In this document: one piece after another, positions 1 to 64,000 of the stretch
Position numbering within the stretch: position 1 is the first letter of the stretch
How the letters are laid out: each line of letters starts with the position of its first letter
IMG/VR virus record: IMGVR_UViG_3300035698_035364
Coordinates: 38,985 to 102,984 of that record
From: a virus
Strand: one strand, 5' to 3'
Length of the DNA: 64,000 nucleotides
The notes under the pieces: generated by a model
What the model was told of the DNA's origin: nothing
The model's input: the letters and a program-made list of their open reading frames with translations, nothing else
Databases searched by the model: none
Position numbers and translations under genes: made by a program

Positions 1-300
1 GTGGCTGGTGGGTCGTATAAAAATAGCACTGTTAGTAGAACTTTCGCTCCTATCAATAGGATTAATAAGTCTCCTGATGATAAATTAGTAGTTTGCTCTC
101 ACACTAAGGGAGCTACTGTTATAACTGGCTATTTGATTGGTTCTTTTGATGAAGAGTTGGTTTTTGTTAGCGATGCTGGGGTAGTTGATGATACTTTGCC
201 AGATGGCAACGGATGGAAACTAGTTCAGGATATAGGGTTTGATGCGGGATATTATGATAGTGACGGTTTCAATATAAATACTGTAAATGACAATTTATAA
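1..300 (+). CDS. C-terminal part of a hypothetical (probably virion-associated) protein, likely truncated by the window edge
   Basis: Open frame from position 1 to TAA at 298-300; directly upstream of the large structural genes. Confidence 0.6.
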   Translation: MAGGSYKNSTVSRTFAPINRINKSPDDKLVVCSHTKGATVITGYLIGSFDEELVFVSDAGVVDDTLPDGNGWKLVQDIGFDAGYYDSDGFNINTVNDNL

Positions 301-318
301 TTTTGGTAAATAAGAAAA

Positions 319-3300
319 ATGGCAACTAATAAATTTGGATTAGGCGAATACGAATCACTAAGATCGGGTAGTTGGTACTATACTCATAACAAACCAGGAA
401 CAAAATGGTTTGATGAGGTGGACAACGCTAAGGGGTGGACGGTAGATTTTAATTTGCAGGTAGTAGGTATAGAGAATAGTGACTGGATCCTTAGTACTGA
501 CCCAACTAAAGGAGTTGGTATATATGTTAATGACGGAGATAGAAGAGAAGTTATAAACTTCTTTACCCAGGAAATAATTTTTGCTAATGCTGATAAATCA
601 GTTGTTTATGATACAACGGCAGAAACCGATTATCGTTTGATTGGCCAGAAAGATAGTCTTAATTTATATGCTAAAGCTTTAGGTAGTGCTTCTTATACGA
701 ATATAGCTCAAATTAATTTTGCTGCTAGTGCTTTAAAAAATGGGAATGCCTTAAAACCGTCTGTTTTTGAGGACTCTGACGGTGATTTGCATGCTGTATG
801 GTGGGATGATGGGAACGGTGCAGGATTCGTTTATTACTCTAAATATAGCGAGGAGAAGTGGTCGGATCCAGAGGAAGTGATAACCTCAGATAATGGAGTG
901 CAATTCCCAGATATAGGGGTGGATGGCGATGGGCTTGTCTACGTCGTGTTTGAGGAGAAGAAGACTGAAGGCAGTATAGTAGGTCTAGTTTATAGAAATA
1001 ATATAGGATGGAGCACTCCCTATTATACAGGAGTCGGAATTGGAGAATGTAAATATCCTAAGTTAATTTTTGATAGTAGTTATAACGTCGCAGTGGTTTG
1101 GGAAGATAGCCGTAGAACGCATCCTTCTGTATATATTGATATATTTTTGAAGGATGGAGTCTCATGGAGAGGGGAAGTGAGATTGTCGAATAATGATTAC
1201 GGGTCTTATAGACCATCTATATCTTCTTATATGGATAACATATATGTATCTTGGACTAAAAAGGATGATGACACTAACACTTCAACTATCGAAGTTATTA
1301 GGTATTATGCCGTTACTGGTGATACGTCGAGTTCTATAATAGTGTCGTCTGTTGGCGGCCAGGCAGATCACTCTAATTTATTAGCCAATGTATCGGGGAA
1401 CTTGTTTGCAGCGTGGCATAGTAATGTTTCTGGAGAATATAAAATTTATCTAGCGGTCATAGCTCCTGATTTAAGCGTGGCGTCCGGAGAAAATAAAGTG
1501 GTTGATGGCAATGGGGGAGCCAAATATCCTGTTTTGTCTGAACATACGACTACAGGGGATGTCCATATCGTGTGGCAGGACTATAAAGATAGTTACACGG
1601 AATTCGTGCCAATGACTGAATATCAGGCGTTAGAACCTTATAGAGATACTTCTTTGCAGCAGAGAAAGCCTTTGAATTCTGCTCTGTTTACTGCTGTTTA
1701 CAGAGATGGAGCGTTTTTATCTAGTGGTTTTAATAGTTTCGATGTTAGATTTTCTTTCAGCGATGATAGGAATGCCTATTATCCGGCAGTACCTCCTTTT
1801 TTTAGTGCTGAGTTGCCTGTCTTGTATGAGTCTTTGTCTTTGGGAGAATATGATTTTACTAGTTTCTTTTCTCAGGCAAGATGTGCTTTTTACAACTTGT
1901 CAAGAGGCAGAGAAATCACTTCTATTAACTATGGGGTATCCCTTGATGAAGCGTATGGTATTGATAGAGATCTTTTGTTGAATACAGATGCTTTGACGAA
2001 AGAGATTAGGTTCGGTGATTTTTCTAATGTTATAAATGCACATTTTATTTTCAAGAATTTTAAGTATTACACTAGCGATGCAGTAGAAGCATATAACGTT
2101 AAAGAGATACAAGCAGGTGATTTTTTAATAGACTCTTTAAGTTCGATGGACGCGGTGATTAATAATTATGGGGATGTGTGGATCGTGGGGACCTGTGGGA
2201 TGGTTTATTATATTGATAGATATAATAGGCTGGCTGGAGTTGGCCCTGGTGAAGAGATTCTGGGACTAGATTCTGTAGATGCTAGTGGGAATCCTCCTGC
2301 TACTTTACAGGAAATTTCTGATGAAGAAGCGACTCTTAAAGGATTTCGTGCTATAACTTTTGATAAAAGTAACACCATATTTATTGGAGGAAGAAGTGGA
2401 GTTAGATATAGCCAGAAACATATAGAAGGGTTTAAACAATTAAAGAATAGTGAAGATGAAATAATTGGGGAAGAAGTTACTGCGTTGGTGATAGACTCGA
2501 ATAACAACCTTTTTGTAGGAACAGGTCACGAGTCCACTTCTGATGACAAATATAGTTTGCAAATTTATACTTTGACAGAAAGTGGAGGAGTTATAGTTGC
2601 TGCTCTGGTATACGATTCTTTAAAAACTGCCACTAATTATCCTATTAACCAATACGTTAGTGCTTTAGAGGTAGATTCTAACGGATGTGTATGGATCGGC
2701 ACAAGAAATGGTATATATCGGTTCTATAAAGGCAAATTTTTGCATTTTACTACTGTGCATGGCTTATCTTCCAACAGAGTTAATGATATTGCTATAAGAA
2801 ATACTGCTATTAGATATGTTGCTACTTCTAACGGCATTAATAAGATGGTTGGTTTGAATTTTGATGATAATATACAGCCTAATGACGGAATTTGGAATGC
2901 TAATGTTAAAAGCGTCATGTGGAAGGATCCTAACTTATTAGTTGCTGGCACAATGTCTAAAATCAACCAAATCTTAGTGGACGACGTTGATAACACCTAT
3001 TCTGTCTCGTTTTATGAACCAAACTTTTCTTTCGCGACAGATAAAAATGATTTACAAACGTTTTATATCATTCCGGCAGAAGGAAAAGCCATTAATGACG
3101 ACGATATTGTAGAAATTTATATTAATGGTAATTTAGTTCCTTATGGCTATGACATTGGATATGATAAAAACATTAACGATCAGAAAATCATTAGATTTCA
3201 GACTCCTTTGCATAATGATGATGTAGTTGAGGTGGTGGTAAGAGAAGATATGGAACAAGTAGCCACTTTTGCACAAACTCTAGCCGAGAAAGAGAGCATT

Positions 3301-6288
3301 GGACAGCAAATAATACGGATTAAAGATTTTGCTACTCATATCGACACTACAGGGAATAATCTGTTATATGTAGTTACAGAAGGTGATGAAAATGAGGTGA
3401 AGGTCAATGATAGTAATAGCAGATTGCCCTTTGATAGGATCCATTTAGACACCACCCCTCCTTCCTTCCTGAGCGGGGATAATAGCCGAGTAAAAATTGC
3501 CGAACAAATAGATAAAAGTATAGTTAAAGTCAGTGTGACCGGGGCAACCGATAATAGCTATGATAGTAGCGGTAATATATTAGATACTGGATCCGGATTA
3601 GATAGGATGATAGTTTCTAACTATACTAATTTTACTACTAATGGGACTGTAGATAAGCCGTCTATTCCGTTTTCTACTTCAGTTAATCATTATCTGGGAT
3701 TATCTTTAGAGGACGTGGTAACAGAGTTGGCGTTTGCTTCTGGTTCGGGGAGTGTAATCAATTACTTCTCTGATGTGAATGAGTTGTATGCTTCTACTTC
3801 TCTCCCTGCTGTGCTTTATAAATATAATTGGACGGAGGAAGAATGGGAAGTTCTATATTCCTATGAGACTGATGAGTATATCGATTTTATAGCGAAATAC
3901 AATGATAAATTATTAGTGAGTGTTGGACATGCCACTAGCAATGCAAAGATATATACTTATGATTATGTCTATACTGGTTCTCAGACCACAGGGTTGCTAT
4001 CTAGTGGTATTCTATCTTTTTCTGAATCTAGGGCGTATTGTTTTTATGAACTGGATAGTAAATTTTATATTGGCACAGGGGCGGGCACAGGAGATGAATA
4101 TTCAGAGGGGATGGGGGATGGAGGAGCGTTGTATTTATATGATGATGGGACAATCCAGAATATAGATCCTTATTTGTCTAAGGTCGTAGAGGGTGTTGAT
4201 AATGATATCTATTCCCTAACCAATGTTACTGGTAGTTCTAATTTATTAGCGGCTACTGGATCTGATGGGTACGTATATGAAATAGATATAGATAATCAAG
4301 CTGCGTTTATTATTCATAATGATGCTGAATCTTTGATTGCTATTAATTATTTAAATAGAGATGGAACAGGTTTTGTGTTCACAGGGGGAGACTCTAATGG
4401 TATGATTCGTCGTTCTATTACGGGTAATAATTCCTATGACATATCGTTTAGAACTACTCCAAAAACTGTTAGTACTTTGAAAATCTTTCCTGTAGTCACT
4501 TCTTCTACTACTACTTCTTATTCTACGGTTTATGCTGCGGTTGGTGATGTGATATATTATCTATCGGAAGCGGGTAGTTGGGTGTGGAAATATACTCATA
4601 GCGAAGACATAACAGATATGACATTCAACGAGAATGCTAGTACTTTATATATGACTTCAGCTTCGGGGATTACGAGAATTAATCCTCTATTACAGAACAA
4701 AAGTATTTATTTGAAGCTTATTGATAGGGCAGGAAATGAATCTGAGTTGTATGAAATTGTTAATGATGCAGCACAGGTTAAAGATAAATTTACTGATAGT
4801 ATAACTATTGCTGAGTTGGTTGATTTCGTTAACGAGAATAGAATATTTGAGGTAGATGAGTTAGGAAATATAACTTATAACTTACAAGGTGATAAGAGGT
4901 TTTTCTCTGGCGATAAAATAGAAGAAGAAAAAGGCGTATACTTCAGTGAGGTATTCAACGGAACTAACGATTTAGTGAAGTGGGAGTCTCTGACTTGGGA
5001 AGTTACAGAACTTTTTAATACTCAAGTCTTGATGTATGTAAGAACATCTACTTCCTCTAATGATATTTTAACTGCTGATTGGGTAGGCCCATACACTAGC
5101 ACACAATCATCGGGTATTGATTTGAGTTCTATGGTTGGCCAATATATGCAGTTTAAGGCTGAGTTGATTAGCACTGAGAAAGGAATTACTCCTTCTTTTC
5201 ATAGGGCTACTATAAGAGCTATTACTAGTGAGTCAATTCATTTCTTTACAACTAATTTTGCTATGCCTCAGAAAGTGTTAAAAGGTGTAATAACTAGTCA
5301 AAAGGTACTTCCTGTAGCTGCCGATATCGTGTTCGGGATTAACACTACTAATTCGATAGATTGGAATGAATATCAAGAAGTGGACGAAAACAGATTGTTT
5401 AATGTAGATCAGGAGGGGCAGAACTTTAGAGTAGGTATTAAACTGATTAGCCCTAATCGTGCTATAGTGGATACCACAGCTTATGATGAGTATGGCCCAT
5501 ATAATTCTGATTTATTTGTGAATACTATTGAGTTTGCTTTACAAAACAATACTGGCACGACAAATAACTATCATTTTAGAGTTAGTTTATATAGTGATGT
5601 GGGCCTTACAAACCAAGTATTTTCAGCGTACTCTTCAGATAGCCCTGATGGATTTAGCGTAGATGGAGCTGCGGTTCCTGCGGGAGGATCGTCAATTGCT
5701 CCTACTGATTCTGCAAATGTGTTGTTTTCAGTCCCTGGTTCCGCTAATATTACATGTAATACTTTTTATTTTGTGAAGGTTGAGTATATTTATGATGCTA
5801 GTTTTGTGACGTTTTCGGAATCGGATTCATTTGTCGCTAGTTGTACTTCTTCTTTCATAGATACTATTGATTTTAACTTTACCAATAATGAAACATATGC
5901 TACTTATTACCATTTTAGGATTACTTTTTATGAGGATTTAGAAAGAACAACAGAGCATCTAACAGTATTTAGTGGGAATAATAGATCGGGGTGGTTTGTA
6001 GATAACGTGCAGGTTCCAGAGGAGGGAGCATTAACGGATACTGCGGAGACTGTTAATGTGGTTTATAGACCTACCCCTGCTAGTTATGATACAGGGAAAA
6101 TATATTATATAACTATTGATGCTCATGATGGTTCTAACTATGTGTTCACTACAAACTCTTACACTTTCCAGATTAGGGACGTGGCAAGTTCGGAGGCTTG
6201 TGGAGGATATAGTGATGTGCCAATAGTCAAGAACTTTGGTATTATGGTTGAATTAGACGACAATGAATTTGTAACTTTGAATATTTAA
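319..6288 (+). CDS. Giant virion/tail-associated protein with multiple beta-propeller (BNR-like, Reg_prop-like) and beta-sandwich modules
   Basis: 1989 aa, acidic, repeated 'P.i..d..g..hvvW.d' blades, 'GCVWIGTRNG' and 'GLSSNRVNDIAI' Reg_prop-like blades, C-terminal 'QYMQFKAEL' module; no signal peptide or TM segment. Confidence 0.65.
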   Translation: MATNKFGLGEYESLRSGSWYYTHNKPGTKWFDEVDNAKGWTVDFNLQVVGIENSDWILSTDPTKGVGIYVNDGDRREVINFFTQEIIFANADKSVVYDTTAETDYRLIGQKDSLNLYAKALGSASYTNIAQINFAASALKNGNALKPSVFEDSDGDLHAVWWDDGNGAGFVYYSKYSEEKWSDPEEVITSDNGVQFPDIGVDGDGLVYVVFEEKKTEGSIVGLVYRNNIGWSTPYYTGVGIGECKYPKLIFDSSYNVAVVWEDSRRTHPSVYIDIFLKDGVSWRGEVRLSNNDYGSYRPSISSYMDNIYVSWTKKDDDTNTSTIEVIRYYAVTGDTSSSIIVSSVGGQADHSNLLANVSGNLFAAWHSNVSGEYKIYLAVIAPDLSVASGENKVVDGNGGAKYPVLSEHTTTGDVHIVWQDYKDSYTEFVPMTEYQALEPYRDTSLQQRKPLNSALFTAVYRDGAFLSSGFNSFDVRFSFSDDRNAYYPAVPPFFSAELPVLYESLSLGEYDFTSFFSQARCAFYNLSRGREITSINYGVSLDEAYGIDRDLLLNTDALTKEIRFGDFSNVINAHFIFKNFKYYTSDAVEAYNVKEIQAGDFLIDSLSSMDAVINNYGDVWIVGTCGMVYYIDRYNRLAGVGPGEEILGLDSVDASGNPPATLQEISDEEATLKGFRAITFDKSNTIFIGGRSGVRYSQKHIEGFKQLKNSEDEIIGEEVTALVIDSNNNLFVGTGHESTSDDKYSLQIYTLTESGGVIVAALVYDSLKTATNYPINQYVSALEVDSNGCVWIGTRNGIYRFYKGKFLHFTTVHGLSSNRVNDIAIRNTAIRYVATSNGINKMVGLNFDDNIQPNDGIWNANVKSVMWKDPNLLVAGTMSKINQILVDDVDNTYSVSFYEPNFSFATDKNDLQTFYIIPAEGKAINDDDIVEIYINGNLVPYGYDIGYDKNINDQKIIRFQTPLHNDDVVEVVVREDMEQVATFAQTLAEKESIGQQIIRIKDFATHIDTTGNNLLYVVTEGDENEVKVNDSNSRLPFDRIHLDTTPPSFLSGDNSRVKIAEQIDKSIVKVSVTGATDNSYDSSGNILDTGSGLDRMIVSNYTNFTTNGTVDKPSIPFSTSVNHYLGLSLEDVVTELAFASGSGSVINYFSDVNELYASTSLPAVLYKYNWTEEEWEVLYSYETDEYIDFIAKYNDKLLVSVGHATSNAKIYTYDYVYTGSQTTGLLSSGILSFSESRAYCFYELDSKFYIGTGAGTGDEYSEGMGDGGALYLYDDGTIQNIDPYLSKVVEGVDNDIYSLTNVTGSSNLLAATGSDGYVYEIDIDNQAAFIIHNDAESLIAINYLNRDGTGFVFTGGDSNGMIRRSITGNNSYDISFRTTPKTVSTLKIFPVVTSSTTTSYSTVYAAVGDVIYYLSEAGSWVWKYTHSEDITDMTFNENASTLYMTSASGITRINPLLQNKSIYLKLIDRAGNESELYEIVNDAAQVKDKFTDSITIAELVDFVNENRIFEVDELGNITYNLQGDKRFFSGDKIEEEKGVYFSEVFNGTNDLVKWESLTWEVTELFNTQVLMYVRTSTSSNDILTADWVGPYTSTQSSGIDLSSMVGQYMQFKAELISTEKGITPSFHRATIRAITSESIHFFTTNFAMPQKVLKGVITSQKVLPVAADIVFGINTTNSIDWNEYQEVDENRLFNVDQEGQNFRVGIKLISPNRAIVDTTAYDEYGPYNSDLFVNTIEFALQNNTGTTNNYHFRVSLYSDVGLTNQVFSAYSSDSPDGFSVDGAAVPAGGSSIAPTDSANVLFSVPGSANITCNTFYFVKVEYIYDASFVTFSESDSFVASCTSSFIDTIDFNFTNNETYATYYHFRITFYEDLERTTEHLTVFSGNNRSGWFVDNVQVPEEGALTDTAETVNVVYRPTPASYDTGKIYYITIDAHDGSNYVFTTNSYTFQIRDVASSEACGGYSDVPIVKNFGIMVELDDNEFVTLNI

Positions 6289-6290
6289 TT

Positions 6291-9200
6291 ATGCCTTTCA
6301 AAACACAACATTATCAATTACAAGCTTTTCAGTTCGGTGATATCTATTCTGCTAGGGTAGATAAGAGGAGATTCACCATCATAGATAATCAGTTGGCTTT
6401 TTTAGCTGACCAGATTACTGATGGGGTTATTGAGGGATGGACCATAACTGATAACGAAGATGGAACCATTTCTATATCTGCTGGCATGGGGATGATCAGT
6501 CAGAGAGTGATACAGACTTTTGGCATAGTTGACTATATATTAGAATCTAATTCGGTTAAGTACCTATATATGAATGCCAAAACGGGGGAAGTGGGGGGCC
6601 TGAGTGGAGGCTCTAATATATCTAGTGTAGAAGGTATTGATGTAACTGCTCCTTCTCCTCCTACAGGGATACAACAAATATCAAGTATAGCAATATACTT
6701 AGCTTCTTTATCTTCTTATGATGTTAATTTACTTACATACCTAAGGAGGTTGCTGGGATTACATGACGAAGATGATGCTATAGAATTAATCCCATATAAA
6801 CAGATTGCTTTTCAGTGGGATGCTAATACCGAAGTTGATTTTAGCCATTATCAGGTCACTCGTATTGATGGTAGCAATGTGGAGACCCTTGGCACTACTG
6901 TTGAGACGGTGTATGCGGATATCGGTCTGCAACAGGACTATACATATACTTATCAAATTGTGGCCATAGATTTAAGTGGGAATGAAAGTGCTATTGGTGA
7001 AGTCCAATTCGCTACTGCCGAAGATACTAGAATTCCTGCTTCTCCTTTGTTTGTTCAGACTTATCCTAGTAATGAGGCGTTGGAAGTTATATGGGACCAT
7101 TCCCCTTCTGATAATGTTATCTCTTATAGGGTGAGTATTCAGCCGTTAGATAGTAATTATAATTCTGATGGAAATGCCACAGTCGCTACCGTGAGTTCTG
7201 TTGGAGATGACCCTTTCAGTTCAACATATATTATTTTTGAGAATTTAAATAATAATACTAATTATGAAGTTACCGTTTATGCTGTTACTGCGGCTGGTCT
7301 TTTGTCAGAAGGCATCTCTACTAGAGAATATGTTCAATTTTTGGCTGGTGCGGGGGAAATCAATAATATTGATATAGAGTTTGCAACTGTAAATAGACAA
7401 ATCAATGAAGCACAAAGCACAGGTTTGAGAGCTAATCTTACTTGGAGATATCGACAAGATCCTTATCTGCCTTTTGTAGATAAGTTTCTAATTACTTTTG
7501 TAGAGAATGGGACTCGCACATCAGAAGTAATAGAGTTGTTGGGATCAGAGGTAGATGTCCCATGTTCTTCAGGAGCAGTTGATGATATATGTTATAGCCA
7601 TAGTATAGATTACTTACCTTATATTGTTGAGGGTAGAATAGAATATGAGTCTATTAAAGAATATACTCCTTATTTAGTAACCATTCAAACCACAGATGAG
7701 GATGAAAATGCTAGTAATGGGATCGTGACTAGGGTTAATAGAACTCCGGTTACTGATATTCTTCCATCTGTTACTGATTTTAGTATTGAAAAAAAGAACG
7801 ATAATAGTTTGTTCTTAAAGTGGGTGAACCCTATTGAATCCCACTTTTCTTATAATCGTCTAACAATCACTATTACTAATTTAGGAGGGACTATTAACGA
7901 CCCTTCGATTTTTGAAGAAACAATTTATATAAATGATCAGAATACAGGCAAATCTGATAGTTTTACAATCCCTTCAGATCAGTTTGATGTAAATTATAGG
8001 TATAATGTGGAGATCACTTCATATAATATATTTAACACACAGGGTTCAAGATTGGAGACTTTTGAACAATTCACCGAGGCGGCTGACAATTTAAGGCCTG
8101 ATGCTCCGTTAAATGTGGAAATTTTTTCTGGAGATAGTCAGCTATATTTACAATGGGAGCCGGATGTTAGTGGAGAGCTAGAGTTTTATAAAATATATAG
8201 AGCAGAATATCAGTTGTATTTAGATACAACTAATTTTGCTGTTATCGCTACCATCCCGGCTAGTTTAGATAATTTTACTGATTATTCAGTGCCTAACGGC
8301 ACAGCTTATACTTATTTTATAACTTCAGTGGATGTATATGGGAATGAATCGTTAAATCCTGATGACGACACTCATTTACCTGTTTTGTCGTTTTCTTCCA
8401 CACCTGCGGAAATGCTCTCTTTATCTCCTCCTACCAATTTAGAAGTGGGAGCCAGTAGTAATGAACATGATGCTCAATTAGTATGGGACGCCACTCCTGG
8501 GTTATTTGATGGTTATGAGATTTTAAGATCCGAAGGGAATAACTATTCTTTCCAAGTTATTGCTCATACTCCGGTGTCTCAAGTTACTTATATAGATCAA
8601 GATGCTCTTCTAAAAGATAGTGTCATTTACTATTATATTGTAAAGAAGTATAAGAATGAGTCTTCGTTGTATGTGACTAGCTCTGCTGTGTCTTTGTCTA
8701 ATTCAGTGCATATAGGTATTGTTACTACTTCCAATGGCATTCAGAATGTTAGTATCGATCTTTCTTCGGTAATCGATTTAGAGAATTATCAAGATCCTAT
8801 TACTACGAAAACTAATAATTTAATATTAACACATGATCATAAAAATACAGAGAATGTGGATAAGCGTATAGAATTACGTGCTCAGGTATTTGTTACTGAT
8901 TGGGCAACCACTGATTATCAAAATTATACTACTACCGAGGATATCGAAGGTGCAGGGAGTTATATCCTAAGTATTAGTGGCACAATTAATGAAGAATATT
9001 TTAAGGATACTCAGGGGAATACTGATGTCGCTAGGTTAAGACAGGCACAGGCACGAGAATCCCCTGTGCTATATGAAATAGATGAAGAAAATGGGAAGAT
9101 AGTTTTCAATGAGCCTTTATATGTAGATGCGACGACAATAGATATTCCTGGTTTGTTACTTACTTTTGATTCTAATGTGGTCACTCCTTATTCTGATATC

Positions 9201-12200
9201 CCTGTTGTCTCGTTGGGGCTTACAGGGGTTTCGGAAGTTGACGGTTTGTTGCCTGTAGATAAATTAGGGAATTTAAGTGCGACACAGTTTACTACGGGCC
9301 AATTAACAACAGCACAAATGCCAGGTGTCCGTCATGAAGGAAGAATCGGGGAAAGGTTGCTGCCTTTACTTCTTCCTTTAAGAACAGTAGATAATTTTGT
9401 ATATGATTTAGCTGCAACATATGATGATGAAGATAGAAATAAAATGGGTGATGCTGTTACTTTTTATGATGTTATCAATAGTGAAGATGCTGATGATTTA
9501 TTAGCAGCTACTAGTAATGGGATATGGTTGAGTCGTAATTATGGGAATGATTGGAGTCAAGTATCGACTTTTAATACCGCAGTTCATAGGTTATATAAAT
9601 CTGTGGCAGGTGATTACTATGCTATAACTAATTATAGTGTGTATATTAATGACGGCACAAGCTTCCGTTCATGGACTCAAATGGGTGGGTTAGAATATGC
9701 AAAGGTTATTAGAGATATCACTGAAGACAGTGATGGTAATTTATATGTTAGCACGGATCTAGGAGTGTTTAAGCTCAATAGCGTATCAGTGCCATATATA
9801 GAGGATACTTGGGAAAAGATGCCAATCTTTGGTCCTCGTAGTTCAGAGGCATATGCTATTATTTATGATGATGTGTCAGATAGAGTTTTAGTTAGTAATG
9901 AGCTTGGGCTTCTTGCATCTAGTGATCAAGGGTTAAGTTGGGTTTATATCACGGAATTAGAGTCATTAGTGAAAATATGGGACTTCAAAAAAGAAGATGG
10001 TTATATCTTTGCTTTGTCTGTTACTGATTTATATAGGCAAGAAGCAGGAGTAGGAGATTTTGTTAAGGTCTCAGAGATTAGTGCTAATAAATGTAGAAGA
10101 ATGGTAATTTTTGATGATGAGATTTATGTAACTACTGATGTAGGGCCACAAATTTCGGTATCTGATGATATATACACCGATACGGATATGAGTTTTGCGG
10201 GGATATGGTCTTTAATTAATGTTAATAATAACAAGTTAGTGGTTTTCTCTTTAAATACTATCGGTAACGATTTATTTGTTGGGACGGATAGGATGCTATA
10301 TTTGTTTGACATAAACAAAAAGTTATGGCTGCAATATGAACAGAAAAATACAGTCATTCCTACTTTTTATGTGGATAAGGTCTTACAAAAATTAGGGTTT
10401 TATTATAATAATGGAGAGGGCACTTATAATATTAGTTTTGATGATTTAGTTGATCAAACTGCGTTGCTAGAAGTCGCTAATAAATATGATGTTTATATAT
10501 CTGAGTTTGGAGGATGGGCACATAATAAGTATGACGCTTCATTTGTTGTGTATAGGAATAGTTTTCAGTTCGGAGAGTCACGGTCATCTATAGTTCTTGA
10601 TTTGAACGAATTTATTGATATTACTTATCCTACTTATACCGATAGCACTGCTCATGAGATAAAAGCGGATGAGTACAAAGCTCAGTTGGAGGCACAACTT
10701 AGCACTTTAACAGGTGCGTCTGCTCCAATCGGAGATGATTTGACGATATTAATTAGTGACATATATGAAAGTTTTGAACTGTTTTTATCTCAGATATATG
10801 AAGATGCGAGAGTAGTTGTGGATGATGATGGGAATACAGTTGATTTCGTGTTGCCACCGATTACTACTGATTTAATTAATCAGGTTATAAGCGTTTCTAA
10901 TTTTGGGGTAGTAACTACTACCGAAGAATCTGTATACGCTACTATAAATGATTTGAAGAATACTGCTTACACAGTTTCGATCAACACGGTTAACGGGGTT
11001 TGTGTATTTGGAGTCGCTTTCGATAGATATGATGAATTAACCATGGATATTTATGAAGTGACAGTAAAAAATATAGGAGACAATACTCATAGGCAAATAG
11101 AAGATAGTTTTGAAACTATCTATTCGGGGTTCCCATCGTATTTGTCACAGGTGCAGCAGATTAATATTGCTAAGTTGGGTATTTTCACGGAAAGACAATG
11201 GCCTAATCAACAGGCTTCTTTAAGCCCTCATACTCAGATGAAAAGTATTATCCCTGTTGATGATAGTTGGTACGATACTTTGAATTCTACTATTAATTAT
11301 ACAGAGGAGAAGAGTCATGGAACAGTTCCTTTATCTATTAATTATCCGTCTACAACCTTTTATAACTATGGTGCAGGCAATATTCTGGTAGGGGGCCAGG
11401 GAGGAGTATTATCTATTGATGAAGATACTCTTGATATAGAAGAGGTATCTGTTGGAGATATTTCTGACCAGATGGTAAGAGATATTTTTGAGTATAATAA
11501 CAATATATATGTGGTGACGGAAAAGGAAATTTACATATCAGAAGATTATGGGATTACTTGGAGTGAGTTTAATAGGAGCGGGTTGCCTAATCAAATATAT
11601 GTTATGGGAGTGGCCAGTAATAACCTGTTGATCGGAGCTTCGGACGGGGTGTATGTGAGGTCTTTTGATTCTCCGTTAATTGATTGGGAGAAATCGATTT
11701 CTACTACCAATCCTGTTACGGTGATGTTATCTTCTAATATCGTATTTGTAGTATTAGATAAGAAAGTTAACATTACTAGTAATGGTTATAGTTTCTCTGA
11801 TACCGATATAGGAGCTAATCTTGATATCACTAAAATAGAAAGATATGGTTTCACTAATACGTATATCTCTACTAATCAGGGGTTATATTCTGATAATGGA
11901 ACTTTTAACAGCACAACTCCGGTGTTGGAAGAAATAGATCTGGGTCTTTTGGTTAATGAAATAGATGTTATTACAGTTAATGATGTGCATACGAATGATA
12001 CCGATAAAATAGTAGTGGGGGTTAGTAGCGGAAGCTATGGATTAATAGAAGGTAATGCTTTGAAAGTGAAAGAATTTACTGCTCTAGATACTATACATAA
12101 AGTTTTGGTAATTAATGATAATATATGGTTGTTCGGCGGGAATAGAGTTAAAGTGTCTTATTTGGATTATCCTATAAGATTATCTACTGGCTCTCCGTTA

Positions 12201-12203
12201 TAG
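6291..12203 (+). CDS. Giant virion/tail-associated protein with fibronectin type III repeats and BNR/Asp-box propellers
   Basis: FN3 signatures (YTYQIVAIDLSGNES, YTYFITSVDVYGNES, P..P.nl), Asp-boxes (SRNYGNDW, SSDQGLSW, SEDYGITW); N-terminal 'GVIEGWTI...ISAGMG' resembles phage tail/baseplate N-termini. Confidence 0.7.
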   Translation: MPFKTQHYQLQAFQFGDIYSARVDKRRFTIIDNQLAFLADQITDGVIEGWTITDNEDGTISISAGMGMISQRVIQTFGIVDYILESNSVKYLYMNAKTGEVGGLSGGSNISSVEGIDVTAPSPPTGIQQISSIAIYLASLSSYDVNLLTYLRRLLGLHDEDDAIELIPYKQIAFQWDANTEVDFSHYQVTRIDGSNVETLGTTVETVYADIGLQQDYTYTYQIVAIDLSGNESAIGEVQFATAEDTRIPASPLFVQTYPSNEALEVIWDHSPSDNVISYRVSIQPLDSNYNSDGNATVATVSSVGDDPFSSTYIIFENLNNNTNYEVTVYAVTAAGLLSEGISTREYVQFLAGAGEINNIDIEFATVNRQINEAQSTGLRANLTWRYRQDPYLPFVDKFLITFVENGTRTSEVIELLGSEVDVPCSSGAVDDICYSHSIDYLPYIVEGRIEYESIKEYTPYLVTIQTTDEDENASNGIVTRVNRTPVTDILPSVTDFSIEKKNDNSLFLKWVNPIESHFSYNRLTITITNLGGTINDPSIFEETIYINDQNTGKSDSFTIPSDQFDVNYRYNVEITSYNIFNTQGSRLETFEQFTEAADNLRPDAPLNVEIFSGDSQLYLQWEPDVSGELEFYKIYRAEYQLYLDTTNFAVIATIPASLDNFTDYSVPNGTAYTYFITSVDVYGNESLNPDDDTHLPVLSFSSTPAEMLSLSPPTNLEVGASSNEHDAQLVWDATPGLFDGYEILRSEGNNYSFQVIAHTPVSQVTYIDQDALLKDSVIYYYIVKKYKNESSLYVTSSAVSLSNSVHIGIVTTSNGIQNVSIDLSSVIDLENYQDPITTKTNNLILTHDHKNTENVDKRIELRAQVFVTDWATTDYQNYTTTEDIEGAGSYILSISGTINEEYFKDTQGNTDVARLRQAQARESPVLYEIDEENGKIVFNEPLYVDATTIDIPGLLLTFDSNVVTPYSDIPVVSLGLTGVSEVDGLLPVDKLGNLSATQFTTGQLTTAQMPGVRHEGRIGERLLPLLLPLRTVDNFVYDLAATYDDEDRNKMGDAVTFYDVINSEDADDLLAATSNGIWLSRNYGNDWSQVSTFNTAVHRLYKSVAGDYYAITNYSVYINDGTSFRSWTQMGGLEYAKVIRDITEDSDGNLYVSTDLGVFKLNSVSVPYIEDTWEKMPIFGPRSSEAYAIIYDDVSDRVLVSNELGLLASSDQGLSWVYITELESLVKIWDFKKEDGYIFALSVTDLYRQEAGVGDFVKVSEISANKCRRMVIFDDEIYVTTDVGPQISVSDDIYTDTDMSFAGIWSLINVNNNKLVVFSLNTIGNDLFVGTDRMLYLFDINKKLWLQYEQKNTVIPTFYVDKVLQKLGFYYNNGEGTYNISFDDLVDQTALLEVANKYDVYISEFGGWAHNKYDASFVVYRNSFQFGESRSSIVLDLNEFIDITYPTYTDSTAHEIKADEYKAQLEAQLSTLTGASAPIGDDLTILISDIYESFELFLSQIYEDARVVVDDDGNTVDFVLPPITTDLINQVISVSNFGVVTTTEESVYATINDLKNTAYTVSINTVNGVCVFGVAFDRYDELTMDIYEVTVKNIGDNTHRQIEDSFETIYSGFPSYLSQVQQINIAKLGIFTERQWPNQQASLSPHTQMKSIIPVDDSWYDTLNSTINYTEEKSHGTVPLSINYPSTTFYNYGAGNILVGGQGGVLSIDEDTLDIEEVSVGDISDQMVRDIFEYNNNIYVVTEKEIYISEDYGITWSEFNRSGLPNQIYVMGVASNNLLIGASDGVYVRSFDSPLIDWEKSISTTNPVTVMLSSNIVFVVLDKKVNITSNGYSFSDTDIGANLDITKIERYGFTNTYISTNQGLYSDNGTFNSTTPVLEEIDLGLLVNEIDVITVNDVHTNDTDKIVVGVSSGSYGLIEGNALKVKEFTALDTIHKVLVINDNIWLFGGNRVKVSYLDYPIRLSTGSPL

Positions 12204-12213
12204 GATTAGATAA

Positions 12214-14184
12214 ATGGCATTTACTTTATCATATGAGAGAACCTACACAAGATGCTATGATGTAGACATCGACGGCAATTTTGCTATCGGAGGATCAGAC
12301 GCAAATATTACTACTTTCCTATTTTCCAGGCAAGTAGATGGGACATGGTTAAAGCATACTGTTTATAACACACATAAGGGGGGATCGGCTATAGAGGATG
12401 TGTGGGCTGTTAGTGGGTTGACTCTTGGCAAGGATGGTAGAGGAGAAGTATTCGTTTTTTATAGGGATGAGAATGATACTTGGGATGTTTACAATGCTGC
12501 TTCCAGAAATCCTTCTGATCCGGAAGATGGGAAATCGTTGGTTGCCGAAGATGGTCTCTTGGGTGATCAATTTGGAATTGATGTTAGTATCAAGAACACT
12601 ATTATAGCTATCGGGGCACAAGGGAAAGATTCAAATAAAGGGGCTGCGTATATATATAAGAAAGATGGAGAGTTTTGGGGCCAAAGTGGAAGCACTATCT
12701 ATCCTTTGATAAGCACAGCAGATGATTACTTTGGTAATACTGTTGCTTTGAGTGATGATTTTTTGGTGGTGGGGGCCAAAGGTGACAATAGTAGTCAAGG
12801 TGCAGTGTATATATTTGAAGAAGACGAGGATACAGGAGAATGGGAACAAGTAACTAAATTATTAGCATCTGATGGAGTAGAAAACGATCAATTTGGAGGG
12901 GCAATATCTATCGATGGAAATTATATCGTCATTGGGGCGAAAAATAAAACTTCAGATGCAGGAGAAGCATTCGCAGGTGCGGCATATATATTCAAATATG
13001 ATGGCAGTAATTGGTATGAAATAGAAAAGATAATAGGAGTGGGGGAAACGATTTATGAGACAAACTATTTTGGATCTTCGGTAGATATCGATGGAGATTA
13101 TGTAGTTATTGGTGCGACAGGTGCGAAAACACATGGTACGGTGGACGTATTCTCTAAGAAGAGAAGTTGGGGACAATTAGTTAAATTAACTGGAGATCTG
13201 GGAGCCGGTGGTGGATCAGGGGATAATTTTGGATATGGAGCAGCCGTATCTGGTTCTATTATTATAGTTGGGGAACCTAATAAGCCTAGTATACAATCTA
13301 CTTACTTTTTTGAAAATCCTGCTTCTCAAGTTAGATTAGCACAGGAATTTGAAGTTGATGCAGCATACGTGCCTTCAAAAGCTACTGTTTACTTGAAAAG
13401 GGTAGGGGCCAATGTAAGTAATAATTGGGAGATTTATAATAACCAAAGAACAGTTATAGATGCAACGAATTTTTCTACTATTACTCAAGGAAGAAATAAA
13501 GTCATTTTTTCAGATACAATATCAGACTACACAGGAAATGGATATATGATATTGTTAAGTGAAGCATATAGCTCCTATAGTATTATCAACTATCCGGTTA
13601 GGGCAGTGATAGACGACACTTTTGATTTGTGGTTGAGGTATTATGCATTTGGAACTTCTATTTTAAACGTTGATATTCTATTGGACGGTGTAACTATAGC
13701 AACTATAGAATCTGAGTTAACGGATCCATCATTAAATTTGTGGGATTGGCTATCGACCAGTCTCACTTTGCCTGATACAAGTGAGCATACGTTAGGAATA
13801 AAAATAAAGGATAGTGATTGTGCTGTGGATAAGATATATATAGCCCCAGCGGGTAGTGCTTCTCCATATGCGGCCGGACCATCTTATAGTGTTAGCCCTT
13901 ATTTAACTGCACATATGCAAGTGTATACTTCTAATGGGTCTCCTGATGAAATGTTATATATATATGATTACAAAAATACTATTACAGAAATCGTTCAAGA
14001 TGATTGGTACAACTTTAATATTAATGTTGTTAGTAACGATTATGGTTATTTAGTTAAAGAGAATTTTGTGGGGAATTACTATTTAGTGATGTCATGCTCT
14101 GGGACAGACAACGATAATTTTATTATTTGGGATATGGCAAATAACGATGAATATCAATCACTGCCATCTGCTATTAAAATATAG
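12214..14184 (+). CDS. FG-GAP repeat (integrin-alpha-like beta-propeller) protein with C-terminal beta-sandwich/CBM-like domain
   Basis: Five FG-GAP repeats: DQFGIDVSI..IAIGA..GAAYIY, YFGNTVAL..VVGA..GAVYIF, QFGGAISI..VIGA..GAAYIF, YFGSSVDI..VIGA, NFGYGAAV..IVGEP. Confidence 0.8.
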   Translation: MAFTLSYERTYTRCYDVDIDGNFAIGGSDANITTFLFSRQVDGTWLKHTVYNTHKGGSAIEDVWAVSGLTLGKDGRGEVFVFYRDENDTWDVYNAASRNPSDPEDGKSLVAEDGLLGDQFGIDVSIKNTIIAIGAQGKDSNKGAAYIYKKDGEFWGQSGSTIYPLISTADDYFGNTVALSDDFLVVGAKGDNSSQGAVYIFEEDEDTGEWEQVTKLLASDGVENDQFGGAISIDGNYIVIGAKNKTSDAGEAFAGAAYIFKYDGSNWYEIEKIIGVGETIYETNYFGSSVDIDGDYVVIGATGAKTHGTVDVFSKKRSWGQLVKLTGDLGAGGGSGDNFGYGAAVSGSIIIVGEPNKPSIQSTYFFENPASQVRLAQEFEVDAAYVPSKATVYLKRVGANVSNNWEIYNNQRTVIDATNFSTITQGRNKVIFSDTISDYTGNGYMILLSEAYSSYSIINYPVRAVIDDTFDLWLRYYAFGTSILNVDILLDGVTIATIESELTDPSLNLWDWLSTSLTLPDTSEHTLGIKIKDSDCAVDKIYIAPAGSASPYAAGPSYSVSPYLTAHMQVYTSNGSPDEMLYIYDYKNTITEIVQDDWYNFNINVVSNDYGYLVKENFVGNYYLVMSCSGTDNDNFIIWDMANNDEYQSLPSAIKI

Positions 14185-14195
14185 GGACATGAGTA

Positions 14196-17100
14196 ATGTC
14201 GATTAATTTAATTGAATATTATAAAGCAGCTAACACTGAGTCATCTCTTGCAGCCGGTGTATGGAATATTAATTACGATAAGAGGCATTTATTCAAAGTT
14301 TCTAGTGATTATGACGCTGTGAATGAACATTTGGAAATAATTTCTTTACCACCTTCTAATGAGGCTACAAGTAATGTTAGTATTTTTTCTGGCCAGTTAG
14401 ATCAGAAGCTCGACAATACTAAGATTACATCGTTAAGTGCTAGGGCAGAAAAAGTAGAGCTAGACTTAGATGATAGGATAGTAACTGTTATTATTGATCA
14501 AAGTGGTAGTATGACATGGAATGATAATGGAAATTATCGACATCAGTTAGCAAAGAATTTGGTTGATAAGATAGAGTTTAATTATCCAGGAACTGTAAAT
14601 TATAATCTGATTAAATATGACTCTGCATTAGCTAGTATGTTGTTTTTTGGTCTTATTGAGCAAGAAGGCTTAGATATATATGACTTCAACAGTTTGGCTA
14701 AATTAATGTTGGCCGATGAAAATGCTAATTTTGCTGGTATAAGGGTCATTAGGAATGCAAATCGTTATCCAACTTCTATTGTTGATGGAGAGTTAGTCTC
14801 AGATGGGTTTATCAGTGCAATATTTAATACAGATTTAACTGAAAATAGCACCTATTATTATACTGTTTATACATATGATAATGACTTAAAATTCAGTGAA
14901 GGGGCAAGAATAAAGGTCACTCCTAGAACAAGGAATGTGCCTAGAGGTATTTTCTTATTTAATACTGTAGTCGATTCAGATGATTTGAGCAAGGGCAATC
15001 CTTTTGTGGGGAAGGGTGTTAATAACGATGATAATGTTACAGGGTTGTGGCATTTTAATGAAGGGGAAGGGCAGAACTTATATGATTTTAGTGGATCCGA
15101 TGTTATACTAACTATTGATGATCTTTATCCTACATGGTATGACCAAATTTTTACTCCTGCTGGTGACTCTGCTTTGTTTTTTGATGGAGATACAGACAGA
15201 GCGTACTATTCTGATACCGGCAACGATTTAAGGTTGTTTCATAATGATGATAATAATCAAATAACTATTATGGGGTGGATATTCCCTTATGATCTAGAAG
15301 ACTCTGCTATTGTAACAAGAGAAAGTGCTGGTGGGGGTGAGATTAACTATACCTTAGGTATTCAGTCTGGCCAGTTGGCATTTCATAATGGAAGGAATTC
15401 TACTACTACTAGTTTATCTTTAACAGCACATAAATGGCAGCATGTGGCAGTGACTTACAACATAGATGCTGAGCAAATTACGTTTTATATTAATGGTGTA
15501 GCCCAATCTCGTAATTGGATAGGAGATGCTTCTGTCCCTGACTCTACAGACAGTATGGAATTTGTTGTTGGACTGTCTAACTCTTCCTTCTTTTCGGTTC
15601 CGTATAGAGGGAAGATAACAGAGCTTAGTATCCATAATACTGTTAGATCTTCGGAATATATTAATGCACAGATTATAGATGCTACTATTTATGGAGATAA
15701 TAGTCTAGCGATAGATACTGAAGCGACTGGGTTGAAGGATGATAATGGAGATCGATTAGTTGTTTTGAAATATGAGATTCCTTTAGATTACAATTTCGCT
15801 GGTGGTGAAGTTGTAATAGTAAGAAACACTGAAAGAATACCTACATGGGAGGAAGATGGGGACATTATCCATCAGCAAGTTCCATCAGCGGGGCAGAATT
15901 ATGTAATTGATTCTGATGATTTTGTTTTTGGGGAAAAATATTATTATAGAATATATTCTAAAAATTCTTTGGGGAACTCTAGTTTTTCTTCGGACTCTCC
16001 TTCTTTAGAAGTAACTATACCTACCTCACCGACAACAGATTATTTTCTATCTTTAGGTGAAACATTAGCTTCTCCTGAATCTCCTTTGAATAATTTACCT
16101 TTAATTACTCCAGGTAATACCAAAGTATTTTTAAGATGGAAAAATGTTGCTCCAATAGACTCTAGGATACAGAGAGTCAGAGTATATTATTCTTCTATTG
16201 GATACCCTACTGTTGATAGTAGTGGTGGGTCAAATAGTCAATTAGTATTTTCTGGATTGCCAACAGATGAAAAGTTTGTTCATAGAGATCTAGTTAATGG
16301 ATCCAATGCCTACTATACAATAGTTAATGTAGATAAGTATGGTAGGGCTTCTAATTATGACGCTGATGGTGACCAGGTAGAAGATTTTTTACAAGCTGCA
16401 ACTGTCCCCTCTGCTACTGCTGATGAAAGTATAATTCCTCTACTAGATGTAGAGAACTTACATTATGAGTTGATAGATGGTAACTCTGTTAGCGTCAAAT
16501 GGGATATGCCAACGAAAAACCCTGAAAATATTGAGGCATATTTCGATCAGACTATTATTATTTATGCTTCTATTACTGATGAGTTTGGGCAAGCAATATC
16601 TGACGACGCTTTGACTAAAATGTATATTAGTGCCTCTATCTCTCAGGAAGAACAGGCAGAGGATGTTTTTGGAGCAGCGGATACAATAGATTTTGTAGAT
16701 GTGGACTCTTATACTTTCTTTGTTTCTAAGACTAGTGATGGTATTATAAAAGCAGTTTTAAAGATGTCGTCTAATCCTTCTATCATGTCTCAGATTAAAG
16801 GAGCATCTTTTACTATACAAGTTAAAACCTATATTCCTAAGGAAGGCTATGTGGCTCCTGATGTCACAACTGCATCTACGACAGGATTAGAAGAGTATGC
16901 CACTTTAATTGAGACACTAGCCGGGGGAGAGCAACAGGCATCGACAACATCATCTTCTGATAATGTGTTTGAATATTTTTCAAAACCGTTAACTGTGAAT
17001 TTCACTAATCCATGGGAAGTTGAGTTAGAGAGTAGAGATAATCAAACAGTTGATCAAAGATGTTATATCCAAAAAGTAGATTCGGTTACTGGCAATACTC

Positions 17101-20100
17101 AGTTGCAGGTAGTTAGGGAACACTTTGATGGTGTCTATATGAAGGCATCTGCTCCTTTTGTAGCTAGGGCCAAATTAAAATACAAAGGAGAGCCTATTGA
17201 CGCAGGTTCTATACAGATAGCGGTTTGGGATGCTGAGTTTGATAATCTTTGTGCTAATGCTGGTTCTCCCGGATCGGGTGGATTTGAGGGGCCAAAAATA
17301 CAGGTTAGCTCAACTGTTTTACCTCCTGATAATAGAATGGATATTTTGCAGGGGACAGAGCAGGGGTTGGGGAGCGACGGATTGTCCACCGACATACCTA
17401 TTTCTTATGTTGATATCCCTTTGTATGCTCCTGATATGCCTCATGCAGTTAGATTGTTTGTTAAGGGAACTAAATCAGGATATTCTTCTGTTAAAAATAT
17501 GTATGTTTTATTCCAGAGTATTTTACGGATGGATATACAAACTGATAGTCCAGTGGTGGATGGCCATGATGTATCCGAACAACAAGCTAATGCTTTTTTG
17601 ATTAACCCTGATTTTCCTAATTATGAGGTTAATGATTCAGATAAGTCTTTAATCACTTACCCTACTGACAATACGGTAGTTCAATGGTCTATTGAGAGAT
17701 TAGTAGGAGATATAGATAGAACTATTTATTCTATTGATAATGTTCCTATTGCTAATGGAGTTTATTCTTATACTAGAAATGGGCTTGCCAGGAATGTATT
17801 TTTAGGGCCTATACAGAAACCAGATAAAGAGATAAATGAGACACATGAAATTAAAGCAGTAATCGTTTATAACGGGCTAACTGCTGTAGCACGACAATTT
17901 GTAAAACTTAAGTTTAATCCACGCGAATATGATAAGTTCGGTGCTAAATTTTTAATGGAAATGGATGGAGGATGGAGAGGAATAGGAGATACCTTATCTT
18001 GGAGAGGATCGGGATGGTTAACAGCAGGTACATATCCTTTATGGGCAGATGGAACTGACTACAAGCGTGTTAAAATAGCTCGCGACCCTCAGAACGTCAT
18101 TGACTCCGAGTTTGGTGCGGGGCCTTGTTTTAGAACATGTGCTACTCAAGATGGTTCTCAGGTGTTTGAATTAAATTCAGGTCAAGTGGTCCATATCCAG
18201 AGTGAAGATCCTGATATAGAAATATTGCATGGAGAAATATACGAAGATTTAGATCCTTATACTGGCACTTATACTCTCAGGCAAGGGGAAGATGGATTCT
18301 CAGATAATGGGGAGGCATTTGTATCTTTAAACAGCGAGACGGAATCTGATATCACTTATTTTTATATTAGGGCTAATAAATTCACTCCAACTTCGGGTCA
18401 GAGATGGCATACTAATTGTGACAAGGCAGAAGCTATTAACGAGTGTAAATGTTTGGGGTCGAATCCTAATATTGGCTTGACTGATTGTGACACTCCAGGA
18501 TGGACCCCTGTTATATACTTATCTGGCTCAACTACTTTATTTGTGGATGATCAGCCTCTAGTATTAACTGGAGGTGGTGATTTTGAAACAGGAGTGCCAC
18601 CTTGTCCTGTGTGTTTAAAAGAGCCTTTAACTACTTCTACTATTTCTCGCACTATAACTGATTATTATTACAGAGAGAATCTTATTAATCCGTCTCTATC
18701 GGGTATGACTGGAGTTACCTCTGAAGTCGATAATAATAATTTCTTAGGGCCAAATGGCGATGATGCCCTTATCCGATATACAACAGATATAGATATTAGA
18801 ATGAAAGTATTATGGAGAGGGTCTGCTGTTCCAGATAATACTCCGGTGTATATCTCTATTGGCAATAATGACGGCAATACATTTTTTGTGGCAAGTAGGA
18901 ATATATATTATACTCAGACTGATGAAACAACTGTTCCTCCTCATAGCTACGTAGATATTAGGATAGGCACTAGAAAGCCTCCTACTGCGAGGGTCACTGA
19001 GTTGGTATACGCTTATACTAATTATGATGAAAATGGGCAGACTACTAGAGAAGTTGGAGAAAGATACTCACTAACTTTAGATCATACTGATATCCCTAAA
19101 GATATTGTTGTTAGGGAAGAAGAGCAAGAGCCTGAGGTTCCTCCTACTACTCCTGAACCAACTGCATTTTCAGCTACTATAGAAAGATATAATATACTGT
19201 CTAATGAGTGGGACACTGTTAGTTCGATGCAGGATGGCAGAGGAAATCTATTTGCCGGTGTAGTTAATGATACGATATATGCGATGGGAGGGTTAAAGAA
19301 TAATAGCCTTGATCTATCATCTAGAAATGAGATTTATGACCCTGTAGATGATGTATGGTCAGATGGGGCCATAATGCCTACTCCTAGAATGGCTGGTGCT
19401 GCTGTAACTATAGGTAATGATATTTACACAATAGGAGGAATAGGAGTAGATGATGTGATAGGGAATGGAGGATTCAATGTGGATTCAACCGTAGAAGTAT
19501 ATCATACTGATACGGGTACATGGGAGACTCTAGCATCTATGCCAATCATCAATGAAGGAGGAGTTTATGAGGAGAAGTTGGGAGTTGCTTTTGGAACTGC
19601 TCAGCATATCGTAATAGCAGAGGGAAGTTTAGAAAGAGACTATATCTATATCTTAAGTGGAATTAATACTGTTAATTACACTGGTGAATTATTTTTGGCC
19701 GAGAAATATAATGAGAGAGTATTACGATACTCTGTGCAAGATGATGCATGGGAATATTCTGAAGTTTTAAGAAGTGATGAGTTAGTCGCTTATCAAAGAG
19801 TAGCACCTTTGTCGTTGGCATACAACGATAGGATTGTTGTGTTTAATGGAGCAATAGAAACTGAAGGGGCATTTATTTATCCTAAAGAAGATTTTAGTGT
19901 TACTATAGAGGAGGATTTTGCTAAGTCTGTGGGGGCTGAATGGTTGCAATTTGGCAGTGGATATTTAGAAGATTTCCCAGAGCCAAAATTCCAAGCATCT
20001 CTAGTGAGATATGATTTAAATCCTTCTACCGATCATTCCGATTATTATATTTTCGGAGGGTATAACAAAGAGTCGCAAAATCTAGATATTGTAGAAAGGT

Positions 20101-20315
20101 TAACTACTCATGTGTCTGAGTTCGTGTATGAAAGTAGCTATGAAGGCAATCCATCTGCAAGATTAGCATCGTTGATATCTTCTAAGCATGGCATGTCGGC
20201 TGTTTTGTGTAATGCTCCTGATGGCTCTTTAGGAGATTTCCCTTATGTCTATTTAATAGGAGGATATGTGACAGCCAGGGATAATAACTATGTAGATATT
20301 GGTTTTGATATATAA
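14196..20315 (+). CDS. Giant multidomain virion/adhesin protein: partial vWA (DxSxS), LamG-like jelly roll, FN3-like and C-terminal Kelch propeller
   Basis: IIDQSGSM MIDAS motif; LamG pattern (GLWHFNEG..ITIMGWI..WQHVAVTY..TFYING..GKITELSI); Kelch repeats (IYAMGG, IYTIGG, YYIFGG, VYLIGG). Confidence 0.75.
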   Translation: MSINLIEYYKAANTESSLAAGVWNINYDKRHLFKVSSDYDAVNEHLEIISLPPSNEATSNVSIFSGQLDQKLDNTKITSLSARAEKVELDLDDRIVTVIIDQSGSMTWNDNGNYRHQLAKNLVDKIEFNYPGTVNYNLIKYDSALASMLFFGLIEQEGLDIYDFNSLAKLMLADENANFAGIRVIRNANRYPTSIVDGELVSDGFISAIFNTDLTENSTYYYTVYTYDNDLKFSEGARIKVTPRTRNVPRGIFLFNTVVDSDDLSKGNPFVGKGVNNDDNVTGLWHFNEGEGQNLYDFSGSDVILTIDDLYPTWYDQIFTPAGDSALFFDGDTDRAYYSDTGNDLRLFHNDDNNQITIMGWIFPYDLEDSAIVTRESAGGGEINYTLGIQSGQLAFHNGRNSTTTSLSLTAHKWQHVAVTYNIDAEQITFYINGVAQSRNWIGDASVPDSTDSMEFVVGLSNSSFFSVPYRGKITELSIHNTVRSSEYINAQIIDATIYGDNSLAIDTEATGLKDDNGDRLVVLKYEIPLDYNFAGGEVVIVRNTERIPTWEEDGDIIHQQVPSAGQNYVIDSDDFVFGEKYYYRIYSKNSLGNSSFSSDSPSLEVTIPTSPTTDYFLSLGETLASPESPLNNLPLITPGNTKVFLRWKNVAPIDSRIQRVRVYYSSIGYPTVDSSGGSNSQLVFSGLPTDEKFVHRDLVNGSNAYYTIVNVDKYGRASNYDADGDQVEDFLQAATVPSATADESIIPLLDVENLHYELIDGNSVSVKWDMPTKNPENIEAYFDQTIIIYASITDEFGQAISDDALTKMYISASISQEEQAEDVFGAADTIDFVDVDSYTFFVSKTSDGIIKAVLKMSSNPSIMSQIKGASFTIQVKTYIPKEGYVAPDVTTASTTGLEEYATLIETLAGGEQQASTTSSSDNVFEYFSKPLTVNFTNPWEVELESRDNQTVDQRCYIQKVDSVTGNTQLQVVREHFDGVYMKASAPFVARAKLKYKGEPIDAGSIQIAVWDAEFDNLCANAGSPGSGGFEGPKIQVSSTVLPPDNRMDILQGTEQGLGSDGLSTDIPISYVDIPLYAPDMPHAVRLFVKGTKSGYSSVKNMYVLFQSILRMDIQTDSPVVDGHDVSEQQANAFLINPDFPNYEVNDSDKSLITYPTDNTVVQWSIERLVGDIDRTIYSIDNVPIANGVYSYTRNGLARNVFLGPIQKPDKEINETHEIKAVIVYNGLTAVARQFVKLKFNPREYDKFGAKFLMEMDGGWRGIGDTLSWRGSGWLTAGTYPLWADGTDYKRVKIARDPQNVIDSEFGAGPCFRTCATQDGSQVFELNSGQVVHIQSEDPDIEILHGEIYEDLDPYTGTYTLRQGEDGFSDNGEAFVSLNSETESDITYFYIRANKFTPTSGQRWHTNCDKAEAINECKCLGSNPNIGLTDCDTPGWTPVIYLSGSTTLFVDDQPLVLTGGGDFETGVPPCPVCLKEPLTTSTISRTITDYYYRENLINPSLSGMTGVTSEVDNNNFLGPNGDDALIRYTTDIDIRMKVLWRGSAVPDNTPVYISIGNNDGNTFFVASRNIYYTQTDETTVPPHSYVDIRIGTRKPPTARVTELVYAYTNYDENGQTTREVGERYSLTLDHTDIPKDIVVREEEQEPEVPPTTPEPTAFSATIERYNILSNEWDTVSSMQDGRGNLFAGVVNDTIYAMGGLKNNSLDLSSRNEIYDPVDDVWSDGAIMPTPRMAGAAVTIGNDIYTIGGIGVDDVIGNGGFNVDSTVEVYHTDTGTWETLASMPIINEGGVYEEKLGVAFGTAQHIVIAEGSLERDYIYILSGINTVNYTGELFLAEKYNERVLRYSVQDDAWEYSEVLRSDELVAYQRVAPLSLAYNDRIVVFNGAIETEGAFIYPKEDFSVTIEEDFAKSVGAEWLQFGSGYLEDFPEPKFQASLVRYDLNPSTDHSDYYIFGGYNKESQNLDIVERLTTHVSEFVYESSYEGNPSARLASLISSKHGMSAVLCNAPDGSLGDFPYVYLIGGYVTARDNNYVDIGFDI

Positions 20316-20316
20316 T

Positions 20317-20502
20317 ATGGCTAATGAATATAAAATAATTAAATGCAAGTTAGATGGTAAGCAGTCGGTATCTGTCCCTATTGATATTAAGCAGAATGGG
20401 AGATATGTCGAAGAGAGGGTTAATGTACAAGTACAAGGATTTTTGAAGTTCAGTGAAACTGCTGCTCAAGAATCTCAGGTGAATGATAAGACTGCTATTT
20501 AA
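20317..20502 (+). CDS. Short ORF, probably the N-terminal part of the downstream gene, cut by an in-frame TAA
   Basis: ATG at 20317 one base after the upstream stop; same frame as 20506..23430, separated only by TAA CCA. Confidence 0.5.
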   Translation: MANEYKIIKCKLDGKQSVSVPIDIKQNGRYVEERVNVQVQGFLKFSETAAQESQVNDKTAI

Positions 20503-20505
20503 CCA

Positions 20506-23430
20506 GTGCTGTTTACTTCCAATCAAGTTGCAGTTAGTGGTGGTCGAGTGGTTATTACTTTGCTCCCTCGATCTGAGGATTTTTTCACAGATAGCAGCAC
20601 ATTAGCTGCCAGAGATCCTGTTCAAATGGCTAATGTTGTTTCTCAGGGAGGTATTAGTGCTGATGAGCAAATAACCCAACCGACAAAGGAACCTGTATTT
20701 ATTAGAATAGAAACAGGGCAAATCCGTAATCCATATAAGATTTCTATTGGGGTATCTATTACTCCGGAGAGTGCCGGTGGGCCTGAAGGTCAGACTGTTG
20801 ATAGGGGAACGGATCCGGAGATAGAAGTGCAAGAAGATGTGAACTCTTTATTCCAGAAAGAAAAAAGTAGAGCAGCAAGTAATTTAGTTATTGATTGTTA
20901 TAATGATGATGATTGGATCCCGGTGGTGGAAACTATTCTAGGAGACAATAACGGAACACGATCACAAATAAATCAGGAGTTGGATGATATGGCCAATTCT
21001 ACTCCTTTTGGTGCTTCTACGATGTATGATGCTGTAGTAAAAGGAGCCAGGTTATTATCTGATACTGCTTTAGATGGAACAAGGAAGTTAATATATTTGC
21101 TTACGGATAATGAAACAGCCGCTTCTCTGGCCACGGTGGATCAATCTTTGGAAGAGGTTAATGCTATTGATGGGGATAAAGAAGTCCCTATCTTAATAGC
21201 TAATATGGCTATTGTAGATCCTCAAACATTATCAGTAAAGATCAATAGTTCTGATACAAGGGATATTAATAAGTTAGCGTTTCTAACTGATGGGCAAAGT
21301 GTGACTGTTGATAGCGAGAGTTATTTAAATGATGTGACTGCTATATTCTATCATGAGGCAGCAGGATCATTAGGATATGGTACTTACGAATTTACAATGG
21401 ATCTGGGAGAAGAAGTATTAGTCAATTATATAACGGCTTATTTTGATGTGGTCTCAGACAATTCTAATGCTACGTGGTCTATTGAAACAAGCACAGATGG
21501 ATATAATTTTACAGTCATAGATGCTACTAATGATTATGATGAGACTGTTGATTATAATGAATTATTTGCTAGATATATTAAGTTTAAAATTATATTAGTT
21601 ACTGGTTTTAATACAGTGGAAGACGAATATGGGGCATATCCTGAATCTCCTGCTTTGACTTCTGTGGTTGTTGTATATAACACGTCTAAAGTAGCATACT
21701 TATATCTGAATAAAGAAGAGGAGGAGATTCCCCCTTACCAAATGACGTTAGCGGTGAATGCCAATGAAATTAATGAGGATCAAATAAAAATTGGTGTGGC
21801 CAAATCTGATTCCCATAATTGGAGTGATTTTTCTACAGATTCTCAACCGTCTGTTAGCCAGAATGGTAAGGTTGTTATCCCAATAAGATTTTCTCAAGAT
21901 ATTACGGAGTTTCAACAAGAGCCTTTGAAAAAGGTCAATAACCATATTTTAAAGACGGAGTATGGCAGTTGGGATTCTTATGCTACTGTGTTGTTATATG
22001 ATGATAATGATGAGGTTATTCCTACTACCTATTATGTGCTGCAACCAAGAGAAGGGATAGTGGTTTTTAACTATGCTTTGCCAAATGCTTATGTCGATGG
22101 GGATTATAAAATTGGTGTTTTGAATGGCACTAATTATAAGGTTGGTTTGAAACTTACTAATAAAACGGAAGCTGCTACGTTGGATATTTATGGGGTAGGT
22201 TATCTTTACACAACTGGTAGAAATTTACTTCCTCCACTCTCTAAAGCGTTGCCTGAAGTAAGAAGTGCTATTATCACTAATGAAGATCCAAATAGATTTA
22301 GCCCAATAACAATCTCATATATCTATTTTGATGCTAATTTTGATCAAGAAGTAACAGCGTCTCGTATAATCAGGTGGTTCATTAATGGGAAGCAAATTAC
22401 TTACCTGGATAATTTGATTAGTTGGAATGATATCGATGACCCTCAAGATCCTTTGTATGAAAATACTTCTTTGTCTTATCCTAACACAGAAGACCTGGAT
22501 GGAGACACTATAGATGAATGGGCCAGGAAACAAACTGATTCTATTTTGCAGCCAGGAGATAAACTTCATTTTGAAATACAGGTTAGTGATGGAGAATTTT
22601 TAAGTCTAACAGGGAAATCTAATATAGTTGAAGTGGCTGAGTCTGTGCCAGTGTTGGATGGGATATTTGTAAAAGCGAAAGATGAAAATAATAATATCAT
22701 TGATAGATTGGCCACTGATAACCAAGCAGTGATATATCCTTCTATTGATACTATATTCCATTCTGACGGATCTGATAATGCATCAGAGATAGTGTGGTAT
22801 GTAAATGATGAGGTATTTAAGAGAGGGACATATGGGCAGGAAGTTCTTACTGGTCAACCTCCTATCCATGAAATATGGATCAATGAAATAGGTCAAGTGA
22901 ATTACTTAGATTATGGTTTAAGAATATCTAATGCTATTTTTGTTCAGGTTACTCCTAGAACTTCTTCATCAGTAGGGACTCCCGTGACAAGTCCGGTAGT
23001 GGTTGTAGAGAATGCTTTGCCTAGAATTTTTAATGTGAATTATGCTACTACTAGTTATGTAGCAGGTAGAGACTTGGTTTTGGTGTGGGACTTCTTTGAT
23101 TTTGAGATTAATGAGATAGGCAGTTTAGATACAACTAGTCAAACAGATCAAACTAGTGTTAAATGGTTTAGGAAGAATCCTGGGGGGATCTTTGAAGAGG
23201 TGTATGTATATAACGATCATACTACAACTACTTTGGATGAGGTATTTAATGATACAGATTATCAGGGGCATATATCCACTAATTTAGGCACTCATGCTTC
23301 TACTGTCGATGGTAATGTTATAGTGACAGGGCAACAATGGTATGCTCAGATAATACCTCACGATAGTTTAGATGAAGGAGCAATTGTTACTAGTGAGATT
23401 ATTACCGTTACTGCTAGTAGCAATGTATAA
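20506..23430 (+). CDS. Large virion-associated protein with C-terminal half of a vWA fold, discoidin-like module and repeated Ig-like modules
   Basis: GASTMYDAV..KLIYLLTD..INKLAFLTDG vWA-like second half; 'IETSTDG...ARYIKFKI' F5/8-like; repeated 'i.Wf.ng' and 'V/I.P.D' modules. No clear RBS before GTG 20506. Confidence 0.65.
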   Translation: MLFTSNQVAVSGGRVVITLLPRSEDFFTDSSTLAARDPVQMANVVSQGGISADEQITQPTKEPVFIRIETGQIRNPYKISIGVSITPESAGGPEGQTVDRGTDPEIEVQEDVNSLFQKEKSRAASNLVIDCYNDDDWIPVVETILGDNNGTRSQINQELDDMANSTPFGASTMYDAVVKGARLLSDTALDGTRKLIYLLTDNETAASLATVDQSLEEVNAIDGDKEVPILIANMAIVDPQTLSVKINSSDTRDINKLAFLTDGQSVTVDSESYLNDVTAIFYHEAAGSLGYGTYEFTMDLGEEVLVNYITAYFDVVSDNSNATWSIETSTDGYNFTVIDATNDYDETVDYNELFARYIKFKIILVTGFNTVEDEYGAYPESPALTSVVVVYNTSKVAYLYLNKEEEEIPPYQMTLAVNANEINEDQIKIGVAKSDSHNWSDFSTDSQPSVSQNGKVVIPIRFSQDITEFQQEPLKKVNNHILKTEYGSWDSYATVLLYDDNDEVIPTTYYVLQPREGIVVFNYALPNAYVDGDYKIGVLNGTNYKVGLKLTNKTEAATLDIYGVGYLYTTGRNLLPPLSKALPEVRSAIITNEDPNRFSPITISYIYFDANFDQEVTASRIIRWFINGKQITYLDNLISWNDIDDPQDPLYENTSLSYPNTEDLDGDTIDEWARKQTDSILQPGDKLHFEIQVSDGEFLSLTGKSNIVEVAESVPVLDGIFVKAKDENNNIIDRLATDNQAVIYPSIDTIFHSDGSDNASEIVWYVNDEVFKRGTYGQEVLTGQPPIHEIWINEIGQVNYLDYGLRISNAIFVQVTPRTSSSVGTPVTSPVVVVENALPRIFNVNYATTSYVAGRDLVLVWDFFDFEINEIGSLDTTSQTDQTSVKWFRKNPGGIFEEVYVYNDHTTTTLDEVFNDTDYQGHISTNLGTHASTVDGNVIVTGQQWYAQIIPHDSLDEGAIVTSEIITVTASSNV

Positions 23431-24158
23431 TGATACATCAAATAAGAACAACGAAACCTCTTATTGACATCATTCTATTAACTCATAATAACCTGGAAAA
23501 TACGAAACAATGTATAGATGCATTATATCGTTACACGGGTGATTTTGGATTAATTATCTTAGATAATGCTTCTACAGATGGGACGAAGGCATATATTAAG
23601 GATTTAGCGGGGCAACGTGACAATATCTCTTGCATGTTCGAGAAGACTAATACCTATATTGTTGAAGGACGAGGTTTTGCCTACGAAGTGTGTTTATTGT
23701 CTAAGCACCAATCAAAATATGTTATGTTTCTGGATGCGGATCAATTCTGTTCAGATGGATGGTTTGATAGTTACTTAGAGTTATTGAAAGATTATGATAT
23801 CGTGGGAGCAGAAGCGTGGAGCATGCGGCCAGATGATTTCTATCCTTGTGCTAAAGTTGAATCTAAGGGTGAGATATTTAATTACGTGGGAGTAGGTGGG
23901 ATGATGATGAGGCATTCGGTAATAGACCATATAGGTCTATTTGATCCTAGATTTAAGAAATTCTACTTTGAAGATCCTGACTTTTGTTGGAGGGCACATC
24001 AACAAGATTATAAGATAGGTTGGAATAATTCTGGTAAAATTGTGCATAAACCTCATAAACTTTTAGTTGATGCAGAGAGAAAGAAGTTCTTCTTTGACAA
24101 TTGGAAGAGGTTTCAGGAGAAATGGGAAGGTCACAAAATCCCGATGTTTATTATGTAG
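23430..24158 (+). CDS. Glycosyltransferase family 2
   Basis: IDIILLTHN, IILDNASTDGT, MFLDAD, FDPRF..YFEDPDFCWR motifs. Confidence 0.9.
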   Translation: MIHQIRTTKPLIDIILLTHNNLENTKQCIDALYRYTGDFGLIILDNASTDGTKAYIKDLAGQRDNISCMFEKTNTYIVEGRGFAYEVCLLSKHQSKYVMFLDADQFCSDGWFDSYLELLKDYDIVGAEAWSMRPDDFYPCAKVESKGEIFNYVGVGGMMMRHSVIDHIGLFDPRFKKFYFEDPDFCWRAHQQDYKIGWNNSGKIVHKPHKLLVDAERKKFFFDNWKRFQEKWEGHKIPMFIM

Positions 24159-24312
24159 CGACTTCTTCTTCCCTTATTCTTTTTAGTATTAATTCTCGCA
24201 GAACTACGCTCATATTCTTTTCTTCTTTCTCACAGATAATCTCAAATCTTCTGAATAGGGATGGAGTTGTAACAAACTGAACTATTCTAGTGTTTTTTTC
24301 TTTCTTGGCCAT
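24151..24312 (-). CDS. Small ribbon-helix-helix (CopG/Arc/MetJ-like) DNA-binding protein, 53 aa, not in the ORF track
   Basis: Manual translation MAKKEKNTRIVQFVTTPSLFRRFEIICEKEEKNMSVVLRELILKRIREEEVAT*; AAGGAG RBS 6 nt upstream; beta-strand then helix-turn-'NMS.vlRe.I' pattern. Confidence 0.75.
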   Translation of the reverse strand: MAKKEKNTRIVQFVTTPSLFRRFEIICEKEEKNMSVVLRELILKRIREEEVAT

Positions 24313-24458
24313 GTTTTTCTCCTTAAATAAGTATACCTATATATTCATCGGAATTAATCATTATCATCTTTAATTTTTCCAAAGAATAAAAGAGGATTTC
24401 CCATATAGTTGTCAGAAGTTATATATATGAATTAATGATAATTATAAGGAGATTAGTA

Positions 24459-24638
24459 ATGATTAGAGAAAATGAGCGATTGTTGAGTAGTCTATCCAAG
24501 TATTTTTTAGAGGAAAGAGATTTGGACAAGGCGTATATTAAGACAAATAGAGTGATAAGACGATTGCATAATGCAGGAAAAGATATACCTATGAAAGAAA
24601 TTCAGAGTTATGCTTATCAGTGCGAGGAGGGCAAGTAA
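24459..24638 (+). CDS. Small hypothetical protein
   Basis: AAGGAG RBS before ATG 24459; divergent from the RHH gene. Confidence 0.6.
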   Translation: MIRENERLLSSLSKYFLEERDLDKAYIKTNRVIRRLHNAGKDIPMKEIQSYAYQCEEGK

Positions 24639-24639
24639 A

Positions 24640-25449
24640 ATGGATCAGGTGTGTTTGTATTGCAATGGAGAATTTTCAGGTCGGAAGAAAAAATATTGTT
24701 CTAATCAGTGTGGGACATTCCACTGGGAAGATAAAAATAGAGAAAAAAGGAAAAGGTATAAAAAGGTATATCGTCAAGAAAATAAAGCCACTTTGCAAAA
24801 ATATAATGCTGAATATCATCAAAAAAATAAAGATGCGTTAAATGAGAGAGTAAAAATATATAATAAAAATAACAGAGATAAAATAAAAGCATATAACGAT
24901 AATAGAAAAGGAGTTTATCAAGAATATTATCAAAATAATAGAGATAAGATATTGTCATTCCAAAAGATTTATTATAAAGATAATAAGGGAAGATTATTGG
25001 CCTATGGAAGGGGATATTATCAGGAAAATAAAGATGCAATATTGAAATATCACAGAGAGTGGGAGAAAGACAATAAAGATAGGGTTGATGAGTGGAGGAG
25101 GGAGTATATGAGGAAGCGTCGCAAAGATCCTATGTTTAAATTGAATGGTAATCTTAGTGGGAGAATTAGGAATTCCCTCAAAACTAAAAAGTTGTCTAAA
25201 AATGGCAGACATTGGGAAGATCTCGTTGGGTATACGATTCAAAATTTAAAACAACATCTAGAGAACTTGTTTCAGCCCGGCATGTCATGGGGGAACATAG
25301 GGGAGTGGCATGTTGATCATATCATTCCTATTTCTTTTTTTAGATATAAGGATGTTAATGATACAGAGTTTAAATATTGTTGGTCGTTGAATAATCTTCA
25401 GCCGTTGTGGGCGGAAGATAATCTAAAAAAGAATAATAAGATATTGTAA
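24640..25449 (+). CDS. HNH homing endonuclease with N-terminal Cys cluster and ~15-aa Y..NK repeats
   Basis: WHVDHIIP...NLQPLWAEDNLKK HNH motif; CxxC..KKYCSNQC; GAGGAGG RBS before ATG 24640. Confidence 0.85.
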   Translation: MDQVCLYCNGEFSGRKKKYCSNQCGTFHWEDKNREKRKRYKKVYRQENKATLQKYNAEYHQKNKDALNERVKIYNKNNRDKIKAYNDNRKGVYQEYYQNNRDKILSFQKIYYKDNKGRLLAYGRGYYQENKDAILKYHREWEKDNKDRVDEWRREYMRKRRKDPMFKLNGNLSGRIRNSLKTKKLSKNGRHWEDLVGYTIQNLKQHLENLFQPGMSWGNIGEWHVDHIIPISFFRYKDVNDTEFKYCWSLNNLQPLWAEDNLKKNNKIL

Positions 25450-25477
25450 AGTGGTTATTCGGAGGTAAGATGCTGAT

Positions 25478-26566
25478 ATGAAACTAGGTATATTTTGTAA
25501 TTTTAGTTTTCCTCACGTTGGTGGCTCAGAATTCGTAATAAAGCATATTTCTGAGATATTAGCCCAAAAATACGGATATAAGGTCAATGTGTATAGTTTC
25601 TCCACTTCTAAGATATTTAGTGAAAAGGGAGTGAATTATATCCCCTGCGAGAGAGGGGAAGGTATATTATCTCAAATAGCCCAGAATGATCATGTAATGA
25701 TTTATAGTGATGGATTGTGGGAAAGTGAGTATATACTTAAAAACATGGCTAAAGTTGATTGTAGGGTCTCCTGGAGCCTTTGTGGGGCATATAAGATAAG
25801 GTCTCATCCTGAATTAGAAAAGTTGTTCCTGAAACATAGAAATAGGTTTAATGTAATCACTCATGCACAAGGAGGAGATTATACGTGGTGTGCTAGAAAT
25901 GGGTTTATTCCTCATGTTATTCCAAATGGAGTGAATTTACAAGAGTTCAGGGATAATACTGTTGATTTCAGAGAAAAGTATGGCATTAAAGAAAAATATA
26001 TTTTGCTTTCTGTTTTTAACCATTTTTTTGGGAAGGGAGGGGAAATATTGGGGCCAATAGATAAGAGGTTAAGGGGGATTAGGGATGATTTTATAATAGT
26101 TCAGATTTCTAACACTGTTGATTATCCTTTCGATCAGATTTTTTTAAAAAAAGCCAAGAATGGTTTTGGTAATAGAAAGTGTCTATTTTTAAGAGATATT
26201 CCTAGAATTGACGTAGTATCGGCTTTTAAAGCAGCAGATCTATTTGTTTTTCCTTCTCGAAAGGAAGTTGCTCCGTTGGTGCTTTTAGAGAGCAGAGCGG
26301 CCAAATTGCCATGGATTAGTTTGCCTGTAGGTGATACTTATGCTCAACAAGGTGGTAGGTTGGTTAGCGTTCGTCAAGACAGGGACGAAAAGGGATATGT
26401 TATTTTTGAGAATCATCTAATTGATGCTTTTGTAAAAGGCATACGTGAGATGTTGTTAAATTCTGATGGAGCGAAGGACAGATCAGTTGAGTATGGGCAA
26501 AATAAAATAGAACAAATAGATTGGGATAATATCGTTCCCCTATATGATAAGGTATTTCAATCATGA
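25478..26566 (+). CDS. Glycosyltransferase family 4 (GT-B)
   Basis: P.VGGSE N-terminal motif, VIPNGV, ADLFVFPSRKEVAPLVLLES. Confidence 0.88.
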   Translation: MKLGIFCNFSFPHVGGSEFVIKHISEILAQKYGYKVNVYSFSTSKIFSEKGVNYIPCERGEGILSQIAQNDHVMIYSDGLWESEYILKNMAKVDCRVSWSLCGAYKIRSHPELEKLFLKHRNRFNVITHAQGGDYTWCARNGFIPHVIPNGVNLQEFRDNTVDFREKYGIKEKYILLSVFNHFFGKGGEILGPIDKRLRGIRDDFIIVQISNTVDYPFDQIFLKKAKNGFGNRKCLFLRDIPRIDVVSAFKAADLFVFPSRKEVAPLVLLESRAAKLPWISLPVGDTYAQQGGRLVSVRQDRDEKGYVIFENHLIDAFVKGIREMLLNSDGAKDRSVEYGQNKIEQIDWDNIVPLYDKVFQS

Positions 26567-26826
26567 GTGGAGTTAGAGCAGAAATAGCAGAGATAAAGTG
26601 GCAGGGGCTAACTGATCATACTGGCTATTATGTAATTTTGGGAATGGGAGACCAACGGTTTATTATGTTGGAAGATGGAAGTAGTATTAGCGAAAGAAAA
26701 TTCATGGATCGAAAAGAACCTCAGAAAATAGTTGATGCGATAAATGGGAATGGCATATATGGAGATTGCCCATCTAATTCTGATCCAGAAGATAGATGTA
26801 TGTTAATAGATTTAGAGGAAAGGTAA
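26563..26826 (+). CDS. Small hypothetical protein, paralog of 26830..27033, with C-terminal tag DRCMLIDLEER
   Basis: MSGVRA start and QKIVD.ING shared with the neighbour. Confidence 0.7.
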   Translation: MSGVRAEIAEIKWQGLTDHTGYYVILGMGDQRFIMLEDGSSISERKFMDRKEPQKIVDAINGNGIYGDCPSNSDPEDRCMLIDLEER

Positions 26827-26829
26827 GCC

Positions 26830-27033
26830 ATGAGTGGAGTTAGAGCAAAATTAGCAGTTATAGCAGATGGAATGCTTCCTCATTCTCAGTATTTTTATGC
26901 ATGTAACATATTGATAATAATAGGAGACAACAAATATCTTATGTGTCATGATGATAATTATTCAATTAAAGCGTTTCACAATGAAAAGGAAGCCCAAAAA
27001 ATAGTAGATGAGATTAACGGAGATAAATTATGA
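26830..27033 (+). CDS. Small hypothetical protein, paralog of 26563..26826
   Basis: Identical first 18 nt ATGAGTGGAGTTAGAGCA; QKIVDEING. Confidence 0.7.
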   Translation: MSGVRAKLAVIADGMLPHSQYFYACNILIIIGDNKYLMCHDDNYSIKAFHNEKEAQKIVDEINGDKL

Positions 27034-27821
27034 GTATACCATTAGTTAGTGTAATAATGACAGTGTATAATGGGGGCAAATATGTAGAAAGAGCATTGGC
27101 ATCTCTCAGCAATCAGAATTTCCAGGATTTTGAATTATTAGTTGCTGATGATGGATCCACCGATAACACATGGAACAAAGTACTGGGTGCCCCTGCTTTT
27201 AATGGTCTTAACATAGAAAGACATAAAGAGAATAAGGGTGTGGCCGTCCGTCGTAATGAACTCATTAATAAGGCGAGAGGTAAGTATATTGCTATTCAGG
27301 ATGTTGATGATATCAGTGAGCCAGAGAGATTTGAAAAGCAAGTAGAATTCCTAGAGGCAAATCCTGGCATATATTTCTTAGGTAGTTTGGCATGGAAGAT
27401 AGAAGGGGATGCTCTTGATCACACTGATAATCATCATGGTGCCCCTGTTATGTCTTATCCTCCTGAGAATCATGCAGATATTGTAGATATGATTCGGAAT
27501 AAGAAACAAAATCCTATGATCGATCCTACTATGATGATTAATAGGGCCGTATTTAAGCACCATGGAAGCTATCGTGAGAGGTATCATTTAGTGCCTGATT
27601 TTGATACATGGTGTAAATTTATATACTTGCATTATGAATTCCATAATTTACAGGATTACTTGATACAATATATGATAAATCCTGAGGGGAACACTCAAAA
27701 ATATAAAAAAGAGATGATACAGCAGCATGTGAAGGTGTGGAAAGAGTTTTATGATACGGCCTTTAGCGGTATTGGGGGCCTAAGTGGATCTAGCGATGAC
27801 ATAATATTAGAGGGTTTTTAG
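27030..27821 (+). CDS. Glycosyltransferase family 2
   Basis: PLVSVIMTVYN, DDGSTD, RGKYIAIQDVDDIS.PERFEKQV. Confidence 0.92.
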   Translation: MSIPLVSVIMTVYNGGKYVERALASLSNQNFQDFELLVADDGSTDNTWNKVLGAPAFNGLNIERHKENKGVAVRRNELINKARGKYIAIQDVDDISEPERFEKQVEFLEANPGIYFLGSLAWKIEGDALDHTDNHHGAPVMSYPPENHADIVDMIRNKKQNPMIDPTMMINRAVFKHHGSYRERYHLVPDFDTWCKFIYLHYEFHNLQDYLIQYMINPEGNTQKYKKEMIQQHVKVWKEFYDTAFSGIGGLSGSSDDIILEGF

Positions 27822-27870
27822 ACGATATGCAGAATATAACAGTAAACTTATTTACTACGAGGACAAGAAA

Positions 27871-28368
27871 ATGCAAGATATACCTCAATGGATAACAAAG
27901 ATTATAAAGCAACAAAATTTGAAATGTAGTAATTGTGATACATCTTTTTCGCTTCGTCACCTAATGGCTGTTGGAGTGCAAAAAGGAGCCGATAATCCTA
28001 GAAAGGACTATGTGTTTATTGGGATGTGGTGTGGGGAATGTGATGAGTTGAGTATGTTTGAATTAAGGCCAATGGGCTTATTAGATTTTGCTATGGATAT
28101 AATAGATCATACTGGAGATCCTATTGAGATCGACTTATCGCCTTCTGCTAAGAAAAAAAATGCTATGCAGAAGAAAAGTAAGGAAGAGAAGGATAGGAGC
28201 AAAAGTGAAATCACAGAAAAGGAATCTAGGGATTGCGTAAAGTTCCTACAAAAAGCTAATCATGAGGAATTTATGCTTGAGTTGGGCATGTCTCCAGAAG
28301 ATATTGCTTCGTACCATGTGAAGCCTGATCCTAAATATAGAAAGAAAAATAAGAAAAATGAACAATAA
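27871..28368 (+). CDS. Hypothetical protein with zinc-finger (CSNC...CGEC)
   Basis: Two CxxC pairs; GAGG RBS. Confidence 0.65.
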   Translation: MQDIPQWITKIIKQQNLKCSNCDTSFSLRHLMAVGVQKGADNPRKDYVFIGMWCGECDELSMFELRPMGLLDFAMDIIDHTGDPIEIDLSPSAKKKNAMQKKSKEEKDRSKSEITEKESRDCVKFLQKANHEEFMLELGMSPEDIASYHVKPDPKYRKKNKKNEQ

Positions 28369-29410
28369 TGTCAGTGATTTTAAGATTGCTGCAGCGATCA
28401 TAAAAATAATATGTCGAAAACATCGTGTTGTTTTTGTGGATGTCCCTATTAGTTTCGATAAAGAAGCAGATGGAGTTCTATGTGTCAATGACTCACAGAA
28501 TGTAGCACATACTATTTATCAAATTGTCAGTGAATATATTAAAAAATCACCTTTGATAGTTAGTATGGCGTTAATACCTGATAATGATCAAAGAGATAGT
28601 TTCCTGTTGACTCTGGCTTCTAATCTAAGAAGATTTATTTATCGTAATGAGCATGCTCTCGAAGAACCTTCTACTTTGCTAAGACTTTACCAACGTCCTT
28701 TAATATGGATCCTGATGAAGGATCTGGTTTGCCCGATATTCAACAAGGATATTAAAAATATTGTGGTTAGTGTTGGTGTCTCTCCATTTTTGGATCTGTC
28801 GTTGTTCTGGGAGGAAAGAAGTGCAGAAAATCCAGGCCCGGATAACTCTCCTTTTATTTTTCTTAATCATATAGATAATGAGCCTGTCTCAGATGCTTCG
28901 TTGTTCTTATCAGCGATAGAAGCACATGGGCTATCTCCGGTAGAAGTGATGCAGAGTATCTATGAAAGTGATTTATATGAGAAGTTTAGGGGGCTATTAG
29001 ATTTAGCATACGAAGAAGATGAGATCAATGATTTTGAATGCACTCTAATAACAGGGATTGGTATTAATTTCTTTGATTGTCTAACTAGGGCGGCTGATGC
29101 CGATAAGTCAATTAAGGTGGCACAGTCCACGTTCCCCCGTATTAATCAGTATTGGCAGTTGGGTATTTTGGATAGTATGTTGGAGCCGGTGAGGGGAACT
29201 GACTGGTCAACATACCAAAGTTTAGAGCCACAAGTTAAAGAATTTTGGGATAAAGTGGAAAAAGTGAGATTAAAAAGGGTTAAAAGTGGAAAAGATACGG
29301 TGGTCCCTTTTGAGGTGTTATTGAGGATAAAGGCACAGGACACAACAAGTTATGTGACTGATCCTACTTTGACGATGCAGGCATTATTATCTTCAAATAG
29401 AGTATGGTAA
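28358..29410 (+). CDS. Hypothetical protein
   Basis: 350-aa ORF overlapping the upstream stop; no recognisable family. Confidence 0.65.
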   Translation: MNNNVSDFKIAAAIIKIICRKHRVVFVDVPISFDKEADGVLCVNDSQNVAHTIYQIVSEYIKKSPLIVSMALIPDNDQRDSFLLTLASNLRRFIYRNEHALEEPSTLLRLYQRPLIWILMKDLVCPIFNKDIKNIVVSVGVSPFLDLSLFWEERSAENPGPDNSPFIFLNHIDNEPVSDASLFLSAIEAHGLSPVEVMQSIYESDLYEKFRGLLDLAYEEDEINDFECTLITGIGINFFDCLTRAADADKSIKVAQSTFPRINQYWQLGILDSMLEPVRGTDWSTYQSLEPQVKEFWDKVEKVRLKRVKSGKDTVVPFEVLLRIKAQDTTSYVTDPTLTMQALLSSNRVW

Positions 29411-29414
29411 AGTG

Positions 29415-29442
29415 TTGAAAAGTGGAAAATAGAGAGTATATT
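29415..29442 (+). promoter_or_regulatory. Sigma70-like promoter with conserved AGTGGAAA spacer (copy 1)
   Basis: TTGAAA-N16-TATATT; 17-mer TTGAAAAGTGGAAAATA identical to 47018-47034. Confidence 0.55.
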
Positions 29443-29480
29443 GATTGATGTGATGTCGATTTACAGATAAGAGGTACTAA

Positions 29481-29798
29481 ATGATGAACGACCAAGAACA
29501 TAAAGAATTTTTGAATGGTGTTTTGATAAAAGTGGAAAATGCTGTTAATTTTCTCAACGAAGATCCTCCCAAACACATATTGTGTCATAGGAAGATGTTG
29601 GGAGTGCAACAGAAATTTGGAGAGGTGATCCCTGATCAAAAAGGAGAGTTGTTCTCCCATTTGGTCTCTGTTAGAGGTGTTTTACACTTTTTAATGAATG
29701 GTAATTATAAAGAAGCCAAAGTGAAATTGGCCAAGTTAAAAGTGGATTTATATAAGTTATACTCGAAATATAAAAATGAAGATAATTCAGACAAATAG
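29481..29798 (+). CDS. Hypothetical helical protein
   Basis: GAGG RBS, 105 aa. Confidence 0.65.
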   Translation: MMNDQEHKEFLNGVLIKVENAVNFLNEDPPKHILCHRKMLGVQQKFGEVIPDQKGELFSHLVSVRGVLHFLMNGNYKEAKVKLAKLKVDLYKLYSKYKNEDNSDK

Positions 29799-29967
29799 TT
29801 TTATTCAAAGACAGGCAGATTTAATGACATCTCCGCCGATAGAACAGTCTCTTGGTATATTTAATAATCCCGAAGATGGAAAAAGACTTAAAAAGAAGAA
29901 GAAAAAGAAGTTGTATCAGTTGAACCGTATAGTAGATGATGTAGACCCAGAGCAGCAGGGTTATTAG
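29776..29967 (+). CDS. Small basic hypothetical protein
   Basis: Fills the gap before the helicase; poly-Lys tract. Confidence 0.5.
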   Translation: MKIIQTNSFIQRQADLMTSPPIEQSLGIFNNPEDGKRLKKKKKKKLYQLNRIVDDVDPEQQGY

Positions 29968-29976
29968 GAGTCGTTC

Positions 29977-31554
29977 TTGGCATCCGATCAAATCGTATTA
30001 AAAGTCGATCATAATGTTACTTATGTTATTGGTAGATTAGATGGGGAAGTGTATAAGAAGTTCAAAAAAGAGCTGGGGTACATGCCCGAAGATGCTTATT
30101 GGATGGTTCAGAAGCATAGAGAAGGTTTGGTGGATCAAATGGGGAATGTGAAACCGGGGAATGAGTGGAAGATGGAGTGGGACGGTAGCATTTCTACCGT
30201 TTGTTGGAGTAAAGCCCATTGCCATTGTCATGTCAAAAAACAAGGAACACATTTTTCGACTGGCTTATTAAGTAAGGCAGTGGAATTTTTCAAAAAAAAC
30301 AATATCCCATTCCGAAGAGAAGATGTTAGACATAAAACTACTAAGACTAATAAATATTCTATGTCAGAAGATTTTGAGAGTCGAGATTATCAGCAAGATG
30401 TAATTGATCGAGTAGTAGGTAATGGCAATGGTGGTATCGATAGAGGAATTATTAAATGTGCTACGGGTGGAGGCAAAACCCCTTTGGCCTGTGGGATAAT
30501 ATCTGGTTTGGGTGTTACCTCAACTATTTTCTATGTCCCTTCTATTGATCTGTTGATCCAGACCAAAGATGAAATAGAAAAGTTTATAAGAGAAAATGGT
30601 ATGCCCGTAGAGGTGGGAATGGTGGGTGGAGGCCATAAAGATATAAAAGATATAACTGTCATGACTATACAGACGGCAGTAAGGACGTTAGGGGGAGTTT
30701 GGGTTAAGTTTGACGAAGATGACAAGAATAAAGATGATACCACGATAGATGATAGAAATGGTGAGGTTAAAAAGCTAATCCGGGATTGTAGATTGATGAT
30801 TTGTGACGAAGTGCAGCATTGGGCAGCAGAAACATGTCAGATTATATCGGATGCTTCTATCAATTGTCAGTATAAGTATGGTTTTAGTGCTACTCCATGG
30901 AGAGATGCGGGAGATGATATTTTAATTGATGGTTGTTTCGGAAAATGCATAGCAGATATTAATGCTTCAGTTCTGATCAAAAGAGGCTTCTTAGTTAAGC
31001 CCACTATTTATTTCGTTACTATAAATAATATGAAAGGCATAGGAAAGAGAAATTATCAAAGCCTTTATAAAAAAGCGATAGTGGAAAATGAATTTAGAAA
31101 TAGTCAGATGGTGGAGTTGGCTACTAGGTTTAGAGATAAAGGTAGAAACGTTTTAATTTTAATTAAGCATATAGCCCATGGTAAATGTTTGGAAGAGTTG
31201 ATACCGGAGAGTACGTTTTTATATGGGGGAACCTCAAAGAAGAAAAGAAAAATACATTTGGATAGGATGAGGAATGCTAAGTCGGGGATTATTACTATTG
31301 CTAGTGTGATCTTCGACGAAGGGATTAATGTGAGATCTCTAAATGCTCTTATTTTGGGAGGGTCTGGTCGTTCAGCTACCAGGGCGTTGCAGAGAGTGGG
31401 AAGAGCATTAAGACCTTATGAGGGGAAAAAAGATGCGATAGTAGTAGACTTTATGGATCATTGCAAATATATGTTAGCACATAGTAAAAGAAGAGAGGAT
31501 ATGTATCGAACTGAAGAAGAATTTGTAATAAACATAATAAAAGAGCTTAAGTAA
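29977..31554 (+). CDS. Superfamily 2 DExH helicase (UvsW/XPB-like)
   Basis: RDYQ Q-motif, ATGGGKT, DEVQH, SATP, FDEGIN, QRVGRALR. Confidence 0.92.
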   Translation: MASDQIVLKVDHNVTYVIGRLDGEVYKKFKKELGYMPEDAYWMVQKHREGLVDQMGNVKPGNEWKMEWDGSISTVCWSKAHCHCHVKKQGTHFSTGLLSKAVEFFKKNNIPFRREDVRHKTTKTNKYSMSEDFESRDYQQDVIDRVVGNGNGGIDRGIIKCATGGGKTPLACGIISGLGVTSTIFYVPSIDLLIQTKDEIEKFIRENGMPVEVGMVGGGHKDIKDITVMTIQTAVRTLGGVWVKFDEDDKNKDDTTIDDRNGEVKKLIRDCRLMICDEVQHWAAETCQIISDASINCQYKYGFSATPWRDAGDDILIDGCFGKCIADINASVLIKRGFLVKPTIYFVTINNMKGIGKRNYQSLYKKAIVENEFRNSQMVELATRFRDKGRNVLILIKHIAHGKCLEELIPESTFLYGGTSKKKRKIHLDRMRNAKSGIITIASVIFDEGINVRSLNALILGGSGRSATRALQRVGRALRPYEGKKDAIVVDFMDHCKYMLAHSKRREDMYRTEEEFVINIIKELK

Positions 31555-32501
31555 TGGGCACAGACGACGATATGAAGGAAATTTTTGCCGATATCAAAAA
31601 AACTTCACCTGATAAAATAGAAGTGACAAATATTAGCACAAAAAAGCCTAAACGATCTGGTAAAAAATCGGGTAAGAGTAGTAAGATGAATGCCTCTCAT
31701 GTAGATAATCAAGAAGGGCTGAGTCTGACTAATATGGGCACTAATTTTATAGAATATGGGGAAGTTAAAAAAACTAAGACATATAGAAGGAAAGAACATT
31801 TAGAGGAATGGACTGCTTTTGACTTTTTTGAGTTTACTCATGATTTATATAAAAAGAAGTATAAAATAGTTTGGGGTCTTAAAAGAGGTGGATGTAGTTT
31901 AGAGATCAACAGGATTTTTGACAGGTTGGAAGATATGTTCGGGTTTGTTAGTAATCTAGTGATGAAAGATTACATCGTGTTTTTCTTCAATCACTATGCA
32001 GATTTTTATAAAAAGAAATATGGTGGATTTTATTTCTCACAGATGAAATATGATGCGGCGTTAAAATCATTTAGTGATTCTTATGATTATAGAGCAAGAT
32101 TTATAAAATATATCAATAGCAGAAAACAAGAACAACAAAAGGATAGTTTTTTAACGGATAAAGAAATAAGTGCATCTTATTCCCTAAGTCCTATGCGTAT
32201 GATTTGTAGTTATGGAATAGTTATTGCTGTTAATTGGCTAATGATGAATCAAGGGGTTAGTGAGAGAGAGGCCATTATATCTGTGTTAGGCGATTGTAAA
32301 AAGATAGATAGAAGGGGAACGTTGGACACAGCGGTAAGGATGACGGAGTTTTATTCTCCGTATCCTGATTGGTTGATATTTAAAAAGCCTCAGTTGCTTT
32401 TTAGTAAGGTAGACCAGGATAGGGAGAATATGGAGTTGAATGTTAGTTTCGATACTTCGGAAGAAAGGTTTGGTTTTTTGAACAAGGTCAAAGATGAGTA
32501 A
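31554..32501 (+). CDS. Hypothetical protein in replication cluster
   Basis: 315-aa ORF coupled to helicase and IF3 genes. Confidence 0.65.
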   Translation: MGTDDDMKEIFADIKKTSPDKIEVTNISTKKPKRSGKKSGKSSKMNASHVDNQEGLSLTNMGTNFIEYGEVKKTKTYRRKEHLEEWTAFDFFEFTHDLYKKKYKIVWGLKRGGCSLEINRIFDRLEDMFGFVSNLVMKDYIVFFFNHYADFYKKKYGGFYFSQMKYDAALKSFSDSYDYRARFIKYINSRKQEQQKDSFLTDKEISASYSLSPMRMICSYGIVIAVNWLMMNQGVSEREAIISVLGDCKKIDRRGTLDTAVRMTEFYSPYPDWLIFKKPQLLFSKVDQDRENMELNVSFDTSEERFGFLNKVKDE

Positions 32502-33003
32502 AAATTATAATATCAATTATCAGATAAGAGAAAGAGAAGTTAACGTAGTAGTCGATGGGAAAATGGTGGAAAGTGTTTTAATGCAAGACGCTATTGAGAT
32601 GGCCGAGCAAAGGGAAATGGATCTAGTTGAAGTATCCCCTTCTCATGGGGATAAATTGGCCGTTTGTAAAGTGTTGGATTACGGCAAATTAAAATATGAG
32701 GATAAGAAGAAAAGTAAGACTCGCCCTCACGTTATCCCGGTAAAAGAGGTAAGATGCAAAATGAAAATATCGGATCACGATTTAGAAACTAAGCATCGGC
32801 AGATAGTTAGGTTTTTAGAGAAAAAGCATAAAGTCAGATATACATGGCAGCTAAAGGGCAGAGAGAAGCAGATGGTTAATAATACTATGCAGAGGGTCAA
32901 AGCCCATTTGAAGAGGTTAGAAGAGTTTGCTAAGTTTGCTGAGCCTAGATCTTCTACTTCTGGGAAGCAAACAATAATTATTACAATTTTAGAACCAATT
33001 TAG
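32494..33003 (+). CDS. infC: Translation initiation factor IF-3 (phage-encoded)
   Basis: IN.QI..REV, DLVEVSP, VCKVLDYGKLKYE, KEVR, I.DHDLETK, FLEK..KV, KGRE. Confidence 0.9.
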   Translation: MSKNYNINYQIREREVNVVVDGKMVESVLMQDAIEMAEQREMDLVEVSPSHGDKLAVCKVLDYGKLKYEDKKKSKTRPHVIPVKEVRCKMKISDHDLETKHRQIVRFLEKKHKVRYTWQLKGREKQMVNNTMQRVKAHLKRLEEFAKFAEPRSSTSGKQTIIITILEPI

Positions 33004-33032
33004 TTGAGAAGTGGAAATATTAGTCGTATTCT
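33004..33032 (+). promoter_or_regulatory. Sigma70-like promoter with conserved AGTGGAAA spacer (copy 2)
   Basis: TTGAGA-N17-TATTCT upstream of the AAA+ gene. Confidence 0.5.
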
Positions 33033-33062
33033 GGGAGAAAGTAGTTTTGAAAGGTTAAAACG

Positions 33063-34736
33063 ATGGCGAAAGAAGTTACAAAAGAAGCAAGTATAAAAAT
33101 ATTAAAAGAGATCACTACTCCGAAGTTCAAAAGTGATTTTTCTACACTTTTAAGAACTCGTTATCCTCTATTCTTCGTTCAGACTGTTGAGGAAGTTCGT
33201 TTCACGAATTTTCTTGCCCATTTTAGTAGGGCAAAGGGGTATGAATGTTATATGTGGGATAGTTATTTGGGTTTGTTAGATGTGAAAACCAAGAAACCTG
33301 CTGGTGGAGCATCTTCTGATCTAAAAAATGATCCTCTGGCTATTCTGGACCATGTTTATAGTCAGGCCAAAATATATGAGAAGAAAAGAGGATCGGTAGA
33401 GGCTAAGAAGAAAGCGGGAGTCAATGGGATTGTATTCGTTCTGTTGGATTTCTTCAGGTTTGTAGAAGAAGTTCCTGATATTGAGAGACGGTTGAAAGCT
33501 ATTGCTCACACTAATTCCATAGTGTCGGCAGTGGTAACCGGCCCTTGCTATACGGCTACAAATACGTTGGAGAATTTGATGCCTTCAGTGGACTTCCCCT
33601 ATTCCAATCCTCAAGAAATCAAACATGCTTTATACCAAGTGGTTAAAGGGGTGTCGGTCAAGATGCCCAAGGTGGTCGAGAAAACCAGGAAAAGAGAAGA
33701 AGAGTTGATTGGTGCGGTAAGTGGTTTGACTTTAATGGAGGCACAATCGGCATTCTCAAAATCTTTGGTATTGCATAAAGATTGGGATCTCCCCACGATT
33801 TTAGAAGAAAAGAAACAGATCATTAACAAAAATGGCATGTTGGAATTTTTCGATAAACGTGTTTCGATGGATGAGGTAGGAGGATTGAAAAAGTTGGTAA
33901 GTTGGATCGAAAACAGGTCAAGGTGCTTTACTGCTGAGGCGGAGGAGTATGGCCTGAAAAAACCAAGAGGTTTATTGACAATAGGTATGCCGGGATGCGG
34001 TAAGTCGTTAGTGTGTAAGGCTATTAGCCATGCTTGGAAAATGCCTTTGTTGCGTCTTGATTTTGGTAGGTTGTTCGGCTCTTTAGTTGGTGATTCTGAG
34101 AAGAATGCTAGAATAGCTATTAAATTAGCCGAAGCAGTAGCTCCGTCTATACTATGGATAGACGAAATCGAAAAAGCTATTGCAGGAGTGAGATCGAGCG
34201 GCAGCACTGATGGTGGAACAACAAGTAGAGTATTATCGACTTTTCTGACGTGGATGCAAGAGAAAGATTCTCCAGTATTTGTAGTTGCCACTGCCAATGA
34301 CCACGCAGCTATCCCTCCTGAATTTTTAAGAGCAGGTAGGTTCGATGAGATATTCTTCGTGGATTTACCTAATATTGACGAGAGAAAAGATATATTTAAT
34401 GTCCTTTTGAAGAAGAATAATTTGGACCCGAAGAGATTTGATTTGCATGAGTTGGCTGCCCATACTGATACTTACAGTGGTGCAGAAATAGAAAAGGCAA
34501 TCGATAATGCCATGTTAATAGGTTTCATGGATGGTAAACGGGAAATTAGTAATCCAGATATTATTACGGCCGCTCAGGGTTTTGTCACCTTATTCAAAAT
34601 GAGAGATACCGACTTTGAAGATTTGAGAGATTGGGCTGACAAAAGATGTGTTAAGGCTAATGAGGATTGTGTAAGTGTGATAGGCCCTTCAGGTGATACT
34701 GCTAGGGAATTAGATTTAGATGGGGATTTGACGTAG
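33063..34736 (+). CDS. AAA+ ATPase, Ycf46/SpoVK-like
   Basis: RTRYPLFFVQTVEEVR N-domain, VGGLKKL, GMPGCGKS, ILWIDEIEK, VATAN, PPEFLRAGRFDEIFFVDLP. Confidence 0.9.
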   Translation: MAKEVTKEASIKILKEITTPKFKSDFSTLLRTRYPLFFVQTVEEVRFTNFLAHFSRAKGYECYMWDSYLGLLDVKTKKPAGGASSDLKNDPLAILDHVYSQAKIYEKKRGSVEAKKKAGVNGIVFVLLDFFRFVEEVPDIERRLKAIAHTNSIVSAVVTGPCYTATNTLENLMPSVDFPYSNPQEIKHALYQVVKGVSVKMPKVVEKTRKREEELIGAVSGLTLMEAQSAFSKSLVLHKDWDLPTILEEKKQIINKNGMLEFFDKRVSMDEVGGLKKLVSWIENRSRCFTAEAEEYGLKKPRGLLTIGMPGCGKSLVCKAISHAWKMPLLRLDFGRLFGSLVGDSEKNARIAIKLAEAVAPSILWIDEIEKAIAGVRSSGSTDGGTTSRVLSTFLTWMQEKDSPVFVVATANDHAAIPPEFLRAGRFDEIFFVDLPNIDERKDIFNVLLKKNNLDPKRFDLHELAAHTDTYSGAEIEKAIDNAMLIGFMDGKREISNPDIITAAQGFVTLFKMRDTDFEDLRDWADKRCVKANEDCVSVIGPSGDTARELDLDGDLT

Positions 34737-34740
34737 AGTT

Positions 34741-35607
34741 ATGAAGAACATAGAGGCAGTTAAAAAAAAATATTTGATCTTCTTTGCTCAGAAGTATTTT
34801 AACGAAAAAGATATTTACCGGCTGTCCGAGCAAGATCTTTTTAGGTGTAAAACTCTTGCTGAGGTATGGGCATATATTGATACGGTAATTCCTGATGGAT
34901 ATGGTAAGTATAGTATTTTTGATTTTGATGGTCGAGCGATAGACGAGAGAACTAGACAGAAAAAAACTATTTTACCCGCATCGATAGTTATCCCTGCCAA
35001 GAATGTTATTTGCCAATATTGCTGGGGAATTGATTGGCCTGAGATCAGGGGTAGTTGTAATGATGATGAAAAAGAAATGATAATGTTTTTGAGGAAAAGA
35101 TCTATTTTAAGGAGAAGATGGCGGAGGGGGAATAATGTTGTCATCTTTGGTGGTATGGATGTCCCGGCAGGGAGAAGTATGCTGGCATCTATAGTTATGA
35201 AAGAAGCTATAAAACTTCGTTTGACTAAAAGAACTATAGGCCACACGTATGATTGGATAGATTTCTCTACTTTGTTAAAAGCTGCTGAGAAAGATAGTTA
35301 TGATAAAGATTCTTTGGACTTGGTAGATTATAAAAGGTGTGATTGGTTGGTGGTAGATAATATTGTGGATCTTACCCGAAGTCCAGGTCAAAAAACTTTT
35401 ATCATAGATCATGTCGATGCATTTTTTAATGAGAGGTTCTATAATAAATTACCTACTATTTTAGTATTTAAATTTGATATCAGGAAGGCTATTTCGATAG
35501 AGGATAATGATTTTGGTATGGGCATCTCCCGTATCTTAAAAAGTGAGAGAACTTATCTTCTACCTTTGTCAGAAGAAATAAAAGAAGATACGCCTTTATT
35601 AGAGTAA
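34741..35607 (+). CDS. DnaC/IstB-like helicase loader with degenerate Walker A
   Basis: IP..Y...SIFDF, IFGGMDVPAGRS, CDWLVVDNI, NERFYNKLPTI; directly upstream of DnaB. Confidence 0.6.
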   Translation: MKNIEAVKKKYLIFFAQKYFNEKDIYRLSEQDLFRCKTLAEVWAYIDTVIPDGYGKYSIFDFDGRAIDERTRQKKTILPASIVIPAKNVICQYCWGIDWPEIRGSCNDDEKEMIMFLRKRSILRRRWRRGNNVVIFGGMDVPAGRSMLASIVMKEAIKLRLTKRTIGHTYDWIDFSTLLKAAEKDSYDKDSLDLVDYKRCDWLVVDNIVDLTRSPGQKTFIIDHVDAFFNERFYNKLPTILVFKFDIRKAISIEDNDFGMGISRILKSERTYLLPLSEEIKEDTPLLE

Positions 35608-37175
35608 TGAATAATATGACCAAAAATAATCAAGATATGTCTCGAACAGAGAGAGATTTAATATACCTGTTACTTCGTGAAAGAGAATGTATATCAGATT
35701 TTATCGATAGTGGTTTGCCTGTTGAAATTTTTGATGATAATTTCCGTTTATTGGTTAGGGAGATTATTAGTGCATATACTCTTGATGATGTCCTACTGAC
35801 ACGTAAGACTTTTGTAGAGAAAATAAAAGGTTTCAAAGTCCCCAAGGAGAGAATCGCTCAAGAGTTAATATTTGCTAGTTGCTATGCTTCTAAAACAAAT
35901 ATTGATGATCTCCCTATGCTACTGAAAAAGTTGTTGGATGAGCATACCCAGAAATCTATTAATCAATCGTTGGATAAGCTATCTAAGAATATAAATAGTG
36001 GGAAGGATCCACTTTCTTCTGTCAAGCAACTTATTGATGATTGTCAAGGTATTGTGGAAACTTCTTTCGATCAGGGAACCAAAATATTTTATGACGATAT
36101 CAGAGTGTTGTCTAAGGAAAAAACTCAGTATATTAAAGATGTTAAAGATGGGAAAATAGAAGAAGAACCTTTGGTTCTAACCGGCTTTAAAGAGATGGAT
36201 GAGATCATGGTAATCGGTTTAGCCAAAGGCACACTTGCTTTATATTGTGCTGATGTGGGAGGGTTCAAATCAACCATAATGTTGAATGTGGGGTTGAATG
36301 TATGGCGTTATGGTTACAATGTATTATTTGTTCCATTAGAGATGCACAGAGATCAGATGTGGAATAAAGCATGTGCAAGAGAAGCTAGACTACCTTTGGG
36401 AGTTATTACTAGTAATAGAAAAAACATAACAGAGGAACAGTTCCAAAAAATAGTCAATATGAATACTCAATGGGATGCGTTAAATGGGAAGTTCTATATC
36501 ATGCAACAGCCAGGAAAAACATCGGTATCCGATATAGAGAGACAGATTGAAAAACACGTAGAGATTTTTCAACCTCGATTGATTGTAGTTGATTATGTTG
36601 CTAATTTGGAGGCAGATAAGGAGAGGCATGGTAGGAATGATTTGGAATTAGGTGATATGTTAAAGTATATGCGACAGATGGGCAAAGATCTTAACTTTGC
36701 GATTATTACAGGGGCACAGATTGGAAGAGACGCTCTCAAAAGATTAAGAAAAGCAGGTGCTAATAAAGATAAGCCAGTGATTCATTCTGAAGATTTGAGA
36801 GGTTCTCATGAATTAGCAGCGGATGCTGATTGTATTTTTGCTCAATTAAAGAGTTCATCCCAACCCAATGAGTTGTTGGATTTGTATGTAGTTAAATCAA
36901 GAATGGGTCCGAATACTTTTGCTAACAACTCGATTAGAGCAACTTTAGAGGTTTATCCTGATATTAGTTTGATTAAGAGTCCGAGTAATTTCGATGATAT
37001 GCCGGTAGATGAGACTCTGGTAGAGATGTTAGATAAAACAGAAACCGAAGATGTAATTGCTAGTAAAGATAGTTTATTTGATCAAGAAGAGGATTGGAGC
37101 CAATTGGCAGGGTTAGACGATGTGGCAGAGAAAAGTGAAGAGGAAGAAGAAAATATAGAAGACCTTTTGAGTTAA
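35607..37175 (+). CDS. dnaB: Replicative DNA helicase, DnaB-like
   Basis: TGFKEMD, ADVGGFKS, PLEM, LIVVDY, GAQIGR, DLRGSHEL..DAD, VVKSRMG. Confidence 0.88.
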   Translation: MNNMTKNNQDMSRTERDLIYLLLRERECISDFIDSGLPVEIFDDNFRLLVREIISAYTLDDVLLTRKTFVEKIKGFKVPKERIAQELIFASCYASKTNIDDLPMLLKKLLDEHTQKSINQSLDKLSKNINSGKDPLSSVKQLIDDCQGIVETSFDQGTKIFYDDIRVLSKEKTQYIKDVKDGKIEEEPLVLTGFKEMDEIMVIGLAKGTLALYCADVGGFKSTIMLNVGLNVWRYGYNVLFVPLEMHRDQMWNKACAREARLPLGVITSNRKNITEEQFQKIVNMNTQWDALNGKFYIMQQPGKTSVSDIERQIEKHVEIFQPRLIVVDYVANLEADKERHGRNDLELGDMLKYMRQMGKDLNFAIITGAQIGRDALKRLRKAGANKDKPVIHSEDLRGSHELAADADCIFAQLKSSSQPNELLDLYVVKSRMGPNTFANNSIRATLEVYPDISLIKSPSNFDDMPVDETLVEMLDKTETEDVIASKDSLFDQEEDWSQLAGLDDVAEKSEEEEENIEDLLS

Positions 37176-37177
37176 AA

Positions 37178-37810
37178 ATGATAGCTGCTTATTTAGATAA
37201 AATATTTAAGGAAAAGAAAATAACAGATTTTCTGGCGGAGAGGAATATCCTCCCTGTGAAAGAAGATGCAGAGAAATATCTGTACCATTGCCCCCTGCAT
37301 AAAGGAGATAATACTCCATCTTTTATGGTATTTAAGCCAGGAGTCAAAAAGCATGATTATGAAAATTTCTATTGCTTTGGATGTCATAACGGCATCAACA
37401 TTATTAATTTGTTGAGTGAGTTCGATAATATCTCTTTAAGTGATGCTACTCGTCAGTTGTTACGAGGGATTGATATAAATGAAGTTAGTGTGATGGACAC
37501 TATTATTAAGGCAATTGATGAAGGGAAAGTATCAGTCGGAGATAATAAAGAAATTGAACATATGTTAATTGCTATTAGTATAGCTTGTAAAAATCATTTA
37601 GATTCGTATCGTGACCATGAGGAAGTAGTATTTTTAGAAGAAGTTTTTAAGAGAGTAGATCGTTTAGCCCAAGCTAAAAATGAAGTTGCTTTAAGACAGG
37701 TATATGATTTTATTTTTGATATCGGTTTACCTAAAAGGGTGGAAGATTATCAAAAGAGGGAAGACTATAAAATGCTAAATAAAGTGAAGGGTAGATCATG
37801 GCAGATTTAA
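37178..37810 (+). CDS. Stand-alone CHC2 zinc-finger protein (primase zinc-binding domain)
   Basis: CPLHKGDNTPSF...FYCFGC..G.NII; no TOPRIM domain. Confidence 0.82.
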   Translation: MIAAYLDKIFKEKKITDFLAERNILPVKEDAEKYLYHCPLHKGDNTPSFMVFKPGVKKHDYENFYCFGCHNGINIINLLSEFDNISLSDATRQLLRGIDINEVSVMDTIIKAIDEGKVSVGDNKEIEHMLIAISIACKNHLDSYRDHEEVVFLEEVFKRVDRLAQAKNEVALRQVYDFIFDIGLPKRVEDYQKREDYKMLNKVKGRSWQI

Positions 37811-38232
37811 ATATGAATCCGGAGATGGCCGGGGAAGAATATAATCTTGATTTTACTGATCTTACTCTTAACGAAACAGACGGTGATTATGAAGCGGTAA
37901 AGACGATTATGGACGTTGAACCTCCTTATAACCACAAATGGGTATTAGGGAGTGATGTTACGATTCTTAGTCGTTTAAGTATGGGGATTATGAGTATACA
38001 GTGTCATTCCGATGGGAAGATTTATATTTTAGATCATACATCGACTTTGGGAGAGATGTTCTATAATAAGGAGATTGAAGCGTTTGTAGGGTGGGCACAA
38101 GCGAATGGATGGGAGCAACCTTGTGTTCATGTTAGTTTAGCTAAGGCCAAACCTAAGTTTTGGAGACATTTTTGGGATTTATCAGTTGTTGGTTGTGAAC
38201 ATTTTGATGAGGTATATGGAAAAGATATATAA
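37798..38232 (+). CDS. Hypothetical protein
   Basis: 144-aa ORF overlapping the upstream gene. Confidence 0.65.
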   Translation: MADLNMNPEMAGEEYNLDFTDLTLNETDGDYEAVKTIMDVEPPYNHKWVLGSDVTILSRLSMGIMSIQCHSDGKIYILDHTSTLGEMFYNKEIEAFVGWAQANGWEQPCVHVSLAKAKPKFWRHFWDLSVVGCEHFDEVYGKDI

Positions 38233-38235
38233 AAT

Positions 38236-38883
38236 ATGATTGTCTCTCACAAACATAAGTTTATTTTCATGAAGCCAAAAAAAGTTGGAGGAACCAGTGT
38301 TCAGATTGCGTTGGCCGAGCAATGTCCTTCTACTGATATTTTATCTAATCTCATACCATTTAGAAGTTATGCTGACACCGATAAGTATGTGTATAATAAA
38401 AGTTATTCTGTCGCACCTCATGCTAAGCCTTTAGTTGTTAAGATGATAATAGGTAGAGATAAATGGAGGGATTATTTTAAAATAGCTATTATAAGAAATC
38501 CTTGGGACATGGCAGTTTCTCATTATTGGTATTGGGGTAGGCGTTATGGTAATTCTAAGAATGGGAATCATGAGCTAGGATTTCAGGCGTATTTGACGGA
38601 AAGAGGAAATGAATGGGGAACAGATAATCTTAATTTCTATTTCAATAGACATAACAATCCTATTATGGACTGCTATCTTAGATTTGAACATTTGGAGGAA
38701 GATTATAGGGATCTATGCGAAAAGTTGGGGCTAGAGTATAAAAAGCTGCCTAGAACAAAAGATAAATTTCGGTCTAACAAGATGCACTATTCTAGATATT
38801 ATAATGAGGCATCTAAAGAGTTAGTTAGAAGTTGTTATTTGCATTATATAGACCATTTTAAATATAGTTTTGAAGAGGTATAA
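38236..38883 (+). CDS. Sulfotransferase family 2 protein
   Basis: MIVSHKHKFIF..PKKVGGTS (PAPS loop), IRNPWD..VS.Y, LRFEHLEED, HYSRYY. Confidence 0.85.
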   Translation: MIVSHKHKFIFMKPKKVGGTSVQIALAEQCPSTDILSNLIPFRSYADTDKYVYNKSYSVAPHAKPLVVKMIIGRDKWRDYFKIAIIRNPWDMAVSHYWYWGRRYGNSKNGNHELGFQAYLTERGNEWGTDNLNFYFNRHNNPIMDCYLRFEHLEEDYRDLCEKLGLEYKKLPRTKDKFRSNKMHYSRYYNEASKELVRSCYLHYIDHFKYSFEEV

Positions 38884-38884
38884 A

Positions 38885-39220
38885 ATGCAGGAGAAAGTAG
38901 AACATAAAATAACTAAGAATGAATATTCATGCGATTGGTGTGGGGAAAAAGTAGAACATGGATATGGAGTTATACAGCGTTGTGTAATTTGTGGTAGAGA
39001 TTGTTGTAACAAACACTCCGTAAAAGATCCTGAAGAAGATTACCATGAAATAACTTGTCGTTGTATAGAGTGTGGCCCAATATCTGATCCATACTATAAA
39101 CAGTTAAAAGAATTAGAAGACGAGTATGATAAAAAAGATAGTGATGTTAGGGACAAAATGAAGAAAGCATGTTTAGATAATATAAAGGCTATAAAAGATG
39201 GAAAATCTAGTAGTATTTAG
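38885..39220 (+). CDS. Cys-rich zinc-finger hypothetical protein
   Basis: CDWC, CVICGRDCC..H, CIEC; GAGG RBS before ATG 38885. Confidence 0.65.
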   Translation: MQEKVEHKITKNEYSCDWCGEKVEHGYGVIQRCVICGRDCCNKHSVKDPEEDYHEITCRCIECGPISDPYYKQLKELEDEYDKKDSDVRDKMKKACLDNIKAIKDGKSSSI

Positions 39221-40181
39221 CGGATCAGCCAATAAGAAGTTAACTAGTGATATGTGTGCCTGTGCCGACATTCCAATGGGAAAAGCCAATATATATCATT
39301 TTCCCGATGGGGAAACTATGGTAAAGGTGGAGCAAGATGTAAGAGGAAGAGACTGTTTTATCGTACAGTCAACTTCTCCACCAGTGAATGAAAATTTGAT
39401 GGAGTTACTTATTTTCATTGACTGCTTAAAAAGGTCATCGGCCAGGAGCATTACTATAATGATTCCTTATTATGGATATGCTCGTCAAGATAGGAAAACT
39501 GGTGGCAGAACTCCAATTACAGCTAGATTAGTGGCGGATCTTCTACAGCAAGCAGGAGCAACAAGATTAGTTGCAGTTGATTTACATGCGGAGCAGATCG
39601 AAGGTTTCTTTGATATCCCTGTAGACCATTTAAGGGCGTTCCCTGTTTTAGTGAATCATTTTAAATCTAAGAATCTGGAAAATACTATTGTGTTATCCCC
39701 TGATGTGGGGAACGCTAAAATAGCAGATGGTTATGCTCAAAAGTTAGGATTAGATCTGGCTATTATAGATAAAAGAAGGGTCAATGGGGAAGAAGTAGTA
39801 AATAAAGATATAGTAGATGACGTTAAAGATAAGAACGTTTTAATGTTTGATGATATGATATCGACGGCCGGAACGATTTGTGCTGCTTCAGATTTTGCCA
39901 AGCAGCATGGGGCCAAAGATATTCATGTGGCAGCAACTCATGGGTTATTTTCAGGAGCGGCTGGGACAAAACTAAAACAGAGTAGTATAGACGGAGTAGT
40001 GGTAACAGATACAACTGTATTCAATGGTGAAATAAAGGCAATGTCAAACCAGGAGGGTTTTACATTTCCTAACATAGAGGTGGTGTCGGTGGCTAAATTG
40101 TTGGGAGAGGCTATTTGGAGAATATACCAGCATAGATCGGTGAGTGCGTTGTTGAGTAGTGATTATGGATTTTTTGTGTAA
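39198..40181 (+). CDS. prs: Ribose-phosphate pyrophosphokinase (PRPP synthetase)
   Basis: FPDGE, PYYGYARQDRK, DLHAEQIEGFF, SPDVG, DKRR, DDMISTAGT, ATHGLFS. Confidence 0.96.
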   Translation: MENLVVFSGSANKKLTSDMCACADIPMGKANIYHFPDGETMVKVEQDVRGRDCFIVQSTSPPVNENLMELLIFIDCLKRSSARSITIMIPYYGYARQDRKTGGRTPITARLVADLLQQAGATRLVAVDLHAEQIEGFFDIPVDHLRAFPVLVNHFKSKNLENTIVLSPDVGNAKIADGYAQKLGLDLAIIDKRRVNGEEVVNKDIVDDVKDKNVLMFDDMISTAGTICAASDFAKQHGAKDIHVAATHGLFSGAAGTKLKQSSIDGVVVTDTTVFNGEIKAMSNQEGFTFPNIEVVSVAKLLGEAIWRIYQHRSVSALLSSDYGFFV

Positions 40182-40419
40182 TAGGTGTCAGCATCGTTTT
40201 AGTCGAGATAAGTATATAGACGATGTAATAGTAGAGGAATATGTAAATATATATGGAACATGTTGCCCTAATTGTGGGAATGTGGTGGAACCATCGAGAA
40301 AACCTCGATTTATAGAGGAGAGAGAATTAAAACTAATGAAGTTGAAAGCAGAAGCTTTAGATTTGGTTAGGAGGAAATTAAAGGAGCAAAGAAATGGCTA
40401 TAGAGGAAAAACCAACTAG
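40165..40419 (+). CDS. Small zinc-ribbon protein
   Basis: CNRC...CPNCG. Confidence 0.6.
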   Translation: MDFLCNRCQHRFSRDKYIDDVIVEEYVNIYGTCCPNCGNVVEPSRKPRFIEERELKLMKLKAEALDLVRRKLKEQRNGYRGKTN

Positions 40420-41041
40420 ATTAGAATTCACTTTTAAGCACCCTAAAGGGGCTGATGGGACAGTGGATTATGAAGTGATATATGAAGTGATAAGAGATCT
40501 GCCTATTGTGCATGTGCAAGCAGTTAATTCAGAAACTTCTCATCCCTTCCCTGTGGAGTTATTTGTAGAGGTGGTAGAGCATCTACGGAGCAAGGGGGTA
40601 GTGGACCTTCCAGAGAATGTTGCCCCAAGTTTGACATATCCTCCTGGAGTAAGATCGGCAGGGTTGCCTATTCCCCAAATATTAAATAGATCAGCGGCAT
40701 CTATTATGCCTAATACTTCAGAGAAGCCTGCTGAGCCTATGTCTCCCCTTACTTCGGTTACTTCATTTAGTGTAGAGGCCCCACCATCGTTGGTTGCTCC
40801 TACTGTTAAGCAAGCAGAGGCATCTCCTATTGTTCCTCCTGCTCAGCCTCCTCAAGTGGAAGTTGATGAGGGGCCAACTGAGAAGGAAATGCAAGAAATG
40901 AGTAAAAGGGCGGTGATAAGAACAAAAGTCAGAGATCCTATCAACGATCCAACCGGAGCCGAAAAAGAAGCTGAGTTGATGAGACAACAGATGAAGGGAG
41001 AAGGAGCATCCAAATCATCGTTTAGAAGGTCATCTGAGTAA
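40394..41041 (+). CDS. Hypothetical protein with Pro-rich disordered linker
   Basis: AAGGAG RBS; Pro/Ser/Glu-rich centre. Confidence 0.7.
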   Translation: MAIEEKPTRLEFTFKHPKGADGTVDYEVIYEVIRDLPIVHVQAVNSETSHPFPVELFVEVVEHLRSKGVVDLPENVAPSLTYPPGVRSAGLPIPQILNRSAASIMPNTSEKPAEPMSPLTSVTSFSVEAPPSLVAPTVKQAEASPIVPPAQPPQVEVDEGPTEKEMQEMSKRAVIRTKVRDPINDPTGAEKEAELMRQQMKGEGASKSSFRRSSE

Positions 41042-41256
41042 TGGAACATGATTGTAAAGCTATCCCTTTAGTGCAAGTTGTGGTTGGTCCGATGGGGATA
41101 GTCGAGCCTTTGTGCGATGTTTGTGGGACTTTGGATTGTACGAATCCCATAGAAAAGAGAAAAGTTAGTATAGTTGGAGTAGTGAAGAAAAAAAGAGTTT
41201 TAGTTAGAGGCAGCAGTATATTTTTTGTTGTCGAATGTTCAGGATTTACTAGATAA
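41041..41256 (+). CDS. Small Cys-containing hypothetical protein
   Basis: CDVC...C; stop/start overlaps on both sides. Confidence 0.6.
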   Translation: MEHDCKAIPLVQVVVGPMGIVEPLCDVCGTLDCTNPIEKRKVSIVGVVKKKRVLVRGSSIFFVVECSGFTR

Positions 41257-42059
41257 TGCATAGAACTTTTGATTTAGAAGGCTATTATTCGTTCCATAAG
41301 AGACTCAAAGAGACTCAGAAGGTGGTCGCGAACCAGAAGAAGTTTTTGTCGAGAATAAAAAACAATATTCTTAGGGAAATAACGTATGAAGATTATCCTA
41401 AAGCTTTTGACTATGTGGATAATTTGTTTCCCGGATCCAATGTGAAAAGTGTTATTATTTATAAAGTCGGACATGACTTCATGGCCAAACATGGTTTTGG
41501 AGGGTGTTCAGGTTTATATCTGAATAATGTTAAATCAATTTTGTTGACAACTACTAAGCCTCCTCCCAAACGGTCTTACTATGAGACTTCTGTACGTTCC
41601 AAAAGACAAGTAGATGAAGTAATTGTGCATGAACTATGTCATTACTGTTATTTTAATGAAGGGGCTTGTTCAAATAGTCGAGAGTTGATGGAGGAATTCG
41701 CTTATGGATGGTCATTGGGGTATTTAAGAGGGAAGGGCTATACTGACGAGCAAGTAGTAGAGTATAACTATTTACCTTATATGGTGGAAATATCTTTTCA
41801 AATGGCCTTAAAGCAAATTTTAGATGAAAATCATATTGATCGGAGAAAATACAATCTACAGAAGAAATATGAAAGAATAGAATTTCATAAGCGATATGGT
41901 AAGAAAGTTATGGCGAGGGCCGTTGAGTTGGGGAAGATTCGGGGTATGGAAATTGTTGATCTATATTCTCAACAGATAGAAGAAGGAAGTTTCTATACTG
42001 CTGAGGAAGAAGACCTTACGAGATATGATTTTATAGAGATAGAAGATGAGGAGGAATAG
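41256..42059 (+). CDS. Putative zincin metallopeptidase (HExxH) with C-terminal tag TRYDFIEIEDEEE
   Basis: VIVHELCH followed by MEEFAY, as in ImmA/IrrE-like zincins. Confidence 0.65.
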   Translation: MHRTFDLEGYYSFHKRLKETQKVVANQKKFLSRIKNNILREITYEDYPKAFDYVDNLFPGSNVKSVIIYKVGHDFMAKHGFGGCSGLYLNNVKSILLTTTKPPPKRSYYETSVRSKRQVDEVIVHELCHYCYFNEGACSNSRELMEEFAYGWSLGYLRGKGYTDEQVVEYNYLPYMVEISFQMALKQILDENHIDRRKYNLQKKYERIEFHKRYGKKVMARAVELGKIRGMEIVDLYSQQIEEGSFYTAEEEDLTRYDFIEIEDEEE

Positions 42060-42061
42060 CC

Positions 42062-42322
42062 ATCCCTATTTATTGTTACATACACCCTGAGACAGGTGAA
42101 GTTTTTGACGAAATGAGAAAAGTTAAGGACCGCAATAAGGCTTTTATTGCTCCTGATGGTAAAAAGTGTAAACGGAAAGAAGTGCCTGATCGTATCGAAG
42201 GATGGAGAAAAGATAGAGAAGTATTTGAAGCAGACCCTCACTACGCCAAGGCGATAAAACCGAAATATGTTAAATTTCAGGATGGGCATAGAGAACGATA
42301 CGATCCGACGAAACACTGCTAG
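42062..42322 (+). CDS. FmdB-like small protein, probably starting at a non-canonical ATC (ORF track starts at 42113)
   Basis: In-frame extension (I/M)PIYCYIHPETGEVFDEM matches the 'MP.Y.Y....G..FE' FmdB-type N-terminus; GAGGAGG 7 nt upstream. Confidence 0.6.
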   Translation: MPIYCYIHPETGEVFDEMRKVKDRNKAFIAPDGKKCKRKEVPDRIEGWRKDREVFEADPHYAKAIKPKYVKFQDGHRERYDPTKHC

Positions 42323-42335
42323 AGAGTTGTAATAA

Positions 42336-42722
42336 GTGAAGTATATAAGAAAAGAACATATCATAACGACTGTCCATGACGCGGACATCGAAGATGCTGG
42401 GACCATTGAAATGTTGCTGCATAAGTTGCAAGAGTATAGTATAGAATTCTCGTTGCAAATGAAGAAATACGATTCTACTGGCCACGGCTACGAACATGAT
42501 TGGAAAAATATTCATTATGAAAAAGTGAGAGTTAAAGAAGTCCGTGATAGTAGTGTAGATTTCATAGTGTTGGTTAATAAATCAGTAGTTCAAGTCAAGG
42601 ATGTCCCTTTCACCCATTTAATAGAAATCAATTATATTACGACTAAGAACCATATTCTTGAAACAAATGATGATGTGACTAGATGGGATCTGATAGACGT
42701 GGGTGAGGATATGGACGCATGA
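42336..42722 (+). CDS. Hypothetical protein with C-terminal tag TRWDLIDV
   Basis: 128-aa ORF, GTG start. Confidence 0.65.
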   Translation: MKYIRKEHIITTVHDADIEDAGTIEMLLHKLQEYSIEFSLQMKKYDSTGHGYEHDWKNIHYEKVRVKEVRDSSVDFIVLVNKSVVQVKDVPFTHLIEINYITTKNHILETNDDVTRWDLIDVGEDMDA

Positions 42723-42997
42723 GAAATAAATTTGAGCTACTAGATATCCCTGGAACCGAGTGGTACGATAAGAAGTGTATAGCTGAGTGGGAAGCAGAAG
42801 AAGCCAGAATAAAACAGGGTGAAGAAGATTGTGCCAAGATAGCAGCCGAATATAAAAGACTAGCCGAAGAGCAGTGTATTATTAACTCTATGGTAACGGC
42901 TCCTAAGCAAGCGAACTTAAATGAAAGAGAAAAGAGAATATTGCAGGAATATTGGCGAGATATATTCCCTCAAGAGTTTCAGGACGCTATGTTATGA
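42719..42997 (+). CDS. Hypothetical protein with N-terminal tag NKFELLDI
   Basis: ATGA overlap with upstream gene. Confidence 0.65.
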   Translation: MRNKFELLDIPGTEWYDKKCIAEWEAEEARIKQGEEDCAKIAAEYKRLAEEQCIINSMVTAPKQANLNEREKRILQEYWRDIFPQEFQDAML

Positions 42998-44019
42998 AAA
43001 ATCCTAATATTATGGAACAATATAAATTAGATATCACCAAGGATAAGATGGTGGATTATCTGATTGTATCTCCATTTCTAAATAGTGCTAATTTTGTTGT
43101 CACTGCTAAACCTGATCGTGCTAGGGCGTTAGTGGTGGGTAGAGACGAAATGGATCAGAAGTTGCTTAGTTATTTGGAGCAAGGGCTAAAAGTTAATAAT
43201 ATAATTGTATGCAATGCTAGTTTTACTGATGAAAAGTTGTGGGAGTATTTGCGATCTAACAATATTAAAGTTTCTTTTTATGAAAGTGGCTTTTTCCCTC
43301 ATGTAAATCATAACTCAAGAGAAATAGATAAGAGATGGCTCATGGACCCTTGGGGGTATGGGAGTAAATCTCTGTTAGCACAATCCCGGCTAGACGATAT
43401 AGAGATCAATGAAAAGAAAGTGACCCGTGCTATCGAAAAGTATAAGATTATTTATACAAGGGCCAATAAGGAATTTTCTTTAGATCGTCCGTTTGTTGTT
43501 TTGGTTCTTCAAGTGCCGGGAGATGGGACTTTAGTAGATGGTTATCCTGAGTTTTCGGGATGGCAAAAAATTATTGATTTTGTGGGGAGTAAGGTAAGGG
43601 GGAGAAAAGAACATTTAATAATTAAGATGCATCCAGGAGGGGTAGGAGAGCGGATAAGTCTTCCTACTAGAAGTTTCGCCATACAAGATACTATGTTTAA
43701 TAGTTATTTAATGAGTAATGCCAGTTTAATTGTAGGTATTAATTCTAGTTTTTTATATGAGGCAAGTATTGCTCATAATGCTCCGGTATTATGTTTAGGG
43801 AAAAGTTGGTTTACTTCTCATCCGGAAGTTGCTCCTATTATTAGCATGGAAGATAAGAAAATAAAGAGACCAGTGATTACAGAAGAAGTTAAGCTGTATA
43901 GGAAAAAGATGTATTTCATTCTTGATAAAATGCAAACTATTCCTCATTATACTTTGAAAGTATTTTTGGATCAGCATGAAAAGACGAGTGGTATAAAGAA
44001 GATTGAGGATTATGTATGA
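42994..44019 (+). CDS. Capsule polysaccharide synthesis (KpsS/KpsC-like) glycosyltransferase
   Basis: FYESGFF, LQVPGD, IIKMHP, VGINSS..YEA, VLCLGKSWF. Confidence 0.7.
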   Translation: MKNPNIMEQYKLDITKDKMVDYLIVSPFLNSANFVVTAKPDRARALVVGRDEMDQKLLSYLEQGLKVNNIIVCNASFTDEKLWEYLRSNNIKVSFYESGFFPHVNHNSREIDKRWLMDPWGYGSKSLLAQSRLDDIEINEKKVTRAIEKYKIIYTRANKEFSLDRPFVVLVLQVPGDGTLVDGYPEFSGWQKIIDFVGSKVRGRKEHLIIKMHPGGVGERISLPTRSFAIQDTMFNSYLMSNASLIVGINSSFLYEASIAHNAPVLCLGKSWFTSHPEVAPIISMEDKKIKRPVITEEVKLYRKKMYFILDKMQTIPHYTLKVFLDQHEKTSGIKKIEDYV

Positions 44020-44057
44020 AATTTGAAAATAAAGACTTTGTTCATTAGGAGACAAAA

Positions 44058-44495
44058 ATGAGTGAAAAGAAAGTTATAAAAAGTTATAGTATATTGCAAA
44101 CTGAGCAGAATAAAAAAGATGGCCCGAAAAGAGGTAAAGCAGATGAGTTGGTGAAAAGAATAGAAGAAGCTATTTGGACCCATATGGGGGAGAATTTGGA
44201 AGATTTGAGAAAATGGGGGAGGTTAGAGTTTGGTGTGGGCTATCTTATATCTTTAAGTGAGGAAGATAAATTAATTTTATCAGAGAGGGGAGATAAAATA
44301 GCAGATGATATTAGGACTGATTTGGAAGAAGAAGGGTGGGTTGTTAATAGTATAGATTGCGGCAATATGGTTCTTTTGCCAGAAGGAAAAAAAGATGTTA
44401 GTTCTTGTTATCTTTCTATTCAAATACCAGGAATAGTTGTTGACGAGGCAGGATTCAAAAAAATGACATTTATAAGATCTACATTAAGAATATAG
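44058..44495 (+). CDS. Hypothetical protein
   Basis: AGGAG RBS, 145 aa. Confidence 0.65.
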   Translation: MSEKKVIKSYSILQTEQNKKDGPKRGKADELVKRIEEAIWTHMGENLEDLRKWGRLEFGVGYLISLSEEDKLILSERGDKIADDIRTDLEEEGWVVNSIDCGNMVLLPEGKKDVSSCYLSIQIPGIVVDEAGFKKMTFIRSTLRI

Positions 44496-44506
44496 TTAAA
44501 GGATTT

Positions 44507-44660
44507 TTGCTCTTTTTATATAATATATAATCATTGAGATACTTGAACACTACATTAAAGTATTTCAATAGAAAAAGTAGATTATATATTAAAGAGTAAT
44601 ATCTTTTCCCTTAGTAGTGTTCGGGGCTAGATGGTTGCTCTTTTTTTATGGAGAGAGCAA
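44507..44660 (+). ncRNA. Putative structured RNA/leader: two hairpins with complementary loops, U-tract and alternative RBS-sequestering hairpin
   Basis: Stems 44521-32/44580-91 and 44533-44/44558-69; stem 44591-610/44623-43; loops GAACACTAC (44545-53) and GTAGTGTTC (44614-22) are exact complements. Confidence 0.55.
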
Positions 44661-45460
44661 TGGCACATGCCCAAAGATTAACATATGAATTTGTAAACAA
44701 CTTTTTCAGAGAAAATGGTTGTGAGATGATAGACACTAATTATAAAAATGCCCGAACTCATATAAATTATGTATGTAGTTGTGGCAACACATCTAAAATT
44801 ATTTTTGATAGTTTTAGGAGAGGGCATAGATGTAAGAAGTGTGCTACTAAAGAGAATACTAAAAAACAAACCTTCTCCTTTGATTATGTATATAATTATT
44901 TTAAGGGGCAAGGTTGTGAGATGATAGATGATAACTACGTCAATGCTCAGACCAAGATAAGATATCGATGTAAATGTGGGAAAGTTGCTCATATTAGTTT
45001 TAATGGCTTTCAGCAGAAAAATAATAAGTGTTGTGCGAAGTGTAGTCTTGAAGGGAGATCCGGAAAAAATCATTATGAGTGGATTTCTGATAGAGAATAT
45101 ATGAAAGAGAAGTTAAAGTTTAAAGATAAGTGCTATAAAATGCTGAGATATACCATTAAACAAACTCGACAGTTTAAAACACATAGAACCCATGAAATGC
45201 TAGGATATACACCGGAAGAATTGAGAGATCACATTTATCAGCATCCTAATTGGAGAAAAATTAAAAATAAGAAATGGCATTTAGATCATATTTTCCCTAT
45301 ACAAGCCTTTGTAGATTATGGTGTTAAAGATTTAAAACTAATTAATGGGCTGGAAAATTTACAGCCTCTTTCTGTATGGGACAATTCAAGTAAAAATGAT
45401 AGTTATGATGAAGAACTTTTTGAAAAATGGTTAAAGGAAAAAGGATATGAAGTGGCGTAA
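44660..45460 (+). CDS. HNH homing endonuclease with two tandem Cys-rich zinc-binding repeats
   Basis: WHLDHIFP...NLQPL..DNSSK; duplicated 'F...GCEMID.NY.NA...Y.C.CG...C.KC'; GGAG RBS suits ATG 44660 (track start 44648); overlaps the dnaE start. Confidence 0.85.
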   Translation: MAHAQRLTYEFVNNFFRENGCEMIDTNYKNARTHINYVCSCGNTSKIIFDSFRRGHRCKKCATKENTKKQTFSFDYVYNYFKGQGCEMIDDNYVNAQTKIRYRCKCGKVAHISFNGFQQKNNKCCAKCSLEGRSGKNHYEWISDREYMKEKLKFKDKCYKMLRYTIKQTRQFKTHRTHEMLGYTPEELRDHIYQHPNWRKIKNKKWHLDHIFPIQAFVDYGVKDLKLINGLENLQPLSVWDNSSKNDSYDEELFEKWLKEKGYEVA

Positions 45461-46802
45461 CGAAGATTTTGTACACTTTCACACACACTCAGAATTCAGC
45501 CAGTTCGATGGCCTTGCCAAAGTAAATGAGTTAGTTTCTCAGGCCAGGAAAATGGGATTTCCTGCTCTGGCACTAACTGATCATGGTAATATTATGGGAT
45601 GGATTGAGTTTTTGCAGGCTTGTCGAGCAACTAAGGATAAAAAGGGTCAGCCACTTCCTTACGCCCCTATAAAACCTATCTTGGGTTGTGAGTTCTATTT
45701 GGCCAGGAAAATGGATGTAGGTCAATATGATGAGAAAAAGAAGAGGGCAGGCAAGCCCAAAGAGGGGCAACCTGATGGCAGGAGGGGGAATAGACATTTG
45801 AACTTATATGCTATGAATTTTGAGGGGTATAAAAATATATGTCGGTTGTCTCAGAAATCATATTTGAATGGGTTCTATTTTGATCCCAGGATCGACGTAG
45901 AAACTTTGGCCCAACATTCTAAGGGGCTGATGGGAGGGTCTGCTTGTTTGTCCAATGTTATTAATGTTAATCTAATGTATGGCAAATACGAAGAGGCAAA
46001 GAAGGCTGCCGGGATGTTAAATGAAATATTAGATGGCAATTTCTTTTTGGAAGTTATGTATCATGGGATCCATGAGGAGAAAGCAATTATACCAGAGATA
46101 TTTAGGCTCTCATCAGAGTTAAATATTCCTGTAGTTGCCACTAACGATAGTCATTATATTTATAGTAATGAGGGTAAATATCAAGAAGTGTTGATGTGCA
46201 TGTCTCAGGCAAGGTGCTTAAAAGATCCGGATAGATTGAAGTTTGGTCATATGGAGTTTTACTTAAAGAGTGCCGAAGATATGGCATCGATGTTTGGAGA
46301 TAGACCTCACTGTTTGCATAATTCTGCTCTTATGGCAGAAAGAATAGATACTGCTGACATAGAAAAGAATCTTTTTGTGGGTATGAGACTGCCTAAGTTT
46401 GATATCCCTGAGAAATATAAAGATTCTTATGAATATCTATGTGTTTTAGCGGTGCAAGGGATGAAGAGGGTAGGATGGGATAAAAGCCCTAAGCATGTAG
46501 AGGCGTTAAAGAAAGAATTATATGATGTTAAAGTGGCTAGAGATAGTAACAACTATGATTTCTCTACTTACTTTTTAATTGTGCGGGATTATATCCAATA
46601 TGCTAGAGATAATGATATAATGGTGGGATGTGGCCGGGGATCTGGCTATGCAAGTGTATTATTGAGATGTTTGGGGATTACGTATGGTATCGATCCTATT
46701 GAATATGGTTTGATATGGGAAAGATTTTTGGGGTTTGATGATTTAAGATTCATTAAGGAATCAGATTTTGGCTTTGCCACCGACCAAGGAGCAAGAGCTT
46801 GA
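45447..46802 (+). CDS. dnaE: DNA polymerase III alpha subunit, N-terminal part (PHP domain to GRGS/ERFL)
   Basis: FVHFHTHSEFS.FDG, ALTDHG, PILGCEFY, VATNDSHY, YFLIV.DYI, GRGS, LGIT..DP, WERFL; ends before PDIDxD. Confidence 0.92.
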   Translation: MKWRNEDFVHFHTHSEFSQFDGLAKVNELVSQARKMGFPALALTDHGNIMGWIEFLQACRATKDKKGQPLPYAPIKPILGCEFYLARKMDVGQYDEKKKRAGKPKEGQPDGRRGNRHLNLYAMNFEGYKNICRLSQKSYLNGFYFDPRIDVETLAQHSKGLMGGSACLSNVINVNLMYGKYEEAKKAAGMLNEILDGNFFLEVMYHGIHEEKAIIPEIFRLSSELNIPVVATNDSHYIYSNEGKYQEVLMCMSQARCLKDPDRLKFGHMEFYLKSAEDMASMFGDRPHCLHNSALMAERIDTADIEKNLFVGMRLPKFDIPEKYKDSYEYLCVLAVQGMKRVGWDKSPKHVEALKKELYDVKVARDSNNYDFSTYFLIVRDYIQYARDNDIMVGCGRGSGYASVLLRCLGITYGIDPIEYGLIWERFLGFDDLRFIKESDFGFATDQGARA

Positions 46803-47013
46803 GCAGTTAATTCGATTATATGAGCTTGGTATTGTAAGCCGTAAGGCAGTTTGTGAAAAATTTGGCATTTCAGACCCGTTTTTGATGCAGGAATTAGCAG
46901 TGCAAGAATTATTGGGACTTCCTCCAGAAAAAGAGGAAGTCTTAGAGGAAGAATCCCCGGACATGGATTGGCCAATCTCTAATTCTTATAAATGGACAAT
47001 TTTAGACATTTAG
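46768..47013 (+). CDS. Small hypothetical protein inserted between the dnaE halves, ending in tag KWTILDI
   Basis: 81-aa ORF with TTG start, AAGGA upstream; fills the gap between the two dnaE parts. Confidence 0.6.
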   Translation: MALPPTKEQELEQLIRLYELGIVSRKAVCEKFGISDPFLMQELAVQELLGLPPEKEEVLEEESPDMDWPISNSYKWTILDI

Positions 47014-47017
47014 CTTA

Positions 47018-47046
47018 TTGAAAAGTGGAAAATATATAATTATAAG
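47018..47046 (+). promoter_or_regulatory. Sigma70-like promoter with conserved AGTGGAAA spacer (copy 3), upstream of the dnaE C-half
   Basis: TTGAAA-N17-TATAAG; 17-mer identical to 29415-29431. Confidence 0.55.
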
Positions 47047-47076
47047 TGATATAGACGATATAAAAGTAGGAAGATT

Positions 47077-49038
47077 ATGGCAGACGCAGCAAAAATAAAA
47101 GAAGAAATAACTAGTATTATTCAAGGCAAATTCTCTGGTCAAAGTGATTTGTCTAAGAGAATGAATATGGTGAAGTATGAGCTTAACACCTTAGATTCCA
47201 CTAATGGCCTGAATGAGAAGAATAATTTAACCACTTTTTACGGGATATGGAAAAGTGGAAAAACAGGAGGGGACAAAAACGATATTAATAGTTGGGTCGC
47301 TTTCTGGCTCAACATGACTTCCAAAAAACCTGATGGTGATTTTTTACCAAAAAGACGTGCTTTTGCTAGAGCAGGTTTCCCTGATATTGACACTGATTTT
47401 GATGATGAAGGCAGGGATCTAGTATATAAGTATATCATAGATAAGTATGGTCGAGAGAATGTGGGGAACATCGGCACTCATGGGATGTTGAAGTTTAAGA
47501 GTTGTGTCACAAGGGTAGTTAAAGCATTGGATGTCGCTGATTCCTTCCATAAGGGGAAAGAAGCCTATATACATGAAAATCAGGAGAAAGTGACTGATAT
47601 ATTGTCTCCTTTTCCTAAAGGTGGAGCTATTAAAATCAGGGATGGGAAGACAACTCATGTAATAGATAATTATCAAGATGCTTATAAACATTCCCCTGAG
47701 TTTCAACATTATATGGATAAGTATCCAGAGGTGGGAGATAACGTAGCAAATATCGAAGGGACTTTTGCTAATTTCGGGTTCCATGCAGCGGGGATTGTTG
47801 TGTCTAATGTTCCTATTGACGAGATCTCTCCTTTAAGAACTGCCAAGGGTGGGGCGTTGGCAACCCAGTTCACTAAAGATAATTTGGAAGATATTGGTCT
47901 TATTAAATTCGATGTGTTGGCCATTACCACTTTATCTGTTATTAAGAGAACGATGGGGATGATTAAGGATTACTATGATATAGATATTGATATAGAGAAT
48001 TTACCTCTTGCTGATGACTCTACTTTTGAGTTGTATAGGAGAGGGAATTTAGGAGGGGTGTTCCAATGTGAGAATTGGGGGATGCAATCCACTATGAAAG
48101 ACATCGAAGTAAGTAGGTTTGAAGATATTATTGTAGGAGTAGCATTATATCGTCCTGGGCCTATGGATAGCATCTCTGAATATTGTGCGAGGAAGAGGGG
48201 GGAGCATAAAATAGATTATTTCCATCCTTCTATTGAACCTCATGTGAAGGAGCATATGCTAAGAACTTTTGCAGTATTATGTTACCAAGAACAGGTCATG
48301 CAAATTTGTAATTCGTTGGCAGGTTTCTCTATCACTGATGGCTATATAATGATCAAAGCCATCGGTAAAAAGAAAGACTATTTATTAAAGAAATTTGAGA
48401 AGCAATTTATTGATGGTTGCACTAAAAATAAGGTTCCTTTAGATGTGGCACAACAATATTGGGAGAAGTTTATTACTCCATTCTCTTCTTACGGGTTTAA
48501 CTTGGCACATGCGGCATGTTATGGATATTTATCATATCAAACAGCCTACCTTAAAGCGAATTATCCTGATGAGTTTATATGCTCTTTATTAGAAATAACT
48601 ACTCACACTTCTAGTGGAGAGAGATATGAGAAGATCGAAGCTTTAGAAAAAGAATTTTCTCGCAAAATGAAAATAAAGTTTCTGCCGCGAGATATTAATA
48701 AATCTAAGCTAATTTATACGATAGAAAGAAAGAAGGACATAAGTAGAGGGATTAAAAAGACGGAGATTAGACCTAGTTTAGTTTGTAAGGGGATGGGGGC
48801 TAATGCTGCTAAACATTTAGAAGAACATCAGCCCTATGATGGGATCAGTGATTTGGTAGATAAAACTGATTCTAGTGTCGTCAATGCCAGAACAGTAGAT
48901 GCTTTGGTTGAGAATGGATACTTGGGGGCCAAGGCACAAAAGAATAAAGAAAAAGTGATGAATGAATTTTTGACTGCTAGAGAAGATGCTAAAAAAGTTA
49001 GTAAAAAAGGTATCGAAGAGCATGACATATTTGCTTAA
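47077..49038 (+). CDS. dnaE: DNA polymerase III alpha subunit, catalytic C-terminal part (palm/thumb/fingers/HhH, no OB fold)
   Basis: PDIDTDFD, HAAGIVV, GLIKFDVL, GVFQ, ALYRPGP, YQEQVM, YGFN.AHA..Y, YLKANYP.EF; ends EHDIFA. Confidence 0.92.
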   Translation: MADAAKIKEEITSIIQGKFSGQSDLSKRMNMVKYELNTLDSTNGLNEKNNLTTFYGIWKSGKTGGDKNDINSWVAFWLNMTSKKPDGDFLPKRRAFARAGFPDIDTDFDDEGRDLVYKYIIDKYGRENVGNIGTHGMLKFKSCVTRVVKALDVADSFHKGKEAYIHENQEKVTDILSPFPKGGAIKIRDGKTTHVIDNYQDAYKHSPEFQHYMDKYPEVGDNVANIEGTFANFGFHAAGIVVSNVPIDEISPLRTAKGGALATQFTKDNLEDIGLIKFDVLAITTLSVIKRTMGMIKDYYDIDIDIENLPLADDSTFELYRRGNLGGVFQCENWGMQSTMKDIEVSRFEDIIVGVALYRPGPMDSISEYCARKRGEHKIDYFHPSIEPHVKEHMLRTFAVLCYQEQVMQICNSLAGFSITDGYIMIKAIGKKKDYLLKKFEKQFIDGCTKNKVPLDVAQQYWEKFITPFSSYGFNLAHAACYGYLSYQTAYLKANYPDEFICSLLEITTHTSSGERYEKIEALEKEFSRKMKIKFLPRDINKSKLIYTIERKKDISRGIKKTEIRPSLVCKGMGANAAKHLEEHQPYDGISDLVDKTDSSVVNARTVDALVENGYLGAKAQKNKEKVMNEFLTAREDAKKVSKKGIEEHDIFA

Positions 49039-49055
49039 TTAATGGAGATGTAGAC

Positions 49056-49340
49056 ATGAAAAGTATTATTAAAAAAGGTGTTATTAGAAAAATAAGCACG
49101 GCACAGTACGAAACTTTGGATGTTGTGTTGGAAGTAGAAGAAGAAATAGAGTGGACTGATGAAAGAGACAGGAATAATAAGACTAAAAAAATAACAAAGC
49201 GTTTAGTCAAAGATCTGGATGATACGATGGAAGAAGTGATGGTCACTCTGGGATTAAAGAAGTGCAAAGCAACCGTGGCCCCACCAAAGAGTAAGATTAC
49301 TAACGATGAAGTTGATTTTTTCGGAGAAAGTAATGGATAA
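49056..49340 (+). CDS. Hypothetical protein
   Basis: GGAG RBS; 'RKISTAQYETLDV' beta-strand then helix. Confidence 0.65.
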   Translation: MKSIIKKGVIRKISTAQYETLDVVLEVEEEIEWTDERDRNNKTKKITKRLVKDLDDTMEEVMVTLGLKKCKATVAPPKSKITNDEVDFFGESNG

Positions 49341-50454
49341 TGTGAAAGAGTTTGAAGAGTTGTTCGGAATTGCTTCTGATGGTAGTGAAGGGCAAGCAGA
49401 GGAATATGGGCATAGCAGTAAGACAGATGAATCGTTTGATGAAGCAGTAGACTCTCTTAAAGAAGGTTTAGAGTCTGCTCCTGAAGGACATGCTTTGCCA
49501 CAAGAAGAAAAACCGGCTGAAACTCCTCATGATATTATTATGGAGGTGAGTAATAACAAAGAAAGTGATATGCCTCCAAAAGAGCCGGATCCTCCTGAAG
49601 AGAAAGTTGATGAAGCAACAGAAGATATGTTTGACACGTTGGAACCGACTGCTCCGAAGGAGCCAAAAGAGGAAGTGGTAGAAGATGCACAGGAAGATGC
49701 TAATCCGTTCTGCGAAAAGAATAAATCCGCAGTAGAAGATGCTGTGGAGCCGACCACTTTTGAAGAAGATAATAGCAAAATAGATGATATTCAAGATGAG
49801 AGTAAGTTGTCGGTGGTGAATGGGAAGATACAGTGGTTCTTTGACCCTCCCACTTCTACTTTTAGAACTTTTTATAAGAGGAAAAAAGAGTTGGTTAATG
49901 ACTACACAATGGGTGGTCACTTAGATTTTGAGAGATTGTCTAGGGAGTTGGAGGAGAGCAGTGTTGATGTGACTGATGAGCTTTTTGATCAAGAATTAGT
50001 CAGGATCAAAATGGAGCAGGTGCAGCAATTCAGGGAAAGGGTAAAAAATATTAATATTCGAGTGGATAACCAATATTTTGTTTGGAAGAGATGGATAGAA
50101 TTATTGAGGGGATATTTGGCCAGGATAAAATATTTGAAACCGGCCGTTAAGAACGAAGGATATATTTTTGAGCATATGAGGGATTTAGAGTTGTATTTTT
50201 GCAAATTAGAAGCCCTTCATACCTCCGTCCATACGACAGAGAAGACATTATCAGCGGCTCATGAATCTCTCAGTCGGAAAGTGGCAATTTGTATGGAGTT
50301 AAAACCTACTTCTCGATATGAAAGAAGGGCTGATCACCCTTCGTATGCTCCTGAAGGCCCGCCTGCTTCAGAGGGTGAATTTGATATATTGCCTAGTGAT
50401 GCAAGTGTAAAACCACAACAGAAACATGGGGAAGTAAAATGGGGAGAAATATAG
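49333..50454 (+). CDS. Hypothetical protein with acidic disordered N-terminus and coiled-coil C-terminus (possible recombination mediator)
   Basis: Composition and position directly upstream of SSB and RecA; function is inference only. Confidence 0.55.
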   Translation: MDNVKEFEELFGIASDGSEGQAEEYGHSSKTDESFDEAVDSLKEGLESAPEGHALPQEEKPAETPHDIIMEVSNNKESDMPPKEPDPPEEKVDEATEDMFDTLEPTAPKEPKEEVVEDAQEDANPFCEKNKSAVEDAVEPTTFEEDNSKIDDIQDESKLSVVNGKIQWFFDPPTSTFRTFYKRKKELVNDYTMGGHLDFERLSRELEESSVDVTDELFDQELVRIKMEQVQQFRERVKNINIRVDNQYFVWKRWIELLRGYLARIKYLKPAVKNEGYIFEHMRDLELYFCKLEALHTSVHTTEKTLSAAHESLSRKVAICMELKPTSRYERRADHPSYAPEGPPASEGEFDILPSDASVKPQQKHGEVKWGEI

Positions 50455-50543
50455 AAAATTGTTATTTAAAAGTGCTTCTTTTTAAACTAGCTTGAAGTTA
50501 GTAGTAATTTAAACCGTAGTTCTATTTTACAGGAGAACAAAAA

Positions 50544-51269
50544 ATGAGTGAGAATGATTATGTGCAATGGGGCGATGTAGCAAAGCCCGTAGGAAAAGGT
50601 GGCAACGGGGAAAAACTGAAATATCTGAGATTACAAAGTGGAAAAGCCTATAAAATTAGGCCTCTTTTCTACCCAGTGATGTTCCACAAGTATTTCCACA
50701 TGAATAATGGCAGATTGAGAACTGCTATTTGTGCGGATCCCGATGCTTGTTCAGTTAAGTTGTCTCATCCTGAGTTGAAGAAACCATCTTTACGGTATGC
50801 GGCTTATGTCATCGACCGTGACGATGATGAAGTGAAGATTCTGGAAGCTCCTGCTTCGGTATTCAGACCGATGGGCAACAGAGCAGAGGCTATGGGGAGT
50901 AATCCCGGTGGTGGCAAAGATGGTAGTGATTGGCAGATAGAAGTGACTGGTCAAAAATTGACCACTAGTTACGAAGTTACTTATCTAGTTGATACTCCTC
51001 TTTCAGAAGAAGAGGTCGCTAAAGTCAAAGAGGCTATGAATGGAGATCAGGACAGGCTGAAGAAGATCTATAAGACTCACACCGCAGAGGAGATCGATCA
51101 GAAACTCTTTGGTGAATGGAAGAAGGATGGCACTGGTGTAGCAGCTAGTGAATCTGCTCCGGCCGCGGCCGCGGCAACCGAAGAGCCAACCATGTTCGAT
51201 GAAACACCTACAGCTACGGAAACAGCCTCAGCCGCAAGTGGTAAAGATGATTTTCCGTCTAACTGGTAG
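50544..51269 (+). CDS. Single-stranded DNA-binding protein, T4 gp32-like
   Basis: YLRL..G..YKIRPL, C/H cluster, YVIDR.D.EVKILE, G.DWQI...G..T.Y.V, acidic tail ending DDFPSNW; next to RecA. Confidence 0.75.
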   Translation: MSENDYVQWGDVAKPVGKGGNGEKLKYLRLQSGKAYKIRPLFYPVMFHKYFHMNNGRLRTAICADPDACSVKLSHPELKKPSLRYAAYVIDRDDDEVKILEAPASVFRPMGNRAEAMGSNPGGGKDGSDWQIEVTGQKLTTSYEVTYLVDTPLSEEEVAKVKEAMNGDQDRLKKIYKTHTAEEIDQKLFGEWKKDGTGVAASESAPAAAAATEEPTMFDETPTATETASAASGKDDFPSNW

Positions 51270-51283
51270 GAGGATATCACACT

Positions 51284-52534
51284 ATGGCTAAGAAAAAAAA
51301 AGATGTGTCGCAAGCAGCATTTGAGCATCTAAAAGGATTCTGTATTACCGGAGCGAAATTCGTTTCGCCCGGTAATATACCTACGGGTCATTTTACTTTG
51401 GATTTTATTATCCACTATGGGATTAACCCTGCGAAAGTAGATCTTCATGATCTAGAAGGCTACGATCCATCCTTCCCGTTGGGTCTCCCTTTAGGGAAGA
51501 TGGTGGAAATATTCGGAGAAGAAGGTGGAGGTAAGTCATCACTGGCTTATCGTGCAGTAGGTAATGCTCAAAAACTAGGGTATACTTGTGCATGGATTGA
51601 TGCTGAGAATAGTTTCTCTAAGAGTTTGGCTGAAATTAATGGTTGCGTGCCAGAGGACATTATGACAACTGAACAGATTTTAACGGCTGAAGAAGCCATT
51701 GATATGATGGTGGATCTTTGTAATGCCAAGGAAGTCCCTATGGTGAAAGATGGTAAGGCCATCAATGCTCCTGCTCCCAAAGTAATTGTATTGGATTCAG
51801 TGGCAGGGCTAGTCCCTGCTGCTCGAAAAGACGCTTTATCTGAACAACAATATATGGCATTATTGCCTAGAATATTAAGTCAGAATATGGGGAAACTTGT
51901 TGGTGCAGCGGCAGACAATGGGGTTTTGTTAATATTTGTAAATCAACTAAGAGAAAAGCTTGGGCAAATGTTTGGAGATCCTGAAACCAGTCCTGGCGGA
52001 CGTGCATTAAAGCATCATGCTTCGTTACGGTTAAAAGTGACAAAGAAGACAGTTAAAGAAGCACGAATTTACACGGAGAAGGAGGGAGAAGACCCTAATT
52101 TAATTGGGGCAGTCTCCTATGTGCGTGTTCCTAAGAATAAACTCGCTAAGCCATATTTTGATAGTATAGAGATACCTATTTATTATGAAGCATATTTTCC
52201 TAATATAGAGGAAAGAGCTTTTGATGCTGGTAGGCAAACTAAGCTAATCTCAATTCGTAAGGGAGTGTTTAGTTGGGACGGTATCAAAATTGAAGGTAAG
52301 GAACAGTTCGTTAAACATATTATGGACAATAACTTACTTAATTCTTTGATTAAGGCCATTAAATGCAAGGCCACTGAGGAAGATGTGTTGCTGCCTCCTG
52401 AGTTGATGCAGTATGAATGTACTGACGACAAAGTAGTAGATGGTAAAGTTGATGGAAAAACCAAGAGACAGGTTTCCGGAGGTAGAAAGAAAAAAAATAG
52501 TACAACTGGCAAAGAACACCCTCAAACAGAGTGA
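51284..52534 (+). CDS. recA: RecA/UvsX recombinase
   Basis: GLPLGKMVEIFGEEGGGKS, WIDAE, VIVLDSVAGLVP, IFVNQLREKLGQMFGDPETSPGGRALKH.AS.RL, KNK.A.P. Confidence 0.93.
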   Translation: MAKKKKDVSQAAFEHLKGFCITGAKFVSPGNIPTGHFTLDFIIHYGINPAKVDLHDLEGYDPSFPLGLPLGKMVEIFGEEGGGKSSLAYRAVGNAQKLGYTCAWIDAENSFSKSLAEINGCVPEDIMTTEQILTAEEAIDMMVDLCNAKEVPMVKDGKAINAPAPKVIVLDSVAGLVPAARKDALSEQQYMALLPRILSQNMGKLVGAAADNGVLLIFVNQLREKLGQMFGDPETSPGGRALKHHASLRLKVTKKTVKEARIYTEKEGEDPNLIGAVSYVRVPKNKLAKPYFDSIEIPIYYEAYFPNIEERAFDAGRQTKLISIRKGVFSWDGIKIEGKEQFVKHIMDNNLLNSLIKAIKCKATEEDVLLPPELMQYECTDDKVVDGKVDGKTKRQVSGGRKKKNSTTGKEHPQTE

Positions 52535-53159
52535 AGGTAGAAAAGCTCTTGACTATTTAAGACAAGAAAGATCGTTGTCAGATGCTATTATTGACAAGTT
52601 TGATATAGGATATTGCCCCCCGGATATAAATCATGAAGTAAGGGATAGGATTATAACTCCTATCTACGATTCTTATGGAGAATTGATATCTGTTTCTACT
52701 CGTTATATGGAGAAGGGACGGAAGAATAGATTTTGGCATGAATCGTATGATAAGGGCCATCATCTTTATGGATTGTGTTATGCCAAAGACACTATCAGAA
52801 AAGTGAATAAGGCTATTATCGTGGAAGGTGAATTTGATGTAGCGTCGTTTCATTCTCACGGATTGACCATGACTGTAGGGCTATGCGGGAGTGCAATGAC
52901 GCTTTCCCAAGTAGCCCTACTTTCTAGATATTGCTCTGATATATATTTGCTGTTGGACAGTGATGAGGCAGGTAAGAAATCTGTTAAAAGATGTCAGAAG
53001 ATGCATAAGCAACATGATTTGTCGATATATAATATAAGATTTATACCTGTTTATCTCCCTCTGAATGTTGATCCTGATGAGTATATTAGGAAAGAGGGAG
53101 TAGAAACGATGAAAACTAAGTTAGCTACTGCTAGAGATAACTACATAAAGATGAATTAA
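52440..53159 (+). CDS. dnaG: DNA primase catalytic core (DnaG N-terminal + TOPRIM), lacking zinc-binding domain
   Basis: ALDYL..ER.L, F.IGY.P, RDRIITPI, LYGL, IIVEGEFDV, LLDSDEAG, DPDEY. Confidence 0.88.
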   Translation: MVKLMEKPRDRFPEVERKKIVQLAKNTLKQSEGRKALDYLRQERSLSDAIIDKFDIGYCPPDINHEVRDRIITPIYDSYGELISVSTRYMEKGRKNRFWHESYDKGHHLYGLCYAKDTIRKVNKAIIVEGEFDVASFHSHGLTMTVGLCGSAMTLSQVALLSRYCSDIYLLLDSDEAGKKSVKRCQKMHKQHDLSIYNIRFIPVYLPLNVDPDEYIRKEGVETMKTKLATARDNYIKMN

Positions 53160-53172
53160 TAGAGGAAATAAT

Positions 53173-54189
53173 ATGGCTTATCAGATGTATGTTCCCAAAG
53201 AAATAACAGCTTTGCAGGGAGTGATCGACACCTATATGAGGTGGAGAAATAATGTCACTCGTAAAGATAGAAAGTATGATTACTATCATCCCTCAGAATG
53301 GGGCAAATGCTTGAGGGCACAGCAGTACAAACATTATGCTTGGGCAGGAGATATAGACCTAGAGCATGAAGATTTTGATAGTGAAAAGTTAAGACTTTTC
53401 GATAAAGGGCATAACATGCATAATCGATGGTCAAGTTACTTTGATAATATTGGAGGAGTATTGTTAGGACGGTGGCAATGCACTAATCCTCTTTGTTTTA
53501 TGTTTGATGTAAATGGTAAATTAATAACTTTAAAATCAAACGAGGTCCAAGATCTATATAAAAATGGCAAAACAAGAGTATATGGAAGTCAAGAGTTAGG
53601 CCCCATAAAGAGACCAGAGAAATGTGTTTGTGGGCATAAGGACTTAGCATACTTAGAGAGTCATGTATTTGATGCAGAAACTAAAATAAAAGGTAATGCT
53701 GATCTGGTTTTAGACTTCACTGATTTAGATGCTGATAAATTTAAGAAGGTTCCAATTACTTTTGATAAAAGATATTTGCCCATGAATGGGAAAACAATAG
53801 TCGGGGATATGAAGACTATTGGTAGTAAGGCATGGAAGAATCAGTTATTGTCGAAAGGCCCTTATAAAGATCATGTAATTCAATTGACTTGTTATGTGCA
53901 CATTTTGGGTTGTGATTACGGAGTCGTCATGTATGAGAATAAAGATGACTCTAAAATGCTATGGTATCAAGTTCCTCGTAATGATGCATGGTGGGAAATT
54001 ATCCGATATCAAGCGAAATTAATGATAGAGATGAGGGCAGTGAAACAACTTCCCCCACCTCGTCCAACAACTAAAACAGCATATACTTGCAAGTTTTGTG
54101 AGTTTCGTACTCTTTGTCATAAGTCAGGTATATGGAAGGATTCTAGTTTACCATCTAGGAGAAGAAATTTTTATAAATCTTTATTGTAA
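53173..54189 (+). CDS. PD-(D/E)XK exonuclease, Cas4/RecB-like with Cys cluster
   Basis: HPSEWGKC.R, G..MH, KGNAD, DMKT, QL..Y, CKFCEF..LC; no CRISPR array or other cas genes nearby. Confidence 0.8.
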   Translation: MAYQMYVPKEITALQGVIDTYMRWRNNVTRKDRKYDYYHPSEWGKCLRAQQYKHYAWAGDIDLEHEDFDSEKLRLFDKGHNMHNRWSSYFDNIGGVLLGRWQCTNPLCFMFDVNGKLITLKSNEVQDLYKNGKTRVYGSQELGPIKRPEKCVCGHKDLAYLESHVFDAETKIKGNADLVLDFTDLDADKFKKVPITFDKRYLPMNGKTIVGDMKTIGSKAWKNQLLSKGPYKDHVIQLTCYVHILGCDYGVVMYENKDDSKMLWYQVPRNDAWWEIIRYQAKLMIEMRAVKQLPPPRPTTKTAYTCKFCEFRTLCHKSGIWKDSSLPSRRRNFYKSLL

Positions 54190-54257
54190 AGATTTTGGGA
54201 GCTATATTACGATTATCTTTATAGTAAAAATTGTATAACTATTTAGGAGAAAAAGAG

Positions 54258-54596
54258 ATGACACCAGAGGATGTTAAAAAGGATGATGTAGGGAACGTTG
54301 AAGATGAGACGTTGTTATTGGTAAGTGGTAGTAGATTAAGCAAAGAAGAAGGTAAAGAGTATATTAAAAGATTAGCTAATGCTATTTTATCAGTTTTTGC
54401 CAAGCATGAGACAGTAAAGTTACGCTGTGTTGGTGCAGCGGCTATCAATAATGCTGTGAAGTCTTTTATTATAGCAAAAGGTGAAGCTCAGAAAAAAGGG
54501 GATAGCTTAATGTTCGACCCTAGCTTCACTACAGTTACTTTTAGAAGCGGAGAAGAAAAGACAGGGGTAGTGTTCTTAGTAGAACCTTTAGATTAA
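54258..54596 (+). CDS. spoVS: SpoVS family (Alba-like) protein
   Basis: LLVSG, LANAI, VGAAAINNAVKSFIIAKG, PSF, EKTGVVFLV; AGGAG RBS before ATG 54258. Confidence 0.8.
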   Translation: MTPEDVKKDDVGNVEDETLLLVSGSRLSKEEGKEYIKRLANAILSVFAKHETVKLRCVGAAAINNAVKSFIIAKGEAQKKGDSLMFDPSFTTVTFRSGEEKTGVVFLVEPLD

Positions 54597-54609
54597 TTTA
54601 TGAGGTGGT

Positions 54610-55254
54610 ATGATGGCTGAAATTTTTAACAGAAAAGAAATTGGAGAAGTATTTGCAGCGGGGCAAGTTGTCCCTTTTGAAGGTTTGCATATGCTAGAGG
54701 ATACGGCGTTAGTCGTTAAAGAGTTATCTGACAAGATGGACTTTTATAAAGAGTATAAGAAAAAGAGGAGGGGAGACATTGATTCTGAAATGAAGGTTTT
54801 GCAGAATAAAATTGACTTTTATAAGAAGATCATTCTGGCCACCCTCACGAAGAGTAAAGAGAAGAGTGTAAAATTTCCTGGATCTTGCAGTGTCACAGCC
54901 CGTAACACTCCACGCTCATGGACCATTAAAGATGAGAATGAGTTCATTAAGATGCTGAAAAAAGAAGAAAAGGAAAATGAAGTTAATATAGATGATGTGT
55001 TAGAAGAAATGACCCAATTCAACATTAAGAAACGGGAAGCAGCTAAGTTGCTAGATATTTGGGAAAAGAATGGGACGTTGGATAAGTACTTTCAAGATAA
55101 TCAGAATCCCTGTGTCGTGAAGGATCCTCCTCAGAAAACAGTTTCTTTTAGTTATGACGAACCGGAAGAGGAAGTAGAACCAGAACCAGTGGAAGAAGTT
55201 GTGCCGTTGAAGGACTCTCCCACTAAAGACCATTTTGATGGGTTAGGTCAATAA
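54610..55254 (+). CDS. Gam-like/Gp157-like coiled-coil protein (putative host-nuclease inhibitor)
   Basis: Long coiled coil then 'KEKSVKFPG...V..R' and 'IKK' pattern as in Mu Gam-like proteins. Confidence 0.5.
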   Translation: MMAEIFNRKEIGEVFAAGQVVPFEGLHMLEDTALVVKELSDKMDFYKEYKKKRRGDIDSEMKVLQNKIDFYKKIILATLTKSKEKSVKFPGSCSVTARNTPRSWTIKDENEFIKMLKKEEKENEVNIDDVLEEMTQFNIKKREAAKLLDIWEKNGTLDKYFQDNQNPCVVKDPPQKTVSFSYDEPEEEVEPEPVEEVVPLKDSPTKDHFDGLGQ

Positions 55255-55985
55255 TGGATTTTTATCATAAAATTAGGGCAACCGACGACAAAAGTAAGAA
55301 AGCGTTTCCTAAACTGAAAAAGGTTTATAAAGAGATACCGGAAACAAAAGGGTGCATGGACCATTTGTCCCAATGTCATGCTTATTGTTGTCGTTTTCAG
55401 ACTCCTCAACTTTTGTATGCAGAGTTCTTGTTGATATGGAATCATATAGCCTCTCAATGGAATAATGACGAGATATGTGATCTGTTTGAGAGATGCATGC
55501 TTTGTGCTGTTGATCACTTGCCTAGCAAGAGGTGTGTTTTCTTTGACCCGAAGAAAAGCGTATGTTTAATCCATGATATAAGACCATACAATTGTCGTGT
55601 ATATGGGCATGTTCCTTCTGAAGAATTTAATCCTAGATATGAGAGGTTAAAAGAGGAGTATGCGAAGTATGTAATGGCGGCAATCCATCCTCAGTGTGAT
55701 TTGGTCAAGACTAAAGAAGGGGAGAAGATTACTACCAAAGACACTAATAGATGGTGGGGCGATATATCTAGTATAGAATTTGGCATAGGTGTCCCTCAAG
55801 ATCAAATCAACGATGACCCTGGAGGGAGCTATAGGGCACCTCATGATCATATTCTTTTATATATGATGCCTGATAATGTGCTTAATGCCGTTGCGGGTAT
55901 TAGCCTATATGAGAAACACGATGAAAAAATGCTGGCAGTGCATGACATTATGATGGGTTTGAAAAAACATTTTAAGGGCAAGTAA
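55254..55985 (+). CDS. YkgJ-like Cys-cluster (CxxxCC) protein
   Basis: C...QCHAYCC, RCVFFD...CLIHDIRPYNCRVYG. Confidence 0.8.
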   Translation: MDFYHKIRATDDKSKKAFPKLKKVYKEIPETKGCMDHLSQCHAYCCRFQTPQLLYAEFLLIWNHIASQWNNDEICDLFERCMLCAVDHLPSKRCVFFDPKKSVCLIHDIRPYNCRVYGHVPSEEFNPRYERLKEEYAKYVMAAIHPQCDLVKTKEGEKITTKDTNRWWGDISSIEFGIGVPQDQINDDPGGSYRAPHDHILLYMMPDNVLNAVAGISLYEKHDEKMLAVHDIMMGLKKHFKGK

Positions 55986-56005
55986 ATTTTTCGGCAGGGA
56001 GAACA

Positions 56006-56425
56006 ATGGAAAAAGTAGAAATTAAAGTAAAAATATTGGATATGACTTATGATATTGAGAATAATATATTTCAGATGAAAGTGAAGGATCTGAAAAAGGA
56101 CGATGAAATAACATTCTCTATTCGTGGGACAGATTTTGGGATTACCCCTAAAGTTCCAAGTAATATGGTGGAAGAGTTTTGTAATAATATGAAGGGTAAA
56201 GAAAAGAACCTTTTCATAACAATCGATAATAGTAGTCTCTCTAATGTGGAGAAGGATGAAGATGGGAAACCTCTTCTTTCTGAAGCAGTTAAGTTATACA
56301 ATAACTTAGAACAATTTCCTATAACTGATACGGCTAATGCCGAAAAACAAAAGAAAGAACAGGAAGAAAAAGGAGACCGGCCGGACGATGAGAATCAGAT
56401 TCTTCGGGAGCTTGGATTGCTTTGA
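56006..56425 (+). CDS. Hypothetical protein
   Basis: GGGAG RBS, 139 aa. Confidence 0.65.
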   Translation: MEKVEIKVKILDMTYDIENNIFQMKVKDLKKDDEITFSIRGTDFGITPKVPSNMVEEFCNNMKGKEKNLFITIDNSSLSNVEKDEDGKPLLSEAVKLYNNLEQFPITDTANAEKQKKEQEEKGDRPDDENQILRELGLL

Positions 56426-56654
56426 CTGCGGTGAATTTTTCATCCTAGTTAATAAGTCGTTAGTGGACTATGAGCATATAGATGCTGATGATGAAAGTGA
56501 GGAAGTACAGGATTTTTGCGATGAGCATAATGTAGATCAACTACCCCATATCCAATTTCTTGATGAGAATGATGTAGTAATTATTGAGCATATAGGGCGT
56601 ATTGAAGAAGAAGAGTTTTTGAGTTATTTGACCGATTATTTCCCTAATTATTAG
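56388..56654 (+). CDS. Thioredoxin/glutaredoxin-like protein
   Basis: MRIRFFGSLDCFDC (CxxC), YEHIDAD, HNVDQLPHI (cis-Pro loop); AGGAG RBS before ATG 56388. Confidence 0.7.
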   Translation: MRIRFFGSLDCFDCGEFFILVNKSLVDYEHIDADDESEEVQDFCDEHNVDQLPHIQFLDENDVVIIEHIGRIEEEEFLSYLTDYFPNY

Positions 56655-56675
56655 AAAAGAACAGGAAGTAGTAAA

Positions 56676-64000: not shown

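What the first reader, a model, noticed from the sequence alone, without database searches (positions are those of the whole stretch)
44507..44662. Kissing-loop structured element with mutually exclusive pairings upstream of an HNH endonuclease
Seen: hairpin 1 has a perfect 12-bp outer stem TAATATATAATC/GATTATATATTA (44521-32/44580-91) and a 12-bp inner stem ATTGAGATACTT/AAGTATTTCAAT with one G-U. Hairpin 2 pairs AAAGAGTAAT-ATCT..CCC with GGG..AGAT-GTTGCTCTTT (two G-U) and runs into T7. The two loops carry exact 9-nt complements GAACACTAC/GTAGTGTTC. TTGCTCTTTTT is directly repeated (44507, 44635), so AAAGAGTAA has two possible partners, and the second copy can instead pair with AGAGCAA (44654-60), enclosing the GGAG RBS and touching the ATG. 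Mismatches being G-U argues for RNA-level selection on the plus strand. Known: T4 homing endonucleases (I-TevI, SegB) are repressed by RBS hairpins, and HEARO RNAs accompany HNH ORFs. Inference: an undescribed HNH-associated ncRNA, attenuator switch or mobile-element end.
Basis: partly seen in the sequence, partly recalled or inferred. Interest (0 to 1): 0.8.

Follow-up and report, generated by a model that had tools for sequence, protein, structure and literature searches.

The report
Kissing-loop RNA leader of phage nucleases
A roughly 155-base structured RNA, two hairpins whose loops pair with each other, sits just in front of a selfish DNA-cutting enzyme gene in a huge phage; relatives keep it through many compensating mutations, and it most likely throttles how much of the enzyme is made.

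Summary
The plus strand folds into a three-way junction (-50.4 kcal/mol, z -5.0), and the minus strand folds much more weakly.

I found 18 further instances: 14 full-length and 2 contig-truncated in JGI metagenome contigs, and 2 in a related 350-kb phage. In all 17 full-length copies, counting the window, the two loops keep 8-11 bp of complementarity although the loop sequences differ. Cognate loop duplexes average -12.9 kcal/mol against -3.9 for non-cognate pairs. Seven of the 9 loop-loop pairs and 31 of all 48 pairs show double compensatory changes. G-U wobbles fit only the plus strand, so this is RNA.

No Rfam family matches. The element travels with nuclease genes: a CapR-repeat HNH-superfamily protein, usually wedged in front of phage dnaE; a different classic HNH; and once a TnpB. 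The two closest dnaE relatives lack both the element and the nuclease at that site.

The 3' strand of hairpin 2 plus the U-run is complementary to the Shine-Dalgarno region, so the kissing fold and an SD-masking fold exclude each other. My best reading (about 0.55) is a portable cis-acting leader that limits nuclease expression, in the spirit of the T4 homing-endonuclease hairpins but far more elaborate.

The parts
44499..44504 (+). AAAGGA box at the 5' edge of the element. It is purine-rich and SD-like.
   Evidence: AAAGGA or a one-base variant (AAAGGT, AAGGGA, AGAGGA) occurs in 16 of 17 full-length copies. It is lost only in L172, where the upstream ORF overlaps it. Its role is unknown.
44507..44520 (+). 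Y1, the pyrimidine-rich 5' strand. In the window it forms the closing stem P1 with the SD region (44647-44660).
   Evidence: The minimum-free-energy fold shows the pairing. Cognate Y1/SD-region duplexes are only modestly better than non-cognate ones (-7.1 against -5.7 kcal/mol, permutation p about 0.001). In other members Y1 instead extends hairpin 1 by pairing with AAGAGUAA.
44521..44591 (+). Hairpin 1 (P2). The outer stem is 44521-32 with 44580-91 and the inner stem is 44533-44 with 44558-69. Loop 1 is 44545-57 and an A-rich 10-nt bulge lies at 44570-79.
   Evidence: Nine of the 13 inner-stem pairs and 7 of the 11 outer-stem pairs show changes on both sides across 17 sequences.
44545..44553 (+). 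Kissing sequence of loop 1, GAACACUAC.
   Evidence: It is the exact complement of 44614-22. It covaries in all 17 full-length copies.
44592..44642 (+). Hairpin 2 (P3). The 5' strand AAGAGUAA (R1) pairs with the 3' strand UUGCUCUU (Y2). Loop 2 is 44611-22.
   Evidence: The three helix segments are 98-100% paired, with compensatory changes in 8 of 15 pairs.
44614..44622 (+). Kissing sequence of loop 2, GUAGUGUUC.
44641..44647 (+). U7 tract directly after hairpin 2.
   Evidence: A run of at least 5 U (interrupted once by a C in L121) is kept in all 19 copies. Hairpin 2 plus this tract is the only intergenic hairpin followed by a run of 6 or more T on the plus strand of the 64-kb window.
44650..44662 (+). 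Shine-Dalgarno GGAG (44650-53) and the start codon ATG (44660-62) of the nuclease gene. This region (R2) can pair either with Y1 or with Y2.
44660..45460 (+). Nuclease gene of 266 aa. It has two CapR-like zinc-ribbon repeats and a C-terminal DHIxP...N...N domain of the HNH (beta-beta-alpha-Me) superfamily. Its stop overlaps the dnaE start at 45447.
   Evidence: PHROG 559 and 1035 match. CapR is found in 12 of 30 relatives and GmrSD_C weakly in 4 of 30. There are 116 homologs. AlphaFold gives pLDDT 90.8. Fold matches to CAD (Z 5.0, rmsd 4.1, 114 aligned), PacI, Cas9 HNH and BrxU are weak.

Best explanation
The element is the 5' leader RNA of a portable selfish-nuclease cassette. It holds nuclease expression down through two mutually exclusive folds.

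In fold K, hairpin 1 and hairpin 2 form and are locked together by a 9-11 bp loop-loop (kissing) helix. This ties up the CUCUU-containing 3' strand of hairpin 2 (Y2).

In fold M, the pyrimidine-rich 5' strand (Y1) extends hairpin 1 by pairing with AAGAGUAA, the 5' strand of hairpin 2. The released Y2 plus the U-run then pairs with the Shine-Dalgarno region and masks it. In some members, including the window, Y1 can also pair directly with the SD region and close a three-way junction.

The SD is therefore hidden in most states. It is exposed only when Y1 is unavailable and the kissing fold holds Y2. Y1 could be unavailable because of a ribosome ending the upstream gene, a bound factor, or a transcript that starts downstream of it.

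What is shown: the structure, the pseudoknot, strand specificity, the competing complementarities, and linkage to nuclease genes. What is inferred: that the two folds interconvert, that they control translation (and perhaps read-through at hairpin 2 plus the U-run), and what sets the balance.
For: Structure and strand:
- The plus strand folds at z -5.0, the minus strand at -3.4.
- The covariance model scores 50-165 bits on the plus strand and no more than 31 bits on the minus strand.

Covariation over 17 sequences:
- 93% of cells are paired, against 39-48% when the partners are slid.
- 31 of 48 pairs have double changes, and 0 of 500 shuffles reach the observed values.
- The kissing helix has double changes in 7 of 9 pairs.
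- Every copy has an 8-11 bp loop-loop duplex of -12 to -17.5 kcal/mol, and 7 of them contain G-U pairs.
- Cognate loop pairs average -12.9 kcal/mol against -3.9 for non-cognate pairs, with permutation p below 2e-4.

Competing folds:
- Unconstrained minimum-free-energy folds of relatives alternate between the junction form and the extended-hairpin-plus-SD-hairpin form.
- With hairpin 2 forced, the SD is open in most 5'-truncated RNAs. With Y2 forced to pair downstream, the SD is fully paired in 7 of 11.
- Without the kissing term, fold M is 1-14 kcal/mol more stable in 9 of the 11 copies computed (fold K is ahead in the window's full-length RNA and in L085). The kissing duplex energy is of the same size.
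- The predicted SD is mostly paired in 11 of 16 copies.

Linkage to nucleases:
- The element lies directly upstream of HNH homologs in 16 loci.
- It also lies upstream of a different classic-HNH gene and of a TnpB gene in a related 350-kb phage.
- The two closest dnaE relatives lack both HNH and element in front of dnaE. One of them keeps a 13-codon HNH remnant.

Precedent: SD-sequestering hairpins regulate T4 I-TevI, I-TevII, I-TevIII and segB, and Aeh1 mobE (PMC2988022).
Against: - No expression data exist for this phage, so neither transcription of the element nor any regulation is shown.
- The closing stem P1 is only weakly supported across the family, and the Y2/SD pairing gives p = 0.017 only.
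- SD accessibility predicted without the pseudoknot does not differ consistently between full-length and 5'-truncated RNAs.
- The TnpB copy (L168) has no SD to mask.
- A 9-11 bp kissing helix, an A-rich bulge and an invariant 5' box are more machinery than simple SD masking needs.
- L084 keeps the HNH gene after losing nearly all of the element, so the element is dispensable for keeping the gene.
- Hairpin 2 plus the U-run could be a terminator, which would make this transcriptional control or a separate small RNA.
Confidence: 0.55

Rival explanations
1. The element is a factor-sensing attenuator. The kissing-loop complex is a sensor for a protein (for example the nuclease itself), a metabolite, or the ribosome. 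It decides between termination at hairpin 2 plus the U-run and read-through, as in riboswitch or protein-mediated leaders.
For: Hairpin 2 plus U7 is the only intergenic hairpin with a T-run on the plus strand of the 64-kb window, and the U-run is kept in all copies. Group II copies have TTGAAA-N16-TATAAT about 16 nt upstream of the element, giving a promoter-leader-gene layout. The Y1:R1 pairing has the geometry of an antiterminator. The three-way junction with interacting loops resembles purine-riboswitch architecture (my own knowledge). The structure is more complex than SD masking requires.
Against: No conserved unpaired junction core is evident that would suggest a ligand pocket. The stem next to the U-run is A-U rich and the loop is 12-13 nt, which is atypical for an intrinsic terminator; the consensus scan does not call it. 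An efficient terminator just upstream of the co-directional, overlapping dnaE gene would be costly. No ligand or protein candidate has been tested.
Confidence: 0.2
2. The element is a stand-alone small RNA of about 150-180 nt. It would be transcribed from a promoter just upstream, end at hairpin 2 plus the U-run, and act in trans, for example as an RNA partner or antidote of the nuclease, or by forming multimers through intermolecular loop-loop pairing.
For: Promoter-like sequences lie directly upstream in several copies, and the 3' end looks like a terminator. Covariation cannot distinguish intra- from intermolecular kissing. Phage-associated RNAs that multimerise through kissing loops are known (bioRxiv 10.1101/2024.12.08.627333, seen).
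Against: The element always directly abuts the SD and start codon of the next gene, and its 3' strand is complementary to that SD, which points to cis action. It is single-copy per gene. Two copies in one genome have different loop pairs (L097 and the 350-kb phage), as expected if each pair works within its own molecule.
Confidence: 0.1
3. The element is an RNA processing site. It would be either an RNase III substrate (up to 38 stacked base pairs in the window) or a self-cleaving element that separates the nuclease mRNA from the upstream message and frees or destroys its ribosome-binding site.
For: P1, outer P2 and inner P2 form a long near-continuous helix in the window. T4 segB and segG and Aeh1 mobE transcripts are processed by RNase E (PMC2988022).
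Against: There is no hit to any ribozyme family in Rfam, even at E up to 10. The long coaxial helix is not conserved because P1 varies. Processing would not explain why the loop-loop helix is kept.
Confidence: 0.07
4. The feature acts at the DNA level, as a recombination or homing site, a transposon end, or a protein operator made of inverted repeats.
For: The element marks the 5' boundary of the cassette. TnpB elements are found beside it and inside it. TATAATATATAAT is invariant in group I even where its pairing partner is deleted, as in the second L097 copy.
Against: G-U wobbles in stems and in the kissing helix would be A-C mismatches on the other strand, and fold energies and model scores are strongly strand-asymmetric. 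A protein operator would not be expected to keep two half-sites complementary across at least 14 unrelated loop sequences. TATAATATATAAT is not enriched elsewhere in the window (19 matches against 16 expected).
Confidence: 0.04

Closest known systems
SD-sequestering hairpins of T-even phage homing endonuclease genes (I-TevI, I-TevII, I-TevIII, segB; Aeh1 mobE)
   Same: A stable RNA structure immediately upstream of a phage homing-endonuclease gene can bury its Shine-Dalgarno sequence. The gene sits inside an operon of essential genes. The likely purpose is to keep a selfish nuclease at low or late expression (PMC2988022).
   Different: The T4 cases are single local hairpins with a late promoter inside the 5' arm. 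Here there is no sequence similarity to them. The element is about 155 nt, with two long hairpins, a covarying 9-11 bp kissing helix, an A-rich bulge, a conserved U-run and two alternative partners for the SD. An internal promoter is not shown.
HEARO RNA / IscB omega-RNA
   Same: A structured RNA encoded directly upstream of an ORF that contains an HNH domain on a mobile element.
   Different: The protein here has no RuvC or PLMP domains. It consists of CapR-type zinc ribbons plus a small beta-beta-alpha-Me domain. No Rfam HEARO hit was found. There is no sign of a guide segment. The one TnpB neighbour has the element at its 5' end, whereas TnpB omega-RNAs lie at the 3' end (my own knowledge).
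Left end of IS200 (a terminator hairpin plus an RBS-masking hairpin)
   Same: A mobile element carries, ahead of its gene, one hairpin that can stop incoming transcription and another pairing that hides the ribosome-binding site (my own knowledge).
   Different: The two IS200 hairpins are independent, whereas here they are physically coupled by loop-loop pairing. There is no sequence relation, and this element accompanies nucleases, not a Y1 transposase.
Three-way-junction riboswitch aptamers with L2-L3 loop-loop contacts (purine riboswitch)
   Same: A closing stem with two side-by-side hairpins whose loops pair, followed by an expression platform that overlaps a terminator or SD.
   Different: The helices are two to three times longer and the kissing helix is a full turn instead of a few pairs. 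No conserved junction core is present and there is no Rfam hit. No ligand is known.

Membership tests
T4-type homing-endonuclease SD-masking hairpin | The SD and/or start codon is paired in a stable structure formed with upstream sequence. | tested here: met
   In the window, GGAG is fully paired in the minimum-free-energy fold. Across the family the SD is predicted mostly paired in 11 of 16 copies, and Y2 or Y1 complementarity to the SD region is present in all. These are predictions only.
T4-type homing-endonuclease SD-masking hairpin | A promoter inside the 5' arm, so that some transcripts lack the inhibitory strand. | tested here: inconclusive
   TATAATATATAAT is invariant in group I. However, it has no -35 partner at 16-18 nt, is not enriched in the window and is replaced in group II. 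Promoter-like sites instead lie upstream of the whole element in several copies.
HEARO / IscB omega-RNA | A match to the Rfam HEARO model, and a downstream IscB (RuvC plus bridge helix plus HNH). | tested here: not met
   No Rfam hit at the gathering threshold in the window, nor at E up to 10 in 44400-44760. The protein has no RuvC domain.
Intrinsic (rho-independent) terminator | A G+C-rich stem with a short loop, directly followed by a U-run. | tested here: inconclusive
   A U-run of at least 5 (interrupted once by a C in L121) follows hairpin 2 in all copies. The stem base is A-U rich, the stem is interrupted and the loop is 12-13 nt, and the consensus scan does not report it. Termination has not been tested.
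Any Rfam 15 family | A score at or above the family's gathering threshold. | tested here: not met
   There are 0 hits in the 64-kb window. The best sub-threshold matches have E 1.9-7 and fall far below the gathering scores.
HNH (beta-beta-alpha-Me) nuclease superfamily, for the downstream protein | A beta-beta-alpha-metal fold with a catalytic His and Asn residues. | tested here: inconclusive
   D209, H210, N229, N233 and N242 are invariant in 30 relatives. PHROG 559 'HNH endonuclease' matches at 1e-16 and PHROG 1035 at 3e-8. GmrSD_C matches weakly in 4 of 30. The best fold matches for residues 142-264 are CAD (Z 5.0, rmsd 4.1, 114 aligned), PacI (Z 3.8), Cas9 HNH and BrxU, all below the level that stands out from noise. 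Foldseek gave nothing at E <= 0.001.

The most novel reading that the evidence does not exclude
The kissing-loop element is a new class of portable riboregulator that selfish nucleases of huge phages (HNH enzymes of two kinds, and TnpB) carry with them. It would sense something: the ribosome finishing the upstream gene, the nuclease protein itself, or a small molecule. In response it would switch between a terminator-like kissing fold and an SD-masking fold. Alternatively, it is an RNA partner of the nuclease rather than a mere mRNA leader.
Probability: 0.25. Interest if true: 0.8.

Novelty: new variant of a known kind. Interest (0 to 1): 0.62.

Why it matters
Free-standing homing endonucleases must be expressed enough to spread but not enough to harm the phage or the essential operon they sit in. 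The only well-studied solutions are the simple hairpins of T-even phages.

Here a much more elaborate RNA is conserved across diverged huge phages. Its long loop-loop helix is proven by covariation. It moves with at least three kinds of nuclease gene, including an RNA-guided TnpB.

It offers a compact natural two-state RNA device with an easily reprogrammable 9-bp lock, since at least 14 different loop pairs occur in nature. It is also a clean test bed for how kissing loops bias folding, and a new family for RNA databases. If it turns out to sense a factor, it would be a new regulatory RNA class tied to mobile nucleases.

Tried and rejected
- Similarity searches that found nothing. A blastn 'distant' search of the region against GenBank phages gave no match. 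Single-protein searches of viral contigs with the upstream 145-aa protein and with the HNH protein found no relatives.
- Pattern scans. TAATATATAA...AAGAG...TTTTYC in viral contigs gave 0 hits. AAGAGNNAYTTCTTNTTYCTTTA found only the two copies in the 350-kb phage among viral contigs. In 185,579 prokaryote genomes it gave 58 hits, none of which matched the model.
- Other huge phages. Ten other huge-phage records with HNH homologs contain no element.
- Internal promoter idea. The TATAATATATAAT motif is not enriched in the window.
- 5'-truncation test. Predicted SD accessibility in full-length against 5'-truncated RNA, without the pseudoknot, gave no consistent difference.
- AAAGGA pairing. Pairing of AAAGGA with loop 2 has no support (p 0.95).
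- Protein structure. Foldseek of the whole protein model against the PDB gave no match at E <= 0.001. A PDB sequence-profile search gave only zinc-ribbon noise.
- Literature. Searches found no description of this motif. The supplements of PMC10690425 are not held, so I cannot exclude that one of its roughly 10,000 unnamed candidates overlaps this element.
- Rejected classes. Hammerhead, twister-sister, pistol and hatchet ribozymes and retron msr/msd: no Rfam hit and no conserved core.
Full report
**1. The observation**

As RNA, the plus strand folds into a three-way junction of -50.4 kcal/mol. Dinucleotide shuffles average -30.2 +/- 4.0, which gives z -5.0, and none of 200 shuffles folds as well. 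The parts are:
- a 14-bp closing stem, P1, 44507-20 with 44647-60, which buries GGAG (44650-53) and reaches the ATG at 44660;
- hairpin 1 (P2), with an outer stem 44521-32/44580-91, an inner stem 44533-44/44558-69, a 13-nt loop and a 10-nt A-rich bulge;
- hairpin 2 (P3), 44592-44642, followed by U7.

The reverse complement folds much worse (-32.0 kcal/mol, z -3.4). The two loops carry exact 9-nt complements at 44545-53 and 44614-22. The element is single-copy in the 103-kb virus record that holds the window. That record is about 21% complete by CheckV, so it comes from a huge phage. No Rfam family matches, either at the gathering threshold over the whole window or in a permissive scan of 44400-44760, where the best E values are 1.9-7.

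**2. Surroundings**

All genes in the neighbourhood lie on the plus strand.
- Upstream is a 145-aa ORF (44058-44495) with no family match.
- Downstream is a 266-aa protein (ATG 44660 to 45460). It has two CapR-like zinc-ribbon repeats and a C-terminal DHIxP...N...N domain. PHROGs call it an HNH endonuclease or endonuclease VII. CapR is found in 12 of 30 relatives and GmrSD_C weakly in 4.
- An AlphaFold model (pLDDT 90.8) gives only weak fold matches, but they are to beta-beta-alpha-Me nucleases: CAD at Z 5.0, PacI, Cas9 HNH and BrxU. Foldseek found nothing at E <= 0.001. I treat 'HNH superfamily' as probable, not proven.
- The stop codon of this gene overlaps the start of a phage dnaE gene (PHP domain, 45447-46802). 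That dnaE is itself split from its second half, 47077-49038.

**3. Relatives of the element**

The nuclease has 116 homologs of similar length. Using an alignment of 30 of them (A1), I fetched 80 loci from IMG/VR and 80 from JGI metagenomes.
- BLASTN found homologs of the element directly upstream of the gene.
- A covariance model (R1) found more.
- The loci are L085 (the same as L002), L086, L087 (the same as L088), L091, L092, L097 (two tandem copies, each before an HNH paralog), L098, L100, L101, L102, L110, L115 and L121, plus two copies cut by contig ends (L082, L099).
- Plus-strand model scores are 50-165 bits. Minus-strand scores are 31 bits or less.
- Searching whole records found two more copies in a related 350-kb phage (G001) and none in ten other huge-phage records that carry HNH homologs.
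- Pattern scans of IMG/VR and of 185,579 prokaryote genomes added nothing.

**4. Covariation**

On the model-guided alignment of 17 full-length copies (A5):
- 93% of cells form standard pairs, against 39-48% when the partners are slid by 1-3 columns.
- 31 of 48 pairs have changes on both sides.
- None of 500 column shuffles reaches the observed values.

The loop-loop helix is the most striking part, with 7 of its 9 pairs showing double changes. Taken sequence by sequence, loop 1 and loop 2 read, for example:
- GAACACUAC / GUAGUGUUC (window)
- GAAUGCGAC / GUCGCAUUC
- CAACGCGAA / UUCGCGUUG
- GAACGUGAC / GUCACGUUC
- GGAUUCCAG / CUGGAAUUC
- AAUCCCGGU / ACCGGGAUU

Every copy gives 8-11 bp and -12 to -17.5 kcal/mol, and seven copies include G-U wobbles. 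Cognate loop pairs average -12.9 kcal/mol against -3.9 for non-cognate pairs, with permutation p below 2e-4. The wobbles and the strand asymmetry show that the selected molecule is plus-strand RNA. The alignment was fitted to the model's hairpins, which favours them. The kissing helix was not part of the model, so its signal is independent.

**5. What it travels with**

- In 11 loci the cassette (element plus HNH gene) sits immediately before phage dnaE, with the HNH stop overlapping the dnaE start.
- In L091 the downstream gene is a HEPN/AbiU2-like protein instead, and the first L097 copy lies in yet another context.
- The two closest dnaE relatives (72-73% identity; L162 in G001, and L163) have neither HNH nor element in front of dnaE. 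L162 still carries a 13-codon remnant of the HNH C-terminus (LMKKWLKERGYEI). There, gene and element were removed together.
- Elsewhere in G001 the element precedes a 301-aa protein with three CapR-like repeats and a classic CxxC...HH...N...CxxCH HNH domain, placed after a structural gene. It also lies 12 nt before a TnpB ORF (NF040570, 253 bits; sequence).
- In L093 a TnpB 3' end has replaced the 5' two-thirds of the element.
- On an HNH protein tree, the element-bearing genes fall in two subclades of one well-supported clade. At least four gains or losses are needed. L084 shows a near-complete deletion of the element with the gene kept.

The element is therefore a module of nuclease cassettes, not a dnaE leader, and it can be lost.

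**6. Mechanism**

Four segments matter:
- Y1, the pyrimidine-rich strand after the AAAGGA box;
- R1, AAGAGUAA, the 5' strand of hairpin 2;
- Y2, UUGCUCUU plus the U-run, the 3' strand of hairpin 2;
- R2, the SD region.

R1 resembles R2 and Y1 resembles Y2, so two pairing schemes exist. In the first, Y1:R2 plus R1:Y2 gives the three-way junction with both hairpins and the kissing helix; this is the minimum-free-energy fold in the window and in L085. In the second, Y1:R1 plus Y2:R2 gives one long extended hairpin 1 and a small SD-masking hairpin; this is the minimum-free-energy fold in L086, L087, L091, L092 and L097.

In group II copies the U-run itself pairs with the A-rich stretch before AGGAG (read directly). 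With hairpin 2 forced, the SD is open in most 5'-truncated RNAs. With Y2 forced to pair downstream, the SD is fully paired in 7 of 11 copies. Without a kissing term the masking fold is 1-14 kcal/mol more stable in 9 of those 11 copies, the exceptions being the window's full-length RNA and L085. This margin is about the size of the kissing duplex energy. So the two folds are plausibly balanced, and the kissing helix is what can hold Y2 away from the SD.

Support for P1 across the family is modest (cognate -7.1 against -5.7 kcal/mol, p about 0.001), and it is weaker still for Y2:R2 (p 0.017).

I therefore propose a cis-acting leader that keeps the nuclease's SD hidden in most states. It exposes the SD only when Y1 is unavailable and the kissing fold forms. 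What removes Y1 is unknown. There are three candidates:
- A ribosome terminating the upstream gene. The stop codon lies 0-10 nt before AAAGGA in most group I copies, but 50 nt or more away in group II.
- A bound factor.
- Transcripts that start inside the element.

The T-even homing-endonuclease hairpins are the closest precedent (PMC2988022).

**7. Open points and rivals**

- Hairpin 2 plus U7 is the only intergenic hairpin followed by a run of 6 or more T on the plus strand of the whole window, and the U-run is universal. A terminator or attenuator role, or a separate small RNA, is therefore a real possibility. Near-consensus promoters lie about 16 nt upstream of group II copies (TTGAAA-N16-TATAAT in L102).
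- Against a strong terminator: the stem is A-U rich with a 12-13-nt loop, the consensus scan does not call it, and dnaE lies directly downstream in the same direction.
- TATAATATATAAT is invariant in group I even where its partner strand is deleted (the second L097 copy). This hints at a sequence-specific role, but the motif is not a recurring one in the window.
- The AAAGGA box is kept in 16 of 17 copies and has no supported partner.
- A DNA-level role is unlikely given the wobble pairs and the strand asymmetry.

**8. Novelty**

No Rfam family matches, and I found no paper describing the motif. A large catalogue of unnamed phage RNA candidates (PMC10690425) could not be checked because its supplements are not held.

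In kind, this is a cis-regulatory leader of a homing-endonuclease gene, which is known. In form, it is new: two long hairpins locked by a full-turn kissing helix, dual partners for the SD, and portability among HNH and TnpB genes. I rate it a new variant of a known kind, with an interest score of 0.62.

Noticed in passing
window 45447-49038: The phage dnaE is split. The PHP domain and the first third of the pol3-alpha domain end at 46802. The rest starts in a second ORF at 47077, whose first 95 or so residues match nothing. In relatives L098 and L101 dnaE is in one piece; in L092, L097 and L087 it is split at the same place as here.
   Followed up: partly
L168:1501-2792 (G001:279398-280686): A copy of the element lies 12 nt upstream of a TnpB (IS200/IS605 RNA-guided nuclease) ORF. 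There is no SD in between, and the ORF has an in-frame TAA after about 33 codons. TnpB is single-copy in that 350-kb phage.
   Followed up: partly
L093:1-184: The 3' end of a TnpB gene, plus a hairpin that looks like a right end, replaces the 5' two-thirds of the element. Only GTTCAGGAT...TTTTACTCTTTTTTTT, the SD and the HNH gene remain. This is a second TnpB contact with the element.
   Followed up: no
L162:2970-3012: This 'empty' dnaE upstream site keeps a 13-codon remnant of the HNH C-terminus (LMKKWLKERGYEI) in a frame that is closed upstream. This points to deletion of the cassette rather than a site that was never occupied.
   Followed up: yes
L085:2480-2510 (same sequence as L002): This HNH gene has no ATG after its SD. 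The sequence reads ATG GAG TAA and then ATT CTG GGT AAA AGA. Either it uses a rare start codon (CTG or ATT) or the gene is decaying. Several other copies also carry a 2-3 codon mini-frame (AUG or UUG, GAG, stop) over the SD.
   Followed up: no
L101, L102, L110, L098, L115: 20-70 nt upstream of the element: Group II copies share about 55 nt of extra conserved sequence upstream of the element. It includes GCTCTTTGAAAAC and a sigma-70-like TTGAAA-N16-TATAAT (11 of 12 matches in L102).
   Followed up: partly
L091:3264-4016: In this locus the cassette is followed by a HEPN/AbiU2-like protein (PF18734, 3.9e-09) instead of dnaE.
   Followed up: no
L084, L091, L097 (250-549), L121: gene upstream of the cassette: A small gene ending in ...DGH.ERYD.TKH. 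lies upstream of the cassette in several loci that are not next to dnaE. This suggests a second preferred insertion neighbourhood.
   Followed up: no
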